A DNA stretch of 44,871 nt from IMG/VR virus record IMGVR_UViG_3300045988_128081, positions 1-44,871 of that record. The stretch is one strand, 5' to 3'. Origin of the DNA: a virus. This document shows positions 1-44,871 of this stretch, in pieces; the stretch's first letter is position 1; every line of letters starts with the position of its first letter. The notes under the pieces were generated by a model. The model worked only from the letters and a program-made list of their open reading frames with translations. It was not told the origin of the DNA and ran no database searches. The translations under genes were made by a program, and so were the position numbers.

Positions 1-55
1 GTTTGCTTGGTGAGCCCGGCGGGATTCGAACCCACGACCTTTTGATTCGTAGTCA
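1..55. repeat. att site, left copy (orphan 3' tRNA segment plus 7 nt downstream of CCA)
   Basis: 1..55 (gtttgcttggtgagcccggcgggattcgaacccacgaccttttgattcgtagtca) is identical to 44817..44871. Both copies touch window edges, so the true repeat may be longer. Confidence 0.9.
8..55 (-). tRNA. Truncated duplicate of the 3' 48 nt of tRNA-Arg(ACG); not a functional tRNA
   Basis: Reverse complement reads TGA-CTACGAA-TCAAA-AGGTC-GTGGG-TTCGAAT-CCCGC-CGGGCTC-A-CCA: anticodon loop CU-ACG-AA, T arm, acceptor 3' strand, CCA. Sequence beyond 55 (GATGA) cannot pair with TCAAA to close the anticodon stem. Confidence 0.85.
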
Positions 56-131
56 TCGACCATGCTTTTTATAAATTACAAAAGCTCTCAAAACGTTACG
101 TTTTAACAAATCTAGAAAAAACATGTCAAGC

Positions 132-175
132 AAAATCACATAAAATCACGTTCTACTGCCAACGCTACTGCCAAC
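132..175. repeat. Candidate arm-type recombinase/accessory-factor binding repeats near the left att
   Basis: AAAATCAC x2 (132..139, 142..149) followed by CTACTGCCAAC x2 (153..163, 165..175). The same (C)TACTGCCAAC motif occurs twice next to the right att (44743..44764). Confidence 0.55.
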
Positions 176-198
176 AAAAAAGAGGGCTTTTCGCCCTC
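175..198 (-). terminator. Rho-independent terminator ending the left-arm operon
   Basis: Minus strand GAGGGC-GAAAA-GCCCTC followed by TTTTTTG. The stop codon of the 197..508 gene sits in the stem. Confidence 0.75.
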
Positions 199-508
199 AT
201 TCATTGCGGTACTGCGTCAGCTTCCGGTCCACATTCTCCATGTCCATTTCCGCCCTGTCCCGGGCGTACTCAAACACGGCTTCCATCTTCATGGCGTCGG
301 CGTGCTTCTCGTGCTCCGCGTGGTTCACCATGGCTTCGGCCTGCCGCGTCAGCATTTCGGCGTTGTCCTTGTGGCAGGCTGCAACCTTGGCGTATACAGC
401 CGCCAGATCGGGGTATTCCGCCTTGTGCTTTCTCGCTTCCCCGGCGTAGTATTCCGCTTTGTCCAGCTGGCAGGATATGTCCCGCAGCACTTCCTTAAAT
501 TCGGTCAT
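197..508 (-). CDS. Hypothetical helical protein (103 aa)
   Basis: ORF track. His/Glu/Ala-rich helical sequence. Tightly packed behind the 512..853 gene. No family recognised. Confidence 0.6.
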   Translation of the reverse strand: MTEFKEVLRDISCQLDKAEYYAGEARKHKAEYPDLAAVYAKVAACHKDNAEMLTRQAEAMVNHAEHEKHADAMKMEAVFEYARDRAEMDMENVDRKLTQYRNE

Positions 509-511
509 CGG

Positions 512-853
512 TCATCCCTCCTGAATATATTGCATCAGCTGGTCAATGTCGTTCCGGTCCAGCTTGAAGGTTCCAATCAGCGGCAGGGGCAGTTCCAGCT
601 TTTCCGTCTCCATCATCGGCATAACGGCGCTGCGGATTCTGTCCATGTTCAGCAGTCCGGCTTCATCCTGGATTCCCAGCATGGCAACAGCCGGATGTTG
701 CAGCCATTTTTGCAGTTCCTTTTCCGCCCCGTCAACTGCCAGCGCGGCATAGGCCCCCAGGGCAATCTTCTTGCCCCCTGTCAGCTGGGGCAGCATCTTG
801 TCGTTGATGTAACGCGCAACGCCCCGCTTCACCTGGTCAAGGCTTACGTTCAT
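512..853 (-). CDS. Hypothetical protein (113 aa)
   Basis: ORF track. RBS AGGAGG 7 nt upstream of the ATG. No family recognised. Confidence 0.65.
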   Translation of the reverse strand: MNVSLDQVKRGVARYINDKMLPQLTGGKKIALGAYAALAVDGAEKELQKWLQHPAVAMLGIQDEAGLLNMDRIRSAVMPMMETEKLELPLPLIGTFKLDRNDIDQLMQYIQEG

Positions 854-875
854 GGGTCATCCTCCTGTCAGGGTT

Positions 876-903
876 GGGGCGGGTTCATCGCCCGCCCCTT
901 TTT
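876..903 (+). terminator. Canonical intrinsic terminator oriented on the + strand (antisense to the surrounding genes)
   Basis: GGGGCGGG-ttcatcg-CCCGCCCC followed by TTTTT on the + strand. On the minus strand the A-run precedes the stem and no U-run follows. Confidence 0.6.
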
Positions 904-906
904 CGG

Positions 907-1479
907 TCAGCCCGCCGCGGTGGTCGTGGTGACGGGGGTCACCTTCACCTCGCCCCAGCCGGGGCAGCAGCTGCCGTTGGGAATCACCAGCTTGGTCAGC
1001 CCCTGAAGCTGCGCCACCTGGCCCTGCAAGCAGGCAACAGCCGCCGTGTTGGTGCCGTTGTACACCGCCTGGTTCAGGTTGATGGCGCCCTGCTCGTCCT
1101 TGTTCTTCTGAATCAGGTCGCGCAGTTCGTTGGCCCGGCGGTCCATCGCCGTGTACACCTCCACCAGCTTCTGGTCGGTGTACTGGCTGGCCTTCAGGTC
1201 GGCAATCTCGCTGTCCTTGGCGGCAATGGTCTGCTGCAATCCCAGCTCGTACCGGCTCACAGGCGTGTTCTCGCTGCAACCGCTCTTGCCGCTGTTCATG
1301 GCAGCGCCAGCCAGCGCCCCCATTACAGGGGCCATCATCGCGGCGGTGTCCACAGCGGCGCCCCGGTTCCCCAGGTTGCCCAGCAGACCGCTCAAGCCGC
1401 CGGTCAACGCTTCCACGCCCAGCGCGCCAATGGACAGGCCCAGCGCCGTGTTGCCTACACCCTTGGATGCGTATTCCAT
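907..1479 (-). CDS. Glycine-zipper / coiled-coil protein with C-terminal CC..W motif (190 aa), function unknown
   Basis: Start chosen at MEYASKG (ATG 1479) because GGGAGGGA lies 5 nt upstream. N-terminus is Gly/Ala/Leu-rich (GxxxG-like zipper), the centre is coiled coil, and the C-terminus is IPNGSCCPGWG. Confidence 0.65.
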   Translation of the reverse strand: MEYASKGVGNTALGLSIGALGVEALTGGLSGLLGNLGNRGAAVDTAAMMAPVMGALAGAAMNSGKSGCSENTPVSRYELGLQQTIAAKDSEIADLKASQYTDQKLVEVYTAMDRRANELRDLIQKNKDEQGAINLNQAVYNGTNTAAVACLQGQVAQLQGLTKLVIPNGSCCPGWGEVKVTPVTTTTAAG

Positions 1480-1581
1480 AACATTCCCTCCCATGGTCAG
1501 AATTTTTCGGGTTTCCCCGCATTCATTCTGACAGGAAGGGCCGTTTCCAACGAGGGCAAAAAGGGATGATTTCCGGGGCAA

Positions 1582-1776
1582 TCAGATGTGCTTTTCCACC
1601 ACGCCCCGCCAGCGGCGCACCGTCCGCCCCACCGTGTCCCGGCTGATGCCCAAATCCTCCGCTATGCTCTCATAGGGCTGCCGGTCGTACATGCTGCGCA
1701 TCATAATGTCCCGGGCCTGCGCGCCCATTACATATTCGCCTATGGCGCTTGTCAGGCCGCTCCTGGTTCGGCTCAT
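1582..1776 (-). CDS. Small sigma-70 region-4-like HTH protein (64 aa)
   Basis: ORF track. YESIAEDLGISRDTVGRTVRRW resembles a region-4/LuxR-type HTH. RBS TGGAGG. Confidence 0.6.
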   Translation of the reverse strand: MSRTRSGLTSAIGEYVMGAQARDIMMRSMYDRQPYESIAEDLGISRDTVGRTVRRWRGVVEKHI

Positions 1777-1799
1777 GCGGATACCTCCATTTCTGTATG

Positions 1800-1826
1800 A
1801 AAAGGCCGCGCTTTTTCGGCGTGGCC
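1800..1826 (-). terminator. Intrinsic terminator closing antirepressor cassette A
   Basis: Minus strand GGCCACGC-cgaaaaa-GCGCGGCC (one A.C mismatch) followed by TTTTC, directly after the stop of the 1838..2617 gene. Confidence 0.65.
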
Positions 1827-1837
1827 CTATTTTTACC

Positions 1838-2617
1838 TTATCCCTGCGAGTATCGGTTGATGAAATACACTTGCCCCTTTCCCGTTACCTTGGGCGTTTT
1901 GCTCACGGTTACATGGCCGTCGGCATGGGTCACGCTGGTTTCTTTGATGCGCATCACACCCAGGTCCATGCTGCGCTGCGTAGGCATGTTCCAGTCTGTG
2001 CCCTTGCGGTTGATCAGATACCCGTCCTTGCGCAGCCGCTCAAACAGGCGGTTCTGCCCCATGTCGATGCCGTTCTGCTTTAGGATTTTTGCCAGTTCGC
2101 CCACAAGGATTTCGCTTTTGCTGGCCGCCACGCTGTCCGCAAACAGCACCTTGGGCGCGTCGGCCTCAATCTTCTGCTGCCTCGCTCGCGCTTCCTCCTC
2201 CGCTGCCAGCCGGGCGTGCCGCTCATCCCGCCACTTTACCGCCAGCTTGGCAAAGGTGTCCGGGCTGCTGAATAGCGCGTCCGTGGCTTCGTCTGTCAGG
2301 TAGGCTCCGTGCTTGCGGATGGACGGCAATACCTCGTCAAACACCCAGGATTCAAATTTTTCGGCATCGGGCAACTGACTGTGCGTTATAAGTCGGTACA
2401 AGTCTCCTTCTGGGATGTATGATATGGACTGAATACCACCTTTTGTAAGGGTGTCGCGTTTCACGACACCACGACAATGACGACTGAGCGCATCCCTAGA
2501 ATTGGAATATCCTAACGATTTCGTTACATCTGAACCGCAAAACAGCGACCTGCCATCTTCTGTGATAATCCTGATCTGCCCAAAATCCTTGTTCTCAAAA
2601 ACCGTCAATTCATTCAT
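1838..2617 (-). CDS. Antirepressor-type protein, Bro-N domain plus KilAC/ANT-like C-terminal domain (259 aa)
   Basis: N-terminus FENKDFGQIRIITEDGRSLFCGSDVTKSLGY...EKFESWVFDEVLPSIRKHGAY matches the Bro-N pattern. C-terminus VLFADSV...LVGELAKILKQNGIDMGQNRLFERLRKDGYL matches the ANT/KilAC pattern. ATGA overlap with the upstream gene. Confidence 0.85.
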   Translation of the reverse strand: MNELTVFENKDFGQIRIITEDGRSLFCGSDVTKSLGYSNSRDALSRHCRGVVKRDTLTKGGIQSISYIPEGDLYRLITHSQLPDAEKFESWVFDEVLPSIRKHGAYLTDEATDALFSSPDTFAKLAVKWRDERHARLAAEEEARARQQKIEADAPKVLFADSVAASKSEILVGELAKILKQNGIDMGQNRLFERLRKDGYLINRKGTDWNMPTQRSMDLGVMRIKETSVTHADGHVTVSKTPKVTGKGQVYFINRYSQG

Positions 2618-2916
2618 ACTGCTTTTCCCTCCTTGCGCAGTTCGTTTTCAGCTCTCATTTTCGCCAACAGCCGGAATAGGCTTAACGCGGCTTCCATGTC
2701 ATCGTCATGGCAATGCAGCGTGGAATATAGCAGGCACCAGCGTTTGCTCATCACTTCATCAGGGTCGCACGCTTCATTTCTCCGTATCGCCCGGCGCCAA
2801 TACTCCACAATTTCCAACACCTGGTCCAGAATCCCCAAATCAAGCGATGAACACTTTTCTACACGCTTGCAGATGTCCGCGCGCTTTTCCGCGATTTTCG
2901 GTTGATTTTTAGCCAT
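2614..2916 (-). CDS. Small helical protein of unknown function (100 aa), middle gene of cassette A
   Basis: ORF track. RBS GGAGG 8 nt upstream. Translationally coupled to the Bro-type gene. Confidence 0.7.
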   Translation of the reverse strand: MAKNQPKIAEKRADICKRVEKCSSLDLGILDQVLEIVEYWRRAIRRNEACDPDEVMSKRWCLLYSTLHCHDDDMEAALSLFRLLAKMRAENELRKEGKAV

Positions 2917-2944
2917 AAAAATACCTCCGTTCGGTCGTTTTGGG

Positions 2945-2992
2945 TTGACCCAAAGGAGGCAGATATGATAAGATTTATCTGCCGACCTTGGG
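2945..2992 (+). promoter_or_regulatory. Sigma-70-like promoter (TTGACC-N18-TAAGAT) on the + strand, embedded in an inverted repeat; cassette A copy
   Basis: -35 at 2945..2950, -10 at 2969..2974. Inverted repeats GGCAGAT (2958..2964)/ATCTGCC (2977..2983) and CCCAAAGG/CCTTGGG flank the -10. The same layout recurs at 30406..30453. Confidence 0.5.
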
Positions 2993-3052
2993 TTGGTAAC
3001 ATAGGATTTCGGGTTCAGTCCGCCAAGAGTGCGCCCGATATCCTATTTTTTT
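2981..3052 (+). ncRNA. Candidate ~70-nt antisense small RNA (cassette A), convergent with and overlapping the 3' end of the RHH gene
   Basis: Predicted start about 7 nt after the TAAGAT -10. Ends in hairpin ATAGGAT/ATCCTAT plus TCGGG/CCCGA followed by TTTTTTT (3001..3052). The loop carries a 19-nt block identical to the cassette B copy. Confidence 0.4.
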
Positions 3053-3219
3053 ACCGCCTGGTATACCATTTCTAATCCTTCGCGCAACACCTCGGCTTTG
3101 GTTTTCCCAGTAGCTTTACAGCAGTACTCCAATTTCTCAGCATCTTCTTGAGTCATACGTAACCGATATTGCAAGGATTTTGGATTTTCAATAGGCGGTC
3201 TCCCTTGCGTGGGGGGCAA
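3043..3219 (-). CDS. Ribbon-helix-helix (Arc/CopG-like) DNA-binding protein (58 aa from a TTG start)
   Basis: GRPPIENPKSLQYRLRMTQEDAEKLEYCCKATGKTKAEVLREGLEMV is a typical RHH beta-alpha-alpha pattern. The track's GTG at 3228 sits inside the SD AAGGAGGTG, so the TTG at 3219 (8 nt after the SD) is preferred. Confidence 0.75.
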   Translation of the reverse strand: MPPTQGRPPIENPKSLQYRLRMTQEDAEKLEYCCKATGKTKAEVLREGLEMVYQAVKK

Positions 3220-3232
3220 TCTTCTCACCTCC

Positions 3233-3277
3233 TTTATTGGATATCCGCATTATATAATGGATATCCAATAAAGTCAA
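3233..3277 (-). promoter_or_regulatory. Consensus-like promoter of cassette A with a perfect 14-bp inverted-repeat operator
   Basis: Minus strand TTGACT (3272..3277)-N17-TATAAT (3249..3254). TTTATTGGATATCC (3233..3246) and GGATATCCAATAAA (3259..3272) bracket the -10. Confidence 0.75.
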
Positions 3278-3359
3278 CCCGTTTTCAAAAAAAATCCTTG
3301 CAAATTTTGTCTGGTTGTGGGAAAATATAGCAAACAGTGCGGTGAAATGAGGGATAATA

Positions 3360-3704
3360 ATGGGATGGGTACTTATGCTCCTCGTGCTTTTGATATATTT
3401 AGCTTACAAATCAAGTTCGGCGAAGAGTAATAAAGGAGTTTGGGAACACGCTTCGGAAGCTGACCTTAACGCTCAAATAATCCGCGCCGAAACAGAAAAG
3501 GTTAGATGTTCTAAAAACGATACGAGATATAGAACTGCGATTAGGTTTTCAGACGGCTTTACTTATTATTCATACAAAACAAATGTGGAACCTGGCTTTT
3601 TCACATACAAAATTTCGATAGACGAAAATCTCGCAAAGGAAATCGTGGAAGATGCTATTGAAGCGCATAGAAAAGCCGTTTTAAAGATACAAAACGCTAA
3701 ATAA
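3360..3704 (+). CDS. Membrane-anchored protein of unknown function (114 aa) in an AT-rich moron
   Basis: ORF track. N-terminal hydrophobic helix MGWVLMLLVLLIYLAY. RBS GAGGG. Local GC is visibly far lower than the flanks. Convergent with the late operon. Confidence 0.7.
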   Translation: MGWVLMLLVLLIYLAYKSSSAKSNKGVWEHASEADLNAQIIRAETEKVRCSKNDTRYRTAIRFSDGFTYYSYKTNVEPGFFTYKISIDENLAKEIVEDAIEAHRKAVLKIQNAK

Positions 3705-3712
3705 CGCCCAAA

Positions 3713-3810
3713 TTGCAACAACCTTGCAACCTTGTAACCTTGCAACCTTGCAACAATCTTGCAACCTTGTAACCTTGCAACCTTGCAACAATCTTGCAAC
3801 CTATTGCAAC
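3713..3810. repeat. Array of 11 TTG(C/T)AAC units with 8-nt (or 10/11-nt) spacing, including two perfect 35-bp higher-order repeats
   Basis: Units start at 3713, 3724, 3732, 3740, 3748, 3759, 3767, 3775, 3783, 3794 and 3804. 3724..3758 is identical to 3759..3793. Confidence 0.95.
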
Positions 3811-3829
3811 CACCCAATCCGCAGAATGA

Positions 3830-3862
3830 CCGGGACGGCCCCAGCCGCCCCGGCTTTCTTAT
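3830..3862 (+). terminator. Hairpin terminator between convergent genes (better on the + strand)
   Basis: CCGGGACGGC-ccca-GCCGCCCCGG (one mismatch) followed by CTTTCTTAT on the + strand. It lies 7 nt from the TAG stop of the giant gene. Confidence 0.5.
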
Positions 3863-3868
3863 GCCCTC

Positions 3869-13886: not shown

Positions 13887-14662
13887 GTTCCAGCCCCCAT
13901 CTTTTCCTCAATTTGAGACACCCGTTTTTCCAGTTCCGCCAGTCTCTGTTCTACCGTTGCGCCCTTTGCAGACCGGTGCAGATATTGGCTCATCATGTAC
14001 CCTTCTTCGCCGTCCACGCGTATCCGGCTCCATTCCAGGCCCCATTCCAGCACTTCCACCTCCATGTCCACCGGCACGCTTAACACTGGCGTATAACCCT
14101 TCCCAGGCCCGCTGCGCATCCTCACGGTGCTGCCGCTGTCCGCATGCACAATCGCCGTTTCCATATCCGTTTCCTCCTCCTTTTCAGGCATTTTCAAGCC
14201 CTCCCACGGGCTGGCCCAGTGTGTCCAGGCATACCCGGCCAATGGCTGCCGAATGACCCCGTAGGCCGTCCCCCGGGCATGCACGCAGGTGCCATCGCCC
14301 AGTGCAATGCCAGTGTGCTGCATCACGCTTCCCTTTTGCCGGTACAAGAAAAGCACCTCGCCTTCCGGCAGGGCGCCAATCTCTCCCTTGCGTTTCCATG
14401 GGCCTTTGCGCCACTGGCTGGTGGCCCCGCTGGGCAGCGTTACCCCTGCGGCCCTGGCGGCGTAGCGGGTCAGCTGGGCGCAATCCCACACGGGCACGCC
14501 GTCCCATTTGCGCCCCACGTTCAGAATATATTTCGCCTGATCCGGGTATTGGTTGGCCTGCTGGCGGCGGAATTTCTCCGTGCACACCTGCCCCTTAGCC
14601 CCGTAGATGTACCCCTGACCCACTTTGCTCAGGGCAAAGGCGGCGGCTTCTTTGTCGCTCAT
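13883..14662 (-). CDS. Endolysin: NlpC/P60-type cysteine peptidase plus SH3-like wall-binding domain (259 aa)
   Basis: GVPVWDCAQLTRYA (catalytic Cys context) and VMQHTGIAL (His). C-terminus IVHADSGSTVRMRSGPGKGY...VLEWGLEWSRIRVDGEEGYM is SH3-like. ATG 14662 preferred over the track's TTG 14665 (GGGAGGG RBS). Confidence 0.85.
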   Translation of the reverse strand: MSDKEAAAFALSKVGQGYIYGAKGQVCTEKFRRQQANQYPDQAKYILNVGRKWDGVPVWDCAQLTRYAARAAGVTLPSGATSQWRKGPWKRKGEIGALPEGEVLFLYRQKGSVMQHTGIALGDGTCVHARGTAYGVIRQPLAGYAWTHWASPWEGLKMPEKEEETDMETAIVHADSGSTVRMRSGPGKGYTPVLSVPVDMEVEVLEWGLEWSRIRVDGEEGYMMSQYLHRSAKGATVEQRLAELEKRVSQIEEKMGAGT

Positions 14663-14748
14663 CAATCATCCCTCCCGGCCCGGCATAAGGCTAGAACAAG
14701 TACGCCCAGCAGCGCGCCGGTCACGGCTCCCAGCAGAAAAGCCATCAT
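14662..14748 (-). CDS. 28-aa hydrophobic peptide (MMAFLLGAVTGALLGVLVLALCRAGRDD)
   Basis: Below the ORF-track cutoff. ATG overlaps the TGA of the upstream gene and its own TGA overlaps the endolysin ATG (translational coupling on both sides). Confidence 0.45.
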   Translation of the reverse strand: MMAFLLGAVTGALLGVLVLALCRAGRDD

Positions 14749-15152
14749 GCTTCCGTCACCTCATCCCAGCCATACGCGCCCGGCTCCCACACGTTGTTGT
14801 CTACGGTAGATACCCAGGTCTTGCCGTTATGGGTCACCTTATCCCCCTTCTGATAGGGATTCGTGCTGTCCGGCTGCTCCCAGGGCAGGATTTCGCCGCT
14901 GGGGTCAGTCAGGACTTTCGCCCATAAGCTGGGCGCGTCTGTCGGCTTCCAGCTTGCCTGGGCCGTGTGCGCTGTCAGGCACTTGTACAGCACGCCGCCA
15001 TAGCGTACCCGGTCGCCTGCGGCGTAGGCAGCCGCCGCGTCCCATGCGGGGAAAAGCGTTGTTACCCGCACGGCCTGCTCGTCTGTCAGCATAGCGCCCG
15101 CAGCGTCCATCGCGGCGCGAATCTTTTTCGCCGCTTCCAAATAGCTGCCCAT
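14745..15152 (-). CDS. Protein with two CBM5/12-like carbohydrate-binding repeats (135 aa)
   Basis: YAAGDRVRYGGVLYKCLTAHTAQASWKPTDAPSLWAKV and YQKGDKVTHNGKTWVSTVDNNVWEPGAYGW match the chitin-binding-type Y..GD.V.Y.G..Y......W.P pattern. Confidence 0.7.
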   Translation of the reverse strand: MGSYLEAAKKIRAAMDAAGAMLTDEQAVRVTTLFPAWDAAAAYAAGDRVRYGGVLYKCLTAHTAQASWKPTDAPSLWAKVLTDPSGEILPWEQPDSTNPYQKGDKVTHNGKTWVSTVDNNVWEPGAYGWDEVTEA

Positions 15153-15394
15153 TACTCCGCCACCTCCACGTCATTAGCGCCCAGCAGGGTTAACGCATCC
15201 ACCATATCCTGAATTTCTTCATTCCGGGTCAGAATCCGCTTCCCGTCCCGGTAAAAATGCTCCCCATCCCAGGTATCGCCAATGGCTACCGGCAGGTCGC
15301 CCATCGCCACGGCATTGGGAAAATCGTCCGCATTGGTGTACGATAGCCAGATGATATTGGTCACAACGCCATCTTCAATCAGCGCGTAGTTCAT
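15152..15394 (-). CDS. Hypothetical tail-region protein (80 aa)
   Basis: ORF track; packed between fibre genes. Confidence 0.6.
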   Translation of the reverse strand: MNYALIEDGVVTNIIWLSYTNADDFPNAVAMGDLPVAIGDTWDGEHFYRDGKRILTRNEEIQDMVDALTLLGANDVEVAE

Positions 15395-15408
15395 GCTGTT
15401 TCCCTCCT

Positions 15409-16461
15409 TTACCGGTGATTGCGGATGACGACAATGCCGCTGCCACCTGCGCCTCCGCCGCTTTCAGCAACAGCTCCGCCACCACCGCCTCCTGTGTTTG
15501 TGCCACCGGCCGTTCCCGGGCCACCATTGCCACCACCGCCAGCTCCACCAGCGATAACCGTCGTGCCTCCGCCACGGTTCGCACCGCTTCCTCCACCGGA
15601 ATACAACGTGCCGGATGCTTCACCAAATTCTCGCGTTGTGTTACCTTGGCCATAACCTGAACCAGATGCAACTACCGCAGCATTACCGCCATCACTGCCG
15701 CCTTTACATGAATTTCCTGATACGTCATAATATCCAAGCTGCCCTGCACCGCTTCCGCCGTTTCCGCAATTAGTGGTATTCACCTTCCTTGATTGTCCAC
15801 CTGCTGCTGTTATAGCGCCAAAGCTGCTTGTTCCTCCAGTAGCGCCTGAGTTATTACTCGGATTAATTCCACCAGCTCCAATAATAATGGATATGGCTGT
15901 GTTAAGCGAAACGGAAAATCCGGTAGACGTTTGAGTATAACCGCCAGCGCCACCGCCGCCCCCGTGATCGCTCATTGCATATGTTCCGGCCCCGCCTCCA
16001 CCCACGCAAAACACATCAATGGTGCTTGCGTTGCCAAGGGACGTGAATCTAAGCGTTCCGCTGGTCAGGAACTTGATACGCCAATTATAGTTTCCATCAT
16101 CAATCAGCTGCGCGTTTCCCGTGTAGCTGTACACCGGTTTCCAGTCCCGTACCGTCAGGGTCGCCACACGGCTGGTCACCGTGCCCGCCTTGTTGGTTAC
16201 CTCGCAGTAAACGGTCGTTGTGGTAGCCGCTGTCAGTCCCGTCAGGGTCAGGGTAGCACCCGTGGTCCCGCTCACCAGATTGCCGCCCTTGTACCATTTA
16301 TATGTGTATTCCGCCGGGCTGCCCGGTTCCGTGATCTGTACGCTGAAGGTAGCCGACCCGTTAGCGGACGCAACGAGGGTCACATCCTGCGGGTAGTTTT
16401 CGCTTAGCACCGGCAGCTTATAGGCCTGTCCGCCCCGGCGCACAATCAAGCATTCGCCCAT
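15409..16461 (-). CDS. Glycine-rich fibre/receptor-binding-type protein with Ig-like N-terminal repeat (350 aa)
   Basis: ORF track. YTYKWYKGG...TLTLTGL...VYCEVTN (Ig-like). C-terminal half dominated by GGxGG runs. Confidence 0.7.
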   Translation of the reverse strand: MGECLIVRRGGQAYKLPVLSENYPQDVTLVASANGSATFSVQITEPGSPAEYTYKWYKGGNLVSGTTGATLTLTGLTAATTTTVYCEVTNKAGTVTSRVATLTVRDWKPVYSYTGNAQLIDDGNYNWRIKFLTSGTLRFTSLGNASTIDVFCVGGGGAGTYAMSDHGGGGGAGGYTQTSTGFSVSLNTAISIIIGAGGINPSNNSGATGGTSSFGAITAAGGQSRKVNTTNCGNGGSGAGQLGYYDVSGNSCKGGSDGGNAAVVASGSGYGQGNTTREFGEASGTLYSGGGSGANRGGGTTVIAGGAGGGGNGGPGTAGGTNTGGGGGGAVAESGGGAGGSGIVVIRNHR

Positions 16462-17076
16462 TTACCGCACCACCTTTAAAATCACCGGAACGTCTACCTC
16501 CGGTTTTTCCTCATAGCAATAGGCCGTAACGGTTCCTTCGCCGGTATCCACCCGGCCGACAAAGGTCCATGCGTCTGTCAGGGCCTTGCCCACCTGGGCT
16601 GTGGACGCTCCGCTCAGGCTTACATCAATCAGAGGATCATCCGCAGCCAGAATACCCGTTACGCTTACCGTCTGGCTGTAGGGGGCGGACGCGCTCCACC
16701 CGGCGGATGGAAAAACCGCCGTATAGCTGGCGGTGCTGGCCTTTCTTCCAATAGCCTGCAAGGCTTCCTGCTCGCTGATTTTGGTTTCCAGTCCATCCGC
16801 CAGGCTTTGCAGCTTCTGCGCCACGCTGGGGGCGTTTTCCTCCCCATTCACAGGAATGCTGGTTGCGTATAGTTTAATGTCGCCGATGTCATCCCGGCTT
16901 TGACCGTTTACAGTGGCCGACGTGGCGTTCAGGCTGGCCAGCCAATCCGCCTCCGTGCCCTCAAAGCCATGCTGCACGGCAATTTCATAGGCGCTGTAGC
17001 CACGAAACAGCATAAGTTCCGAGGACATAACCGGGTCCGTCGCAAGAGCGGCCTGAAAATTTGCGTCAACCGGCAT
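16462..17076 (-). CDS. Tail fibre-like protein (204 aa)
   Basis: GYSAYEIAVQHGFEGTEADWLASL is a motif common in phage fibre N-terminal regions. Confidence 0.65.
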   Translation of the reverse strand: MPVDANFQAALATDPVMSSELMLFRGYSAYEIAVQHGFEGTEADWLASLNATSATVNGQSRDDIGDIKLYATSIPVNGEENAPSVAQKLQSLADGLETKISEQEALQAIGRKASTASYTAVFPSAGWSASAPYSQTVSVTGILAADDPLIDVSLSGASTAQVGKALTDAWTFVGRVDTGEGTVTAYCYEEKPEVDVPVILKVVR

Positions 17077-17404
17077 CGCCTACCACCTCCAGCAGCTGAA
17101 AGGTCGCGTATTCCATAGGCGTGCGCACCTCCATGCCATCGTCTCCGGGAATCAGCACCCGCATGTCCCAGAAATAGGTTCCTGCCGCAAGCTCTGCCGT
17201 ATCGGCCGGAACCAGATGCACAACCGCCGCGTTCTCTGTCACGTTTACCGTTTTTTCAATCACCGCCGTTTCATCCCTGACCCGCTTTTTCAGGGTGAAA
17301 AGCGCCTGTGTGCCAACCGGCAGGGTCCGCCCCGTAAACGTCATGGAAAACGAAAAGCTGTCGCCCCGGGTCAGCTCAATGTTTTTTCCGTCAATGCTAA
17401 ACAA
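17066..17404 (-). CDS. Hypothetical tail-region protein (112 aa)
   Basis: ORF track; beta-rich sequence; overlaps the downstream start by 11 nt. Confidence 0.6.
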   Translation of the reverse strand: MFSIDGKNIELTRGDSFSFSMTFTGRTLPVGTQALFTLKKRVRDETAVIEKTVNVTENAAVVHLVPADTAELAAGTYFWDMRVLIPGDDGMEVRTPMEYATFQLLEVVGDAG

Positions 17405-17425
17405 AAACCGGTTCCTCCTTTCCTC

Positions 17426-18112
17426 TCACGCCGTCCGTTTCCACATGTACACCGTCAGATAGGGCGGCATGTTGTTGTGGGCCGCGCCGCCGCCAGTATT
17501 ATTTGCCGTAAGATTGTAATCGTAACTCGCGGCTCGCTTGGTTAAAGCCCAATTAGCGTCTCCAGTCATGGAGCCTAACTTGATGCTATTTTTGTCTATT
17601 GGATCTGATAAACTATGATTGTGGCTTGGCATTTCCTCGACCGTCAGCGTGTGCGCCGCCTCGCCTCCCGTTGCCCCTGCCGCGTATGTGTCCCCAGCCG
17701 CCAGCAGGAAGCGATCTTTCAGCCGTTCCCACGTCCCGCCAAACAGGGTATTGGGTTCTGCGGCGTTCACGCTCATATACAGGCTGCCGATGGGGTATAC
17801 CGCGTCAAGCAGCTCCGCTTTGGCCAGTTTGGTGGCGTTCAGGGTGGCCACCGCCGTGTTCAGCTGCTCAAAAGCGCCCGCCAGTGTGGTCACGTTTCCC
17901 TGCACCGCGCCCATGTCGCTTTCCAGCCCGTTCACCGTGCCTCGAAAAACCTTGCTCAGGTCGTTCATCCCCAAACGGCCATAGCGCTTGTAAATGTCCT
18001 CCAAAATCCCCTGCAAGGTGCGCACAAAGCGCTTTTCTTCCTCGTTCCAGCCCTTGGGGGCGTACAGGGGCTGGTGCTGCTGTATGGTGCTGTATTTCGG
18101 CTTGTTCGCCAT
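17426..18112 (-). CDS. Tail-collar-domain fibre protein (228 aa)
   Basis: GGEAAHTLTVEEMPSHNH and GGGAAHNNMPPYLTVYMWKRTA match the phage tail collar domain signature. Confidence 0.8.
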   Translation of the reverse strand: MANKPKYSTIQQHQPLYAPKGWNEEEKRFVRTLQGILEDIYKRYGRLGMNDLSKVFRGTVNGLESDMGAVQGNVTTLAGAFEQLNTAVATLNATKLAKAELLDAVYPIGSLYMSVNAAEPNTLFGGTWERLKDRFLLAAGDTYAAGATGGEAAHTLTVEEMPSHNHSLSDPIDKNSIKLGSMTGDANWALTKRAASYDYNLTANNTGGGAAHNNMPPYLTVYMWKRTA

Positions 18113-18121
18113 GCTCTCACC

Positions 18122-19612
18122 TCAATCGCCGTCGGTTTCGGCCACAATTTGCAGCCCGCCCAGCAGCCGCCAGGGGGTGGTGGACGCGCTTTCCAGAATG
18201 AAGCGGAATCTACGCCCATTTCCACCAAAGGTCAGCCGCCGCTGCTTGGCCTGCCGCTCTCCCGTTGGCGGGGAAAAGCTCACCGCCTTGGTTTTCAGCT
18301 TCTTTTCCGTCTGAATCCCCACGGTCAAGGTCATTTCCGCCTCGGCTTCCACCGTCAGGTACACCGTAAAGCCGCCCTTGAGCAGGTTTTTGTAGTTCAG
18401 GTCAAACCACGGGCTTACCCACCGCATGGGCTGGGCAAATCCGCCCTCCCGGCAGTCCTCCCGCCAACGCCACACCTTCCCCGGGGTGGTGGCGCTGGTA
18501 AAATACAGCGCTTCTTCCGTGGGCAAAAAGCTCTCCACGCTCACATCGTCCCGCAGCAGCCAGGTCTGTTCCTCCGTGTTGTACATCAGCACGGCGTTGT
18601 TGGCGGTGGCTTCGTCCAATGGCAGGGCCAGATAATAGGTGTTGCGCCACATGCAGGCCACGGCGTTGTCCAGGGCGCTTTTGTTCATACGGGCAAATAC
18701 GCCATGGGCAAACTCCTGATAGTACGGCGCCACATTCTCACCGTTGTACTGCAAAAGGCCTTCCAGCCCAAGCATCAGGATTCGGGTTCCGTCCACCGCT
18801 ACCGTCTTGGCATAAGACGTGCCGCCACCGTACTGCTCGCTGAATACATACTCGCCCGGGTTGGTGCCCAAAATGCGCCAAACCCTGGTTCTTTTCAGGG
18901 CCACCAGCTGATCGCCAAAGGGGGTCAGGGCTGTAAAGCTGTCCCCGTCCCAGCTGGGCTGTTTCAGGTCGCCAGCTCCATCCTCTGGAATCTCGTCATT
19001 CTGCGTCCAGTCAAAGGGGTCGAAGGGCGCGGAATATACCAGCATATCCGGGTCGTTGTCAATGGCCCCGCCCCAGATTCGTTCCGCGTGCCGGGCAATG
19101 ACCCCGAACTTCTTCGGGGTGTTCACCACGCTTACCGTCATGTTGTCGCCCCGCACGCAAATCATGCCGTCCCTGGCGTTGCTCAGCAGCAGCACGTCCA
19201 CCGGCGCGTCGCTGCCCTCCGGGTTCATTTCATAGGCCACATAGCTCCAGGTGTTGCATTGGTAGGCTGTTCCGTCCCAGGCAGCGGGAAGGGCCATTTG
19301 CGTCCATGCGGTACCGCCCGGCAGCATCCAGTACAGCTGTCCGCCGCTGGCGGCAATCAGGACGTCATGGCCGGTTTCCTCCGTATGCCACCGCCTGTAT
19401 AGTCTGGCAAAGGTTTCAATGGGCGATGGCAGCGAGGGTAGATACATTTCACACGCGGCAACCGGCCTCATGTACCCGTCATGGGTCAGCACGTTTTGCG
19501 CCTCTACCGCGTATCGGGGGTCGCTGGCATAGTGGTCTCCCGCCTGGTATAAACCCTTCCAGTCAGGCACGCGCATGGTAGCGTCATAAGCGTTCATTGT
19601 AATATAGGCCAT
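18122..19612 (-). CDS. Large virion structural protein next to the portal (putative tail/adaptor-nozzle protein, 496 aa)
   Basis: ORF track. Position between portal and fibre genes. Beta-rich, Trp/Gly-rich repeats. No specific family recognised. Confidence 0.5.
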   Translation of the reverse strand: MAYITMNAYDATMRVPDWKGLYQAGDHYASDPRYAVEAQNVLTHDGYMRPVAACEMYLPSLPSPIETFARLYRRWHTEETGHDVLIAASGGQLYWMLPGGTAWTQMALPAAWDGTAYQCNTWSYVAYEMNPEGSDAPVDVLLLSNARDGMICVRGDNMTVSVVNTPKKFGVIARHAERIWGGAIDNDPDMLVYSAPFDPFDWTQNDEIPEDGAGDLKQPSWDGDSFTALTPFGDQLVALKRTRVWRILGTNPGEYVFSEQYGGGTSYAKTVAVDGTRILMLGLEGLLQYNGENVAPYYQEFAHGVFARMNKSALDNAVACMWRNTYYLALPLDEATANNAVLMYNTEEQTWLLRDDVSVESFLPTEEALYFTSATTPGKVWRWREDCREGGFAQPMRWVSPWFDLNYKNLLKGGFTVYLTVEAEAEMTLTVGIQTEKKLKTKAVSFSPPTGERQAKQRRLTFGGNGRRFRFILESASTTPWRLLGGLQIVAETDGD

Positions 19613-21384
19613 TAGACGGCACCTCCGGGCACATCCGGCAATACCTCATCGGTAGATTGCTCGCTGGGGTACATTCCACTGGCCCCGCCCCGCATCTGCT
19701 CCCCGTACTGGGCGTTCAGCTGTTCCAACCCGGCCACGCTCTGCTGCAATTCCGCGTTTTGCTGTGTCAACGCCTCATTTTGCTGGGCCAGTTGTTGCAG
19801 CTGCTGGGTCATGGCGTCGCTCTGACGCAATACAGGCAGAATCCTGTCCTTGCCGTCCACCTGCAGCAGCTCAAACAGCACGGACAAGGGGAATATCTGC
19901 CCGGCCTGGGCGCTCATGCTGTAGGCCTGCATAAATAATTCGTTCTGAGCCTGTTGACGCAGCGGGTTTCTACGCTGCACCTGTACCTGCACGGTATAGG
20001 GCGGGGGAGGAAACGGGCCCTTCTGTTTTTTGCCAAACAGGTGGTCGGGGCTTGCGTTCACTTCCCGGTCAGCGCCTTCTTTGCGTCCGGTCACAAACAA
20101 AACCCGGTCTTTGTCGTAAAACTGGCTAATCAGCCACATCACCTGTTCCACAATCTCCCGGAATCCGCTGTTCAGGGCGTTGGTGCGCATGCGGGTCATT
20201 TTTCCACCCGCTTCCTGCAACGCGCTGATGGCGCTGGCAGCCGTTACGCCGCCTGCCGTTTCACCTCGGGTAAACTGGTTCTGTCCGCTGTCCTGCTTAA
20301 TATCGTTTTGCAATTGCAGCATCTGCGCCGTTACCATGCTGGTAAAGGGCGTGTTCTGTAGCCATTGCAAAGCGCTTGCGTCAATGCGGTCGCCCTCGAT
20401 AATGTCTGTTTCCCAGTTTACCAGGGCTTCCTTGTCCAGCCCGGCGGCCCGGTCCACCAGCAGGCGGCCCTTGCTGGACATGCGCAGGTTCATGTCAATA
20501 TAGCTGGCATATCGGTTGATATAGCGCATCATGGGAACCAGCTCTTGTACCATCCCGTCACCCACAGGAAGGCCCTCAATGGGCGTAAAAGCGTCCACTA
20601 CGAAGGGATATAGGCCGTGGCTATATACGCTCTCCGCCTTTTCCAGCAGCACACCGCCAGCCAGGTAAGCCACGTTGATGGTGTACCGGCGCTTCTTGGC
20701 GTCGTATAGCCTGTACCAGTATTCCACCAGCATGGCCCGGTCCTCATCGGCGGCGCTGGGTCCGTTTTGGGAATCCGCCAGGCCAAGCCCGCTGTAGACG
20801 CCTTCATCGCTGCCCATTTCGGGGCGTTTTTCCGGGTAATGCTGCTCGTACCAGCTCATGGGATGCCAGCTGATCTTGAAAATGGCTCGGGCGTCCTGAA
20901 TGGTTTCAGCCTTGGGGTCCCACAAAAACGCCTCCACCGGCCAGCGAATCACCGCCACATTTCCCCGGCCATGGTCCATATCCCGGTCCCAGGCAATCTG
21001 CGTCACCGCCGTCCCCGTGCAGAAAAAATCCTCCACCCGGCGGCGGTGCACCGCCTCATAATTGTTTTCATTCAGGATAAAGCGCACAACGTCCGTCAGG
21101 TCGTCGGCAACATCCGTCAGGTCCTTGGTCTCGGGAACCATCAGGGCCTCGGGCATGTTGTCCATCTGGTCGGCAATGCAGTTGTTAAAGGTGGATTTCA
21201 GGGTTTGCAGCTGGATCGTCGGCTTGTCCAGGTGCTTGCGGTCAGCGTCCTGCTGGGGGTCCTGCAGCAGAATAATCTTGCGGCTTTCCCGGGCCCGCTC
21301 GTGCATTTCCTTGCACCCGTCCCACCAGATTTGCAACCGGCCGTATGCCTGCTGAATCAGCTCTTGTTCGTCCATCTTCCTCAC
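19612..21384 (-). CDS. Portal protein (590 aa) with C-terminal coiled-coil extension
   Basis: Size and position fit a portal. GETAGGVTAASAISALQEAGGK resembles portal tunnel-loop regions. C-terminal QQLQQLAQQNEALTQQNAELQQ coiled coil. Confidence 0.75.
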   Translation of the reverse strand: MRKMDEQELIQQAYGRLQIWWDGCKEMHERARESRKIILLQDPQQDADRKHLDKPTIQLQTLKSTFNNCIADQMDNMPEALMVPETKDLTDVADDLTDVVRFILNENNYEAVHRRRVEDFFCTGTAVTQIAWDRDMDHGRGNVAVIRWPVEAFLWDPKAETIQDARAIFKISWHPMSWYEQHYPEKRPEMGSDEGVYSGLGLADSQNGPSAADEDRAMLVEYWYRLYDAKKRRYTINVAYLAGGVLLEKAESVYSHGLYPFVVDAFTPIEGLPVGDGMVQELVPMMRYINRYASYIDMNLRMSSKGRLLVDRAAGLDKEALVNWETDIIEGDRIDASALQWLQNTPFTSMVTAQMLQLQNDIKQDSGQNQFTRGETAGGVTAASAISALQEAGGKMTRMRTNALNSGFREIVEQVMWLISQFYDKDRVLFVTGRKEGADREVNASPDHLFGKKQKGPFPPPPYTVQVQVQRRNPLRQQAQNELFMQAYSMSAQAGQIFPLSVLFELLQVDGKDRILPVLRQSDAMTQQLQQLAQQNEALTQQNAELQQSVAGLEQLNAQYGEQMRGGASGMYPSEQSTDEVLPDVPGGAV

Positions 21385-21791
21385 CCCGGTATATTCATAA
21401 ATTTTTTGCCGTAATGGGTCACACTGGATTCATCCAGCCCTTTTTCACTGTCCGTCATGCCCCGCAGCCTGCTTTCCATCTGCTCAAAGGCATAACGGAA
21501 TTGCATGCCCCGGTTCTGCTTCTGCACATTGCCGTTGCGGTACACCAGCCAGGTAGCCCAGTCCGCAATGGCATGGTGGCACCAATCCGGCAGTTCCGGG
21601 CTGCTTCGGTCGTTTCGCAGCAGCGTATAGGTTTCGCTGTCTTCGCTGGCGTGCTGCCCGCAAAAGGCGTATACCAGTTTGTCGTACCCCTCGTTCAGGT
21701 AATGGGTCAGGTACGGCAGAAAGTCGCCCAGATCATCCGCGTCATTGTTTGTTTGAAACATGACGGTGTTTTTCAGCTCGGCCAGGTTCAT
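21381..21791 (-). CDS. Head-tail connector/adaptor-like protein (136 aa)
   Basis: ATGA overlap with the portal gene. N-terminus MNLAELKNTVMFQTNNDADD resembles gp6-type connector openings. The call rests mainly on context. Confidence 0.45.
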   Translation of the reverse strand: MNLAELKNTVMFQTNNDADDLGDFLPYLTHYLNEGYDKLVYAFCGQHASEDSETYTLLRNDRSSPELPDWCHHAIADWATWLVYRNGNVQKQNRGMQFRYAFEQMESRLRGMTDSEKGLDESSVTHYGKKFMNIPG

Positions 21792-21811
21792 TTATGCCGC
21801 ACCTCCCGTTA

Positions 21812-22051
21812 TTACAGCTGGGGATATTTGTTGCGCAGCTGCATAAATACGGGCACCTTCACGTCCACATATTCGCCGCGCTTAATGGCCGTGGTCTGCC
21901 CGTTGATGGTCACATACTCCGTCTGATCAATTTCCGCTTCGGAAGTCTGGTCCTCCATCAGGGGAAGAAAAACACGCACCGTCGGTTCCTCATGGTTCAC
22001 CTGCTCCACCGGGGTTTCCACCGTAATGCCGTCCGTCTTTTTTACCGCCAT
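21812..22051 (-). CDS. Small capsid-region protein (79 aa)
   Basis: Start moved to MAVKKTDG (ATG 22051) because TGGAGG lies 7 nt upstream. Confidence 0.55.
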   Translation of the reverse strand: MAVKKTDGITVETPVEQVNHEEPTVRVFLPLMEDQTSEAEIDQTEYVTINGQTTAIKRGEYVDVKVPVFMQLRNKYPQL

Positions 22052-22074
22052 AGTAAAACCTCCAAATTCCACAA

Positions 22075-22111
22075 AAGGGCCTGCACAGCCCTAAAAACCA
22101 TGCAGGCCCTT
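22075..22111 (-). terminator. Hairpin attenuator/terminator directly after the major capsid gene
   Basis: 11-bp perfect stem AAGGGCCTGCA/TGCAGGCCCTT followed on the minus strand by TTGTGG (weak U tract). Confidence 0.5.
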
Positions 22112-22134
22112 GTTTTGTTATTGGCAGCAGCTCC

Positions 22135-23373
22135 TTACGCCGTTGCGCCGTGCTCAATGCGCACCATGAAGCTGTCCTGAAGAATCACGCAGCAGAAGCC
22201 CTTCACCTTCCAGGCGATGGTGCCGCGCTGCTCCAGGGGGTCATCGGCGCCAGCGCTGCCAGGAGGATTGATGATGATCTTCACGTTCTTGCCGGTGCCG
22301 CCCAGTTCCACGTTGCCAAAGGCGTTCTGACCATACACCAGGGTACCGTATACGTTTACGCCGCTGGCGCCGCCGCCAGTGGGCACAATCTTGGCGCTGT
22401 TGGTGGTGGTCCATTCATCAGTGGTGGCGCTGCCAGGCATCCAGCGGAAGATAATCTTCTTGTTCGCGGCGTCCACGCGCTCCACACACATGCTGGTCAC
22501 GGTCTTGGCAGTAGACTTGGTGTACTCCACATCCACCATCTTGCCGGTCAGTTCGCGGGCTTCATCCTCGGAAATCGCCTCGCTCACGGTCACAGTGCGG
22601 TTGGCAGCGTTTACAGTGGCAATGGTCAGGCTGGTCTTGGTGCCGTACAGATAGGTAGCGGCCTTGAACACCTTGGCGTTGGTGCTTTCAAAGAATTTCA
22701 CCTTGTACAGGCAGCCCAGCTCGTACCGCTCAATCTTGCTCTTGTCCTGATACTTCGCCACGTCAATCCATTCGGAAGAATTAGCGGTCAGGTCGAACAC
22801 CGCGTCCGGATGGATAATGGCGTGGTAAAATCCGTCGGCAAAGGGCTTGCAGTTCGCCCGCTTCAGGGTCCGCACGGCCTTCTTAATGTCGGCGGCGGTC
22901 AGTTTGTCGGTAGCGGCCAGCGCGCCGCGGCTGGTGGCGCTGCCCGCGTACTGCACATTCATACCGGCGCACATGGCGTCACGGCAAATGGTGTCCAGAC
23001 TAAGCGCTGCCTGGTCGCTCAGCAGGGTCGCGGTCTCCCGGTGCAGGTTGTCCAGATGATACAGGTCCAGCTCGTCGGTAATTTCCACATGGCGGCCATA
23101 GGGCTTCACCATAGCGGTAAACGCGGTCTGGCGGATGGTCTGGCCGGTGGGGGTCACGCCTTCACTCAGGGGCGCGGTCACCGGGTCAAAGGGAATCATC
23201 CGGCGAAAGTTCACATGCTTGCCGTTGTTCTCCGGCAGGGGACGGCGCTGAGCGTCCCGGGCATGCACCATTTCGGGCTTGGCGTTTTCCAGCAGTTTTT
23301 TCTCATAGTAATCCACAATACCAGGCGCGACGCCTGCGGAAGTGGATTTGTTCAGGTTGTCAAACACAGCCAT
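22135..23373 (-). CDS. Major capsid protein (412 aa), HK97-fold type
   Basis: Size and position immediately after the scaffold gene. Followed by an attenuator hairpin. Sequence recalls the N4 gp56-like capsid family, by recollection only. Confidence 0.8.
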   Translation of the reverse strand: MAVFDNLNKSTSAGVAPGIVDYYEKKLLENAKPEMVHARDAQRRPLPENNGKHVNFRRMIPFDPVTAPLSEGVTPTGQTIRQTAFTAMVKPYGRHVEITDELDLYHLDNLHRETATLLSDQAALSLDTICRDAMCAGMNVQYAGSATSRGALAATDKLTAADIKKAVRTLKRANCKPFADGFYHAIIHPDAVFDLTANSSEWIDVAKYQDKSKIERYELGCLYKVKFFESTNAKVFKAATYLYGTKTSLTIATVNAANRTVTVSEAISEDEARELTGKMVDVEYTKSTAKTVTSMCVERVDAANKKIIFRWMPGSATTDEWTTTNSAKIVPTGGGASGVNVYGTLVYGQNAFGNVELGGTGKNVKIIINPPGSAGADDPLEQRGTIAWKVKGFCCVILQDSFMVRIEHGATA

Positions 23374-23390
23374 TTTCTTTCAGCTCCTTA

Positions 23391-24179
23391 TCAAGTCATA
23401 TTGATCTTGCCGCCTTTTGCAAGGTAATCGTCCAGCTTGTCAAACTGGGCGGCGCTCATACCGGCAATGTTCATGTCGCCAAGCGCAATGCCGTTGGAAG
23501 ACCGTACAGGGGAAGGGGCGGCTGGGCGGCTGCTTTCCGCGCTTGCCTTCGCGGCGGCTTTGTATACATCCGCAAAGGTCCATTCCCGGCTGTTAATCTT
23601 CCGCTTCACATCTGGGTCACTGTTATACAGGGCCATCACGTCCACGCCGGTAGCGTCGTGAATTGCCGCGGCCTGGTCTACCAGGCGCTGGGCGTACTGC
23701 GCCACTTCGCTGTTATCCGTTTTCGCAAATCGGCCCTGCTCGTCACGGGCTGGGGGTTCCTTGGCGCCTTCCTGTTTGGTCTGCACGGCGGGGGCACCAG
23801 CTTTCAGGCGCACATATTCAAGAGCCCGATCGACACTCTTAAATTCGCCGTCAGCCACCAGTTTTTCCGCCTCTTGCCGGTAACTGGCTTCCCGCAGGGG
23901 CGCAAGCTGGGCCTCATATCCCTCTCGCATCTCTTGCAGTTGCCGCTGGAAGTCGGCGTTCATCTGCTGGTCGTGCTTTTCCATCCGGCGCTTAAACCAG
24001 CCGGGTTCCTCCTTGGGACTTTCCACAGGGGCGGAAGGCTGACCGCTGGGCTGGCTTTCAGCGGCGGAAGAATTATCCGCGCCTACCACCTCTGCCAACG
24101 TGCCGGGTTCCTGGGTTCCCATTGCAGCGTCGTCCTGCGCCTGGGTAAGCATTTCTTCGACCGTATTCATGTTTTCCAT
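23391..24179 (-). CDS. Scaffolding protein (262 aa)
   Basis: Acidic, low-complexity N-terminus, helical/coiled-coil centre, located directly upstream of the capsid gene. Confidence 0.6.
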   Translation of the reverse strand: MENMNTVEEMLTQAQDDAAMGTQEPGTLAEVVGADNSSAAESQPSGQPSAPVESPKEEPGWFKRRMEKHDQQMNADFQRQLQEMREGYEAQLAPLREASYRQEAEKLVADGEFKSVDRALEYVRLKAGAPAVQTKQEGAKEPPARDEQGRFAKTDNSEVAQYAQRLVDQAAAIHDATGVDVMALYNSDPDVKRKINSREWTFADVYKAAAKASAESSRPAAPSPVRSSNGIALGDMNIAGMSAAQFDKLDDYLAKGGKINMT

Positions 24180-24261
24180 CAGGATAACTCCTTTTCGGAC
24201 AGGCTCCGCAAATCACGGTCGCCTGGTAATCGGCCCGCAAGTCACAGGCCGTTTGTGTATG

Positions 24262-24292
24262 CAAAAGCGCCGGTGCAAATCACACTGGCGCT
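24262..24292 (-). terminator. Hairpin with short U tract after terL (attenuator candidate)
   Basis: Minus strand AGCGCCAGTG-tgatttg-CACCGGCGCT (one mismatch) followed by TTTGC. Confidence 0.35.
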
Positions 24293-24303
24293 GGTTGCCG
24301 GGT

Positions 24304-25722
24304 TTATTGGGTCCGTCTATGGGTGCTGTAGGGGTCGTACACAGCCGGTTTGGCTTTCGGCTTCGGCACCATTGGCAGCGGATGGTCCATAAAGCAATAT
24401 TTCATCTCGTCGAAAATATGATCTTCCGCATCCGTGTCCACGTCCTCCACCTTCGTCAGGGAATAGGGCAGTGTGGGAATCGTGCGGATGAACTCCGTAC
24501 AGGTGTTGAATACCTGCATTTTCGGGTGGCCGCTTTCGTCAAACCGCATCCGCTCATGTACCTGCATCTTGCCAGCAAGGCGGGTGTTGTCCCCAGGCTT
24601 AAAATATACGCCCGGTTTGCCCTGGCTGTTGGGTTCCATCATCTGGGCCACGCTTTCCCCTCGGCTTTTATCAAAGATAGACGGGTCAGCAATGCGCAGA
24701 ATTTTTATATTGTCCCGCATTTCTTCCTGTTCCCGCTGAATGATGCCTTCCGCAATCTGCTGCGGGGTCAGTTTCAGCCCCACATTGGCCCGGCCCTTCT
24801 CGCAGCCGTACCATTCCTTGTAGCGGAACAAACAACCAGAAGGATTCATGGCCCACCAGCCCACACTAAAGGGGTGGCTGTAGCCGTAGTCAAAGCTCAT
24901 GTAGCGCGGCCAGGCAAGGGGAATTTCAAAGGGCGCCACCACATGGGTCCATAACCGGTCCTGATAATGCTTCGAATCATCCACCCATTCTGTGAACACC
25001 TGCCCCTCAAAGGCGTTCCAGTCGCCGTGCAACAGCGCGTCCCGTAAGGCAGGCGGCTTCATTTCCAGCTGCAAAATGTAGTCCGCGCCAATGTGCGGGT
25101 TTTCGGTCGCCAAGCTGGGAATATACTGTTTCAGGTACGTTTTTTCCAGTCCGGTTGTCGCGGACCGAATGGTATAAGGCACCATCTCCATGTAGGGGCC
25201 CGCATCCACAAACATTTTCTTGACCCAGCCATGCCCAATGTCGCCGGGGTTGGAACTGCTGCGCACACATGGCACCACATTCAGGCTTTTCTTTGCGCGC
25301 AGACGGGTTTTCAAAAAGTCGTAGATATCCTGCTCAAAGCTGGTTAGCTCATCAAAATACAACCACTGGATTTCCGCGCCTTTGTAGTTATACATGTCGG
25401 CAACCGTGGCGCAGTGCCGGAACTGAATTTTGCTCCCATTGGGGAAGCTCCATTCGTGTCGGGCCGTGTTATATTTTCCCAGCCCATGGGGATAGCTTTC
25501 TTTGGCTTCCTTGATGATCGTGTCATCCAGTTCGCTGTACGTCCGCCGAAAGATAAACGCATGAGTGCCCGGGTACGTTATGCACCGGAACAGCGCGTCC
25601 ATCACAATGGCCTTGCTCTTTCCACCGCCAGCAGCCCCGCCAAACAACACCTCATCCGCCTTACTCGCGTGAAACATGGCCTGTTTCGGCGTGGGCGTAT
25701 AATCAATGTTGAATACTGGCAT
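24304..25722 (-). CDS. terL: Terminase large subunit (472 aa)
   Basis: Walker A GGAAGGGKSKA near the N-terminus. Size and position after the small subunit. C-terminal nuclease-like acidic motifs. Confidence 0.9.
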   Translation of the reverse strand: MPVFNIDYTPTPKQAMFHASKADEVLFGGAAGGGKSKAIVMDALFRCITYPGTHAFIFRRTYSELDDTIIKEAKESYPHGLGKYNTARHEWSFPNGSKIQFRHCATVADMYNYKGAEIQWLYFDELTSFEQDIYDFLKTRLRAKKSLNVVPCVRSSSNPGDIGHGWVKKMFVDAGPYMEMVPYTIRSATTGLEKTYLKQYIPSLATENPHIGADYILQLEMKPPALRDALLHGDWNAFEGQVFTEWVDDSKHYQDRLWTHVVAPFEIPLAWPRYMSFDYGYSHPFSVGWWAMNPSGCLFRYKEWYGCEKGRANVGLKLTPQQIAEGIIQREQEEMRDNIKILRIADPSIFDKSRGESVAQMMEPNSQGKPGVYFKPGDNTRLAGKMQVHERMRFDESGHPKMQVFNTCTEFIRTIPTLPYSLTKVEDVDTDAEDHIFDEMKYCFMDHPLPMVPKPKAKPAVYDPYSTHRRTQ

Positions 25723-26027
25723 TTTTTAAATCCTCCGGGGGCTGATTTTTTAAAATTTGGGAAAAGCCGTTTTGTTTCAAAAGGGTACCGGGTTAAGGGT
25801 GTTGGGGCGGCCATGTATATATACGCTACGTCCGCTCGCAGCGGGGGCCCCATCTCCGGCATACCCCCCGCCCTTCCATTTTTCCCACTATTGCCGCATA
25901 CAGGCAACGAAGGAAGAAGAAAAAACGCCCTTTTTGATAACCAATCAAAGCAAAAACGTTGCATTGCAAGGCTTTGATGGATTCATGTTGGCAATAGCGT
26001 TAGCAGTAAGCCACCAAATCCCATCTG
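25723..26027. other. 305-bp non-coding spacer between terS and terL, rich in GC hairpins (candidate packaging site or RNA)
   Basis: No credible ORF on the minus strand. Hairpins include GCGGGGG/CCCCCGC (25841..25871), CCGCT/AGCGG and TTGCC/GGCAA, plus a TATATATAC tract. Confidence 0.5.
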
Positions 26028-26444
26028 TTACTCTTCTGCGCCGCCATCCTCCGCGGGCCTATCAGGCATGCCCAGCACAGGCGCGGAGCCTGTACCCTGA
26101 TTGATTGTGATTTGTACGCCGCTTTGCGCATCCGTACCCATGGCAACGGCTTCCGCTCTGGCCGCCATGGCCTGGGACGCCTGCAAAGATAGCCAATCAT
26201 TATCATTATCAATCAGGCTATCAATCTTCTTAATAGATCTGGAATAGCCCACACGCAGAAAATTCCGCATTGCTTCCCTATAGATCGCCTGCACATCATC
26301 GCGTTTCATCCAGGCCCAAACCGTCGGAATGGTCACGCCGACTTTTTTCGCGATCACCGGCGCAGTTTCGCCATGGGCCATCATTACGGCGGCTTCTTTC
26401 ATTCTTTCCGTCATCCTGCTTCTACTTCCAACAGGGCGCGCCAT
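26028..26444 (-). CDS. terS: Terminase small subunit with N-terminal HTH (138 aa)
   Basis: Start at MARPVGSR (ATG 26444), GGGAGGTG 6 nt upstream. HGETAPVIAKKVGVTIPTVWAWMKR is an HTH. First gene of the late operon, upstream of terL. Confidence 0.75.
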   Translation of the reverse strand: MARPVGSRSRMTERMKEAAVMMAHGETAPVIAKKVGVTIPTVWAWMKRDDVQAIYREAMRNFLRVGYSRSIKKIDSLIDNDNDWLSLQASQAMAARAEAVAMGTDAQSGVQITINQGTGSAPVLGMPDRPAEDGGAEE

Positions 26445-26620
26445 GCTAACACCTCCCGCCCTAGCGCTCCAAAATACAAACTTAACCAACAAATCAAAGG
26501 GCCGACACTTTGCCCACCCTTTGCAATATCATTTTAGCATATGCATTTGTGCAATGTGTGCAAAGTTTGCCGGGGATGAGAGAATATCACAAGCAAAGAA
26601 GTATATAAAAATCCAATAAT

Positions 26621-26649
26621 ATCATATCATGGAAATGCTTATATTGCAA
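26621..26649 (-). promoter_or_regulatory. Candidate late-operon promoter
   Basis: Minus strand TTGCAA (26644..26649)-N17-TATGAT (26621..26626), upstream of terS. Nearby 9-bp-spaced TGTGCAA x2 (26548..26563). Confidence 0.35.
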
Positions 26650-26701
26650 GGGCTTTCTGCATGAGTGCAAAAAAAAGTTTGAAAAAATTTTTGAAAAGGG
26701 G

Positions 26702-26730
26702 TTGACAACAGGTTTAACCCATGTTATCAT
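26702..26730 (+). promoter_or_regulatory. Strong sigma-70-type promoter of the + strand island
   Basis: TTGACA (26702..26707)-N17-TATCAT (26725..26730) with TGn extended -10 (26722..26723). Confidence 0.7.
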
Positions 26731-26742
26731 GTCATCGTGCTT

Positions 26743-26807
26743 GAGGGAAACCGAACAGCACCGGGCGAGATAGAGCGGCCGACTTCCCTTCACCATAGAA
26801 GGGAGGT
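26743..26807 (+). promoter_or_regulatory. 5' leader with SD-sequestering hairpin and an upstream competing segment
   Basis: ACUUCCCUUC (26782..26791) pairs with GAAGGGAGGU (26798..26807), 10 bp including one G.U, burying the GGAGG SD. GAGGGAA (26743..26749) can alternatively pair with UUCCCUU. Confidence 0.5.
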
Positions 26808-26813
26808 GATAGG

Positions 26814-26897
26814 ATGACAACAGAAGAAATACTGATGTTGCTCAACCTGCTTGCCGTTGTTGTTTTCGGAGTAATCAACACGATGAAACGAAAATAG
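26814..26897 (+). CDS. 27-aa hydrophobic peptide MTTEEILMLLNLLAVVVFGVINTMKRK, Hol-Tox/type-I-toxin-like
   Basis: Below the ORF-track cutoff. Strong SD GGGAGGTGA. Single TM helix with a basic C-terminus, resembling Firmicutes holin-like toxin peptides (recollection). Confidence 0.5.
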   Translation: MTTEEILMLLNLLAVVVFGVINTMKRK

Positions 26898-26987
26898 CCG
26901 CCCCCGGACAGGTGAACGGCTAAAACCCCATAGAAGGGAACGGCTGACAACCTAACGCAACTAGGTTGCTATCTCGCCTAGTTGTAG

Positions 26988-27212
26988 GATACCACAGAAC
27001 GGGGGCGAAAGTCAACGGGACGAAAGAAAATTGACGATGGATTCAAGGATGCAAACGCCCGGTACAATGCCAAGCATACACAATTTATCGGGCTAAAACT
27101 GAACCGCAACACGGACAAAGACATTCTTGAATGGCTCGACAAACAGGAATCCAAACAAGGAGCAATCAAAACCGCCGTGCGTTACTTCCTCGCCTCTCAC
27201 CCTGAGAAGTAA
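26988..27212 (+). pseudogene. RHH-like 74-codon open frame with no canonical start codon
   Basis: Frame after the TAG at 26985 reads ...GRKKIDDGFKDANARYNAKHTQFIGLKLNRNTDKDILEWLDKQESKQGAIKTAVRYFLASHPEK. No in-frame ATG/GTG/TTG occurs before the last third. Confidence 0.35.
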
Positions 27213-27293
27213 CAAAAAAGGCCGGAAGCTCTCACCCTTCCGACCAGCTACCCCAGAACACACACGAACCAGAGGAGCACCCCAAGAAGGGGC
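27213..27293 (-). ncRNA. Candidate ~80-nt small RNA on the minus strand
   Basis: Driven by TTGCCA-N17-TATAAT (27300..27328). Ends in GGUCGGAAG-ggugagag-CUUCCGGCC plus UUUUUU (27214..27245). Contains a CCCC-uucuu-GGGG hairpin and a CUCCUCU stretch. No ORF. Confidence 0.5.
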
Positions 27294-27299
27294 AAAGGT

Positions 27300-27328
27300 A
27301 TTATACACCGCTTCGCTCCTTCTGGCAA
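27300..27328 (-). promoter_or_regulatory. Near-consensus promoter for the minus-strand small RNA
   Basis: Minus strand TTGCCA (27323..27328)-N17-TATAAT (27300..27305). Confidence 0.6.
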
Positions 27329-27346
27329 TCAGAAAGGAGCTTTTTC

Positions 27347-27835
27347 ATGAAATTCTTTACCAACTGCCGCACCCTGGAGGAACTCAAGGCCGAATATAAG
27401 CGCCTGATCAAAATCCATCATCCCGATCTTGGCGGCGACAATGCCACCATGGCCCAGATCAATGCCCAGTATGACGACCTGGCCAAACGCCTTCCCAAGA
27501 CCCGCGCCGACGGCACCACCTACCAGCCCAGGCAGGAAGAGCGGGAAGCGCCCGAAACCTTCCGCTCCGCCGTGGCCGCCATCATCACGCTGGACGGGCT
27601 CAATATTGAGCTTTGCGGGTCCTGGCTGTGGGTCACCGGAAACACCTTCGCCCATCGGGAAGCCCTCAAGGCCGCCGGCTATCATTGGAGCAAGAACAAA
27701 TCCGCCTGGTACTGGCACGAGGACGGCTACCAGCGCAAAAGCCGCAAGCAATTCAGCCTGGACGAAATCCGCGACATGCACGGCAGCGAGCGCATCACCG
27801 GCACAGGCTACCGGGCCGCGCTGGAAACCGCCTGA
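27347..27835 (+). CDS. J-domain (DnaJ-like) protein with an uncharacterised W-rich C-terminal domain (162 aa)
   Basis: LKAEYKRLIKIHHPDLGGDNATMAQINAQYDDL contains the HPD signature of J domains. C-terminus GSWLWVTGNTFAHREALKAAGYHWSKNKSAWYW. Confidence 0.85.
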   Translation: MKFFTNCRTLEELKAEYKRLIKIHHPDLGGDNATMAQINAQYDDLAKRLPKTRADGTTYQPRQEEREAPETFRSAVAAIITLDGLNIELCGSWLWVTGNTFAHREALKAAGYHWSKNKSAWYWHEDGYQRKSRKQFSLDEIRDMHGSERITGTGYRAALETA

Positions 27836-27850
27836 CAGGGGGCCGACGCC

Positions 27851-27967
27851 ATGCGCTACCTTGTCCACGCTATCAACTGGCCGCATCTGCTGGGCCTGGT
27901 TGCCGGGGCTTTGGTCCTGGCAGCCTTCCCGGCCTGTTGCGTGCTCTGGCTCCTGTGCATCATCTGA
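27851..27967 (+). CDS. 38-aa hydrophobic peptide (MRYLVHAINWPHLLGLVAGALVLAAFPACCVLWLLCII)
   Basis: Below the ORF-track cutoff. AGGGGGG 8 nt upstream of the ATG. One TM helix. Confidence 0.4.
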   Translation: MRYLVHAINWPHLLGLVAGALVLAAFPACCVLWLLCII

Positions 27968-28009
27968 CAGAATTTGACGCCCGATAGAGGGCAGAAAGGA
28001 AAACCCACC

Positions 28010-28480
28010 ATGCCGTACCCCATCAGCCCAGAAACCGCCAACGAAGCCTACGCCCAGGCGGCAAAAAACGCGGAACACTCCCGCACCCTTGCCCGGCTAT
28101 ATGATTGCCTGGCCGATCATCTGGACGGCGCCTATATTACCTGCAAGCTGGCCGACAAGGCCGAAAAAATTTTCCCGGCCTACACCGTACAGTACTTCAA
28201 GTATTACAACGGGCGCAAGGCGTTGATTTTGATCGATAAGGCAGACAAGCAACGGTCTTATTCCCTAGGCCTTGGGCCCAAGGAAGATCGCTACCTGAAC
28301 GCCGATGCCCTGCGCAAGGAAGCGGAACGGGAACGCCAGCAGGCCGAAAAGTACCAGACCGCTCTTGCTGATTTCTGGGAATATCTGGGGCGCTATAACG
28401 TCCTGACGGCTGAACTGGAAAAGGCGCGGGCGGGCATCGCGACCGTCATGTATTGCAGCCCTCGCCACTGTACTTTTTAA
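28010..28480 (+). CDS. Hypothetical protein (156 aa)
   Basis: Start at MPYPISPE (ATG 28010), AAAGGA RBS. No family recognised. Confidence 0.6.
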   Translation: MPYPISPETANEAYAQAAKNAEHSRTLARLYDCLADHLDGAYITCKLADKAEKIFPAYTVQYFKYYNGRKALILIDKADKQRSYSLGLGPKEDRYLNADALRKEAERERQQAEKYQTALADFWEYLGRYNVLTAELEKARAGIATVMYCSPRHCTF

Positions 28481-28569
28481 TCCAAATATTGATGTTTGGC
28501 GCCACCTGTGGTACACTCTTGGCAGCTGCTAAAAAATTCATACTGCAAAATATTGAGGAGGAAAAAGCA

Positions 28570-28824
28570 ATGGAATTCATGACTTTCAATTACACCGAGG
28601 ACTTCTTTACGCCGGATGAACTGCAAACCGCTTTCACCAAATGGATTTCTGAGCATCCTGAGCTTCACATGAAGCTTGATCGCCGCCCCTATTACAATCG
28701 AACGCTTGGATGCTATTGCCAGGATTGCCACAGCCAATCCTTCCGGGGGATTTTGGCCATCGACCGCAATAAGGAAGTTGAAATTGATATCTACGCCACC
28801 CTGAACGGCGATCTGATTCCATGA
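28570..28824 (+). CDS. Hypothetical protein (84 aa)
   Basis: Start at MEFMTFNY (ATG 28570), GAGGAGG 8 nt upstream. Confidence 0.6.
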   Translation: MEFMTFNYTEDFFTPDELQTAFTKWISEHPELHMKLDRRPYYNRTLGCYCQDCHSQSFRGILAIDRNKEVEIDIYATLNGDLIP

Positions 28825-28828
28825 GCAA

Positions 28829-28861
28829 AAGGGGGACCGACCCACCCGGGCCAGTCCCCTT
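28829..28861. terminator. Bidirectional terminator between convergent units
   Basis: GGGGAC-N16-GTCCCC stem with a T-rich tract on both strands (ATTTATTT on +, CTTTTG on -). Confidence 0.65.
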
Positions 28862-28863
28862 AT

Positions 28864-29277
28864 TTATTTGCTTCGCGCTATTTGTTCCACGGCCAGCATG
28901 GCGGCTCTATGCCAGTAATAATACGTCCGCTTGGATATATTCAGTTTGGCGGCAATCTGGTCCGCGCTCATGCCCATCACATACCGCATATTCAACACAT
29001 TGCGCAAATCCTCCCGGGGCACATGGGCTATCAGGCTATCTACTTCCCTTGCTAGCCGCACATGCCGGGCGGCGGCTTCATCGGCTTTGGCTTGCGCGTC
29101 CGCCGCGGCTATGGCGCAATCCTCCATGGCTGTATGCCCCGTGCCGCCCTGCACCCTCTCGCCGCTGATCGCGCTGGGGGATCTCAGCCCTTCCGCCATC
29201 TGCCGAAAGTGTGCCGCCCGGGCGCTCCATACCGCTACCGCCACCCCTGCCCGCCGGGCATCTTCCAGCAGGTTCAT
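28864..29277 (-). CDS. Sigma-70 region-4-like HTH protein, candidate late-gene activator (137 aa)
   Basis: C-terminus LNMRYVMGMSADQIAAKLNISKRTYYYWHRAAM resembles DUF1492/ArpU/RinA-type phage regulators. Last gene of the early operon. Confidence 0.5.
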   Translation of the reverse strand: MNLLEDARRAGVAVAVWSARAAHFRQMAEGLRSPSAISGERVQGGTGHTAMEDCAIAAADAQAKADEAAARHVRLAREVDSLIAHVPREDLRNVLNMRYVMGMSADQIAAKLNISKRTYYYWHRAAMLAVEQIARSK

Positions 29278-29296
29278 GATTCATTCCTCCTATCAT

Positions 29297-29322
29297 GAAA
29301 GGAGAGGCCACAAGGCCCCTCC
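29297..29322 (-). terminator. Intrinsic terminator closing antirepressor cassette B
   Basis: Minus strand GGAGGGGCC-uugu-GGCCUCUCC (one mismatch) followed by UUUCAU, right after the stop of the 29340..30128 gene. Confidence 0.55.
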
Positions 29323-29339
29323 CCGTTCTGTATTTGGCT

Positions 29340-30128
29340 TTATGCTTCCTGCCCGGCAGCGTCCCACACGTCATACTTGATCGCCATTTCCTTCACAATC
29401 TGCACATAGCTTTCAATGGCCCGCTTGTCCTCCGCTACCACGTCCAGATAGTTCAGCTTGTCCCGCTTGCTTCGGCACATGCCGTCCTCCGCCGCACGCA
29501 GCCGCTTGTTGTTCAGGCGGCGCTTCAGGTCAATGCCGAACCGCTCCAGCATCAGCTTGTAAATGTCGCCGTTCACATCCCGGATGTAGCTCACCCCGCC
29601 CAGCTTTTCCGCAATGCGCACAATCATGGTCTTGCACTCCCGCCGCCAGTCGTTGGGGTTCAGCGCTACAATATCGCTGATGGCTCCCACCTTCTTTTCC
29701 ACCGTGTCCTGCCGGCCCTCCAGCGCTTTCTGTTTCTGCTCCATGGCCTGCATGGCGGCCACGCTCTGGGCAAACAGTTCCAGCGGCGATAACGGCTTGG
29801 ACTGGTATCCGCCTGTCTTGCGAATCTGGGGGATGACTTCATCCGCAATCAGCGCCTGAAACTTCTCCGCGGTTTCGTTCTTGGCCTTCATCGCCAGCCG
29901 GTAGAAGATGTTTTCGGGGATGTACTCAGGCAATTTTTCATCGCAACTTGTTGCGATGCCCAATTCGTTCAAGTACTTACGCACCGTGCGCCAACGTACA
30001 CACTCGTTTCCACTGGCTGCGATTTCGACAAATCCCAATCCCCGCGCCACGGTTTCCAGTTTCAGATAGGCAACCCCGTTTTCCTCGTAGCAGTCAATTC
30101 CCTTGATGTTCATAATCTCGTTATTCAT
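29340..30128 (-). CDS. Antirepressor-type protein, Bro-N-like N-terminus with a different helical C-terminal domain (262 aa)
   Basis: IPENIFYRLAMKAKNETAEKFQALIADEVIPQIRKTGGY matches the Bro-N C-terminal signature. ATGA overlap with the upstream gene. Confidence 0.75.
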   Translation of the reverse strand: MNNEIMNIKGIDCYEENGVAYLKLETVARGLGFVEIAASGNECVRWRTVRKYLNELGIATSCDEKLPEYIPENIFYRLAMKAKNETAEKFQALIADEVIPQIRKTGGYQSKPLSPLELFAQSVAAMQAMEQKQKALEGRQDTVEKKVGAISDIVALNPNDWRRECKTMIVRIAEKLGGVSYIRDVNGDIYKLMLERFGIDLKRRLNNKRLRAAEDGMCRSKRDKLNYLDVVAEDKRAIESYVQIVKEMAIKYDVWDAAGQEA

Positions 30129-30376
30129 TTCTCATTCTCCTTTTGGGTCTTCGTGTTGTCCAGCACGTCGGATAGCCGCGTGCTGGCCTTGTTCAACATG
30201 TTCAGCAGCAGTGACGACAGGTTAATCATGTCCTCCCGGAATACGCCCGCATTCCAGATAAATTCCTTCTGCGGTACATCCATAAACTGAATGCAGTACG
30301 TCCGCATCAGGCTGGTCATCTGGTCCAGTTCTACCTTGGTCCGTTCTACCTGGTTCCGCATCTCCATATCCGGCAT
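30125..30376 (-). CDS. Small helical protein of unknown function (83 aa), middle gene of cassette B
   Basis: Start at MPDMEMRN (ATG 30376), AAGGAGG 9 nt upstream. No visible similarity to the cassette A counterpart. Confidence 0.65.
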   Translation of the reverse strand: MPDMEMRNQVERTKVELDQMTSLMRTYCIQFMDVPQKEFIWNAGVFREDMINLSSLLLNMLNKASTRLSDVLDNTKTQKENEK

Positions 30377-30405
30377 ATAAAAATCCTCCTTGTTGGTCGT
30401 AGGGG

Positions 30406-30453
30406 TTGACCAAAGGAGGGCAAGCATGTTAAGATTTACTTGCCTACCTTTGG
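30406..30453 (+). promoter_or_regulatory. Sigma-70-like promoter (TTGACC-N18-TAAGAT) embedded in an inverted repeat; cassette B copy
   Basis: -35 at 30406..30411, -10 at 30430..30435. GGGCAAG (30418..30424)/CTTGCC (30439..30444) and CCAAAGG/CCTTTGG flank the -10. The inner stem sequence differs from copy A but stays complementary. Confidence 0.5.
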
Positions 30454-30515
30454 TGGGTGTCGCCTGTGTACTGTTCAGTCCGCCAAGAGTGAAACAGTTC
30501 ACAGGTTTTCTTTTT
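30442..30515 (+). ncRNA. Candidate ~70-nt antisense small RNA (cassette B)
   Basis: Ends in hairpin CCTGTG-ACTG...CAGT-CACAGG followed by TTTTCTTTTT (30463..30515). The loop has the 19-nt block GTTCAGTCCGCCAAGAGTG, identical to 3013..3031. The 3' arm overlaps the TGA of the RHH gene. Confidence 0.4.
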
Positions 30516-30687
30516 GCGCCAAAAGAAGATGAACGCCTTTCCGAATGGCTTCTCCTTTTGTGATTCCATTTGCCTTACAATACTCTTCCAGCTGTTTCAT
30601 AGTCTGTTCGTTCAGGCAAACGCTTAGCCTTTTCGTATTGGGATCCTCCAATTTTGGCCTTCCTGTTCTAGGGCTCGTGTTTCTCAC
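30499..30687 (-). CDS. Ribbon-helix-helix (Arc/CopG-like) protein, paralogue of 3043..3219 (about 62 aa)
   Basis: GRPKLEDPNTKRLSVCLNEQTMKQLEEYCKANGITKGEAIRKGVHLL. The track start (30768) lies upstream of the predicted promoter, so the GTG at 30687 is preferred. The start remains uncertain. Confidence 0.65.
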   Translation of the reverse strand: MRNTSPRTGRPKLEDPNTKRLSVCLNEQTMKQLEEYCKANGITKGEAIRKGVHLLLAQKENL

Positions 30688-30708
30688 CTCACTTTCCAGC
30701 ACACCTTT

Positions 30709-30737
30709 ATTATAATTTTGATGTGTTAGAAAGTCAA
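30709..30737 (-). promoter_or_regulatory. Consensus-like promoter of cassette B
   Basis: Minus strand TTGACT (30732..30737)-N17-TATAAT (30709..30714). The upstream tttttttcaaaaggggg tract is homologous to cassette A. Confidence 0.65.
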
Positions 30738-30787
30738 CCCCCTTTTGAAAAAAATTTTCAGTTGTCAAGGTGCGATATATGCCGGGG

Positions 30788-31243
30788 TTATTCCTCCCAC
30801 TTTTCGGCTGCCATCTGCTCCGGGGTAGGCTTCCGTGGCCAGCAGCGCCAAGTTTTCCTTATTTCCAAAATGTTTTCGGCTATTTGCACATCGAATGGCA
30901 GCCCACAGAAGATCATTTTATCTCTTTCTCTATGCCATGGGCATAATTGCATGTGGGTTCTGGATTTTTTGTGTTCTAGCCATACAAAGTTCCAATCTTC
31001 TTCGTTTGCTTTTGCCAGTATTTCTTCCAGCGTCAGCGGCCTGTTCTCCGGCTCGGCGCGGCGAAGCGTATAGGCAAGGGCCACTTCTTCCGCATGGCTT
31101 TTTTCTTCACAATCGATGATAGGCGGCCCAAACGAATAACATTCGGCGCAGATATACCGAGCGTTCCATTTATCGTTTGAATCCACGCTGAGATGCAAGT
31201 CCATTTCCGCCCCGCAATAGGGGCACTTCGGCGTTTCGGTCAT
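30788..31243 (-). CDS. Lar-like zinc-ribbon N-terminus fused to an unknown domain (151 aa)
   Basis: MTETPKCPYCGAEM...YICAECYSFGP...ALAYTLRRA parallels the Lar family pattern. Confidence 0.5.
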   Translation of the reverse strand: MTETPKCPYCGAEMDLHLSVDSNDKWNARYICAECYSFGPPIIDCEEKSHAEEVALAYTLRRAEPENRPLTLEEILAKANEEDWNFVWLEHKKSRTHMQLCPWHRERDKMIFCGLPFDVQIAENILEIRKTWRCWPRKPTPEQMAAEKWEE

Positions 31244-31440
31244 TCTGCATTCTCCTTATTCTCTAACTGGGCGCGTTGATTCCATGCTTCGATCAATTTT
31301 TCTTTTGTTGCACAGAATGAATCAAGCGTAAATACCATATCGCACCCCTCACAATAAAGTACAAAATCGCGAAAGTAACTGTACGACTCGTCCAAGTGGA
31401 CGTATCCCCCGCAGAACGGGCACGACTTTAGTTCGGTCAT
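31240..31440 (-). CDS. Lar-family restriction-alleviation-like protein (66 aa)
   Basis: MTELKSCPFCGG...YCEGCDMVF...KLIEAWNQRA matches the CPFCG...C..C...AWN.R signature of Lar-family proteins (recollection). Confidence 0.6.
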   Translation of the reverse strand: MTELKSCPFCGGYVHLDESYSYFRDFVLYCEGCDMVFTLDSFCATKEKLIEAWNQRAQLENKENAE

Positions 31441-31775
31441 TCGGCATCCTCCTTATCCTGAAAACAGTCGCACCCAAACAGGGATGAACACTCGTTTTTG
31501 TAATAGGCACTTGATTCATTCGTGCATTGCCATTTGTTTTTATACCATTGGCAATCCTTGCGCATTCGTTTCTGGCAGGTCCTGCCGCGCATGATGATGG
31601 CTTTCCAGTGTTTGCGCAGCCATTCCCCACCCGCATCCGTAGAAGGGGAACGCATGATGATACCGCAGTCGGGGCAATAAAGCTGGTTTATCTCAAGCCC
31701 GTCCACTTCAACAAGCGATTGGCAAACCGTTTGGCAACCACAGATGCAGGAGAAATTTTCAAGTTTGGTTGCCAT
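31437..31775 (-). CDS. Cys-rich small protein (112 aa)
   Basis: Start at MATKLENF (ATG 31775), GGAGGA 5 nt upstream. CICGC...CPDCG and further Cys pairs. Confidence 0.6.
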   Translation of the reverse strand: MATKLENFSCICGCQTVCQSLVEVDGLEINQLYCPDCGIIMRSPSTDAGGEWLRKHWKAIIMRGRTCQKRMRKDCQWYKNKWQCTNESSAYYKNECSSLFGCDCFQDKEDAE

Positions 31776-31977
31776 GAGAATCCTCCATTCCTTCAAACGC
31801 CCATCCGCTGACCGCCCATTTTTCAGGAATCATATTTTCATACAGAGATGGTGAAAGGAAACAAATATGCCCGTTGGAAGTGTCCATTCCGAAAGGGCAA
31901 TCCCCACAAACGTCCTCATGAGCTTTACAGATGTTGTGGACTTCCACCAGCGCTTTTTTCAGCTCGTCAATCGTCAT
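31759..31977 (-). CDS. Cys-rich small protein (72 aa)
   Basis: ORF track; ICKAHEDVCGDCPF...HIC. Confidence 0.55.
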   Translation of the reverse strand: MTIDELKKALVEVHNICKAHEDVCGDCPFGMDTSNGHICFLSPSLYENMIPEKWAVSGWAFEGMEDSHGNQT

Positions 31978-32131
31978 TTTTCATCTTCCTCCAAAAGCTA
32001 CCGTCCTCGATACTTCTTTTCATGCTCTTGTAAAACGCACACATGTTAGCCGTTTCTCCTTTTGGATGGAAATGTGCGCTCGGGCAGGCATCACAGAAGG
32101 CACAGGAATCGCAAATGTCAAACTCATTCAT
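31967..32131 (-). CDS. Cys-rich small protein (54 aa)
   Basis: Start at MNEFDICDSCAFCDAC (ATG 32131), overlapping the upstream stop in AATGAATGA. Confidence 0.5.
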   Translation of the reverse strand: MNEFDICDSCAFCDACPSAHFHPKGETANMCAFYKSMKRSIEDGSFWRKMKNDD

Positions 32132-32588
32132 TGTCCGAACCATCCAAACCCATTTTTGCACCGCACTTCGGGCAATAATTTGCCTCGTTTTCAGCAGGGC
32201 CACCATCCAAAAATGTCCACATGTTCCCGCAAGCAGTACAAGCCCAAGCATCTTCATCTTCTTGCCGCCACCTTGCATGTACCACCTGGACAGCATCTAC
32301 GGTCTCGGCATTACCTATTGCCTCAAACACCGCTCTCGCCCCGGCGATGTAGCTTCCAACATCCATGCCCTCCGGCACAGTTCCTTTGTATTCGTCAAAC
32401 TGGCTTAGATCAATCAAATTAGCCATTGTCAATCTCCTTCCAGCTTCATGCCCCGCGTTCTTCATCTCCGCAAGTTCCTCCGGCTCCATCCCCGTCGCCT
32501 CATAGGCCCGAAGCCGGGCGGCCCGTTCCTGGTCGCTCCCTCCGGTCCATACCACTTTCCCGAAAAAGTCAATCGCTGTCAGGTTCAT
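32124..32588 (-). CDS. Hypothetical protein with C-terminal zinc ribbon (154 aa)
   Basis: Start at MNLTAIDF (ATG 32588, ATGA overlap). CTACG...CPKCG at the C-terminus. Confidence 0.6.
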   Translation of the reverse strand: MNLTAIDFFGKVVWTGGSDQERAARLRAYEATGMEPEELAEMKNAGHEAGRRLTMANLIDLSQFDEYKGTVPEGMDVGSYIAGARAVFEAIGNAETVDAVQVVHARWRQEDEDAWACTACGNMWTFLDGGPAENEANYCPKCGAKMGLDGSDNE

Positions 32589-33082
32589 CCTTTTCCCCCT
32601 CCTGTCAGGTACATGCTGTAGGGGCATTCCGGGCTCAGCCCTTCCGCTACCCCTAGCCGCTTGTACAGCTTCCGTATGGCACACCCCTTCACCGCCTGCC
32701 GGATTACGCTTCGTTCCCCAGTTTCCTCGTCTATCACCACACAGGGGCAGTCCATATCACAGTAGTTCAGCATGTAATCCACCAGAAAGCTCAAATCATC
32801 CTCGTTCACCAGGTACTTGCCGGGCTGAGGCGCGTCCGTGTACCCTATCCGTACTTTCAGGCTGGCGGCACGGTTCCGGGCCATTACCTGCCTATCAGTG
32901 TCCCCGCACCGGGCAATAATCGCGTTAAACAGGCTTTCCAGCCCGTTTGAGGCCTGTTCCAGCGCTTCCGGCTCCTTCTCCATCAGCGCGCCGCCAAGCT
33001 CCTTTTTGGCGTCCTGCAGGCTCTTTGCGGCCATGTATACCCGTACAGCGCCCCGCAGCTGTTCCATGTTCAGGTCACGCAT
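32585..33082 (-). CDS. Hypothetical protein (165 aa)
   Basis: ORF track. CDMDCPC motif. No family recognised. Confidence 0.6.
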   Translation of the reverse strand: MRDLNMEQLRGAVRVYMAAKSLQDAKKELGGALMEKEPEALEQASNGLESLFNAIIARCGDTDRQVMARNRAASLKVRIGYTDAPQPGKYLVNEDDLSFLVDYMLNYCDMDCPCVVIDEETGERSVIRQAVKGCAIRKLYKRLGVAEGLSPECPYSMYLTGGGKG

Positions 33083-33236
33083 GGGTTTCCGCCTCCTTCT
33101 CCGCGCACAGCACCGTTACCCATACGCTCTTGCGCTTCTGCCGCTCAATCCATACCCGGTAGCCGTTGGTAGCCAGCATACCGGCAAGGGTTCGCCTGTC
33201 CTCCACCCCTTTAATCTCCAGCTCAATCTTATCCAT
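33075..33236 (-). CDS. Small hypothetical protein (53 aa, MDKIELEIKGVEDRRTLAG...)
   Basis: Below the ORF-track cutoff. Overlaps both neighbours by 8 nt (coupled). Confidence 0.45.
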   Translation of the reverse strand: MDKIELEIKGVEDRRTLAGMLATNGYRVWIERQKRKSVWVTVLCAEKEAETHA

Positions 33237-33486
33237 TGTTCCGGTGCCACCCTTTCTTGCTTTTTTTATAATCTCTGCCAGGGCTTCCCCAGCAGGAATA
33301 TTGCTCTTTCGCGGGTATCCACGCCTTGGTTTCCCAGTTCGCGCATGGGTAGGCGGGTATTTCGTGATAGCTGGGGCTGCCAGGCTTATAGCATCTGTAT
33401 GTCCCGTCCCCGTGAATTTCCGGCCAGCACCACAGGCATGTGGCGCAGCTTTTCTGTTTGCCCACGGTCCCCCTTCTTTCTCTCAT
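33229..33486 (-). CDS. Cys/Trp-rich small protein (85 aa)
   Basis: Start at MRERRG (ATG 33486), AGGTGA 5 nt upstream. The alternative start is 33537. Confidence 0.5.
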   Translation of the reverse strand: MRERRGTVGKQKSCATCLWCWPEIHGDGTYRCYKPGSPSYHEIPAYPCANWETKAWIPAKEQYSCWGSPGRDYKKSKKGWHRNNG

Positions 33487-33560
33487 GGTTTCACCTTGCT
33501 TCGCTCTGTGTAGCTCAATGCGTAGCGACAAAGTCATTGTCTTTCAATGGTTTGCGCCGT

Positions 33561-33711
33561 CCGCTACACCTACTACACCGTCTACACGTCTTTTTTGCTT
33601 TGCAAATTTTCTTTGCGCATATCCATCTATCCAGCCACAAAATGCAGTAAAAAATTTTTTGCTATATAGAGATATCGAAAATAGGTGTAGCAGGTGTAGT
33701 TTGTGTAGCGG
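33561..33711. repeat. Inverted triplets of 9-bp-period CTACAC/GTGTAG iterons flanking an AT-rich core (candidate origin or control region)
   Basis: CTACAC at 33564, 33573 and 33582. GTGTAG at 33685, 33694 and 33703. Both arrays start with CCGCTACAC when read inward. The core contains AAAAAATTTTTT and TATATAGAGATATC. Confidence 0.6.
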
Positions 33712-33725
33712 AACGCCCGGCAGGA

Positions 33726-35618
33726 TCAGCCCATTTTCATCTGCTCAAACACTTCCTCAACCTCGCAATCCGTTGATACGTCTGTGTTTCCTTCATTGTC
33801 CACGGCTCCCGGCAGGGCCAAATCCACGCACCGTGTGTTTACGCCATTCATTTTCAGCACCCGCGTTCGCTTTCCACCCTGACAGATGATTTTGCCAGTC
33901 TTGTTCGCCCAGCTCAAAAAGCTGGAAGCGTTGAAACCCTCATTCTGCAAGGCTTTTTCAAATACGCTCTTGATGATATACACCCGCTCCCCTTTTATCC
34001 GCCCCCAACATTCGTTTGTGTAGCCTTCACTGTCCGGCGTAAACTTGGCCGGGTTGCTGGCCACCCAGTCGCACAGCCATTCATAGGCCTTCCGGTTGGT
34101 GTCCGCCTGACTTGTGGTCACCAGATAGGGAATGATTTCTTCCGCTGTCAGGCTGTGCCCATCATCAAACAGCAGCAGATCCGCCATGGCGTCCGCCGCC
34201 AGAATCAGGCTGGCCGTCAGCACCTGCTTGTCCGTGGCGCAACCCTGCAACCGCTTGTAAAAGGCCTGCTGGGTCTCCGCCATCACTTCCATGGCGTCGC
34301 TGCTTTCCTGCAACGCCTCCACAAACTTCCGTCCCGCATGGCCGTAATTGGTCACCAGCAGCTGGTATGCCGCCCGGGCGTCCTCAAACAGCTTTTCGCT
34401 GCACTCCACCTCAATCACACGGTTCACAGCGCCCGCCTTGCTGTTGGCGGTGGTTATGGGCTGCTCGCCGGTGGTAATGATGGCGTTTCGCCATCGCTGC
34501 ACCTGCTGTACGCCTCCGGCCTTGGCGCCCCGGGTCTTGCTCACGCCCTCGCACAGGCTGTAAATCAGCTCGTCAAATTCCTTTTTCCCCTGAATCATCT
34601 GCAATTCGTCCATGCACAGGGGCAGGTTTCCGCAAAAGGCCGCCATTTGCTCATAGCCTACATTGGTGCTTTTCGTGGTTTTTACATAGCTGCCAATTTC
34701 CGGGTAGGCCCACACGCTGGCAGCCAGAATCAGCGCTACACTCTTGCCAATGCCGCTTACGCTGCCCCATAAGTGCAGGATGAATGGCAGCGCACCCATC
34801 TTGGGCACCAGCACGCTGGCAAAGCTGGCCGCCAGGGCGATCCGGCAGGGCACGCTTTTCCCCGCCCGCACCTGCAAGGCCAGGTCCCGCCAGGCTTCCC
34901 AGCTTCCCTGGGCGTGTACCGCCGCAAAGGCGTCCCCATACAGGCCCCCCGCGTCATAAATCAGCCCGTCCACATAGGGGCTGAATCCGTACCCGTCCAC
35001 CCAGCCCAACCGGCCCACCGTCTTAATCTCCGGCAGCTGGTCGTAATTGGCGTCCTCCAGATAGGCCAGGTATCGAACCAGGTCCTTGGCGCTTTCGCTG
35101 TTCACGCTGATGCCGCAGGCCGCCAGGGACGTAATGCTCCGGGCATTCGCCAAAACGGACTTTTCCACAATGGTATGCCGCCACCCGTTCCCCCGGCGAA
35201 AGCCTATTTCCGTCTTCACCTCTCCGGTGTCAATGTTCACAAGGCGCTTGGTGGGCATAATGGGGTGCGGGCACACCACTGTCATGGCCCCATACTGGTT
35301 TATAATCTTAATGCCGTCATCATAGCAGCCGTAGTCCCCGCACAGCAGCTCCATTTCCTGTCCGGTAAATCCGGTCACGTTCTGCCCAACGTCCCGGCTC
35401 TGCTGGCCCAGCTGCGTTTCCACATAGGCCTTCCACAGCGCCCCAGGGCTGGGCACCTTCTTCTGCCGTGCGTCCTCCAGCATCAGCCCACGCAGGCGCG
35501 CCAGCTGGAAGGCGTTATCCTTAAAGCTGTATAGCCATTCATAAGGGGCTACCCCGCTCAGGTAGTCCTCCTTTGTCCAGCTTTTGATTTGGTCCTCAGG
35601 CCTCATGGCTTGCTGCAT
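33726..35618 (-). CDS. Replicative SF3-type helicase / primase-associated protein (DUF927-like, 630 aa)
   Basis: Walker A HLWGSVSGIGKSVAL and Walker B LPLCMDELQ. Follows a CHC2 zinc-finger gene. Confidence 0.75.
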   Translation of the reverse strand: MQQAMRPEDQIKSWTKEDYLSGVAPYEWLYSFKDNAFQLARLRGLMLEDARQKKVPSPGALWKAYVETQLGQQSRDVGQNVTGFTGQEMELLCGDYGCYDDGIKIINQYGAMTVVCPHPIMPTKRLVNIDTGEVKTEIGFRRGNGWRHTIVEKSVLANARSITSLAACGISVNSESAKDLVRYLAYLEDANYDQLPEIKTVGRLGWVDGYGFSPYVDGLIYDAGGLYGDAFAAVHAQGSWEAWRDLALQVRAGKSVPCRIALAASFASVLVPKMGALPFILHLWGSVSGIGKSVALILAASVWAYPEIGSYVKTTKSTNVGYEQMAAFCGNLPLCMDELQMIQGKKEFDELIYSLCEGVSKTRGAKAGGVQQVQRWRNAIITTGEQPITTANSKAGAVNRVIEVECSEKLFEDARAAYQLLVTNYGHAGRKFVEALQESSDAMEVMAETQQAFYKRLQGCATDKQVLTASLILAADAMADLLLFDDGHSLTAEEIIPYLVTTSQADTNRKAYEWLCDWVASNPAKFTPDSEGYTNECWGRIKGERVYIIKSVFEKALQNEGFNASSFLSWANKTGKIICQGGKRTRVLKMNGVNTRCVDLALPGAVDNEGNTDVSTDCEVEEVFEQMKMG

Positions 35619-36192
35619 CCTGTTTGCACCGTCCTTCTTTCAGCTGTATCAACGCGTCCTGGGCCCGCTCATATTCATCCCGCACAATCGGAAGCCGCCA
35701 TACGGCGTCCGCGTAATCCTGCGAAATTTGCGTTTCCAGACCCCTTGGCTTTCCCCTGTCTATTACTCGGCGCACATCCAGATAAAGGCTGAAACAATGC
35801 CAAAAATGCGTTTCCTGGGCATTTATGGCCGCCTGGCTCTCCCGTCTCGCTTCTTCCTGCTCCCGTCGCGCAGCTTCCGCCGCCCTGCGCTCCTCTATCG
35901 TCTGCTTCCGGGTCAACGGCAAATTTAGCCCAAACATGCTGTCCAGACGCGCCACCGCCTGCCGGAAGGAAATTCCATAGTACTTCATGGCAAAGTCAAT
36001 CACGCTGCCAGCCGCGTGGCATCCGTAGCAGCAAAAGTTGCTGGGCGGCCCGTCGTATACTTTCAGGCTCCGCCCCTTTTTGTCCTCGTGGAACGGGCAG
36101 TACCCAAATCCGTTTCGATTAATCTCTATCCCCAAAACCCGGCACAGCTGCTTCACTGTCACCCGGCTTCTGATCTCGTTTGCAAAGTCCAT
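35596..36192 (-). CDS. CHC2 (DnaG-type) zinc-finger protein (198 aa)
   Basis: CPFHEDKKGRSLKVY...FCCYGCHAAGSVIDF is the primase zf-CHC2 signature. Confidence 0.8.
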   Translation of the reverse strand: MDFANEIRSRVTVKQLCRVLGIEINRNGFGYCPFHEDKKGRSLKVYDGPPSNFCCYGCHAAGSVIDFAMKYYGISFRQAVARLDSMFGLNLPLTRKQTIEERRAAEAARREQEEARRESQAAINAQETHFWHCFSLYLDVRRVIDRGKPRGLETQISQDYADAVWRLPIVRDEYERAQDALIQLKEGRCKQDAASHEA

Positions 36193-36200
36193 CTGGCTGT

Positions 36201-36273
36201 CTCCCTCTACTGCAATAGGGCAGAGGGACGTGACGGCACATACACCATGGCATTTGGTATCACGTCCCTCTGC
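36201..36273 (-). promoter_or_regulatory. 14-bp perfect hairpin whose 5' arm mimics the downstream SD (translational control candidate)
   Basis: Minus strand GCAGAGGGACGUGA (36260..36273) pairs with UCACGUCCCUCUGC (36220..36233), loop 26 nt. The CCCUCU of the 3' arm can alternatively pair with the SD AGAGGGAG (36201..36208) of the zf-CHC2 gene. Confidence 0.5.
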
Positions 36274-36482
36274 GTTCGCGCCATCTGTAGGCTTCCTTCG
36301 GCCCGCGGCATGGTCATGCCATCCATGCCCGGCAGGAATCCGCCCGTGAAAGGAGTCTTTAGGCCGCGCCTTATAGACGCTCTGGCGCTGGTAGGAACGG
36401 CGGGTGCCGACCCCGCTGCGCGGTAATCATAAAGACGCCTGTTTTGTTTGCCACAAGCCGCGCAATGCCGCATCGTTCCCAT
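36207..36482 (-). CDS. Questionable Arg/Pro-rich ORF (91 aa) spanning the hairpin
   Basis: ORF track. No convincing SD. Its TAG stop sits inside the SD of the next gene (possible coupling). Composition looks poorly protein-like. Confidence 0.25.
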   Translation of the reverse strand: MGTMRHCAACGKQNRRLYDYRAAGSAPAVPTSARASIRRGLKTPFTGGFLPGMDGMTMPRAEGSLQMARTQRDVIPNAMVYVPSRPSALLQ

Positions 36483-36507
36483 GGGCGCCGGTTTCCCGGC
36501 GCTGTTG

Positions 36508-37047
36508 TCATTCTGTCAGTAGCCGCACCACCAGCGGCCCGGTTTCTTCTTTGCCGCAAAACATCCATTCCACACCGTATTTTTCAGCCATGGTATGCAT
36601 GGCCTTGGCAAGCGTCGCGCCGTTTACAGGCGGCCTGGGCGGTATTTGCACATGCAGCATCCGTCCCATGCTGTGGGCCCGGTCAACGCGTTCCCAGCGG
36701 GTCCGGCGGGGGTTTGGCCATACGGCTACCCCTGCCAGGCCACCAACGCCCGCTTCCTCCACCAGCACAATCAGGCGAATGCCGTTCTCCTGCGCCCGTA
36801 TGCACTCCCGGCGGAAACGGTCATGCTGCTGGATCAGGTTGCTTTCCACCTCGCCCAGGTTCTGCTTCAGGTCAATGCATACGCTCTGGTTGCTCAGCAG
36901 GCTGATGTCGCCCACAAACAGCTTGCTCCGCACAACCCGGTAGCCCTGGGCCTCCAGGTAGCTGTCCACGTTGTCATGCTTACCCTTCTTGTCCCGCGTG
37001 TCGCGGATGAAGACTGGCGCCCCTGCCTCAAAACGGGAGGTCGTCAT
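36508..37047 (-). CDS. ERCC4/Mus81-type nuclease-like protein (179 aa)
   Basis: LFVGDISLLSNQSVCIDLKQNLGEVESNL resembles the GDY...ERK core of ERCC4 nucleases. Part of the recombination module. Confidence 0.55.
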   Translation of the reverse strand: MTTSRFEAGAPVFIRDTRDKKGKHDNVDSYLEAQGYRVVRSKLFVGDISLLSNQSVCIDLKQNLGEVESNLIQQHDRFRRECIRAQENGIRLIVLVEEAGVGGLAGVAVWPNPRRTRWERVDRAHSMGRMLHVQIPPRPPVNGATLAKAMHTMAEKYGVEWMFCGKEETGPLVVRLLTE

Positions 37048-37477
37048 CGTCCACCTCTGTATAGCCCTGGGCGGTTGGTTGCGCCTCCTGCACCATCTGT
37101 CCGGCGGCCGTGGGCTTGGTGTAAAATATCGCGTCCCGCTCCACCCCGTCGGTTCCTACAAAGGGTTTCATGTGCAGGATGCAGCATTTCCCTGTCAGGT
37201 CCGCCAGCTCAAAGTCCTCTCCCTTGGGCACTCCCAGCGCGTTTGCCAGCTTTCCAATCTTTTCAGCCGGCCACTTGCCTTCCTGGTCCTGGTAGAAGTT
37301 TTTAAAGATGTGCTTGCGCTGGTACTTCTGCTCCACGTCGCTGCGCACCTGAAAGTCAAAGGCAATCACCGGCATTCCGGTGTTTCTGGTGCTGGTTTCC
37401 ACCGCTTTCAGGCAAATCACCTCGTAGTCGCCTTCCGCCATCAGCCCGCCGTCGTTTTCGTAGCTTTTAAAGCTCAT
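37028..37477 (-). CDS. DUF669-like single-stranded DNA-binding protein with acidic SSB tail (149 aa)
   Basis: Start at MSFKSYEN (ATG 37477, GGAGGG RBS, ATGA overlap). C-terminus EVDDDDLPF matches the canonical SSB D-D-D-(I/L)-P-F tip. Confidence 0.7.
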   Translation of the reverse strand: MSFKSYENDGGLMAEGDYEVICLKAVETSTRNTGMPVIAFDFQVRSDVEQKYQRKHIFKNFYQDQEGKWPAEKIGKLANALGVPKGEDFELADLTGKCCILHMKPFVGTDGVERDAIFYTKPTAAGQMVQEAQPTAQGYTEVDDDDLPF

Positions 37478-38079
37478 TCGTCCACCCTCCAATGCTTTTG
37501 GTAAATGTCCATCAGGTCCGCGTCCTCCAAAGACCGAAGGAATCGCTGCCCAATGGCCTGTATCGTCTCACAGTCTCCCCGCCGGTACTGCTCCCGGTAA
37601 CAGTACGTCCCGTCAAAGATCAGGTAGTCAAATCGCAGCGCCTCGGGGAACAGCTCCAGGTACATGGGGTGCTGGGCGCTAAACTGGTACTTTCCATACT
37701 CGTACCGCTGCACCCGTTTTATGTCGTAGATAATGCCGCATTTCAGGCAGTCGGCCACGCCCACCAGCTGAATGTCCATCCCTGCCAGCTGCATTTCCTT
37801 TTCTTCCCGCACCTGCAATTGCCCGCCCCGGCAGCGGTTGCCAAACTGCGCTATGGCTTTCAGGGTCGCCGCATCCTTTGGCATGGCCTTTGCCGATGGG
37901 TTATCCATGGCATAGGCGTTTACCATGGCTTCAAAGTCAATCCCGGCTGTCATGGCCTTGCTTTTGGGCTTCTGCTTTCGTTCCAGCGCGTCCAAAAAGC
38001 CTGTATAGGCCTTTTCGTCCGTTTCCGGGTCTGTGGCGTATAGCCAGTTATTTAGCAGGCTGCACGTCAGCCGGTACAT
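37474..38079 (-). CDS. PD-(D/E)XK (Cas4/RecB-like) nuclease (201 aa)
   Basis: GVADCLKCGIIYDIKRVQ (D...D/ExK core) and SAQHPMYL (QxxxY). Confidence 0.65.
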   Translation of the reverse strand: MYRLTCSLLNNWLYATDPETDEKAYTGFLDALERKQKPKSKAMTAGIDFEAMVNAYAMDNPSAKAMPKDAATLKAIAQFGNRCRGGQLQVREEKEMQLAGMDIQLVGVADCLKCGIIYDIKRVQRYEYGKYQFSAQHPMYLELFPEALRFDYLIFDGTYCYREQYRRGDCETIQAIGQRFLRSLEDADLMDIYQKHWRVDE

Positions 38080-38986
38080 AGCCCTTCGCCTCCTTGCTGT
38101 AGGTCGCGCCCAGCTCCTTGGCCTTGGCGTTCAGCATGGCCCCCAGCTCCTTCTTGCTGGTCAGGGCATGCTCCATCTGGCCTATCTGTCTGGCCGCGGC
38201 GTTCAAATCATCCACCGTTTCAATGGCGGCCACCACGTCCCTGCCCTCGCTCATGGCCGCGTCGTAGGCCTTGCGCTGGGGGGCGTATTCCTGCATTTCC
38301 GCCATAATGTTCTGTCGGGCTTCTTCAAATAGCCGGGTCAGGTAGTCGTTGGGCTGCCCCGGCTTCAGCGAGGGAACCTCCCGCATCCCGCCAATGCCGT
38401 AGCAGCCCTTGGCAAAGTATTCATCTGTAGGGGTAAAGCCCAGCACCCGCTTTTGCCCCATCATCTGCATGTAGCAGCCCAGGTCCGCGGGGGTCCATAC
38501 AATGTCCTTGGCGCTGCCTTCACAGCTTAGCCGCTGGGTAATCACGTCCCCCTTGGCTACCTCTGTGGTGTGGAAGATGATAATCACGTTCTTCCTGTCC
38601 TGCCGCATCTGGGCTGTCAGCCGGTCAAATTCCCGCTTCACCACCCCAAACATGGCCCGGCCATCCCGGGCGGCCTTCGCGTCCTGCTTTTTCGCCCATG
38701 GCTGCATCAGCTGGATCAGGCTTCCGCCGGTGTCCAGTACCACGCTTTTGGCGGCCCTGTAGGCGTTGCTCTGCATGTCTTCCAACATTTCTTCATAGGT
38801 TTCCGCCTCGCTGGCCAGCTTTCGGTGCTCGGCCCGCACCCGGCTGATGCCCCTGTCCAGGTCAAACAACAGCGGTTCCGGGGCGCTCAGGGCCAGCGTG
38901 GTCTTACCAATGCCCGGGCTCCCGCTGATAATCAACGTGAAGGTCTTTTCGCTAAAATCCAGTTCTTCCGGTCGTTTAATCGCCAT
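38048..38986 (-). CDS. Sak4-like AAA/RecA-fold ATPase (312 aa)
   Basis: Walker A ISGSPGIGKTT and Walker B-like SVVLDTGG. Context with SSB and nucleases. Confidence 0.75.
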   Translation of the reverse strand: MAIKRPEELDFSEKTFTLIISGSPGIGKTTLALSAPEPLLFDLDRGISRVRAEHRKLASEAETYEEMLEDMQSNAYRAAKSVVLDTGGSLIQLMQPWAKKQDAKAARDGRAMFGVVKREFDRLTAQMRQDRKNVIIIFHTTEVAKGDVITQRLSCEGSAKDIVWTPADLGCYMQMMGQKRVLGFTPTDEYFAKGCYGIGGMREVPSLKPGQPNDYLTRLFEEARQNIMAEMQEYAPQRKAYDAAMSEGRDVVAAIETVDDLNAAARQIGQMEHALTSKKELGAMLNAKAKELGATYSKEAKGYVPADVQPAK

Positions 38987-38992
38987 GGTCGT

Positions 38993-39319
38993 TCATCCTT
39001 CCTTTATCTGTAGTCTTGGTTCTTCCAGCCATTCCCGGTACAGGGCGTGGGCTATTCCCTCTGCCAGGTACCCTTCCGCCCATTCCCGGGCCGTTTCTGG
39101 CAGGCTTTGGCAAAACAGCTTCCAGGCATCGTCCAGCGTGTCTCGCAGCGCTTCCCGGCTGAATGTCTCGGTTTCCAGTCCGTACCCGGCCACCTTCCAT
39201 CCAATGCCCTTTTCCGCAATGTAAGCCATGCGGCGTTCCTCCGTGTCCTCCATGGGCGGGGGCACCTCGTAATAATCCCCCTGCGCCATGGGGTTTTCCA
39301 GGTCCCTCGGCCAGGGCAT
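38993..39319 (-). CDS. Hypothetical protein (108 aa)
   Basis: Start at MPWPRDLE (ATG 39319), overlapping the upstream stop. Confidence 0.55.
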   Translation of the reverse strand: MPWPRDLENPMAQGDYYEVPPPMEDTEERRMAYIAEKGIGWKVAGYGLETETFSREALRDTLDDAWKLFCQSLPETAREWAEGYLAEGIAHALYREWLEEPRLQIKEG

Positions 39320-39531
39320 CAACCTTCCTCCTTCAATCTCTCTACCTGTCTTACAAAGAATGTGGCCTGCCGCCCGCACCGCCACCAGGCGTTGCTGATG
39401 GCTTTGGGCACGCTCACCGCCCTGGTGTTTATCTCGTGGGTCTGTACGGTTCCGTTGTCCGGGTCACCCGTCTCATACACCACCCGCCAGGGCACCTTGC
39501 TTTTTTCGCCTTGCTGTGTTATCATAGCCAT
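39319..39531 (-). CDS. Hypothetical protein (70 aa)
   Basis: ORF track. Confidence 0.5.
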   Translation of the reverse strand: MAMITQQGEKSKVPWRVVYETGDPDNGTVQTHEINTRAVSVPKAISNAWWRCGRQATFFVRQVERLKEEG

Positions 39532-39787
39532 GTCCTTTCTTGCTGGATGGGACGCACTTGTCCGTCTGTGTTGGTAGCGCAGACGGCTTTTTCATTTCCA
39601 GCAGCCGCCTGGCAAAGGCGCATTGGGCCTCACATGCCTGGCAAATGTCCAGCCTCATTTCCGCGCCCTTCTCCCGCGCTTCGTCGGCTCCCAGCGCCAG
39701 ACTGCACAGGTAATTGGGCAGAGCGTTCTCCGCTACCATGGTGGCGTCCATGTACCCGTCGCTGTTGTACAGGTTCCTGTGTGGCAT
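39473..39787 (-). CDS. Hypothetical protein (104 aa)
   Basis: Start at MPHRNLYN (ATG 39787, TGATG overlap). 59-nt overlap with the next ORF makes the 3' end uncertain. Confidence 0.45.
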   Translation of the reverse strand: MPHRNLYNSDGYMDATMVAENALPNYLCSLALGADEAREKGAEMRLDICQACEAQCAFARRLLEMKKPSALPTQTDKCVPSSKKGHGYDNTARRKKQGALAGGV

Positions 39788-40215
39788 CAGCGCAGCACCT
39801 CCAAATAGGCCCCGCATACCCACCCCATGGGATGCTCCGGGTATTTGGGCCACGCCACAAGCACCCATCCGTTCTGGATATCCAGCATCAGCAGCCTGGT
39901 TTCGTTCGCCAACTGCCCGCAGGGTTGGTATTCCGTTCCCGGGCCCTGGCGCAGGTTCAGCCCGCTGTCAGGGTCTACCGCTACCCTTGCGTAGGTTTCC
40001 GCCACGGCCCCCGCGTTCCACCAGGCAAATACCGCCCATGCGCTGATCGCCATCACCAGCAGGAAACAAATCAGCGTCACCGGGGTAAAATTCCTTGGCT
40101 GCACGTCCCGCAGGGCCGCCCGGTTCCGTCTTCTGTGCTGCCGGGCGTTCATGGGCCGCCACTCGGTCCCGTGCGCACTGGCAAAGTTCTTCATTCCCGC
40201 ATATTGGCTGTTCAT
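39787..40215 (-). CDS. Membrane-anchored SH3-domain protein (142 aa)
   Basis: Start at MNSQYAG (ATG 40215, ATGA overlap). TM helix VTLICFLLVMAISAWAVFAWW. LNLRQGPGTEYQPCGQL...GWVLVAW is SH3_3-like. Confidence 0.65.
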   Translation of the reverse strand: MNSQYAGMKNFASAHGTEWRPMNARQHRRRNRAALRDVQPRNFTPVTLICFLLVMAISAWAVFAWWNAGAVAETYARVAVDPDSGLNLRQGPGTEYQPCGQLANETRLLMLDIQNGWVLVAWPKYPEHPMGWVCGAYLEVLR

Positions 40216-40571
40216 TTGGCTTTCTCCCTCATGGCTGGCAGGTCGTGGTCTATAATGAAGCAGATTGTGTCGGTAATTTTGCGGTACACCTCGGCGTATT
40301 CGTTCGGGTCGCATACCAGGGATTGCCCTGCATACCTTTTGTAGGTCCTTCCCAGTACATAGTTTTCTGTCAGCACATCGCATAAGGCTTGCATGGCGCC
40401 GCTAACCTTGTATTCGTCCGTGTCCACGAATCCGGGGTAATTCTTCCTCAGCTTCTTCAGCAGCCGCGTCCGGTGTGCGGCAACAACGGCTTTCTTCTTT
40501 TTGGCACCTTCGGCTTGCTCCAGCTCCGCCTTAATCTGCTCCAGTTCCTCTGGCGTAAACTTTTCAATCAT
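40212..40571 (-). CDS. Hypothetical protein (119 aa)
   Basis: ORF track. Confidence 0.6.
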   Translation of the reverse strand: MIEKFTPEELEQIKAELEQAEGAKKKKAVVAAHRTRLLKKLRKNYPGFVDTDEYKVSGAMQALCDVLTENYVLGRTYKRYAGQSLVCDPNEYAEVYRKITDTICFIIDHDLPAMREKAK

Positions 40572-40812
40572 GGGTTTTCTCTCCTTTCTTTTCCCACTCC
40601 GTCTTTAGTTGTCGAATAACATCACGCCCATAGGCGTTTTCCGTCAGGGCTATGCACTGTTCCGGTGTCATGGTGCCGTTTTCCACATCAATGTTGCGCT
40701 GCTGGGCAAATGCTTTTCGTCCCATTTCGCAGCTGCCGGTCATGCGGTTGTGCCAATCGAAGAACTGCTGATTGGGATACTCTTTTCCCGGCTGAAATGC
40801 GTTTAGAAATGC
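40564..40812 (-). CDS. In-frame continuation (82 codons) downstream of an amber codon; independent ATG only at 40743 (59 aa)
   Basis: Reads AFLNAFQPGKEYPNQQFFDWHNRMTGSCEMGRKAFAQQRNIDVENGTMTPEQCIALTENAYGRDVIRQL... in the same frame as 40813..41154, directly after its TAG. Confidence 0.45.
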   Translation of the reverse strand, partial: AFLNAFQPGKEYPNQQFFDWHNRMTGSCEMGRKAFAQQRNIDVENGTMTPEQCIALTENAYGRDVIRQLKTEWEKKGEKTHD

Positions 40813-41154
40813 CTAAATCCTTTCGCCGATTGGCATATTGGCAATCAACTTTTGCTCAAGCGCCGCCTGAGCCTGGCGAAGCGTTTCGCCGTGTGCGAAG
40901 CATTTTCCGCCCTTTACGATGTAGCACGGGCGAAGGGTAAGATCCTCCTGCAAAATAGCCGCTTTGGCTACATTCCCGTGGATGCTGTAAAATACGGCTT
41001 GGGTATCATCCACAATTGCCACAGGATGTCCATCGAAGCGGGAAACTCCGTAGCCGGAGCCGTCGCCGTAGCCGGAGCCGGAGCCGTCGCCGTAGCCGTA
41101 GCCGTCGCCGTCGCCGGAGCTAACAGCCAAAAAAGCTTTTAGCTTCTCTTCCAC
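40813..41154 (-). CDS. Protein with N-terminal G-Y-G/D-G-S repeats, terminated by TAG (113 aa from GTG 41154)
   Basis: GTG start with AGGGGG 7 nt upstream. SSGDGDGYGYGDGSGSGYGDGSGYG, then GHPVAIVDDTQAVFYSIHGNVAKAAIL...CYIVKGGKCFAHGETL. Confidence 0.6.
   Translation of the reverse strand: MEEKLKAFLAVSSGDGDGYGYGDGSGSGYGDGSGYGVSRFDGHPVAIVDDTQAVFYSIHGNVAKAAILQEDLTLRPCYIVKGGKCFAHGETLRQAQAALEQKLIANMPIGERI
41051..41120. repeat. Imperfect tandem GCC-GTA/GGA-GCC codon repeats encoding the GYG/DGS tract
   Basis: tagccggagccgtcgccgtagccggagccggagccgtcgccgtagccgtagccgtcgccgtcgccggagc. Confidence 0.9.
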
Positions 41155-41456
41155 GGTTTCACCCCCTGAATGGATGCGGCCGCCTTGTCGCTGCACGGGA
41201 TGACCTCGATAACCGTAAAGATTTCCATTTCCGGGACGATGACGGTAAACTTGCAGTTCCTTTGTGCAACTGTTCCTTCGGTTGCCAGTTCGCTAAGGCT
41301 GCATGCGCCGTCCCAGTACCAAAGGCGGCGGCAGCCGGTCATGGTAACGGTGGCCTTGGCTTCGTCCAGTTCCGTGATGTGCCCGAAGAAAACGCCCGCC
41401 CGGTCGGAGCGAATGATGTACCAGGTGTCCTTGTTGATTTTCATGTGTGGTTCCAT
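41139..41456 (-). CDS. Hypothetical protein (105 aa)
   Basis: The long track ORF is trimmed to MEPHMKINKDTWYIIRSDRAG (ATG 41456; alternative start 41444). Confidence 0.5.
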   Translation of the reverse strand: MEPHMKINKDTWYIIRSDRAGVFFGHITELDEAKATVTMTGCRRLWYWDGACSLSELATEGTVAQRNCKFTVIVPEMEIFTVIEVIPCSDKAAASIQGVKPWKRS

Positions 41457-41470
41457 CCTTTCTTTCTTTC

Positions 41471-41710
41471 TTACAGATTCGGTTCTCGCTTTTCTTCCTC
41501 TATCCCCAAATACCGCAAGAACGGTATTCTTGGAATCTTTGTCCGGCTGCCCAGGCTGATCACCCGAAAACCCAACCTCTGCGGGTTTTCCCGGGCAACC
41601 ACCCTTATCCACTGCGGCGTCGCTCCGATGACTGGCGCGGCCATTTCTGGCGAAATGCACACGTCCTGGCATTCCTGCACCGCTCTGATGGCTTCCGCTT
41701 GGGTTCTCAT
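41471..41710 (-). CDS. Excisionase-family-like HTH protein (79 aa)
   Basis: Start at MRTQAEAI (ATG 41710, GGGAGA RBS). ISPEMAAPVIGATPQWIRVVARENPQRLGF...IPRIPFLRYLG resembles HTH_17/excisionase-type domains. Confidence 0.5.
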   Translation of the reverse strand: MRTQAEAIRAVQECQDVCISPEMAAPVIGATPQWIRVVARENPQRLGFRVISLGSRTKIPRIPFLRYLGIEEEKREPNL

Positions 41711-41726
41711 GTGGCTTGTTCTCCCT

Positions 41727-41810
41727 TCACAATAGTCTCTTAAGCAAAACAGCGACAAGCAGCCCAAGTAGATACCACACTACAAGAGAAGAATTTGTAC
41801 TTTTGTGCAT
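41727..41810 (-). CDS. 27-aa hydrophobic peptide (MHKSTNSSLVVWYLLGLLVAVLLKRLL)
   Basis: Below the ORF-track cutoff. GGAGG 7 nt upstream of the ATG. Confidence 0.35.
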   Translation of the reverse strand: MHKSTNSSLVVWYLLGLLVAVLLKRLL

Positions 41811-41827
41811 CCTGTTCGCCTCCTTTC

Positions 41828-42493
41828 CTACGCCGTAGCCTGTTTGCTCAAATACCATTCCAGTTTCATCTTCCGCTGCTGGAAGTCCGGCTCGGCCACC
41901 ATTAGTCCCAGGTCAATGGCCTGTAGCTCGTCCAGCTTCTCAATCTGCTCCTGGGTCAGCCAGGGGCGTATGCTGCCAGTTTCCAGCGGAATCCCGTGCT
42001 CAATCTTGAATTGCTTAGCCGTCATGCCCAGCACCAGCCGGTTCAGCATGTCGCACTCGTTGGAGTAGTGGTAGGGCTTCGCCTCCGGGTTCAGCAGCCG
42101 AATTTGCGCCGTCAGCCTGGGAAACTGGTGCCTGGCCGATACCATGGCGGCAATGTGCGCTTCCATCTCGTTAAAGCGCTTAATGTAGGCTTCCTTGAAG
42201 GCCATAGCCCGCGGTCCGGTGTAGCCCATCACCAGCATGGTAAAGCCGTCCCGGGTCATGGCGTAACGGGGAAGCGTTCTGCCGGTGGAATCCTTGTAGG
42301 TGGACTGTACAAAATTAAGCCGTCGGAATTCTTCACTCAATCCAGATTTGGATTCAGTGATTTTAGCGATGTCACGCAACACATGAAAATGTTCTTTCTC
42401 AAACGCCGCCGCTACAAACCGGCTGTCCAGTCTGGCCGTGTCCCGCATGTCGCAGAACAGGCCGCAGTCGTTCATGGGAATCAGTTCTTTCAT
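41828..42493 (-). CDS. Rha-family phage regulatory protein (221 aa)
   Basis: RLDSRFVAAAFEKEHFHVLRDIAKI matches the Phage_pRha signature. Second gene of the early operon. Confidence 0.8.
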   Translation of the reverse strand: MKELIPMNDCGLFCDMRDTARLDSRFVAAAFEKEHFHVLRDIAKITESKSGLSEEFRRLNFVQSTYKDSTGRTLPRYAMTRDGFTMLVMGYTGPRAMAFKEAYIKRFNEMEAHIAAMVSARHQFPRLTAQIRLLNPEAKPYHYSNECDMLNRLVLGMTAKQFKIEHGIPLETGSIRPWLTQEQIEKLDELQAIDLGLMVAEPDFQQRKMKLEWYLSKQATA

Positions 42494-42524
42494 TGTCGGA
42501 CCTCCTGTCTATGCTGCATTTGAA

Positions 42525-42539
42525 GTCTACTTTGTGGAC
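42525..42539. promoter_or_regulatory. Distal operator-like site identical to the one at 42763..42777
   Basis: GTCTACTTTGTGGAC overlapping the stop codon of the cro-like gene. Confidence 0.5.
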
Positions 42540-42742
42540 AACGAAGGGAAAAAAATAGACATGAACGAATCCGCATCATCAACGCCGATCTTCTGGGCAA
42601 TCGAAATCATTTCGTTTGCGCTAAGCGTCCTTCTTCCATTCATAATGTCACTTGCCTTCTGTCTGTTCCAGCCCATGGCTTTCCCGAAAGCGCAGGCAGA
42701 CGGGTATTTTTGTAAAATAGCACCGCGAAGAGTTGTCTTCAT
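42527..42742 (-). CDS. Cro-like XRE-family HTH protein (71 aa)
   Basis: ACAFGKAMGWNRQKASDIMNGRRTLSANEMISIAQ is an HTH. AGGAGGTGA RBS. Divergent from the repressor gene. Confidence 0.8.
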   Translation of the reverse strand: MKTTLRGAILQKYPSACAFGKAMGWNRQKASDIMNGRRTLSANEMISIAQKIGVDDADSFMSIFFPSLSTK

Positions 42743-42762
42743 TTTGTCTTCACCTCCTATAG

Positions 42763-42857
42763 GTCTACTTTGTGGACTGGTTGTATAGTATCACAATCAG
42801 ATGCCAATGTCAACCACTTTGTGGACTTTTTTTATCAAAAAGATTGACATTGTGGAC
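42763..42857. promoter_or_regulatory. Operator cluster of the lysis-lysogeny switch (three direct copies of (A/T)TTGTGGAC-containing sites)
   Basis: GTCTACTTTGTGGAC at 42763..42777, ACTTTGTGGAC at 42816..42826, CATTGTGGAC at 42848..42857. All are in the same orientation. Confidence 0.6.
42785..42813 (-). promoter_or_regulatory. Early lytic promoter (cro side)
   Basis: Minus strand TTGACA (42808..42813)-N17-TACTAT (42785..42790). An operator copy lies at about +1 to +15. Confidence 0.65.
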
Positions 42858-42873
42858 GAACACGGTATATACT
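42844..42873 (+). promoter_or_regulatory. Repressor-maintenance promoter (cI side)
   Basis: TTGACA (42844..42849)-N18-TATACT (42868..42873). An operator copy overlaps the -35/spacer. Confidence 0.6.
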
Positions 42874-42896
42874 AATCATCGAAAGGAGGTGGTATA

Positions 42897-43268
42897 GTGT
42901 ACACCAACAAACTGGTCACCGTATTTAGGGAACGCCTTACTGACTTGTGTAATGAAAGTCCTCTGAATGATACGGAAATCGCAAAAGACATTGGAGTTTC
43001 TAAGCAAACTGTTAGCGCATGGAAAAGTGGGGAACGCTCTCCCAAACAGCCAACCATTGAAAAAATTGCAAGAGTTTTCAATGTAAATGTTGATTGGTTG
43101 CTTGGGTGGGATGTCCCTAAGCGCCAGGAAGGGTACGAAAATAAAAAGCTCACCCCAGAGGATGAGCTTGATGACGATCTAACCGCTATGCTTACACGGC
43201 TGTCCGCGGCAGAACGTCTTCGGGTTCGCGCCTTTGCAGAAGGTCTGTTAGCATCTCACGAAGAATGA
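42897..43268 (+). CDS. CI-like XRE-family repressor (123 aa, GTG start)
   Basis: DTEIAKDIGVSKQTVSAWKSGERSPKQPTIEKIARVFNVNVDWLLGW is a classic HTH_3. AGGAGG 7 nt upstream of the GTG. Followed by the integrase on the same strand. Confidence 0.85.
   Translation: MYTNKLVTVFRERLTDLCNESPLNDTEIAKDIGVSKQTVSAWKSGERSPKQPTIEKIARVFNVNVDWLLGWDVPKRQEGYENKKLTPEDELDDDLTAMLTRLSAAERLRVRAFAEGLLASHEE
43137..43169 (-). terminator. Intrinsic terminator on the minus strand embedded in the repressor coding sequence
   Basis: Minus strand AAGCTCA-tcctctgggg-TGAGCTT followed by TTTATTTTC. Confidence 0.55.
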
Positions 43269-43323
43269 GCTTGTCAATGTAAGTAAGCCTTGAAAGAAGT
43301 TCCCTGATTTCACTTTCGTTCAT
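43192..43323 (-). CDS. 43-codon ORF (MNESEIRELLSRLTYIDKLILREMLTDLLQRREPEDVLPRTAV), antisense to the repressor 3' end
   Basis: Below the ORF-track cutoff. GGAAGGAGA 5 nt upstream of the ATG. Sits between a consensus promoter and a terminator. Codons 19-43 overlap cI in antisense. Confidence 0.45.
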   Translation of the reverse strand: MNESEIRELLSRLTYIDKLILREMLTDLLQRREPEDVLPRTAV

Positions 43324-43358
43324 CGCTGTCTCCTTCCGTCCACATCGACCGTGTTCCC

Positions 43359-43387
43359 ATTATACAAACATTTGTTCCCATTGTCAA
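43359..43387 (-). promoter_or_regulatory. Perfect consensus sigma-70 promoter pointing into the repressor gene
   Basis: Minus strand TTGACA (43382..43387)-N17-TATAAT (43359..43364). Direct repeats TGTTCCCATT at 43352..43361 and 43373..43382 (21-bp spacing) overlap the -10 and -35/spacer. Confidence 0.75.
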
Positions 43388-43590
43388 TGCCGAATTGGCT
43401 GTGGCCGTTTCTCCACTGGCAGCATTCGCCAGCGCCTCCATTCTGGTTTTGGTCTGCGGCGCATTCCTGTCGCCTCCATTCTTTAACTAGAATGGTAAAC
43501 ATTTTTCCAATCATTGCAACACTTTCGACAAAAAAAGCGCAATATTGGCAAAACCTTAACATCCATCCAGCAAGAAAGGAAAAAGCTACC

Positions 43591-44739
43591 ATGTTCTGTA
43601 TCAAATGCAAACAAACCATTCCTGATGGCTCCGCGTTCTGCCTTCATTGTGGGGCAAACCAGCAGTCCGCCCCAAAGTCCTCCAAGCCCCGCAGCCGCCC
43701 CAATGGCACTGGCAGCGCCTACAAGCGCGGCAAAACCTGGACAGCGTGCTGGATCGCCGGTTGGAAGCCCGCTCCTGACGGACGCCTGCTGGCAAACAAA
43801 CGCACCAAGGGCGGCTTTCCCACCAAAAAGGAAGCCTTGGAATATGTCTCCACCCTCAAAACCCAAGGCAGCCGTAACCCGGATGCCAACATCACTTTCG
43901 CGTCCCTTTTTGAGCGGTTTGAGGCCCAGCATGACGAACGGGTGAAAGATACCACCATGGCAGGCTATAAATCCGCTTACAAGCATTTTAACGATATTTC
44001 TGCCATGCGCTTTGCTTCTATCGGCGTGGACGATCTGCAATACTGCATCGACGCCGTTCCGGGCAAGCGCACCCGGCAGGTGATGAAAGCTCTTGCCAGC
44101 CTTCTGTATAAATACGCTGGCAGCCGTCAAATCGTTGATACCAACCTTGCTCAGTATATTTACGTTGGAAAAGGAGAACAGATCGAACGCCCCGCTTTCA
44201 CCATGGCGCAGCTGAACACGGTTCGCAATGCCGTCGGCAGCGTACCGTATACTGATTATATCCTCTGTATGTGTTATCTGGGCTTTCGCCCAAACGAAAT
44301 GCTTTCCCTTACCAAAAAGGCTTATCATGAGGAAGACGGCGCATCTTACCTGGTAGGCGGTTTCAAAACAGAGGCAGGCACCAACCGCAAAGTTACCATT
44401 TCCCCCAAAATCCTGCCCATCATTAGACGCCGCCTGGCGGATAAGTCCTCCATCTACCTTTTCCCCAAGCAGGATGGGTCTGCCATGCGCGACGCTTATT
44501 TCCGCGATATCTTCTATGAAACGCTGAACCGGCTCGGCATCCAGCCTATCCCGAAGGCCGGAGAGCGGGCCCATCTGGTGCCGTACTCTTGCCGCCACAC
44601 ATTCGCCAATCTTATGAAGAATGTCACCGGCAGCGACACTGACAAGGCCGCCCTGATGGGCCATGCTGATGCTTCCATGACTAAAAAATATCAGTCCGAA
44701 GAACTCGAAAACCTTGTTCGTATCACAAACGCTCTATGA
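43591..44739 (+). CDS. int: Tyrosine integrase with N-terminal zinc ribbon (382 aa)
   Basis: Start at MFCIKCKQ (ATG 43591, AAAGGA RBS). CIKC...CLHCG zinc ribbon. GFRPNEML, CRHTFANL and GHADASMTKKYQ fit the R...H-x-x-R...Y catalytic boxes. Adjacent to att. Confidence 0.9.
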   Translation: MFCIKCKQTIPDGSAFCLHCGANQQSAPKSSKPRSRPNGTGSAYKRGKTWTACWIAGWKPAPDGRLLANKRTKGGFPTKKEALEYVSTLKTQGSRNPDANITFASLFERFEAQHDERVKDTTMAGYKSAYKHFNDISAMRFASIGVDDLQYCIDAVPGKRTRQVMKALASLLYKYAGSRQIVDTNLAQYIYVGKGEQIERPAFTMAQLNTVRNAVGSVPYTDYILCMCYLGFRPNEMLSLTKKAYHEEDGASYLVGGFKTEAGTNRKVTISPKILPIIRRRLADKSSIYLFPKQDGSAMRDAYFRDIFYETLNRLGIQPIPKAGERAHLVPYSCRHTFANLMKNVTGSDTDKAALMGHADASMTKKYQSEELENLVRITNAL

Positions 44740-44742
44740 AAT

Positions 44743-44764
44743 CTACTGCCAACATACTGCCAAC
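44743..44764. repeat. Candidate arm-type sites next to the right att
   Basis: CTACTGCCAAC (44743..44753) and ATACTGCCAAC (44754..44764), same motif and orientation as 153..175. Confidence 0.55.
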
Positions 44765-44816
44765 ATCCGTGTATTTCCCAAAATAGACAAAACCCGCAAA
44801 GCCTTACGCCTCACAG

Positions 44817-44871: not shown

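Follow-up and report, generated by a model that had tools for sequence, protein, structure and literature searches.

The window analysed here comprises 44,871 nt of viral DNA (positions 1 to 44,871 of IMG/VR record IMGVR_UViG_3300045988_128081) and carries two similar minus-strand cassettes, A and B, which raises the question of what such a unit controls and why one phage would hold it twice. An earlier note had described each as a unit of six parts, namely a promoter, a ribbon-helix-helix (RHH) gene, an intergenic element, a small gene (X), a Bro-type gene and a terminator, and inspection of the sequence together with scans found every part in its place in both (Table 1). Antirepressor modules decide prophage silence and mediate cross-talk between prophages sharing a cell. 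We propose, with a probability of about 0.6, that each cassette is a self-limiting operon for an antirepressor-type protein of the KilA-N superfamily, held down by two layers of negative control, the RHH repressor and an antisense RNA.

A and B are paralogous, as the earlier note had it, and the idea of a duplication stands to that extent; they are diverged, mosaic paralogues and do not reflect recent copying. Their main promoters are homologous, and the A/T tract upstream (T-run/GAAAA/GGG) is common to both and to the related locus L168. With its predicted promoter and a good terminator hairpin and T-run, cassette A appears autonomous. Autonomy is less clear for B, where the hairpin is strong, the U-tract is weak, and the terminator scan made no call. 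That hairpin immediately precedes the DUF1492/sigma-r4 gene, and transcription may leak through it into this late-activator candidate. The cassettes have a G+C content of 51-52% vs 56%, and no GAAC-N4-GTTC (SOS) box was found near either.

Table 1 Features of cassettes A and B in the window, with their predicted regulatory elements.
Feature	Cassette	Coordinates	Strand	Description	Evidence
Main promoter P1	A	3249..3277	-	TTGACT-17-TATAAT	promoter scan, 11/12
Main promoter P1	B	30709..30737	-	TTGACT-17-TATAAT	promoter scan, 11/12
Operator candidate	A	3232..3273	.	perfect 15-bp inverted repeat CTTTATTGGATATCC / GGATATCCAATAAAG, flanks -10 box	
Operator candidate	B	30692..30733	.	imperfect inverted repeat CTTTCTAACACA / TGTGCTGGAAAG, 10/12, flanks -10 box	
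RHH_A	A	3043..3219	-	ribbon-helix-helix repressor, 58 aa from TTG	homology, profiles
RHH_B	B	30499..30687	-	start uncertain	homology, profiles
Antisense promoter Pas_A	A	2945..2974	+	TTGACC-18-TAAGAT, extended -10 TG	independent scan call
Antisense promoter Pas_B	B	30406..30435	+	TTGACC-18-TAAGAT, extended -10 TG	scan
Predicted antisense RNA A	A	2981..3052	+	~72 nt; start inferred 7 nt after -10	promoter + fold
Predicted antisense RNA B	B	30442..30515	+	~74 nt; same two-stem-loop plan	promoter + fold
Hairpin 2 of sense leader	A	2949..2992	-		fold
Hairpin 2 of sense leader	B	30410..30453	-		fold
Shine-Dalgarno region of X_A	A	2922..2936	-	GACCGAACGGAGGUA, complementary to hairpin-2 3' arm	
X_A	A	2614..2916	-	100 aa, helical	ORF
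X_B	B	30125..30376	-	83 aa, orphan	ORF
Bro A	A	1838..2617	-	Bro-N + ANT/KilAC, 259 aa	Pfam, PHROG
Bro B	B	29340..30128	-	Bro-N + different C-terminal domain, 262 aa	Pfam, PHROG
Terminator	A	1799..1827	-	hairpin + T-run; T-run also on + strand	scan, fold
Terminator-like hairpin	B	29295..29324	-	-23 kcal/mol; U-tract weak (TTTCAT)	fold

The first layer would be transcriptional. Both RHH proteins carried the pattern GRP..E.P.......L......LE.YCKA.G.TK.E..R.G. at 31% identity to each other, and they matched PHROG 876 'transcriptional repressor' at 3e-13 and 7e-15. For Pfam RHH_1 (cut-off 20.5 bits), RHH_B scored 21.5 bits and RHH_A, at 14.6 bits, fell under the cut-off; RHH_B also matched phrog_582 'Arc-like repressor' at 1.4e-3. 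When the RHH profile was compared with solved structures, the best match to any particular natural repressor was to CopG, a weak one (E = 0.07), and ParG and KacA scored lower still. The most likely start of RHH_A is TTG 3219, which aligns with the ATG of its homologues (alternative GTG at 3228). For RHH_B the options are GTG 30687, which falls within the Shine-Dalgarno sequence, ACG 30678, the codon aligned with the homologues' ATG, and TTG 30651, which would lose the GRP motif; no start codon was convincing. In related loci, too, the -10 box lies between repeats, direct or inverted, and such repeats at an RHH gene's own promoter are candidate RHH half-sites of the kind found in autoregulation.

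The second layer would lie in the spacer between RHH and X. The conserved intergenic element of ~125 nt proposed earlier was 126 nt (A) or 122 nt (B) long. It was the best-conserved segment of the cassettes, with 70% nucleotide identity vs ~54% in the coding DNA of RHH, X and Bro. An invariant 19-mer, CACTCTTGGCGGACTGAAC, occurred within the window only in the two spacers (0.02 chance matches expected). From its layout the spacer is best read as an antisense RNA gene on the opposite strand. In both cassettes the boxes of a near-consensus promoter (TTGACC-18-TGnTAAGAT) coincided exactly with the spacer's conserved blocks; in Pas_A the -35 corresponds, on the opposite strand, to the conserved GGTCAA and the -10 to the conserved hairpin-2 loop TAAATCTTA. 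Predicted RNA A would consist of a 5' stem-loop, a long terminator hairpin (3001..3046) with the loop GUUCAGUCCGCCAAGAGUG, and a U-tract. The terminator hairpin extends over the RHH stop codon, and its U-tract is complementary to the Lys codons at the C-terminal end of RHH. A 19-nt loop run was identical between predicted RNAs A and B, and their hairpin-1 stems differed at nearly all positions with pairing kept.

Searches with the spacers themselves returned little. No Rfam family reached the gathering threshold and none came near it at permissive E-values; the best permissive match, CopA-like RF00042 on the + strand of B (E = 4.4), scored 15.8 bits vs a threshold of 60, and the cassette RNA is therefore not a member of the CopA-like family. 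There was no blastn match for either spacer among GenBank phages. Scans of IMG/VR gave chance matches only, among those listed, for a loop 14-mer, a single chance match for an 18-mer, and a match to an RNA-virus polyprotein for the hairpin-2 pattern. The element was untraceable by exact sequence, so RHH protein homologues served as the entry to related loci; an 8-sequence RHH alignment was the query, and 47 distinct loci made up the comparison set.

The combination of RHH, small gene(s) and Bro-N was indeed present outside this phage. The set of repressor, spacer and Bro-type gene, with small genes as an optional addition, recurred in gut metagenomes and metagenome-assembled genomes of Clostridia, in the deposited genomes of C. 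difficile phage phiCD211 and Fusobacterium phage Funu2, and in the Streptococcus phages or prophages Javan527, Javan166, Javan362 and phiJH1301-1. In 34/47 loci a Bro-N, ORF6N, Rha or KilAC gene followed on the same strand, no more than 2.3 kb downstream.

These loci bear on a reading in which the spacer acts in cis only and yields no functional antisense RNA: its sense transcript would be a structured leader (an attenuator, a thermometer or a leader that binds protein), or its palindromes would be DNA operators, and the opposite-strand boxes would be incidental. Hairpins 1 and 2 do fold in sense RNA as well (z-scores -4.5 and -5.4), hairpin 2 had no strand bias in stability (p = 0.27), and its inverted repeat is centred on a -10-like box with the same geometry as the candidate RHH operator at the main promoter. 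The promoter signal, however, was strand-specific. Scores of at least 10 of 13 were reached in 38/47 loci on the antisense strand, with near-consensus -35 and -10 boxes spaced 17-18 nt apart, and in 3/47 on the sense strand (means over the 47 loci 10.7 antisense, 8.4 sense and 8.3 in shuffles; p ~4e-9). A hairpin with T-run was present in the antisense direction in 43/47 loci, and the T-run followed hairpin 1 in that direction only. Hairpin 1 was also ~7 kcal/mol stabler as antisense RNA (mean -19.9 vs -13.0 kcal/mol for sense; n = 21, p = 9e-5), because many of its G.U pairs form only there. Finally, hairpin-2 stems differed between loci with ~80% identical RHH proteins, and RHH is for that reason not the ligand of these stems. 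We therefore consider a spacer that works in cis alone improbable. Hairpin 2 could still serve at the DNA level, as a palindrome bound by some protein at the antisense promoter. Its reading as a sense-strand terminator was rejected, as most loci have no U-tract after the hairpin.

The predicted antisense RNAs were ~64-97 nt long and shared the order of 5' stem-loop, terminator hairpin and U-tract. In 26 distinct sequences the outer 11 bp of hairpin 1 were 98.6% paired vs 52% in shuffles, a figure that leans towards structure because the register-anchored stem alignment was built on per-sequence folds; in the same alignment, changes on both sides occurred at 11/11 outer pairs. MAFFT with RNAalifold on 30 predicted antisense RNAs gave an alignment too gappy to yield consensus pairs. 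The loops contained UUGGCG, UUGGUC or UUGGUA on one of the two strands: most relatives had the hexamer in the antisense loop, and cassettes A and B both had UUGGCG in the sense loop. The motif UUGG(C/U)(G/A) fits the YUNR U-turn pattern as defined in PMC4485353.

Hairpin 2 offers a possible path from this RNA to X. In cassette A its 5' arm lies within the antisense target and its 3' arm, CUGCCUCCUUUGGGUC (2947..2962), is an anti-Shine-Dalgarno sequence; pairing with the X_A Shine-Dalgarno region was worth -17.6 kcal/mol, and 0/300 control windows paired as well. The cassette B arm CCCUCCUUUGGUC (30408..30420) can likewise pair with the Shine-Dalgarno region GACCAACAAGGAGGA (30384..30398), at -11.6 kcal/mol, in the top 1% of controls. 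The average over loci was -10.8 vs -5.4 kcal/mol for control windows, with the pairing in the top 5% at 13/19 loci (p = 1.6e-4). In the fold model (n = 20) the Shine-Dalgarno unpaired probability was 0.43 in the free leader and 0.15 with the antisense target blocked (p = 4e-6), and a control block left it at 0.44 (p = 0.2); X_A showed the drop as well. In L121, L133, L145, L146 and L148 the model paired the Shine-Dalgarno sequence already without the RNA, and in the L123 group the 3' arm was not complementary to it. Either the switch is not shared by all loci, then, or thermodynamic folding represents it badly. On these models the conserved ACGACC block would be better explained as part of a Shine-Dalgarno-sequestering helix than as a pseudoknot partner.

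The X proteins (100 aa in A, 83 aa in B) had no detectable mutual similarity, in agreement with the earlier description, and neither matched a family in domain and PHROG profile searches. Only 7 homologue clusters were found for X_A, and for X_B a single cluster, 98% identical, among 5.8 billion proteins. The AlphaFold model of X_A had four helices and a mean pLDDT of 64, too poor for a fold search. X had been taken for a fixed part of the module, which no longer holds: related loci contain zero to three small genes at its position. That X is a mere leader peptide is unlikely, as it is 83-100 aa long, is kept among close relatives, and in the case of X_A has a homologue without the module (L162).

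In both cassettes the X stop and Bro start overlap in ATGA, an arrangement common among the cargo genes of related loci. Both Bro genes encode Bro-N, and ANT/KilAC is found only in A. Bro A matched Bro-N at 1.4e-18, ANT at 1.4e-36 and phrog_130 'anti-repressor Ant' at 7e-88; Bro B matched Bro-N at 1e-5 (26.4 bits, cut-off 25.6) and phrog_373 'anti-repressor' at 7e-29. The label 'antirepressor' is thus one of domain annotation. From annotation and context, inactivation of a CI-type repressor is the most likely role of the Bro proteins. Matches of the phage's own CI-like repressor (42897..43268, 123 aa) were confined to HTH families, with none to a protease domain.

Bro-N and KilA-N are DNA-binding folds, and the Bro-type proteins might instead regulate the phage's own development, for example the timing of late transcription. 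A, B and L168 all lie directly upstream of a sigma-70 region-4-like gene (1582..1776 for A; the DUF1492 late-activator candidate at 28864..29277 for B), and read-through at the weak terminator of B could link that cassette to the late activator. Such a neighbour is not a general feature, however, because the module sits in unrelated places in other phages: Javan362 has it between the terminase and portal genes, Javan166 ahead of the capsid genes and phiJH1301-1 ahead of a Holliday-junction resolvase gene. We give a role of this kind little credence.

Variable insertion sites, together with the cassettes' own promoter and terminator and their lower G+C, are moron-like traits, and would also suit a toxin-antitoxin-like, abortive-infection or superinfection-exclusion module in which the KilA-N/KilAC protein or X is harmful to the host cell or to a phage that enters it and RHH plus RNA form the antidote. 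Makarova et al. count repressor-plus-Bro pairs among toxin-antitoxin-like mobile modules and report some Ant-domain proteins as toxic (PMC2701414), and tight double repression fits a harmful product. Yet domain and profile searches of the cassette products found no toxin-type domain, and the antisense-RNA-controlled Ant operons of P22 and P1 are immunity regions and not toxin-antitoxin systems (PMC2629481, PMC12197685). The RHH gene, moreover, comes first and encodes a predicted transcriptional autorepressor, and nothing points to a protein antidote. A module of this kind is in our judgement unlikely.

In the self-limiting operon that we favour, a strong sigma-70-type promoter would drive RHH, X and Bro, and RHH would bind the inverted repeat round the -10 box and repress its own operon. 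The RHH-X spacer is predicted to contain a convergent promoter whose -10 falls within the leader hairpin-2 loop and whose -35 is a short way upstream of the ribosome binding site of X; from it would come an antisense RNA of ~70 nt that ends at the terminator hairpin over the RHH stop codon. RNA and mRNA would first touch through the long complementary hairpin-1 loops, one partner presenting UUGG(C/U)(G/A), and pairing would extend into the 5' arm of leader hairpin 2. The freed, pyrimidine-rich 3' arm would fold onto the X Shine-Dalgarno sequence, X translation would drop, and Bro would drop with it through the ATGA overlap with the X stop. On entry into a cell without RHH and RNA, a burst of X and Bro would be expected, after which expression would be very low and buffered against gene dosage; a lysogen would silence an incoming copy in trans. 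Because the 19-nt loop is identical, the A and B RNAs may act on each other's operons.

More tentatively, the spacer may represent a family of phage countertranscript RNAs that is widespread in Firmicutes and Fusobacteria and has so far escaped recognition. Such a family would bring plasmid-style copy-number and incompatibility logic into lysis-lysogeny control and make the RNA loop, not a protein, the determinant of specificity. If so, the loop would settle whose antirepressor operons, among co-resident or incoming phages, are silenced in trans, much like c4 in P1 and P7, and this would account for the identical 19-nt loop of A and B amid diverged surroundings and for recombination of the module inside the element. 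We found no RNA family (Rfam) or literature description of this RHH/antisense-RNA/Bro design. The RNA-controlled antirepressors covered in a 2025 review, P22 sar, P1/P7 c4 and Phi24B 24B_1, all belong to Gram-negative hosts (PMC12197685). Should the proposal be correct, many temperate phages of gut clostridia, streptococci and C. difficile would restrain their antirepressor-type genes with a compact plasmid-type throttle of repressor plus antisense RNA. Among the streptococcal carriers are phages or prophages from S. pyogenes, S. agalactiae and S. suis. It would add a new RNA family with a clear, testable anatomy, provide a handle on induction and superinfection immunity in medically relevant hosts, and reveal one control circuit recruited independently by plasmids and phages. 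A module this small and portable could also become a gene-dosage-compensating expression controller for Gram-positive synthetic biology.

The immI region of Salmonella phage P22, which encodes RHH repressors, was the comparison drawn in the earlier note. The architecture of RHH repressor, antisense RNA and Ant bears the likeness out; coverage of the ribosome site as by sar and a Mnt-like second repressor do not carry over. In P22 the small repressor gene arc is transcribed first, with the antirepressor gene downstream; sar, a 68-69 nt antisense RNA from between arc and ant, limits antirepressor synthesis, and immI (the 'ant moron') is a moron in or beside the late genes (PMC2629481, PMC12197685). 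The cassettes have the same order, with the RHH gene first, an antirepressor-type gene downstream and a small predicted antisense RNA between. Whereas sar pairs with the ant translation start (PMC12197685), the predicted cassette RNA stops 65 nt short of the X start codon, on its upstream side, and would have to act indirectly (RNA A, 2981..3052, vs Shine-Dalgarno 2922..2936 and X_A start 2916; RNA B, 30442..30515, vs X_B start 30376). The cassettes also differ in having no Mnt-type second repressor and at least one unrelated small gene between RNA and Bro, in the presence of the module twice, and in their Firmicutes hosts.

In phage P1 a small frame, icd, lies before ant and overlaps it, ant depends on icd translation, and Ant carries a KilAC-type domain; unlike the cassettes, P1 immI has no RHH gene. 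The c4 RNA of P1/P7 (77 nt) limits synthesis of Ant, as the cassette RNA would limit an Ant-type protein, and sets heteroimmunity between related phages (PMC12197685). It is cut out of the sense transcript itself and its targets are downstream repeats, whereas the cassette RNA is a predicted countertranscript.

Among plasmids, the target loop of ColIb-P9 is said by Asano et al. (1998) to carry 5'-rUUGGCG-3', the hexamer of the sense loops in both window cassettes. By eye, there was no convincing CGCCAA partner near the X ribosome site for a ColIb-P9-style pseudoknot. R1 (CopB/CopA/tap/repA) and ColIb-P9 (Inc RNA/repY/repZ) resemble the cassettes in an upstream repressor gene, a large recognition loop, and control of a leader reading frame that reaches the downstream gene by translational coupling (PMC5415839). 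Given its length and its independent occurrence elsewhere, X is unlikely to be a mere leader peptide.

Plasmid pMV158 offers a parallel in copG-rnaII-repB. CopG is a 45-aa RHH autorepressor co-transcribed with the gene that it controls, RNAII consists of a 5' tail, a terminator hairpin and a U-tract, in that order, and the sequence it targets directly precedes the translation signals without covering them (PMC4485353); each of these has its counterpart in the predicted cassette plan. The differences are that the cassettes control phage Bro-type genes and not a replication initiator, and that their predicted RNA is ~70 nt vs 48, with two stem-loops and a large loop. Loop-loop kissing is reported not to be critical in pMV158 (PMC4485353), whereas the loop is the most conserved part of the cassette RNA. 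By analogy, the predicted logic of the cassettes matches that of pMV158 CopG/RNAII and of P22 arc/sar/ant.

The spacer between the ribbon-helix-helix (RHH) gene and the small gene X was the most conserved part of cassettes A (1800..3277) and B (29297..30737), the two minus-strand operons that each comprise RHH, spacer, X, and a Bro-type gene. An earlier note had singled out this element as conserved, and the copies share 70% nucleotide identity there compared to 54% across the coding sequences of RHH, X, and Bro and 62% at the promoter. Within the window, the invariant 19-mer of the spacer occurred only in the two cassettes. Folding gave two hairpins per spacer copy. Hairpin 1, on the RHH side, overlaps the RHH stop codon, and its stems in A and B are wholly different yet paired around an identical loop. 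In hairpin 2, on the X side, the loop (TAAATCTTAnCAT) is conserved and the stems covary. A blind promoter scan of both strands found TTGACC-18-TAAGAT with an extended -10 TG on the plus strand of both cassettes. In reverse complement, the hairpin-2 loop gives the -10 box and the conserved GGTCAA gives the -35 box, and the T-tracts that follow hairpin 1 on this strand (TTTTTTT in A, TTTTCTTTTT in B) are complementary to the lysine codons at the C-terminal end of RHH. Judged from sequence, the conserved spacer blocks are a predicted antisense promoter and terminator. The RNA predicted from each cassette would open with a short stem-loop at its 5' end, joined by a 3-nt linker to a long terminator hairpin, with a U-tail after it.

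Positions of predicted antisense elements, cassette neighbours, and lysogeny genes in the window
Feature	Positions	Strand	Size	Remarks
Antisense promoter A	2945..2974	+		promoter scan
Antisense promoter B	30406..30435	+		promoter scan
Predicted antisense RNA A	2981..3052	+	72 nt	
Predicted antisense RNA B	30442..30515	+	74 nt	
Sigma-70 region-4-like HTH gene	1582..1776		64 aa	directly after cassette A
Sigma-70 region-4-like HTH gene	28864..29277			directly after cassette B; DUF1492/Sigma70_r4_2
Lone plus-strand gene	3360..3704	+	114 aa	between cassette A and polyvalent protein gene
Polyvalent protein	3869..12277	-	2802 aa	MuF_C + LPD38 ('large polyvalent protein'); adjoins cassette A
Rha	41828..42493	-		
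Cro-like gene	42527..42742	-		
CI-like HTH repressor	42897..43268	+	123 aa	faces Cro-like gene and Rha
Tyrosine integrase	43351..44739	+		N-terminal zinc ribbon; adjoins truncated tRNA
Truncated tRNA gene	44827..44871			at window edge, beside integrase

Exact-sequence searches with the spacer element returned no usable relatives, and we therefore gathered these through RHH homologues from IMG/VR, GTDB genomes, metagenomes, and deposited phage genome records. The GTDB sources were metagenome-assembled genomes labelled Clostridiales, Clostridia, Ruminococcus, Faecousia, and Ruminococcaceae. Deposited relatives came from C. difficile (phiCD211, phiCDIF1296T), Streptococcus phages and prophages (Javan527 of host S. 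pyogenes NZ131, Javan166, Javan362, phiJH1301-1), Fusobacterium phage Funu2, and a pneumococcal satellite. For 47 distinct loci we compared the best promoter score per strand (maximum 13) within 150 nt downstream of the RHH stop codon. Mean scores were 10.7 for the antisense strand, 8.4 for the sense strand, and 8.3 for shuffles (p ~4e-9), and scores of at least 10 were reached at 38/47 loci on the antisense strand vs 3/47 on the sense strand. An antisense hairpin with a T-run was present in 43/47 loci. The predicted RNAs of the relatives shared the two-stem-loop plan and were mostly 64-75 nt. Streptococcus satellite phage Javan751 (pneumococcal; record 4074..4806) has an RHH gene and a spacer in which TTGACA-17-TAAGAT, with an extended -10 TG, is the predicted antisense promoter; we found no clear antisense T-run in this spacer, and the gene after it encodes a 135-aa hypothetical protein that is not Bro-type. 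Another locus (L147:2900-3110) carries a second RHH gene in tandem after the first module, with its own promoter (TTGACTTTTGG...TATATTAT).

Hairpin 1 was more stable as antisense RNA (mean -19.9 kcal/mol) than as sense RNA (-13.0 kcal/mol; n = 21, Wilcoxon p = 9e-5), because G.U pairs in the former are A-C mismatches in the latter. Hairpin 2 had no strand bias (p = 0.27). In a register-anchored alignment of 26 distinct hairpin-1 stems, 98.6% of cells were paired vs 52% in shuffles, a figure inflated by taking the register from each sequence's own fold. All 11 pairs had changes on both sides (11/11), and the covariation score was 1.28 vs 0.29, with 0/500 shuffles reaching 1.28. The strand asymmetry of hairpin 1 is a more independent result than the pairing percentage. 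The sense-strand loop of both window cassettes contains 5'-UUGGCG-3'; most relatives, unlike the window cassettes, have UUGGCG, UUGGUC, or UUGGUA in the antisense loop. UUGGCG is also the loop motif that the title of a study of the ColIb-P9 Inc RNA target names. According to PMC4485353, a YUNR U-turn in the recognition loop of either partner is ubiquitous among antisense systems of the loop-loop type.

The predicted RNA does not overlap the X ribosome binding site: on the upstream side, its target stops 65 nt short of the start codon. Of hairpin 2, the RNA covers the 5' arm, which is purine-rich and Shine-Dalgarno-like, and leaves free the 3' arm, a pyrimidine-rich stretch (CCUCCUUUGG) complementary to the true Shine-Dalgarno region. 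We propose that an RNA occupying the 5' arm would leave the 3' arm to fold onto the X Shine-Dalgarno region. Across 19 distinct loci, predicted pairing of the 3' arm with the Shine-Dalgarno averaged -10.8 kcal/mol vs -5.4 kcal/mol for random windows of the same locus, and it ranked in the top 5% at 13/19 loci, including both window cassettes (p = 1.6e-4). In partition-function calculations, the unpaired probability of the Shine-Dalgarno was 0.43 in the free leader and 0.15 when the antisense target was blocked (n = 20, p = 4e-6); it was 0.44 with a control block of equal length inside the RHH gene (n = 20, p = 0.2). A conserved ACGACC before the Shine-Dalgarno is predicted to form the top of the sequestering helix by pairing with GGUC of the antisense -35 box. 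Some loci do not fit, as the Shine-Dalgarno is already closed in several and the 3' arm is not complementary in one group of relatives (the L123 group), and for this reason we rate the modelled sequestration step about as likely as not. Cleavage of the duplex by RNase III, or promoter interference, could possibly act instead of sequestration or besides it.

All six parts that the earlier note had listed were present in both cassettes. The main promoters (TTGACT-17-TATAAT) have 11/12 matches each, the X/Bro ATGA overlaps are genuine, and the Bro genes encode Bro-N with KilAC in A and Bro-N with another C-terminal domain in B. As claimed, the X proteins (X_A, 100 aa; X_B, 83 aa) are mutually unrelated. 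They also lack any family match and are near-orphans among 5.8 billion proteins, where X_A has seven homologue clusters and X_B one. The RHH proteins are 31% identical and clearly match PHROG 876, with a weak match to Pfam RHH_1. The terminator of A is convincing; in B the hairpin is strong but the U-tract poor. For RHH_A, TTG 3219 is the most likely start. RHH_B had no clean start codon (30651..30687): the codon homologous to the ATG of relatives is ACG (30678), also in the 98%-identical sequence L200, GTG 30687 falls inside the Shine-Dalgarno sequence, and TTG 30651 would cost the conserved GRP motif. The gene caller on the L200 contig chose the TTG start, which gives a 50-aa RHH.

The synteny extends beyond this phage, as 34/47 loci encode a Bro-N, ORF6N, Rha, or KilAC protein on the same strand no more than 2.3 kb downstream; cargo identity was confirmed by Pfam for representatives, and 3/13 loci without Bro-type cargo are truncated contigs. 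Between RNA and Bro-type gene are 0-3 small, mutually unrelated genes, often with ATGA overlaps. At one locus (L136:2092-2391) an HNH endonuclease gene is among the small genes that lie from the spacer element to a Bro-N/ORF6C gene. An X_A homologue, 66% identical, occurs without the module at L162 (L162:2700-4100; L163-L167), where we found no RHH, spacer element, or Bro gene. It is preceded by 52-aa and 45-aa reading frames and followed by ~770 nt without a called gene, near Sigma70_r2 and PriCT_2 primase genes. Another relative, L168 (2620-3020), resembles cassette A in its promoter-upstream DNA, X (92% identical), and Bro-N gene, differs from A in having an unrelated RHH and hairpin 1, and is almost identical to cassette B in hairpin 2 and the antisense promoter. 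This mosaic implies that modules recombine inside the spacer element. The candidate RHH operators, repeats at 3232..3273 in A and 30692..30733 in B, differ. The antisense RNAs of the two cassettes share an identical 19-nt loop run and, at their 5' ends, 14 of the first 17 nt, with predicted cross-duplexes of -56 and -59 kcal/mol vs ~-147 kcal/mol for cognate pairs, which makes cross-regulation of A and B at the RNA level plausible.

The window is a temperate phage or prophage, and the truncated tRNA and integrase likely mark the attachment site. Beyond the integrase and CI-like repressor, nearly all remaining genes are on the minus strand. The CI-like repressor matched HTH families only in a family search, with no protease domain. 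At 123 aa, self-cleavage is therefore probably not the induction route, and the HTH-only match fits antirepressor-driven induction. No LexA-type/SOS box was found near either cassette or the switch. Cassette A is beyond the polyvalent protein gene, whose L168 counterpart encodes 2488 aa, and B is just upstream of the DUF1492/sigma-r4 late-activator candidate. The lone plus-strand gene beside A is divergent from the cassette promoter, and its product has a hydrophobic segment at the N-terminus and matches no family. A sigma-like gene directly follows each cassette, and L168 is arranged likewise; this adjacency may be coincidence or a functional link via read-through.

The spacer RNA matched no Rfam family, and we found no description of the module in literature on phage antirepressors, antisense RNA, and CopG/ribbon-helix-helix proteins. 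A 2025 review of phage small RNAs gives only sar, c4, and 24B_1 as antirepressor regulators, all from Gram-negative hosts, and the word Gram-positive is absent from it (PMC12197685). For Xre-type repressors, a 2009 paper had remarked, in general terms, on repressor genes lying beside Bro-type genes (PMC2701414). The predicted spacer RNA is a good candidate for a new RNA family.

The likeness to P22 immI was well drawn, as the predicted circuit is that of arc-sar-ant (PMC2629481, PMC12197685). Plasmid pMV158 has the same circuit: an RHH autorepressor shares a transcript with the gene it controls, and a countertranscript made from the spacer pairs with the leader immediately ahead of the translation signals (PMC4485353). 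The presumed translational coupling resembles that of R1 CopA/tap/repA (PMC5415839). The module is not a new principle. Coupling of this sort is also found in P1 c4/icd/ant. Plasmid circuits of this kind give a burst of expression on entering a naive cell and later tight, dosage-compensated repression, with incoming copies inhibited in trans. By analogy, we infer that such plasmid-type behaviour may be carried over here to an antirepressor operon.

Follow-up and report, generated by a model that had tools for sequence, protein, structure and literature searches.

Antirepressors decide whether a prophage stays silent. The c4 RNA of phages P1 and P7 is transcribed upstream of its target and from the same strand, with the RBS as the site of pairing, and RNAI of pT181 works by leader refolding in transcription attenuation. 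A review of the field lists only two antisense RNAs acting on antirepressors, sar of P22 and c4 of P1/P7, whose phages are all enterobacterial, and names no Gram-positive case of an antisense RNA combined with an antirepressor (PMC12197685). In P22, sar fills the spacer between arc and ant, begins beside the start codon of ant and covers the SD of that gene (PMC2629481). RNAII of pMV158 is a 48-nt RNA with one hairpin; its pairing site lies just ahead of the repB signals, and direct hindrance of ribosomes is its presumed mode of action (PMC4485353). RNAIII of pIP501 was described as a 'riboswitch-like induction of premature termination' (PMC5415839).

Here we analysed a spacer element that occurs twice in the window, i.e. 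in the whole stretch of 44,871 nucleotides under study, between genes for RHH repressors and small genes that we call X. Its closest counterparts are P22 Arc/sar/Ant and pMV158 CopG/RNAII. As in P22 immI (Pant-arc-ant plus sar), the order is an Arc-type RHH gene and, downstream of it, an antirepressor gene (PMC2629481, PMC12197685), and the position of one cassette at the end of the late operon recalls the 'ant moron' of P22. The sar-type layout, with a convergent RNA gene between the Arc-type RHH gene and the antirepressor gene, is also predicted here: like the ~68-70-nt sar, the RNA would have two hairpins and fill the spacer, and its terminator would abut the RHH stop codon. The element nevertheless falls outside the sar family, to which it has no sequence or model similarity. 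RF00262 gave no match at E<=10 in window positions 2850-3300, nor did the window or 19 related loci yield one at the gathering threshold, whereas sar in P22 immI, the positive control, scores 97.8 bits. Unlike sar, the predicted RNA is not complementary to the RBS, starts from a promoter within the spacer and would need an inverted-repeat relay to act. Moreover, in the window the small gene X is interposed, the hosts belong to the Clostridia and not to the enterobacteria, and no Mnt-like second repressor was seen.

With pMV158 the element shares an RHH repressor gene followed by a countertranscript in the spacer, a Gram-positive host, an RNA composed of a 5' segment, a terminator hairpin and a U-tail, and a target that begins beside the RHH stop codon and excludes the translation signals of the downstream gene (PMC4485353). 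The first gene of each cassette is in fact of the CopG/Arc family and has a predicted operator at the promoter from which it is transcribed. The SD, however, is ~50 nt away here and not immediately adjacent; the controlled gene of pMV158 is a plasmid replication initiator, whereas antirepressor-type genes of a temperate phage are concerned here; and the pMV158 account consulted mentions no inverted repeat around the RNAII promoter (PMC4485353). The antisense-RNA-induced refolding of a leader resembles that of pIP501 RNAIII/repR, but the inhibitory helix is a transcription terminator in the pIP501 type and would be an SD-masking helix, with no U-tract on the sense strand, in the present element; this comparison concerns the mode of action and not family membership. 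Finally, a small phage RNA that blocks antirepressor synthesis, as predicted here, is a feature of P1/P7 c4 (icd-ant) (PMC12197685), although Rfam scans gave no match to the C4 family.

Two RHH-antirepressor cassettes and their spacers

The window is the ~44.9-kb genome of a temperate phage, and it is circular, since its two ends have 55 bp in common (1-55 = 44817-44871). Directly past the integrase gene (43351-44739) lies a tRNA 3' fragment (44827-44871, minus strand; Rfam tRNA, 31.7 bits), which is probably the attP core. We also identified genes for an XRE-type repressor (42897-43268, plus strand), a late activator (28864-29277), a primase/helicase and a MuF-type protein of 2802 aa. Cassette A is located on the minus strand at the far end of the late operon and comprises RHH_A (3043-3219), X_A (2614-2916, minus strand, start codon 2914-2916) and, overlapping X_A, the antirepressor gene Ant_A (1838-2617, minus strand), in whose product domain searches found Bro-N and ANT. 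Cassette B, on the minus strand of the early region, is composed of RHH_B (30499 to approximately 30687), X_B (30125-30376, minus strand) and a Bro-N antirepressor gene (29340-30128, minus strand), so that in both cassettes the gene downstream of X encodes a Bro-N antirepressor. The SD of X_A is GGAGG at 2924..2928 (minus strand) and that of X_B lies at 30385-30389.

RHH_A is an Arc/CopG-like repressor of 58 aa, the last codons of which (AAA AAA TAG) overlap the antisense terminator described below. The RHH_1 profile scores 21.5 bits for RHH_B (cut-off 20.5) and a weak 14.6 bits for RHH_A, and both proteins match phrog_876 (4e-13 to 5e-15; 3.9e-13 for RHH_A). Profile search found no RHH gene in the window other than these two, and neither a pattern search nor covariance model R1 found a third copy of the spacer element there. 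A Rha-like antirepressor-type gene (41828-42493, minus strand; phrog_2657, 1.8e-58) near the XRE-type repressor gene, which is on the other strand, brings the antirepressor-like genes of the phage to three; neither an RHH gene nor an antisense element is present at this gene. Adjoining cassette A, between the gene at 3360-3704 (plus strand) and the end of the MuF-type gene, positions 3713-3812 hold ~10 copies of the 8-mer TTGCAACC/TTGTAACC with a higher-order period of 35 (98% match), which may be a protein-binding array.

The sequence-only reading had listed, for the spacers 2917..3052 and 30377..30515, a plus-strand promoter, an inverted repeat around its -10, a second hairpin and a T-run, between flanking proteins that are distant or unrelated, and each of these features was found where it had been placed. 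The two RHH proteins are 31% identical, and the X proteins, which have no family matches, appear unrelated. The antisense promoter TTGACC-N18-TAAGAT is present on the plus strand of both copies, at 2945..2974 (TTGACC 2945-2950, TAAGAT 2969-2974) and 30406..30435 (TTGACC 30406-30411, TAAGAT 30430-30435). Both match 9/12 consensus positions and carry in addition an extended -10 TG (TG-n-TAAGAT), absent from the earlier description; by consensus match they conform to the sigma-70 extended -10 type, with hexamers 16-18 nt apart and TG one base before the -10. The inverted repeat, which we name H2 (2949..2992 and 30410..30453, read on the minus strand), indeed has an inner stem that changes but remains complementary (GGCAGAT/ATCTGCC in A, GGCAAG/CTTGCC in B) and a fixed outer stem (CCAAAGG/CCTTTGG).

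Downstream on the plus strand we added a 7-bp 5' hairpin, H5 (2981..2997; 30442..30458), which through G-U/U-G pairs can form on this strand only. It is followed by the second hairpin of the earlier description, H1 (3001..3046; 30463..30505), whose stems are unrelated between the copies but enclose, as had been claimed, an identical 19-nt loop block, GTTCAGTCCGCCAAGAGTG (3013-3031; 30473-30491), found twice in the window against 0.01 matches expected. The T-run (3046-3052; 30506-30515) occurs on the plus strand only. H1 has the form of an intrinsic terminator, a 13-bp stem followed by UUUUUUU on the plus strand, and was missed by a simple terminator scanner because its loop exceeds 8 nt. The RHH stop codons fall inside the terminator (3043-3045 in A, 30499-30501 in B), and the 3' end of RHH_B overlaps the 3' arm of H1 and the U-tract. 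With a transcription start deduced from the position of the -10, the predicted antisense RNAs, each composed of H5, H1 and the U-tract, would span 2981..3052 (~72 nt) and 30442..30515 (~70 nt) on the plus strand. Folding of the spacers is, on both strands, far more stable than that of shuffled sequence (z -4.2 to -5.1).

Strand polarity and covariation among homologous spacers

RHH-anchored searches gave 31 distinct spacers in a first collection, to which more were added later (loci are given below as L with a number; winA and winB are the window's own). More than 25 sequence-distinct spacers of gut phage contigs and Clostridia MAGs have the same layout downstream of an RHH gene, the sources being IMG/VR contigs, MAGs of Clostridia, Ruminococcus, Faecousia and Ruminococcaceae, and gut metagenome assemblies. 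Read in mRNA sense, the order is RHH stop codon, A-run and H1, H2, and then the SD and the next gene, and the first or second downstream gene is of antirepressor type (Bro-N, ANT, AntA, ORF6N or Rha) in 10/10 other loci scanned. An Rfam scan assigned no family to the window or 19 related loci, and blastn against INPHARED phages gave no match. Covariance model R1 (promoter, H2 and H5) finds only the window-type subfamily and two elements in L043; it scores 80.2 bits on copy B, a training sequence, and has no matches in 20 control loci. Relatives of the winA H1 stem were not found in IMG/VR; they were found instead, in L092 and L093, through relatives of the RHH protein. Several of the small first ORFs after the element in L030, L042, L032, L033 and L016 encode a C-terminal Y-G-Y/F..G motif. 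Stacking of RHH modules also occurs: L043 has three tandem RHH genes (685-1780), of which the second is followed by an R1 match of 52.9 bits and the third by one of 29.2 bits, and in L037 the element downstream of an RHH gene (85-255) precedes another RHH gene, which has a separate promoter and TGGGCTACA repeats.

The homologues speak for one strand. An antisense sigma-70 promoter occupies the same place in 31/31 distinct spacers, mostly with the extended -10 TG, and promoters with at least 10/12 matches were found on the antisense strand in 17/21 lineages and on the sense strand in 0/21. The 8 nt after H1 contain on average 6.4 T on the antisense and 0.76 T on the sense strand (21 lineages); a sense-strand attenuator was considered and rejected, since no U-tract follows H1 on that strand. 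Among 302 pairs of the H1 cores, 8 are G-U when read on the antisense strand and none when read on the sense strand, and a comparison of the H1 hairpins of L009 and L012 shows G-U to A-U changes. In the window-type subfamily, H5 is paired at 7/7 positions on the antisense strand versus 4-5/7 on the sense strand. Predicted RNAs consist of a 5' hairpin and a terminator across lineages, with lengths of 65-90 nt in most of them and about 130 nt in L046 and L048.

The stems also covary. In 25 distinct H1 stems, 94.8% of the cells in the lower 10 bp pair, versus 46% after shuffling and 38-48% when the partner is slid along, and the covariation score of 1.26 (0.26 in shuffles) was reached by 0/500 shuffles; the H1 alignment was anchored on structure and hence leans towards structure. 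We used this structure-anchored count because the stems are too divergent for plain MAFFT and RNAalifold, which gave no consensus for H1. H5 is 91% paired, with covariation reached by 1/500 shuffles and one position that takes five pair types (G-U, U-G, U-A, C-G and G-C). H2 of the window-type subfamily is 92% paired, its inner stem switches between GC, AU, CG and UA, and the score was reached by 0/500 shuffles. Covariation is strong, and the proposal of the sequence-only reading of a ~70-nt convergent plus-strand RNA is strongly supported by the comparison of promoters, U-tracts, G-U pairs and H5. Promoter, terminator, strand-specific structure, covariation and gene context are established by sequence and comparison, and they point to a small convergent antisense RNA gene at this place, which we regard as very probable.

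It could be argued that no antisense RNA is made, that the promoter hexamers are incidental and that the hairpins serve the mRNA only, in processing or stability or as a leader that masks the SD and uncouples RHH expression from that of X and Ant. Both hairpins do fold in the mRNA (z -4.2 to -4.4), and the CCUCC/GGAGG pairing treated below is intramolecular. We consider this explanation highly improbable, however, given that conservation of the TG-bearing hexamers and of the U-tracts is confined to the antisense strand and that all or nearly all wobble pairs of H1 and H5 become A.C mismatches in the mRNA. Most RHH proteins, moreover, end in Lys-Lys-stop, and the AAA-rich codons (AAAAAA) at the end of most RHH genes template the U-tract.

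The leader of gene X and the H2 inverted repeat

In the mRNA, H2_A has a 5' arm at 2977-2992, the proposed anti-anti-SD, and a 3' arm at 2949-2964. The 3' arm reads (G)CCUCCUUUGG, a sequence that we take to resemble the 3' end of 16S rRNA, with the SD of X ~25 nt downstream; its anti-SD CCUCC is the complement of 2955-2959 in A and of 30415-30419 in B. The antisense -10 sits in the loop of H2 and the predicted RNA starts at the arm boundary, so the complementarity of this RNA extends over the 5' arm and whatever lies before that arm, and leaves out the 3' arm. Both arms are present only in the mRNA and not in the antisense RNA. The predicted RNA is separated from the SD by more than 30 nt in all loci modelled, the 5' end of that of cassette A stopping ~53 nt short of the SD of X_A, and its mode of action, judged from folding models, is probably indirect and based on refolding.

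The folding models support the second proposal of the sequence-only reading, in which CCUCC pairs with the SD of X, and the two proposals are best combined into one mechanism and not treated as alternatives. Over 22 loci, the mean unpaired probability of the SD from the partition function falls from 0.345 in the free mRNA to 0.152 when the part complementary to the antisense RNA is blocked (Wilcoxon 2.6e-5, an optimistic p-value because the loci are phylogenetically related), and from 0.40 to 0.001 in winA and 0.32 to 0.10 in winB. The native 5' arm of H2 gives a mean SD accessibility of 0.337, against 0.166 with shuffled arms (0.32 vs 0.006 in winA, 0.32 vs 0.10 in winB), and surpasses all 40 shuffled arms in 12/20 loci. 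In the same models the effect is absent from L016, L065 and L032, and in L007 and L036 the SD is buried even without the antisense RNA. These models are thermodynamic and ignore ribosomes and co-transcriptional folding, and an action of the antisense RNA through this SD relay is a tentative suggestion, to which we lean a little less than to its opposite.

We hypothesize, as the rather more probable reading, that each spacer constitutes two interlocked regulators, an antisense RNA and a folding mRNA leader, of the RHH-X-antirepressor operon; from the features above we infer the transcript, its start site, the relay and the physiological role. A constitutive convergent promoter would produce the ~70-nt cis-antisense RNA with H5 and the intrinsic terminator H1, the U-tract of which would be templated by the last Lys codons and the stop codon of the RHH gene. 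In the operon mRNA alone, the 5' arm of H2 would lock the 3' arm and leave the SD of X free. Pairing of the antisense RNA would strip the 5' arm from the 3' arm, and the freed anti-SD would then pair with the SD of X ~25 nt downstream, so that translation of X would fall and, by coupling, that of the overlapping antirepressor gene as well. The RHH protein would separately shut the operon promoter at its own operator, and the two layers together would keep the antirepressor low unless transcription outruns the antisense RNA.

The convergent promoter could instead act mainly on the DNA, with polymerase collision or occlusion cutting read-through into X and ant, the RNA being a by-product and the terminator only shielding the RHH gene from antisense transcription. 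The sense and antisense promoters do converge face to face, ~300 nt apart, with a strong promoter (11/12) on the sense side; conservation of the terminator is on the antisense strand, and the predicted RNA does not cover the SD. We nevertheless judge this unlikely as the main mode of action, since H5, which plays no part in termination, is maintained by G-U/U-G and compensatory changes that preserve pairing only in a plus-strand RNA, and since the arrangement of H2, anti-SD and SD recurs across lineages. Transcriptional interference and RNA pairing are compatible with each other.

The inverted repeat over the antisense -10 had also been suggested to be the operator of the RHH protein, which the comparison does not support. 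The sense promoters (TTGACT-17-TATAAT, minus strand) are strong and located at 3249..3277 in A and at 30709..30737 in B, where an imperfect inverted repeat surrounds the -10. In A, GGATATCC repeats (3239-3246 and 3259-3266) flank the -10 of the sense promoter and are the probable RHH operator. In the loci L007-L093, the repeats flanking the RHH-promoter -10 covary with the beta-strand of the RHH protein: LQYRLRMT (winA, L086, L092, L093 in part) goes with GGATATCC-type repeats, TRIRMSD with TGTGTCACC repeats and other beta-strands with other repeats, pairs that would constitute a small natural specificity table for the RHH family. These repeats are unrelated to the H2 arms, which do not track the RHH type. 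The H1 loop was likewise rejected as RHH operator, since the operators are located at the sense promoter, where they vary together with the RHH beta-strand.

More generally, H2 could be a DNA operator at which a dimeric regulator (RHH, X, the phage XRE repressor or a host factor) switches the antisense promoter, an inverted repeat centred on the -10 being a classic operator layout. The G-U pairs of H2 clearly favour neither RNA strand (8 sense vs 5 antisense across the family), and in L082, L084 and L085, of the window-type subfamily, H2 pairs better on the antisense strand; this ambiguity leaves room for a role of H2 at the DNA level. Yet the inner arms change compensatorily (GGCAGAT, GGCAAG, GGCATG and GGCACGC) while the outer arms are fixed, which fits base pairing better than base-specific protein contacts. 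In addition, identical outer arms accompany five different RHH beta-strands and a single beta-strand is found with many different arms, the RHH-specific repeats are at the other promoter, and the X proteins are unrelated between cassettes that have H2 in common. An operator function of H2 is therefore, in our estimate, improbable.

The H1 loop and the meaning of the element

The H1 loops of the family contain a common motif, CUU(U)GGU-N-RGG, which is on the antisense RNA in most lineages and on the mRNA in winA, winB, L080, L031, L092 and L093, as well as in 14/15 loci of one clade. In this clade (L052-L071; 15 contigs, 89-95% identical), the 41-nt terminator hairpin of L059 (1676-1716) is the exact reverse complement of the other 14; read from its sequence, L059 is a natural hairpin-loop inversion inside a putative regulatory element. 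In the relatives nearest to cassette A (RHH 90% identical), H2 and H5 are the same but H1 is another one, with opposite loop polarity, whereas L092 and L093 carry a winA-like H1, which indicates that H1 modules have been shuffled between cassettes.

Searches with a 16-mer of the loop in IMG/VR and an 18-mer in JGI metagenomes gave only chance matches in unrelated contexts, and the closest relative, L080, escaped exact search because it differs by 1 nt. Inside the window, a search for a trans target of the loop gave one 10-mer only, which is at chance level. The loop was rejected as a second pairing site for the linker or the H2 5' arm (mean z 0.02) and as an anti-SD for the RBS of X (mean z -0.13). 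In its G/U-rich form (UUGGURRGG), the motif together with the complementary sequence presumably resembles the two strands of 16S rRNA helix 11 (UUGGUGAGGUAACGG / CUCACCAAGGC), a likeness for which a chance match was estimated at roughly 0.1. The cross-cassette duplexes have predicted energies of -58 and -61 kcal/mol, compared with a mean of -35 and a best value of -48 for 29 other spacers, and these strong duplexes make cross-talk between cassettes A and B possible. With identical loops, each antisense RNA could also dock on the mRNA of the other cassette and couple the early and late antirepressor modules; alternatively, the conserved loop may recruit a common host factor. That the element is a three-state leader switch with the antisense promoter in the anti-anti-SD loop and, in addition, a 12-19-nt invertible loop 'address' usable from either partner RNA is, like these two ideas on the loop, a speculative and rather doubtful extension.

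Taken at the level of sequence comparison, the element is a widespread and undescribed family of predicted antisense RNAs in phages of gut Clostridia, whose design is itself a variant of known systems. If this is true, it would extend the logic of antisense RNA and antirepressor to abundant uncultured temperate phages of human-gut Clostridia, and would add a well-populated RNA family to those in Rfam. A compact piece of DNA would then encode a promoter, an anti-SD, its decoy and the C-terminus of a repressor together, and the element would offer a natural test case for hairpin-loop inversion in regulatory RNA. Mutation of the antisense -10 would provide a concrete handle to predict or engineer prophage induction in gut bacteria.
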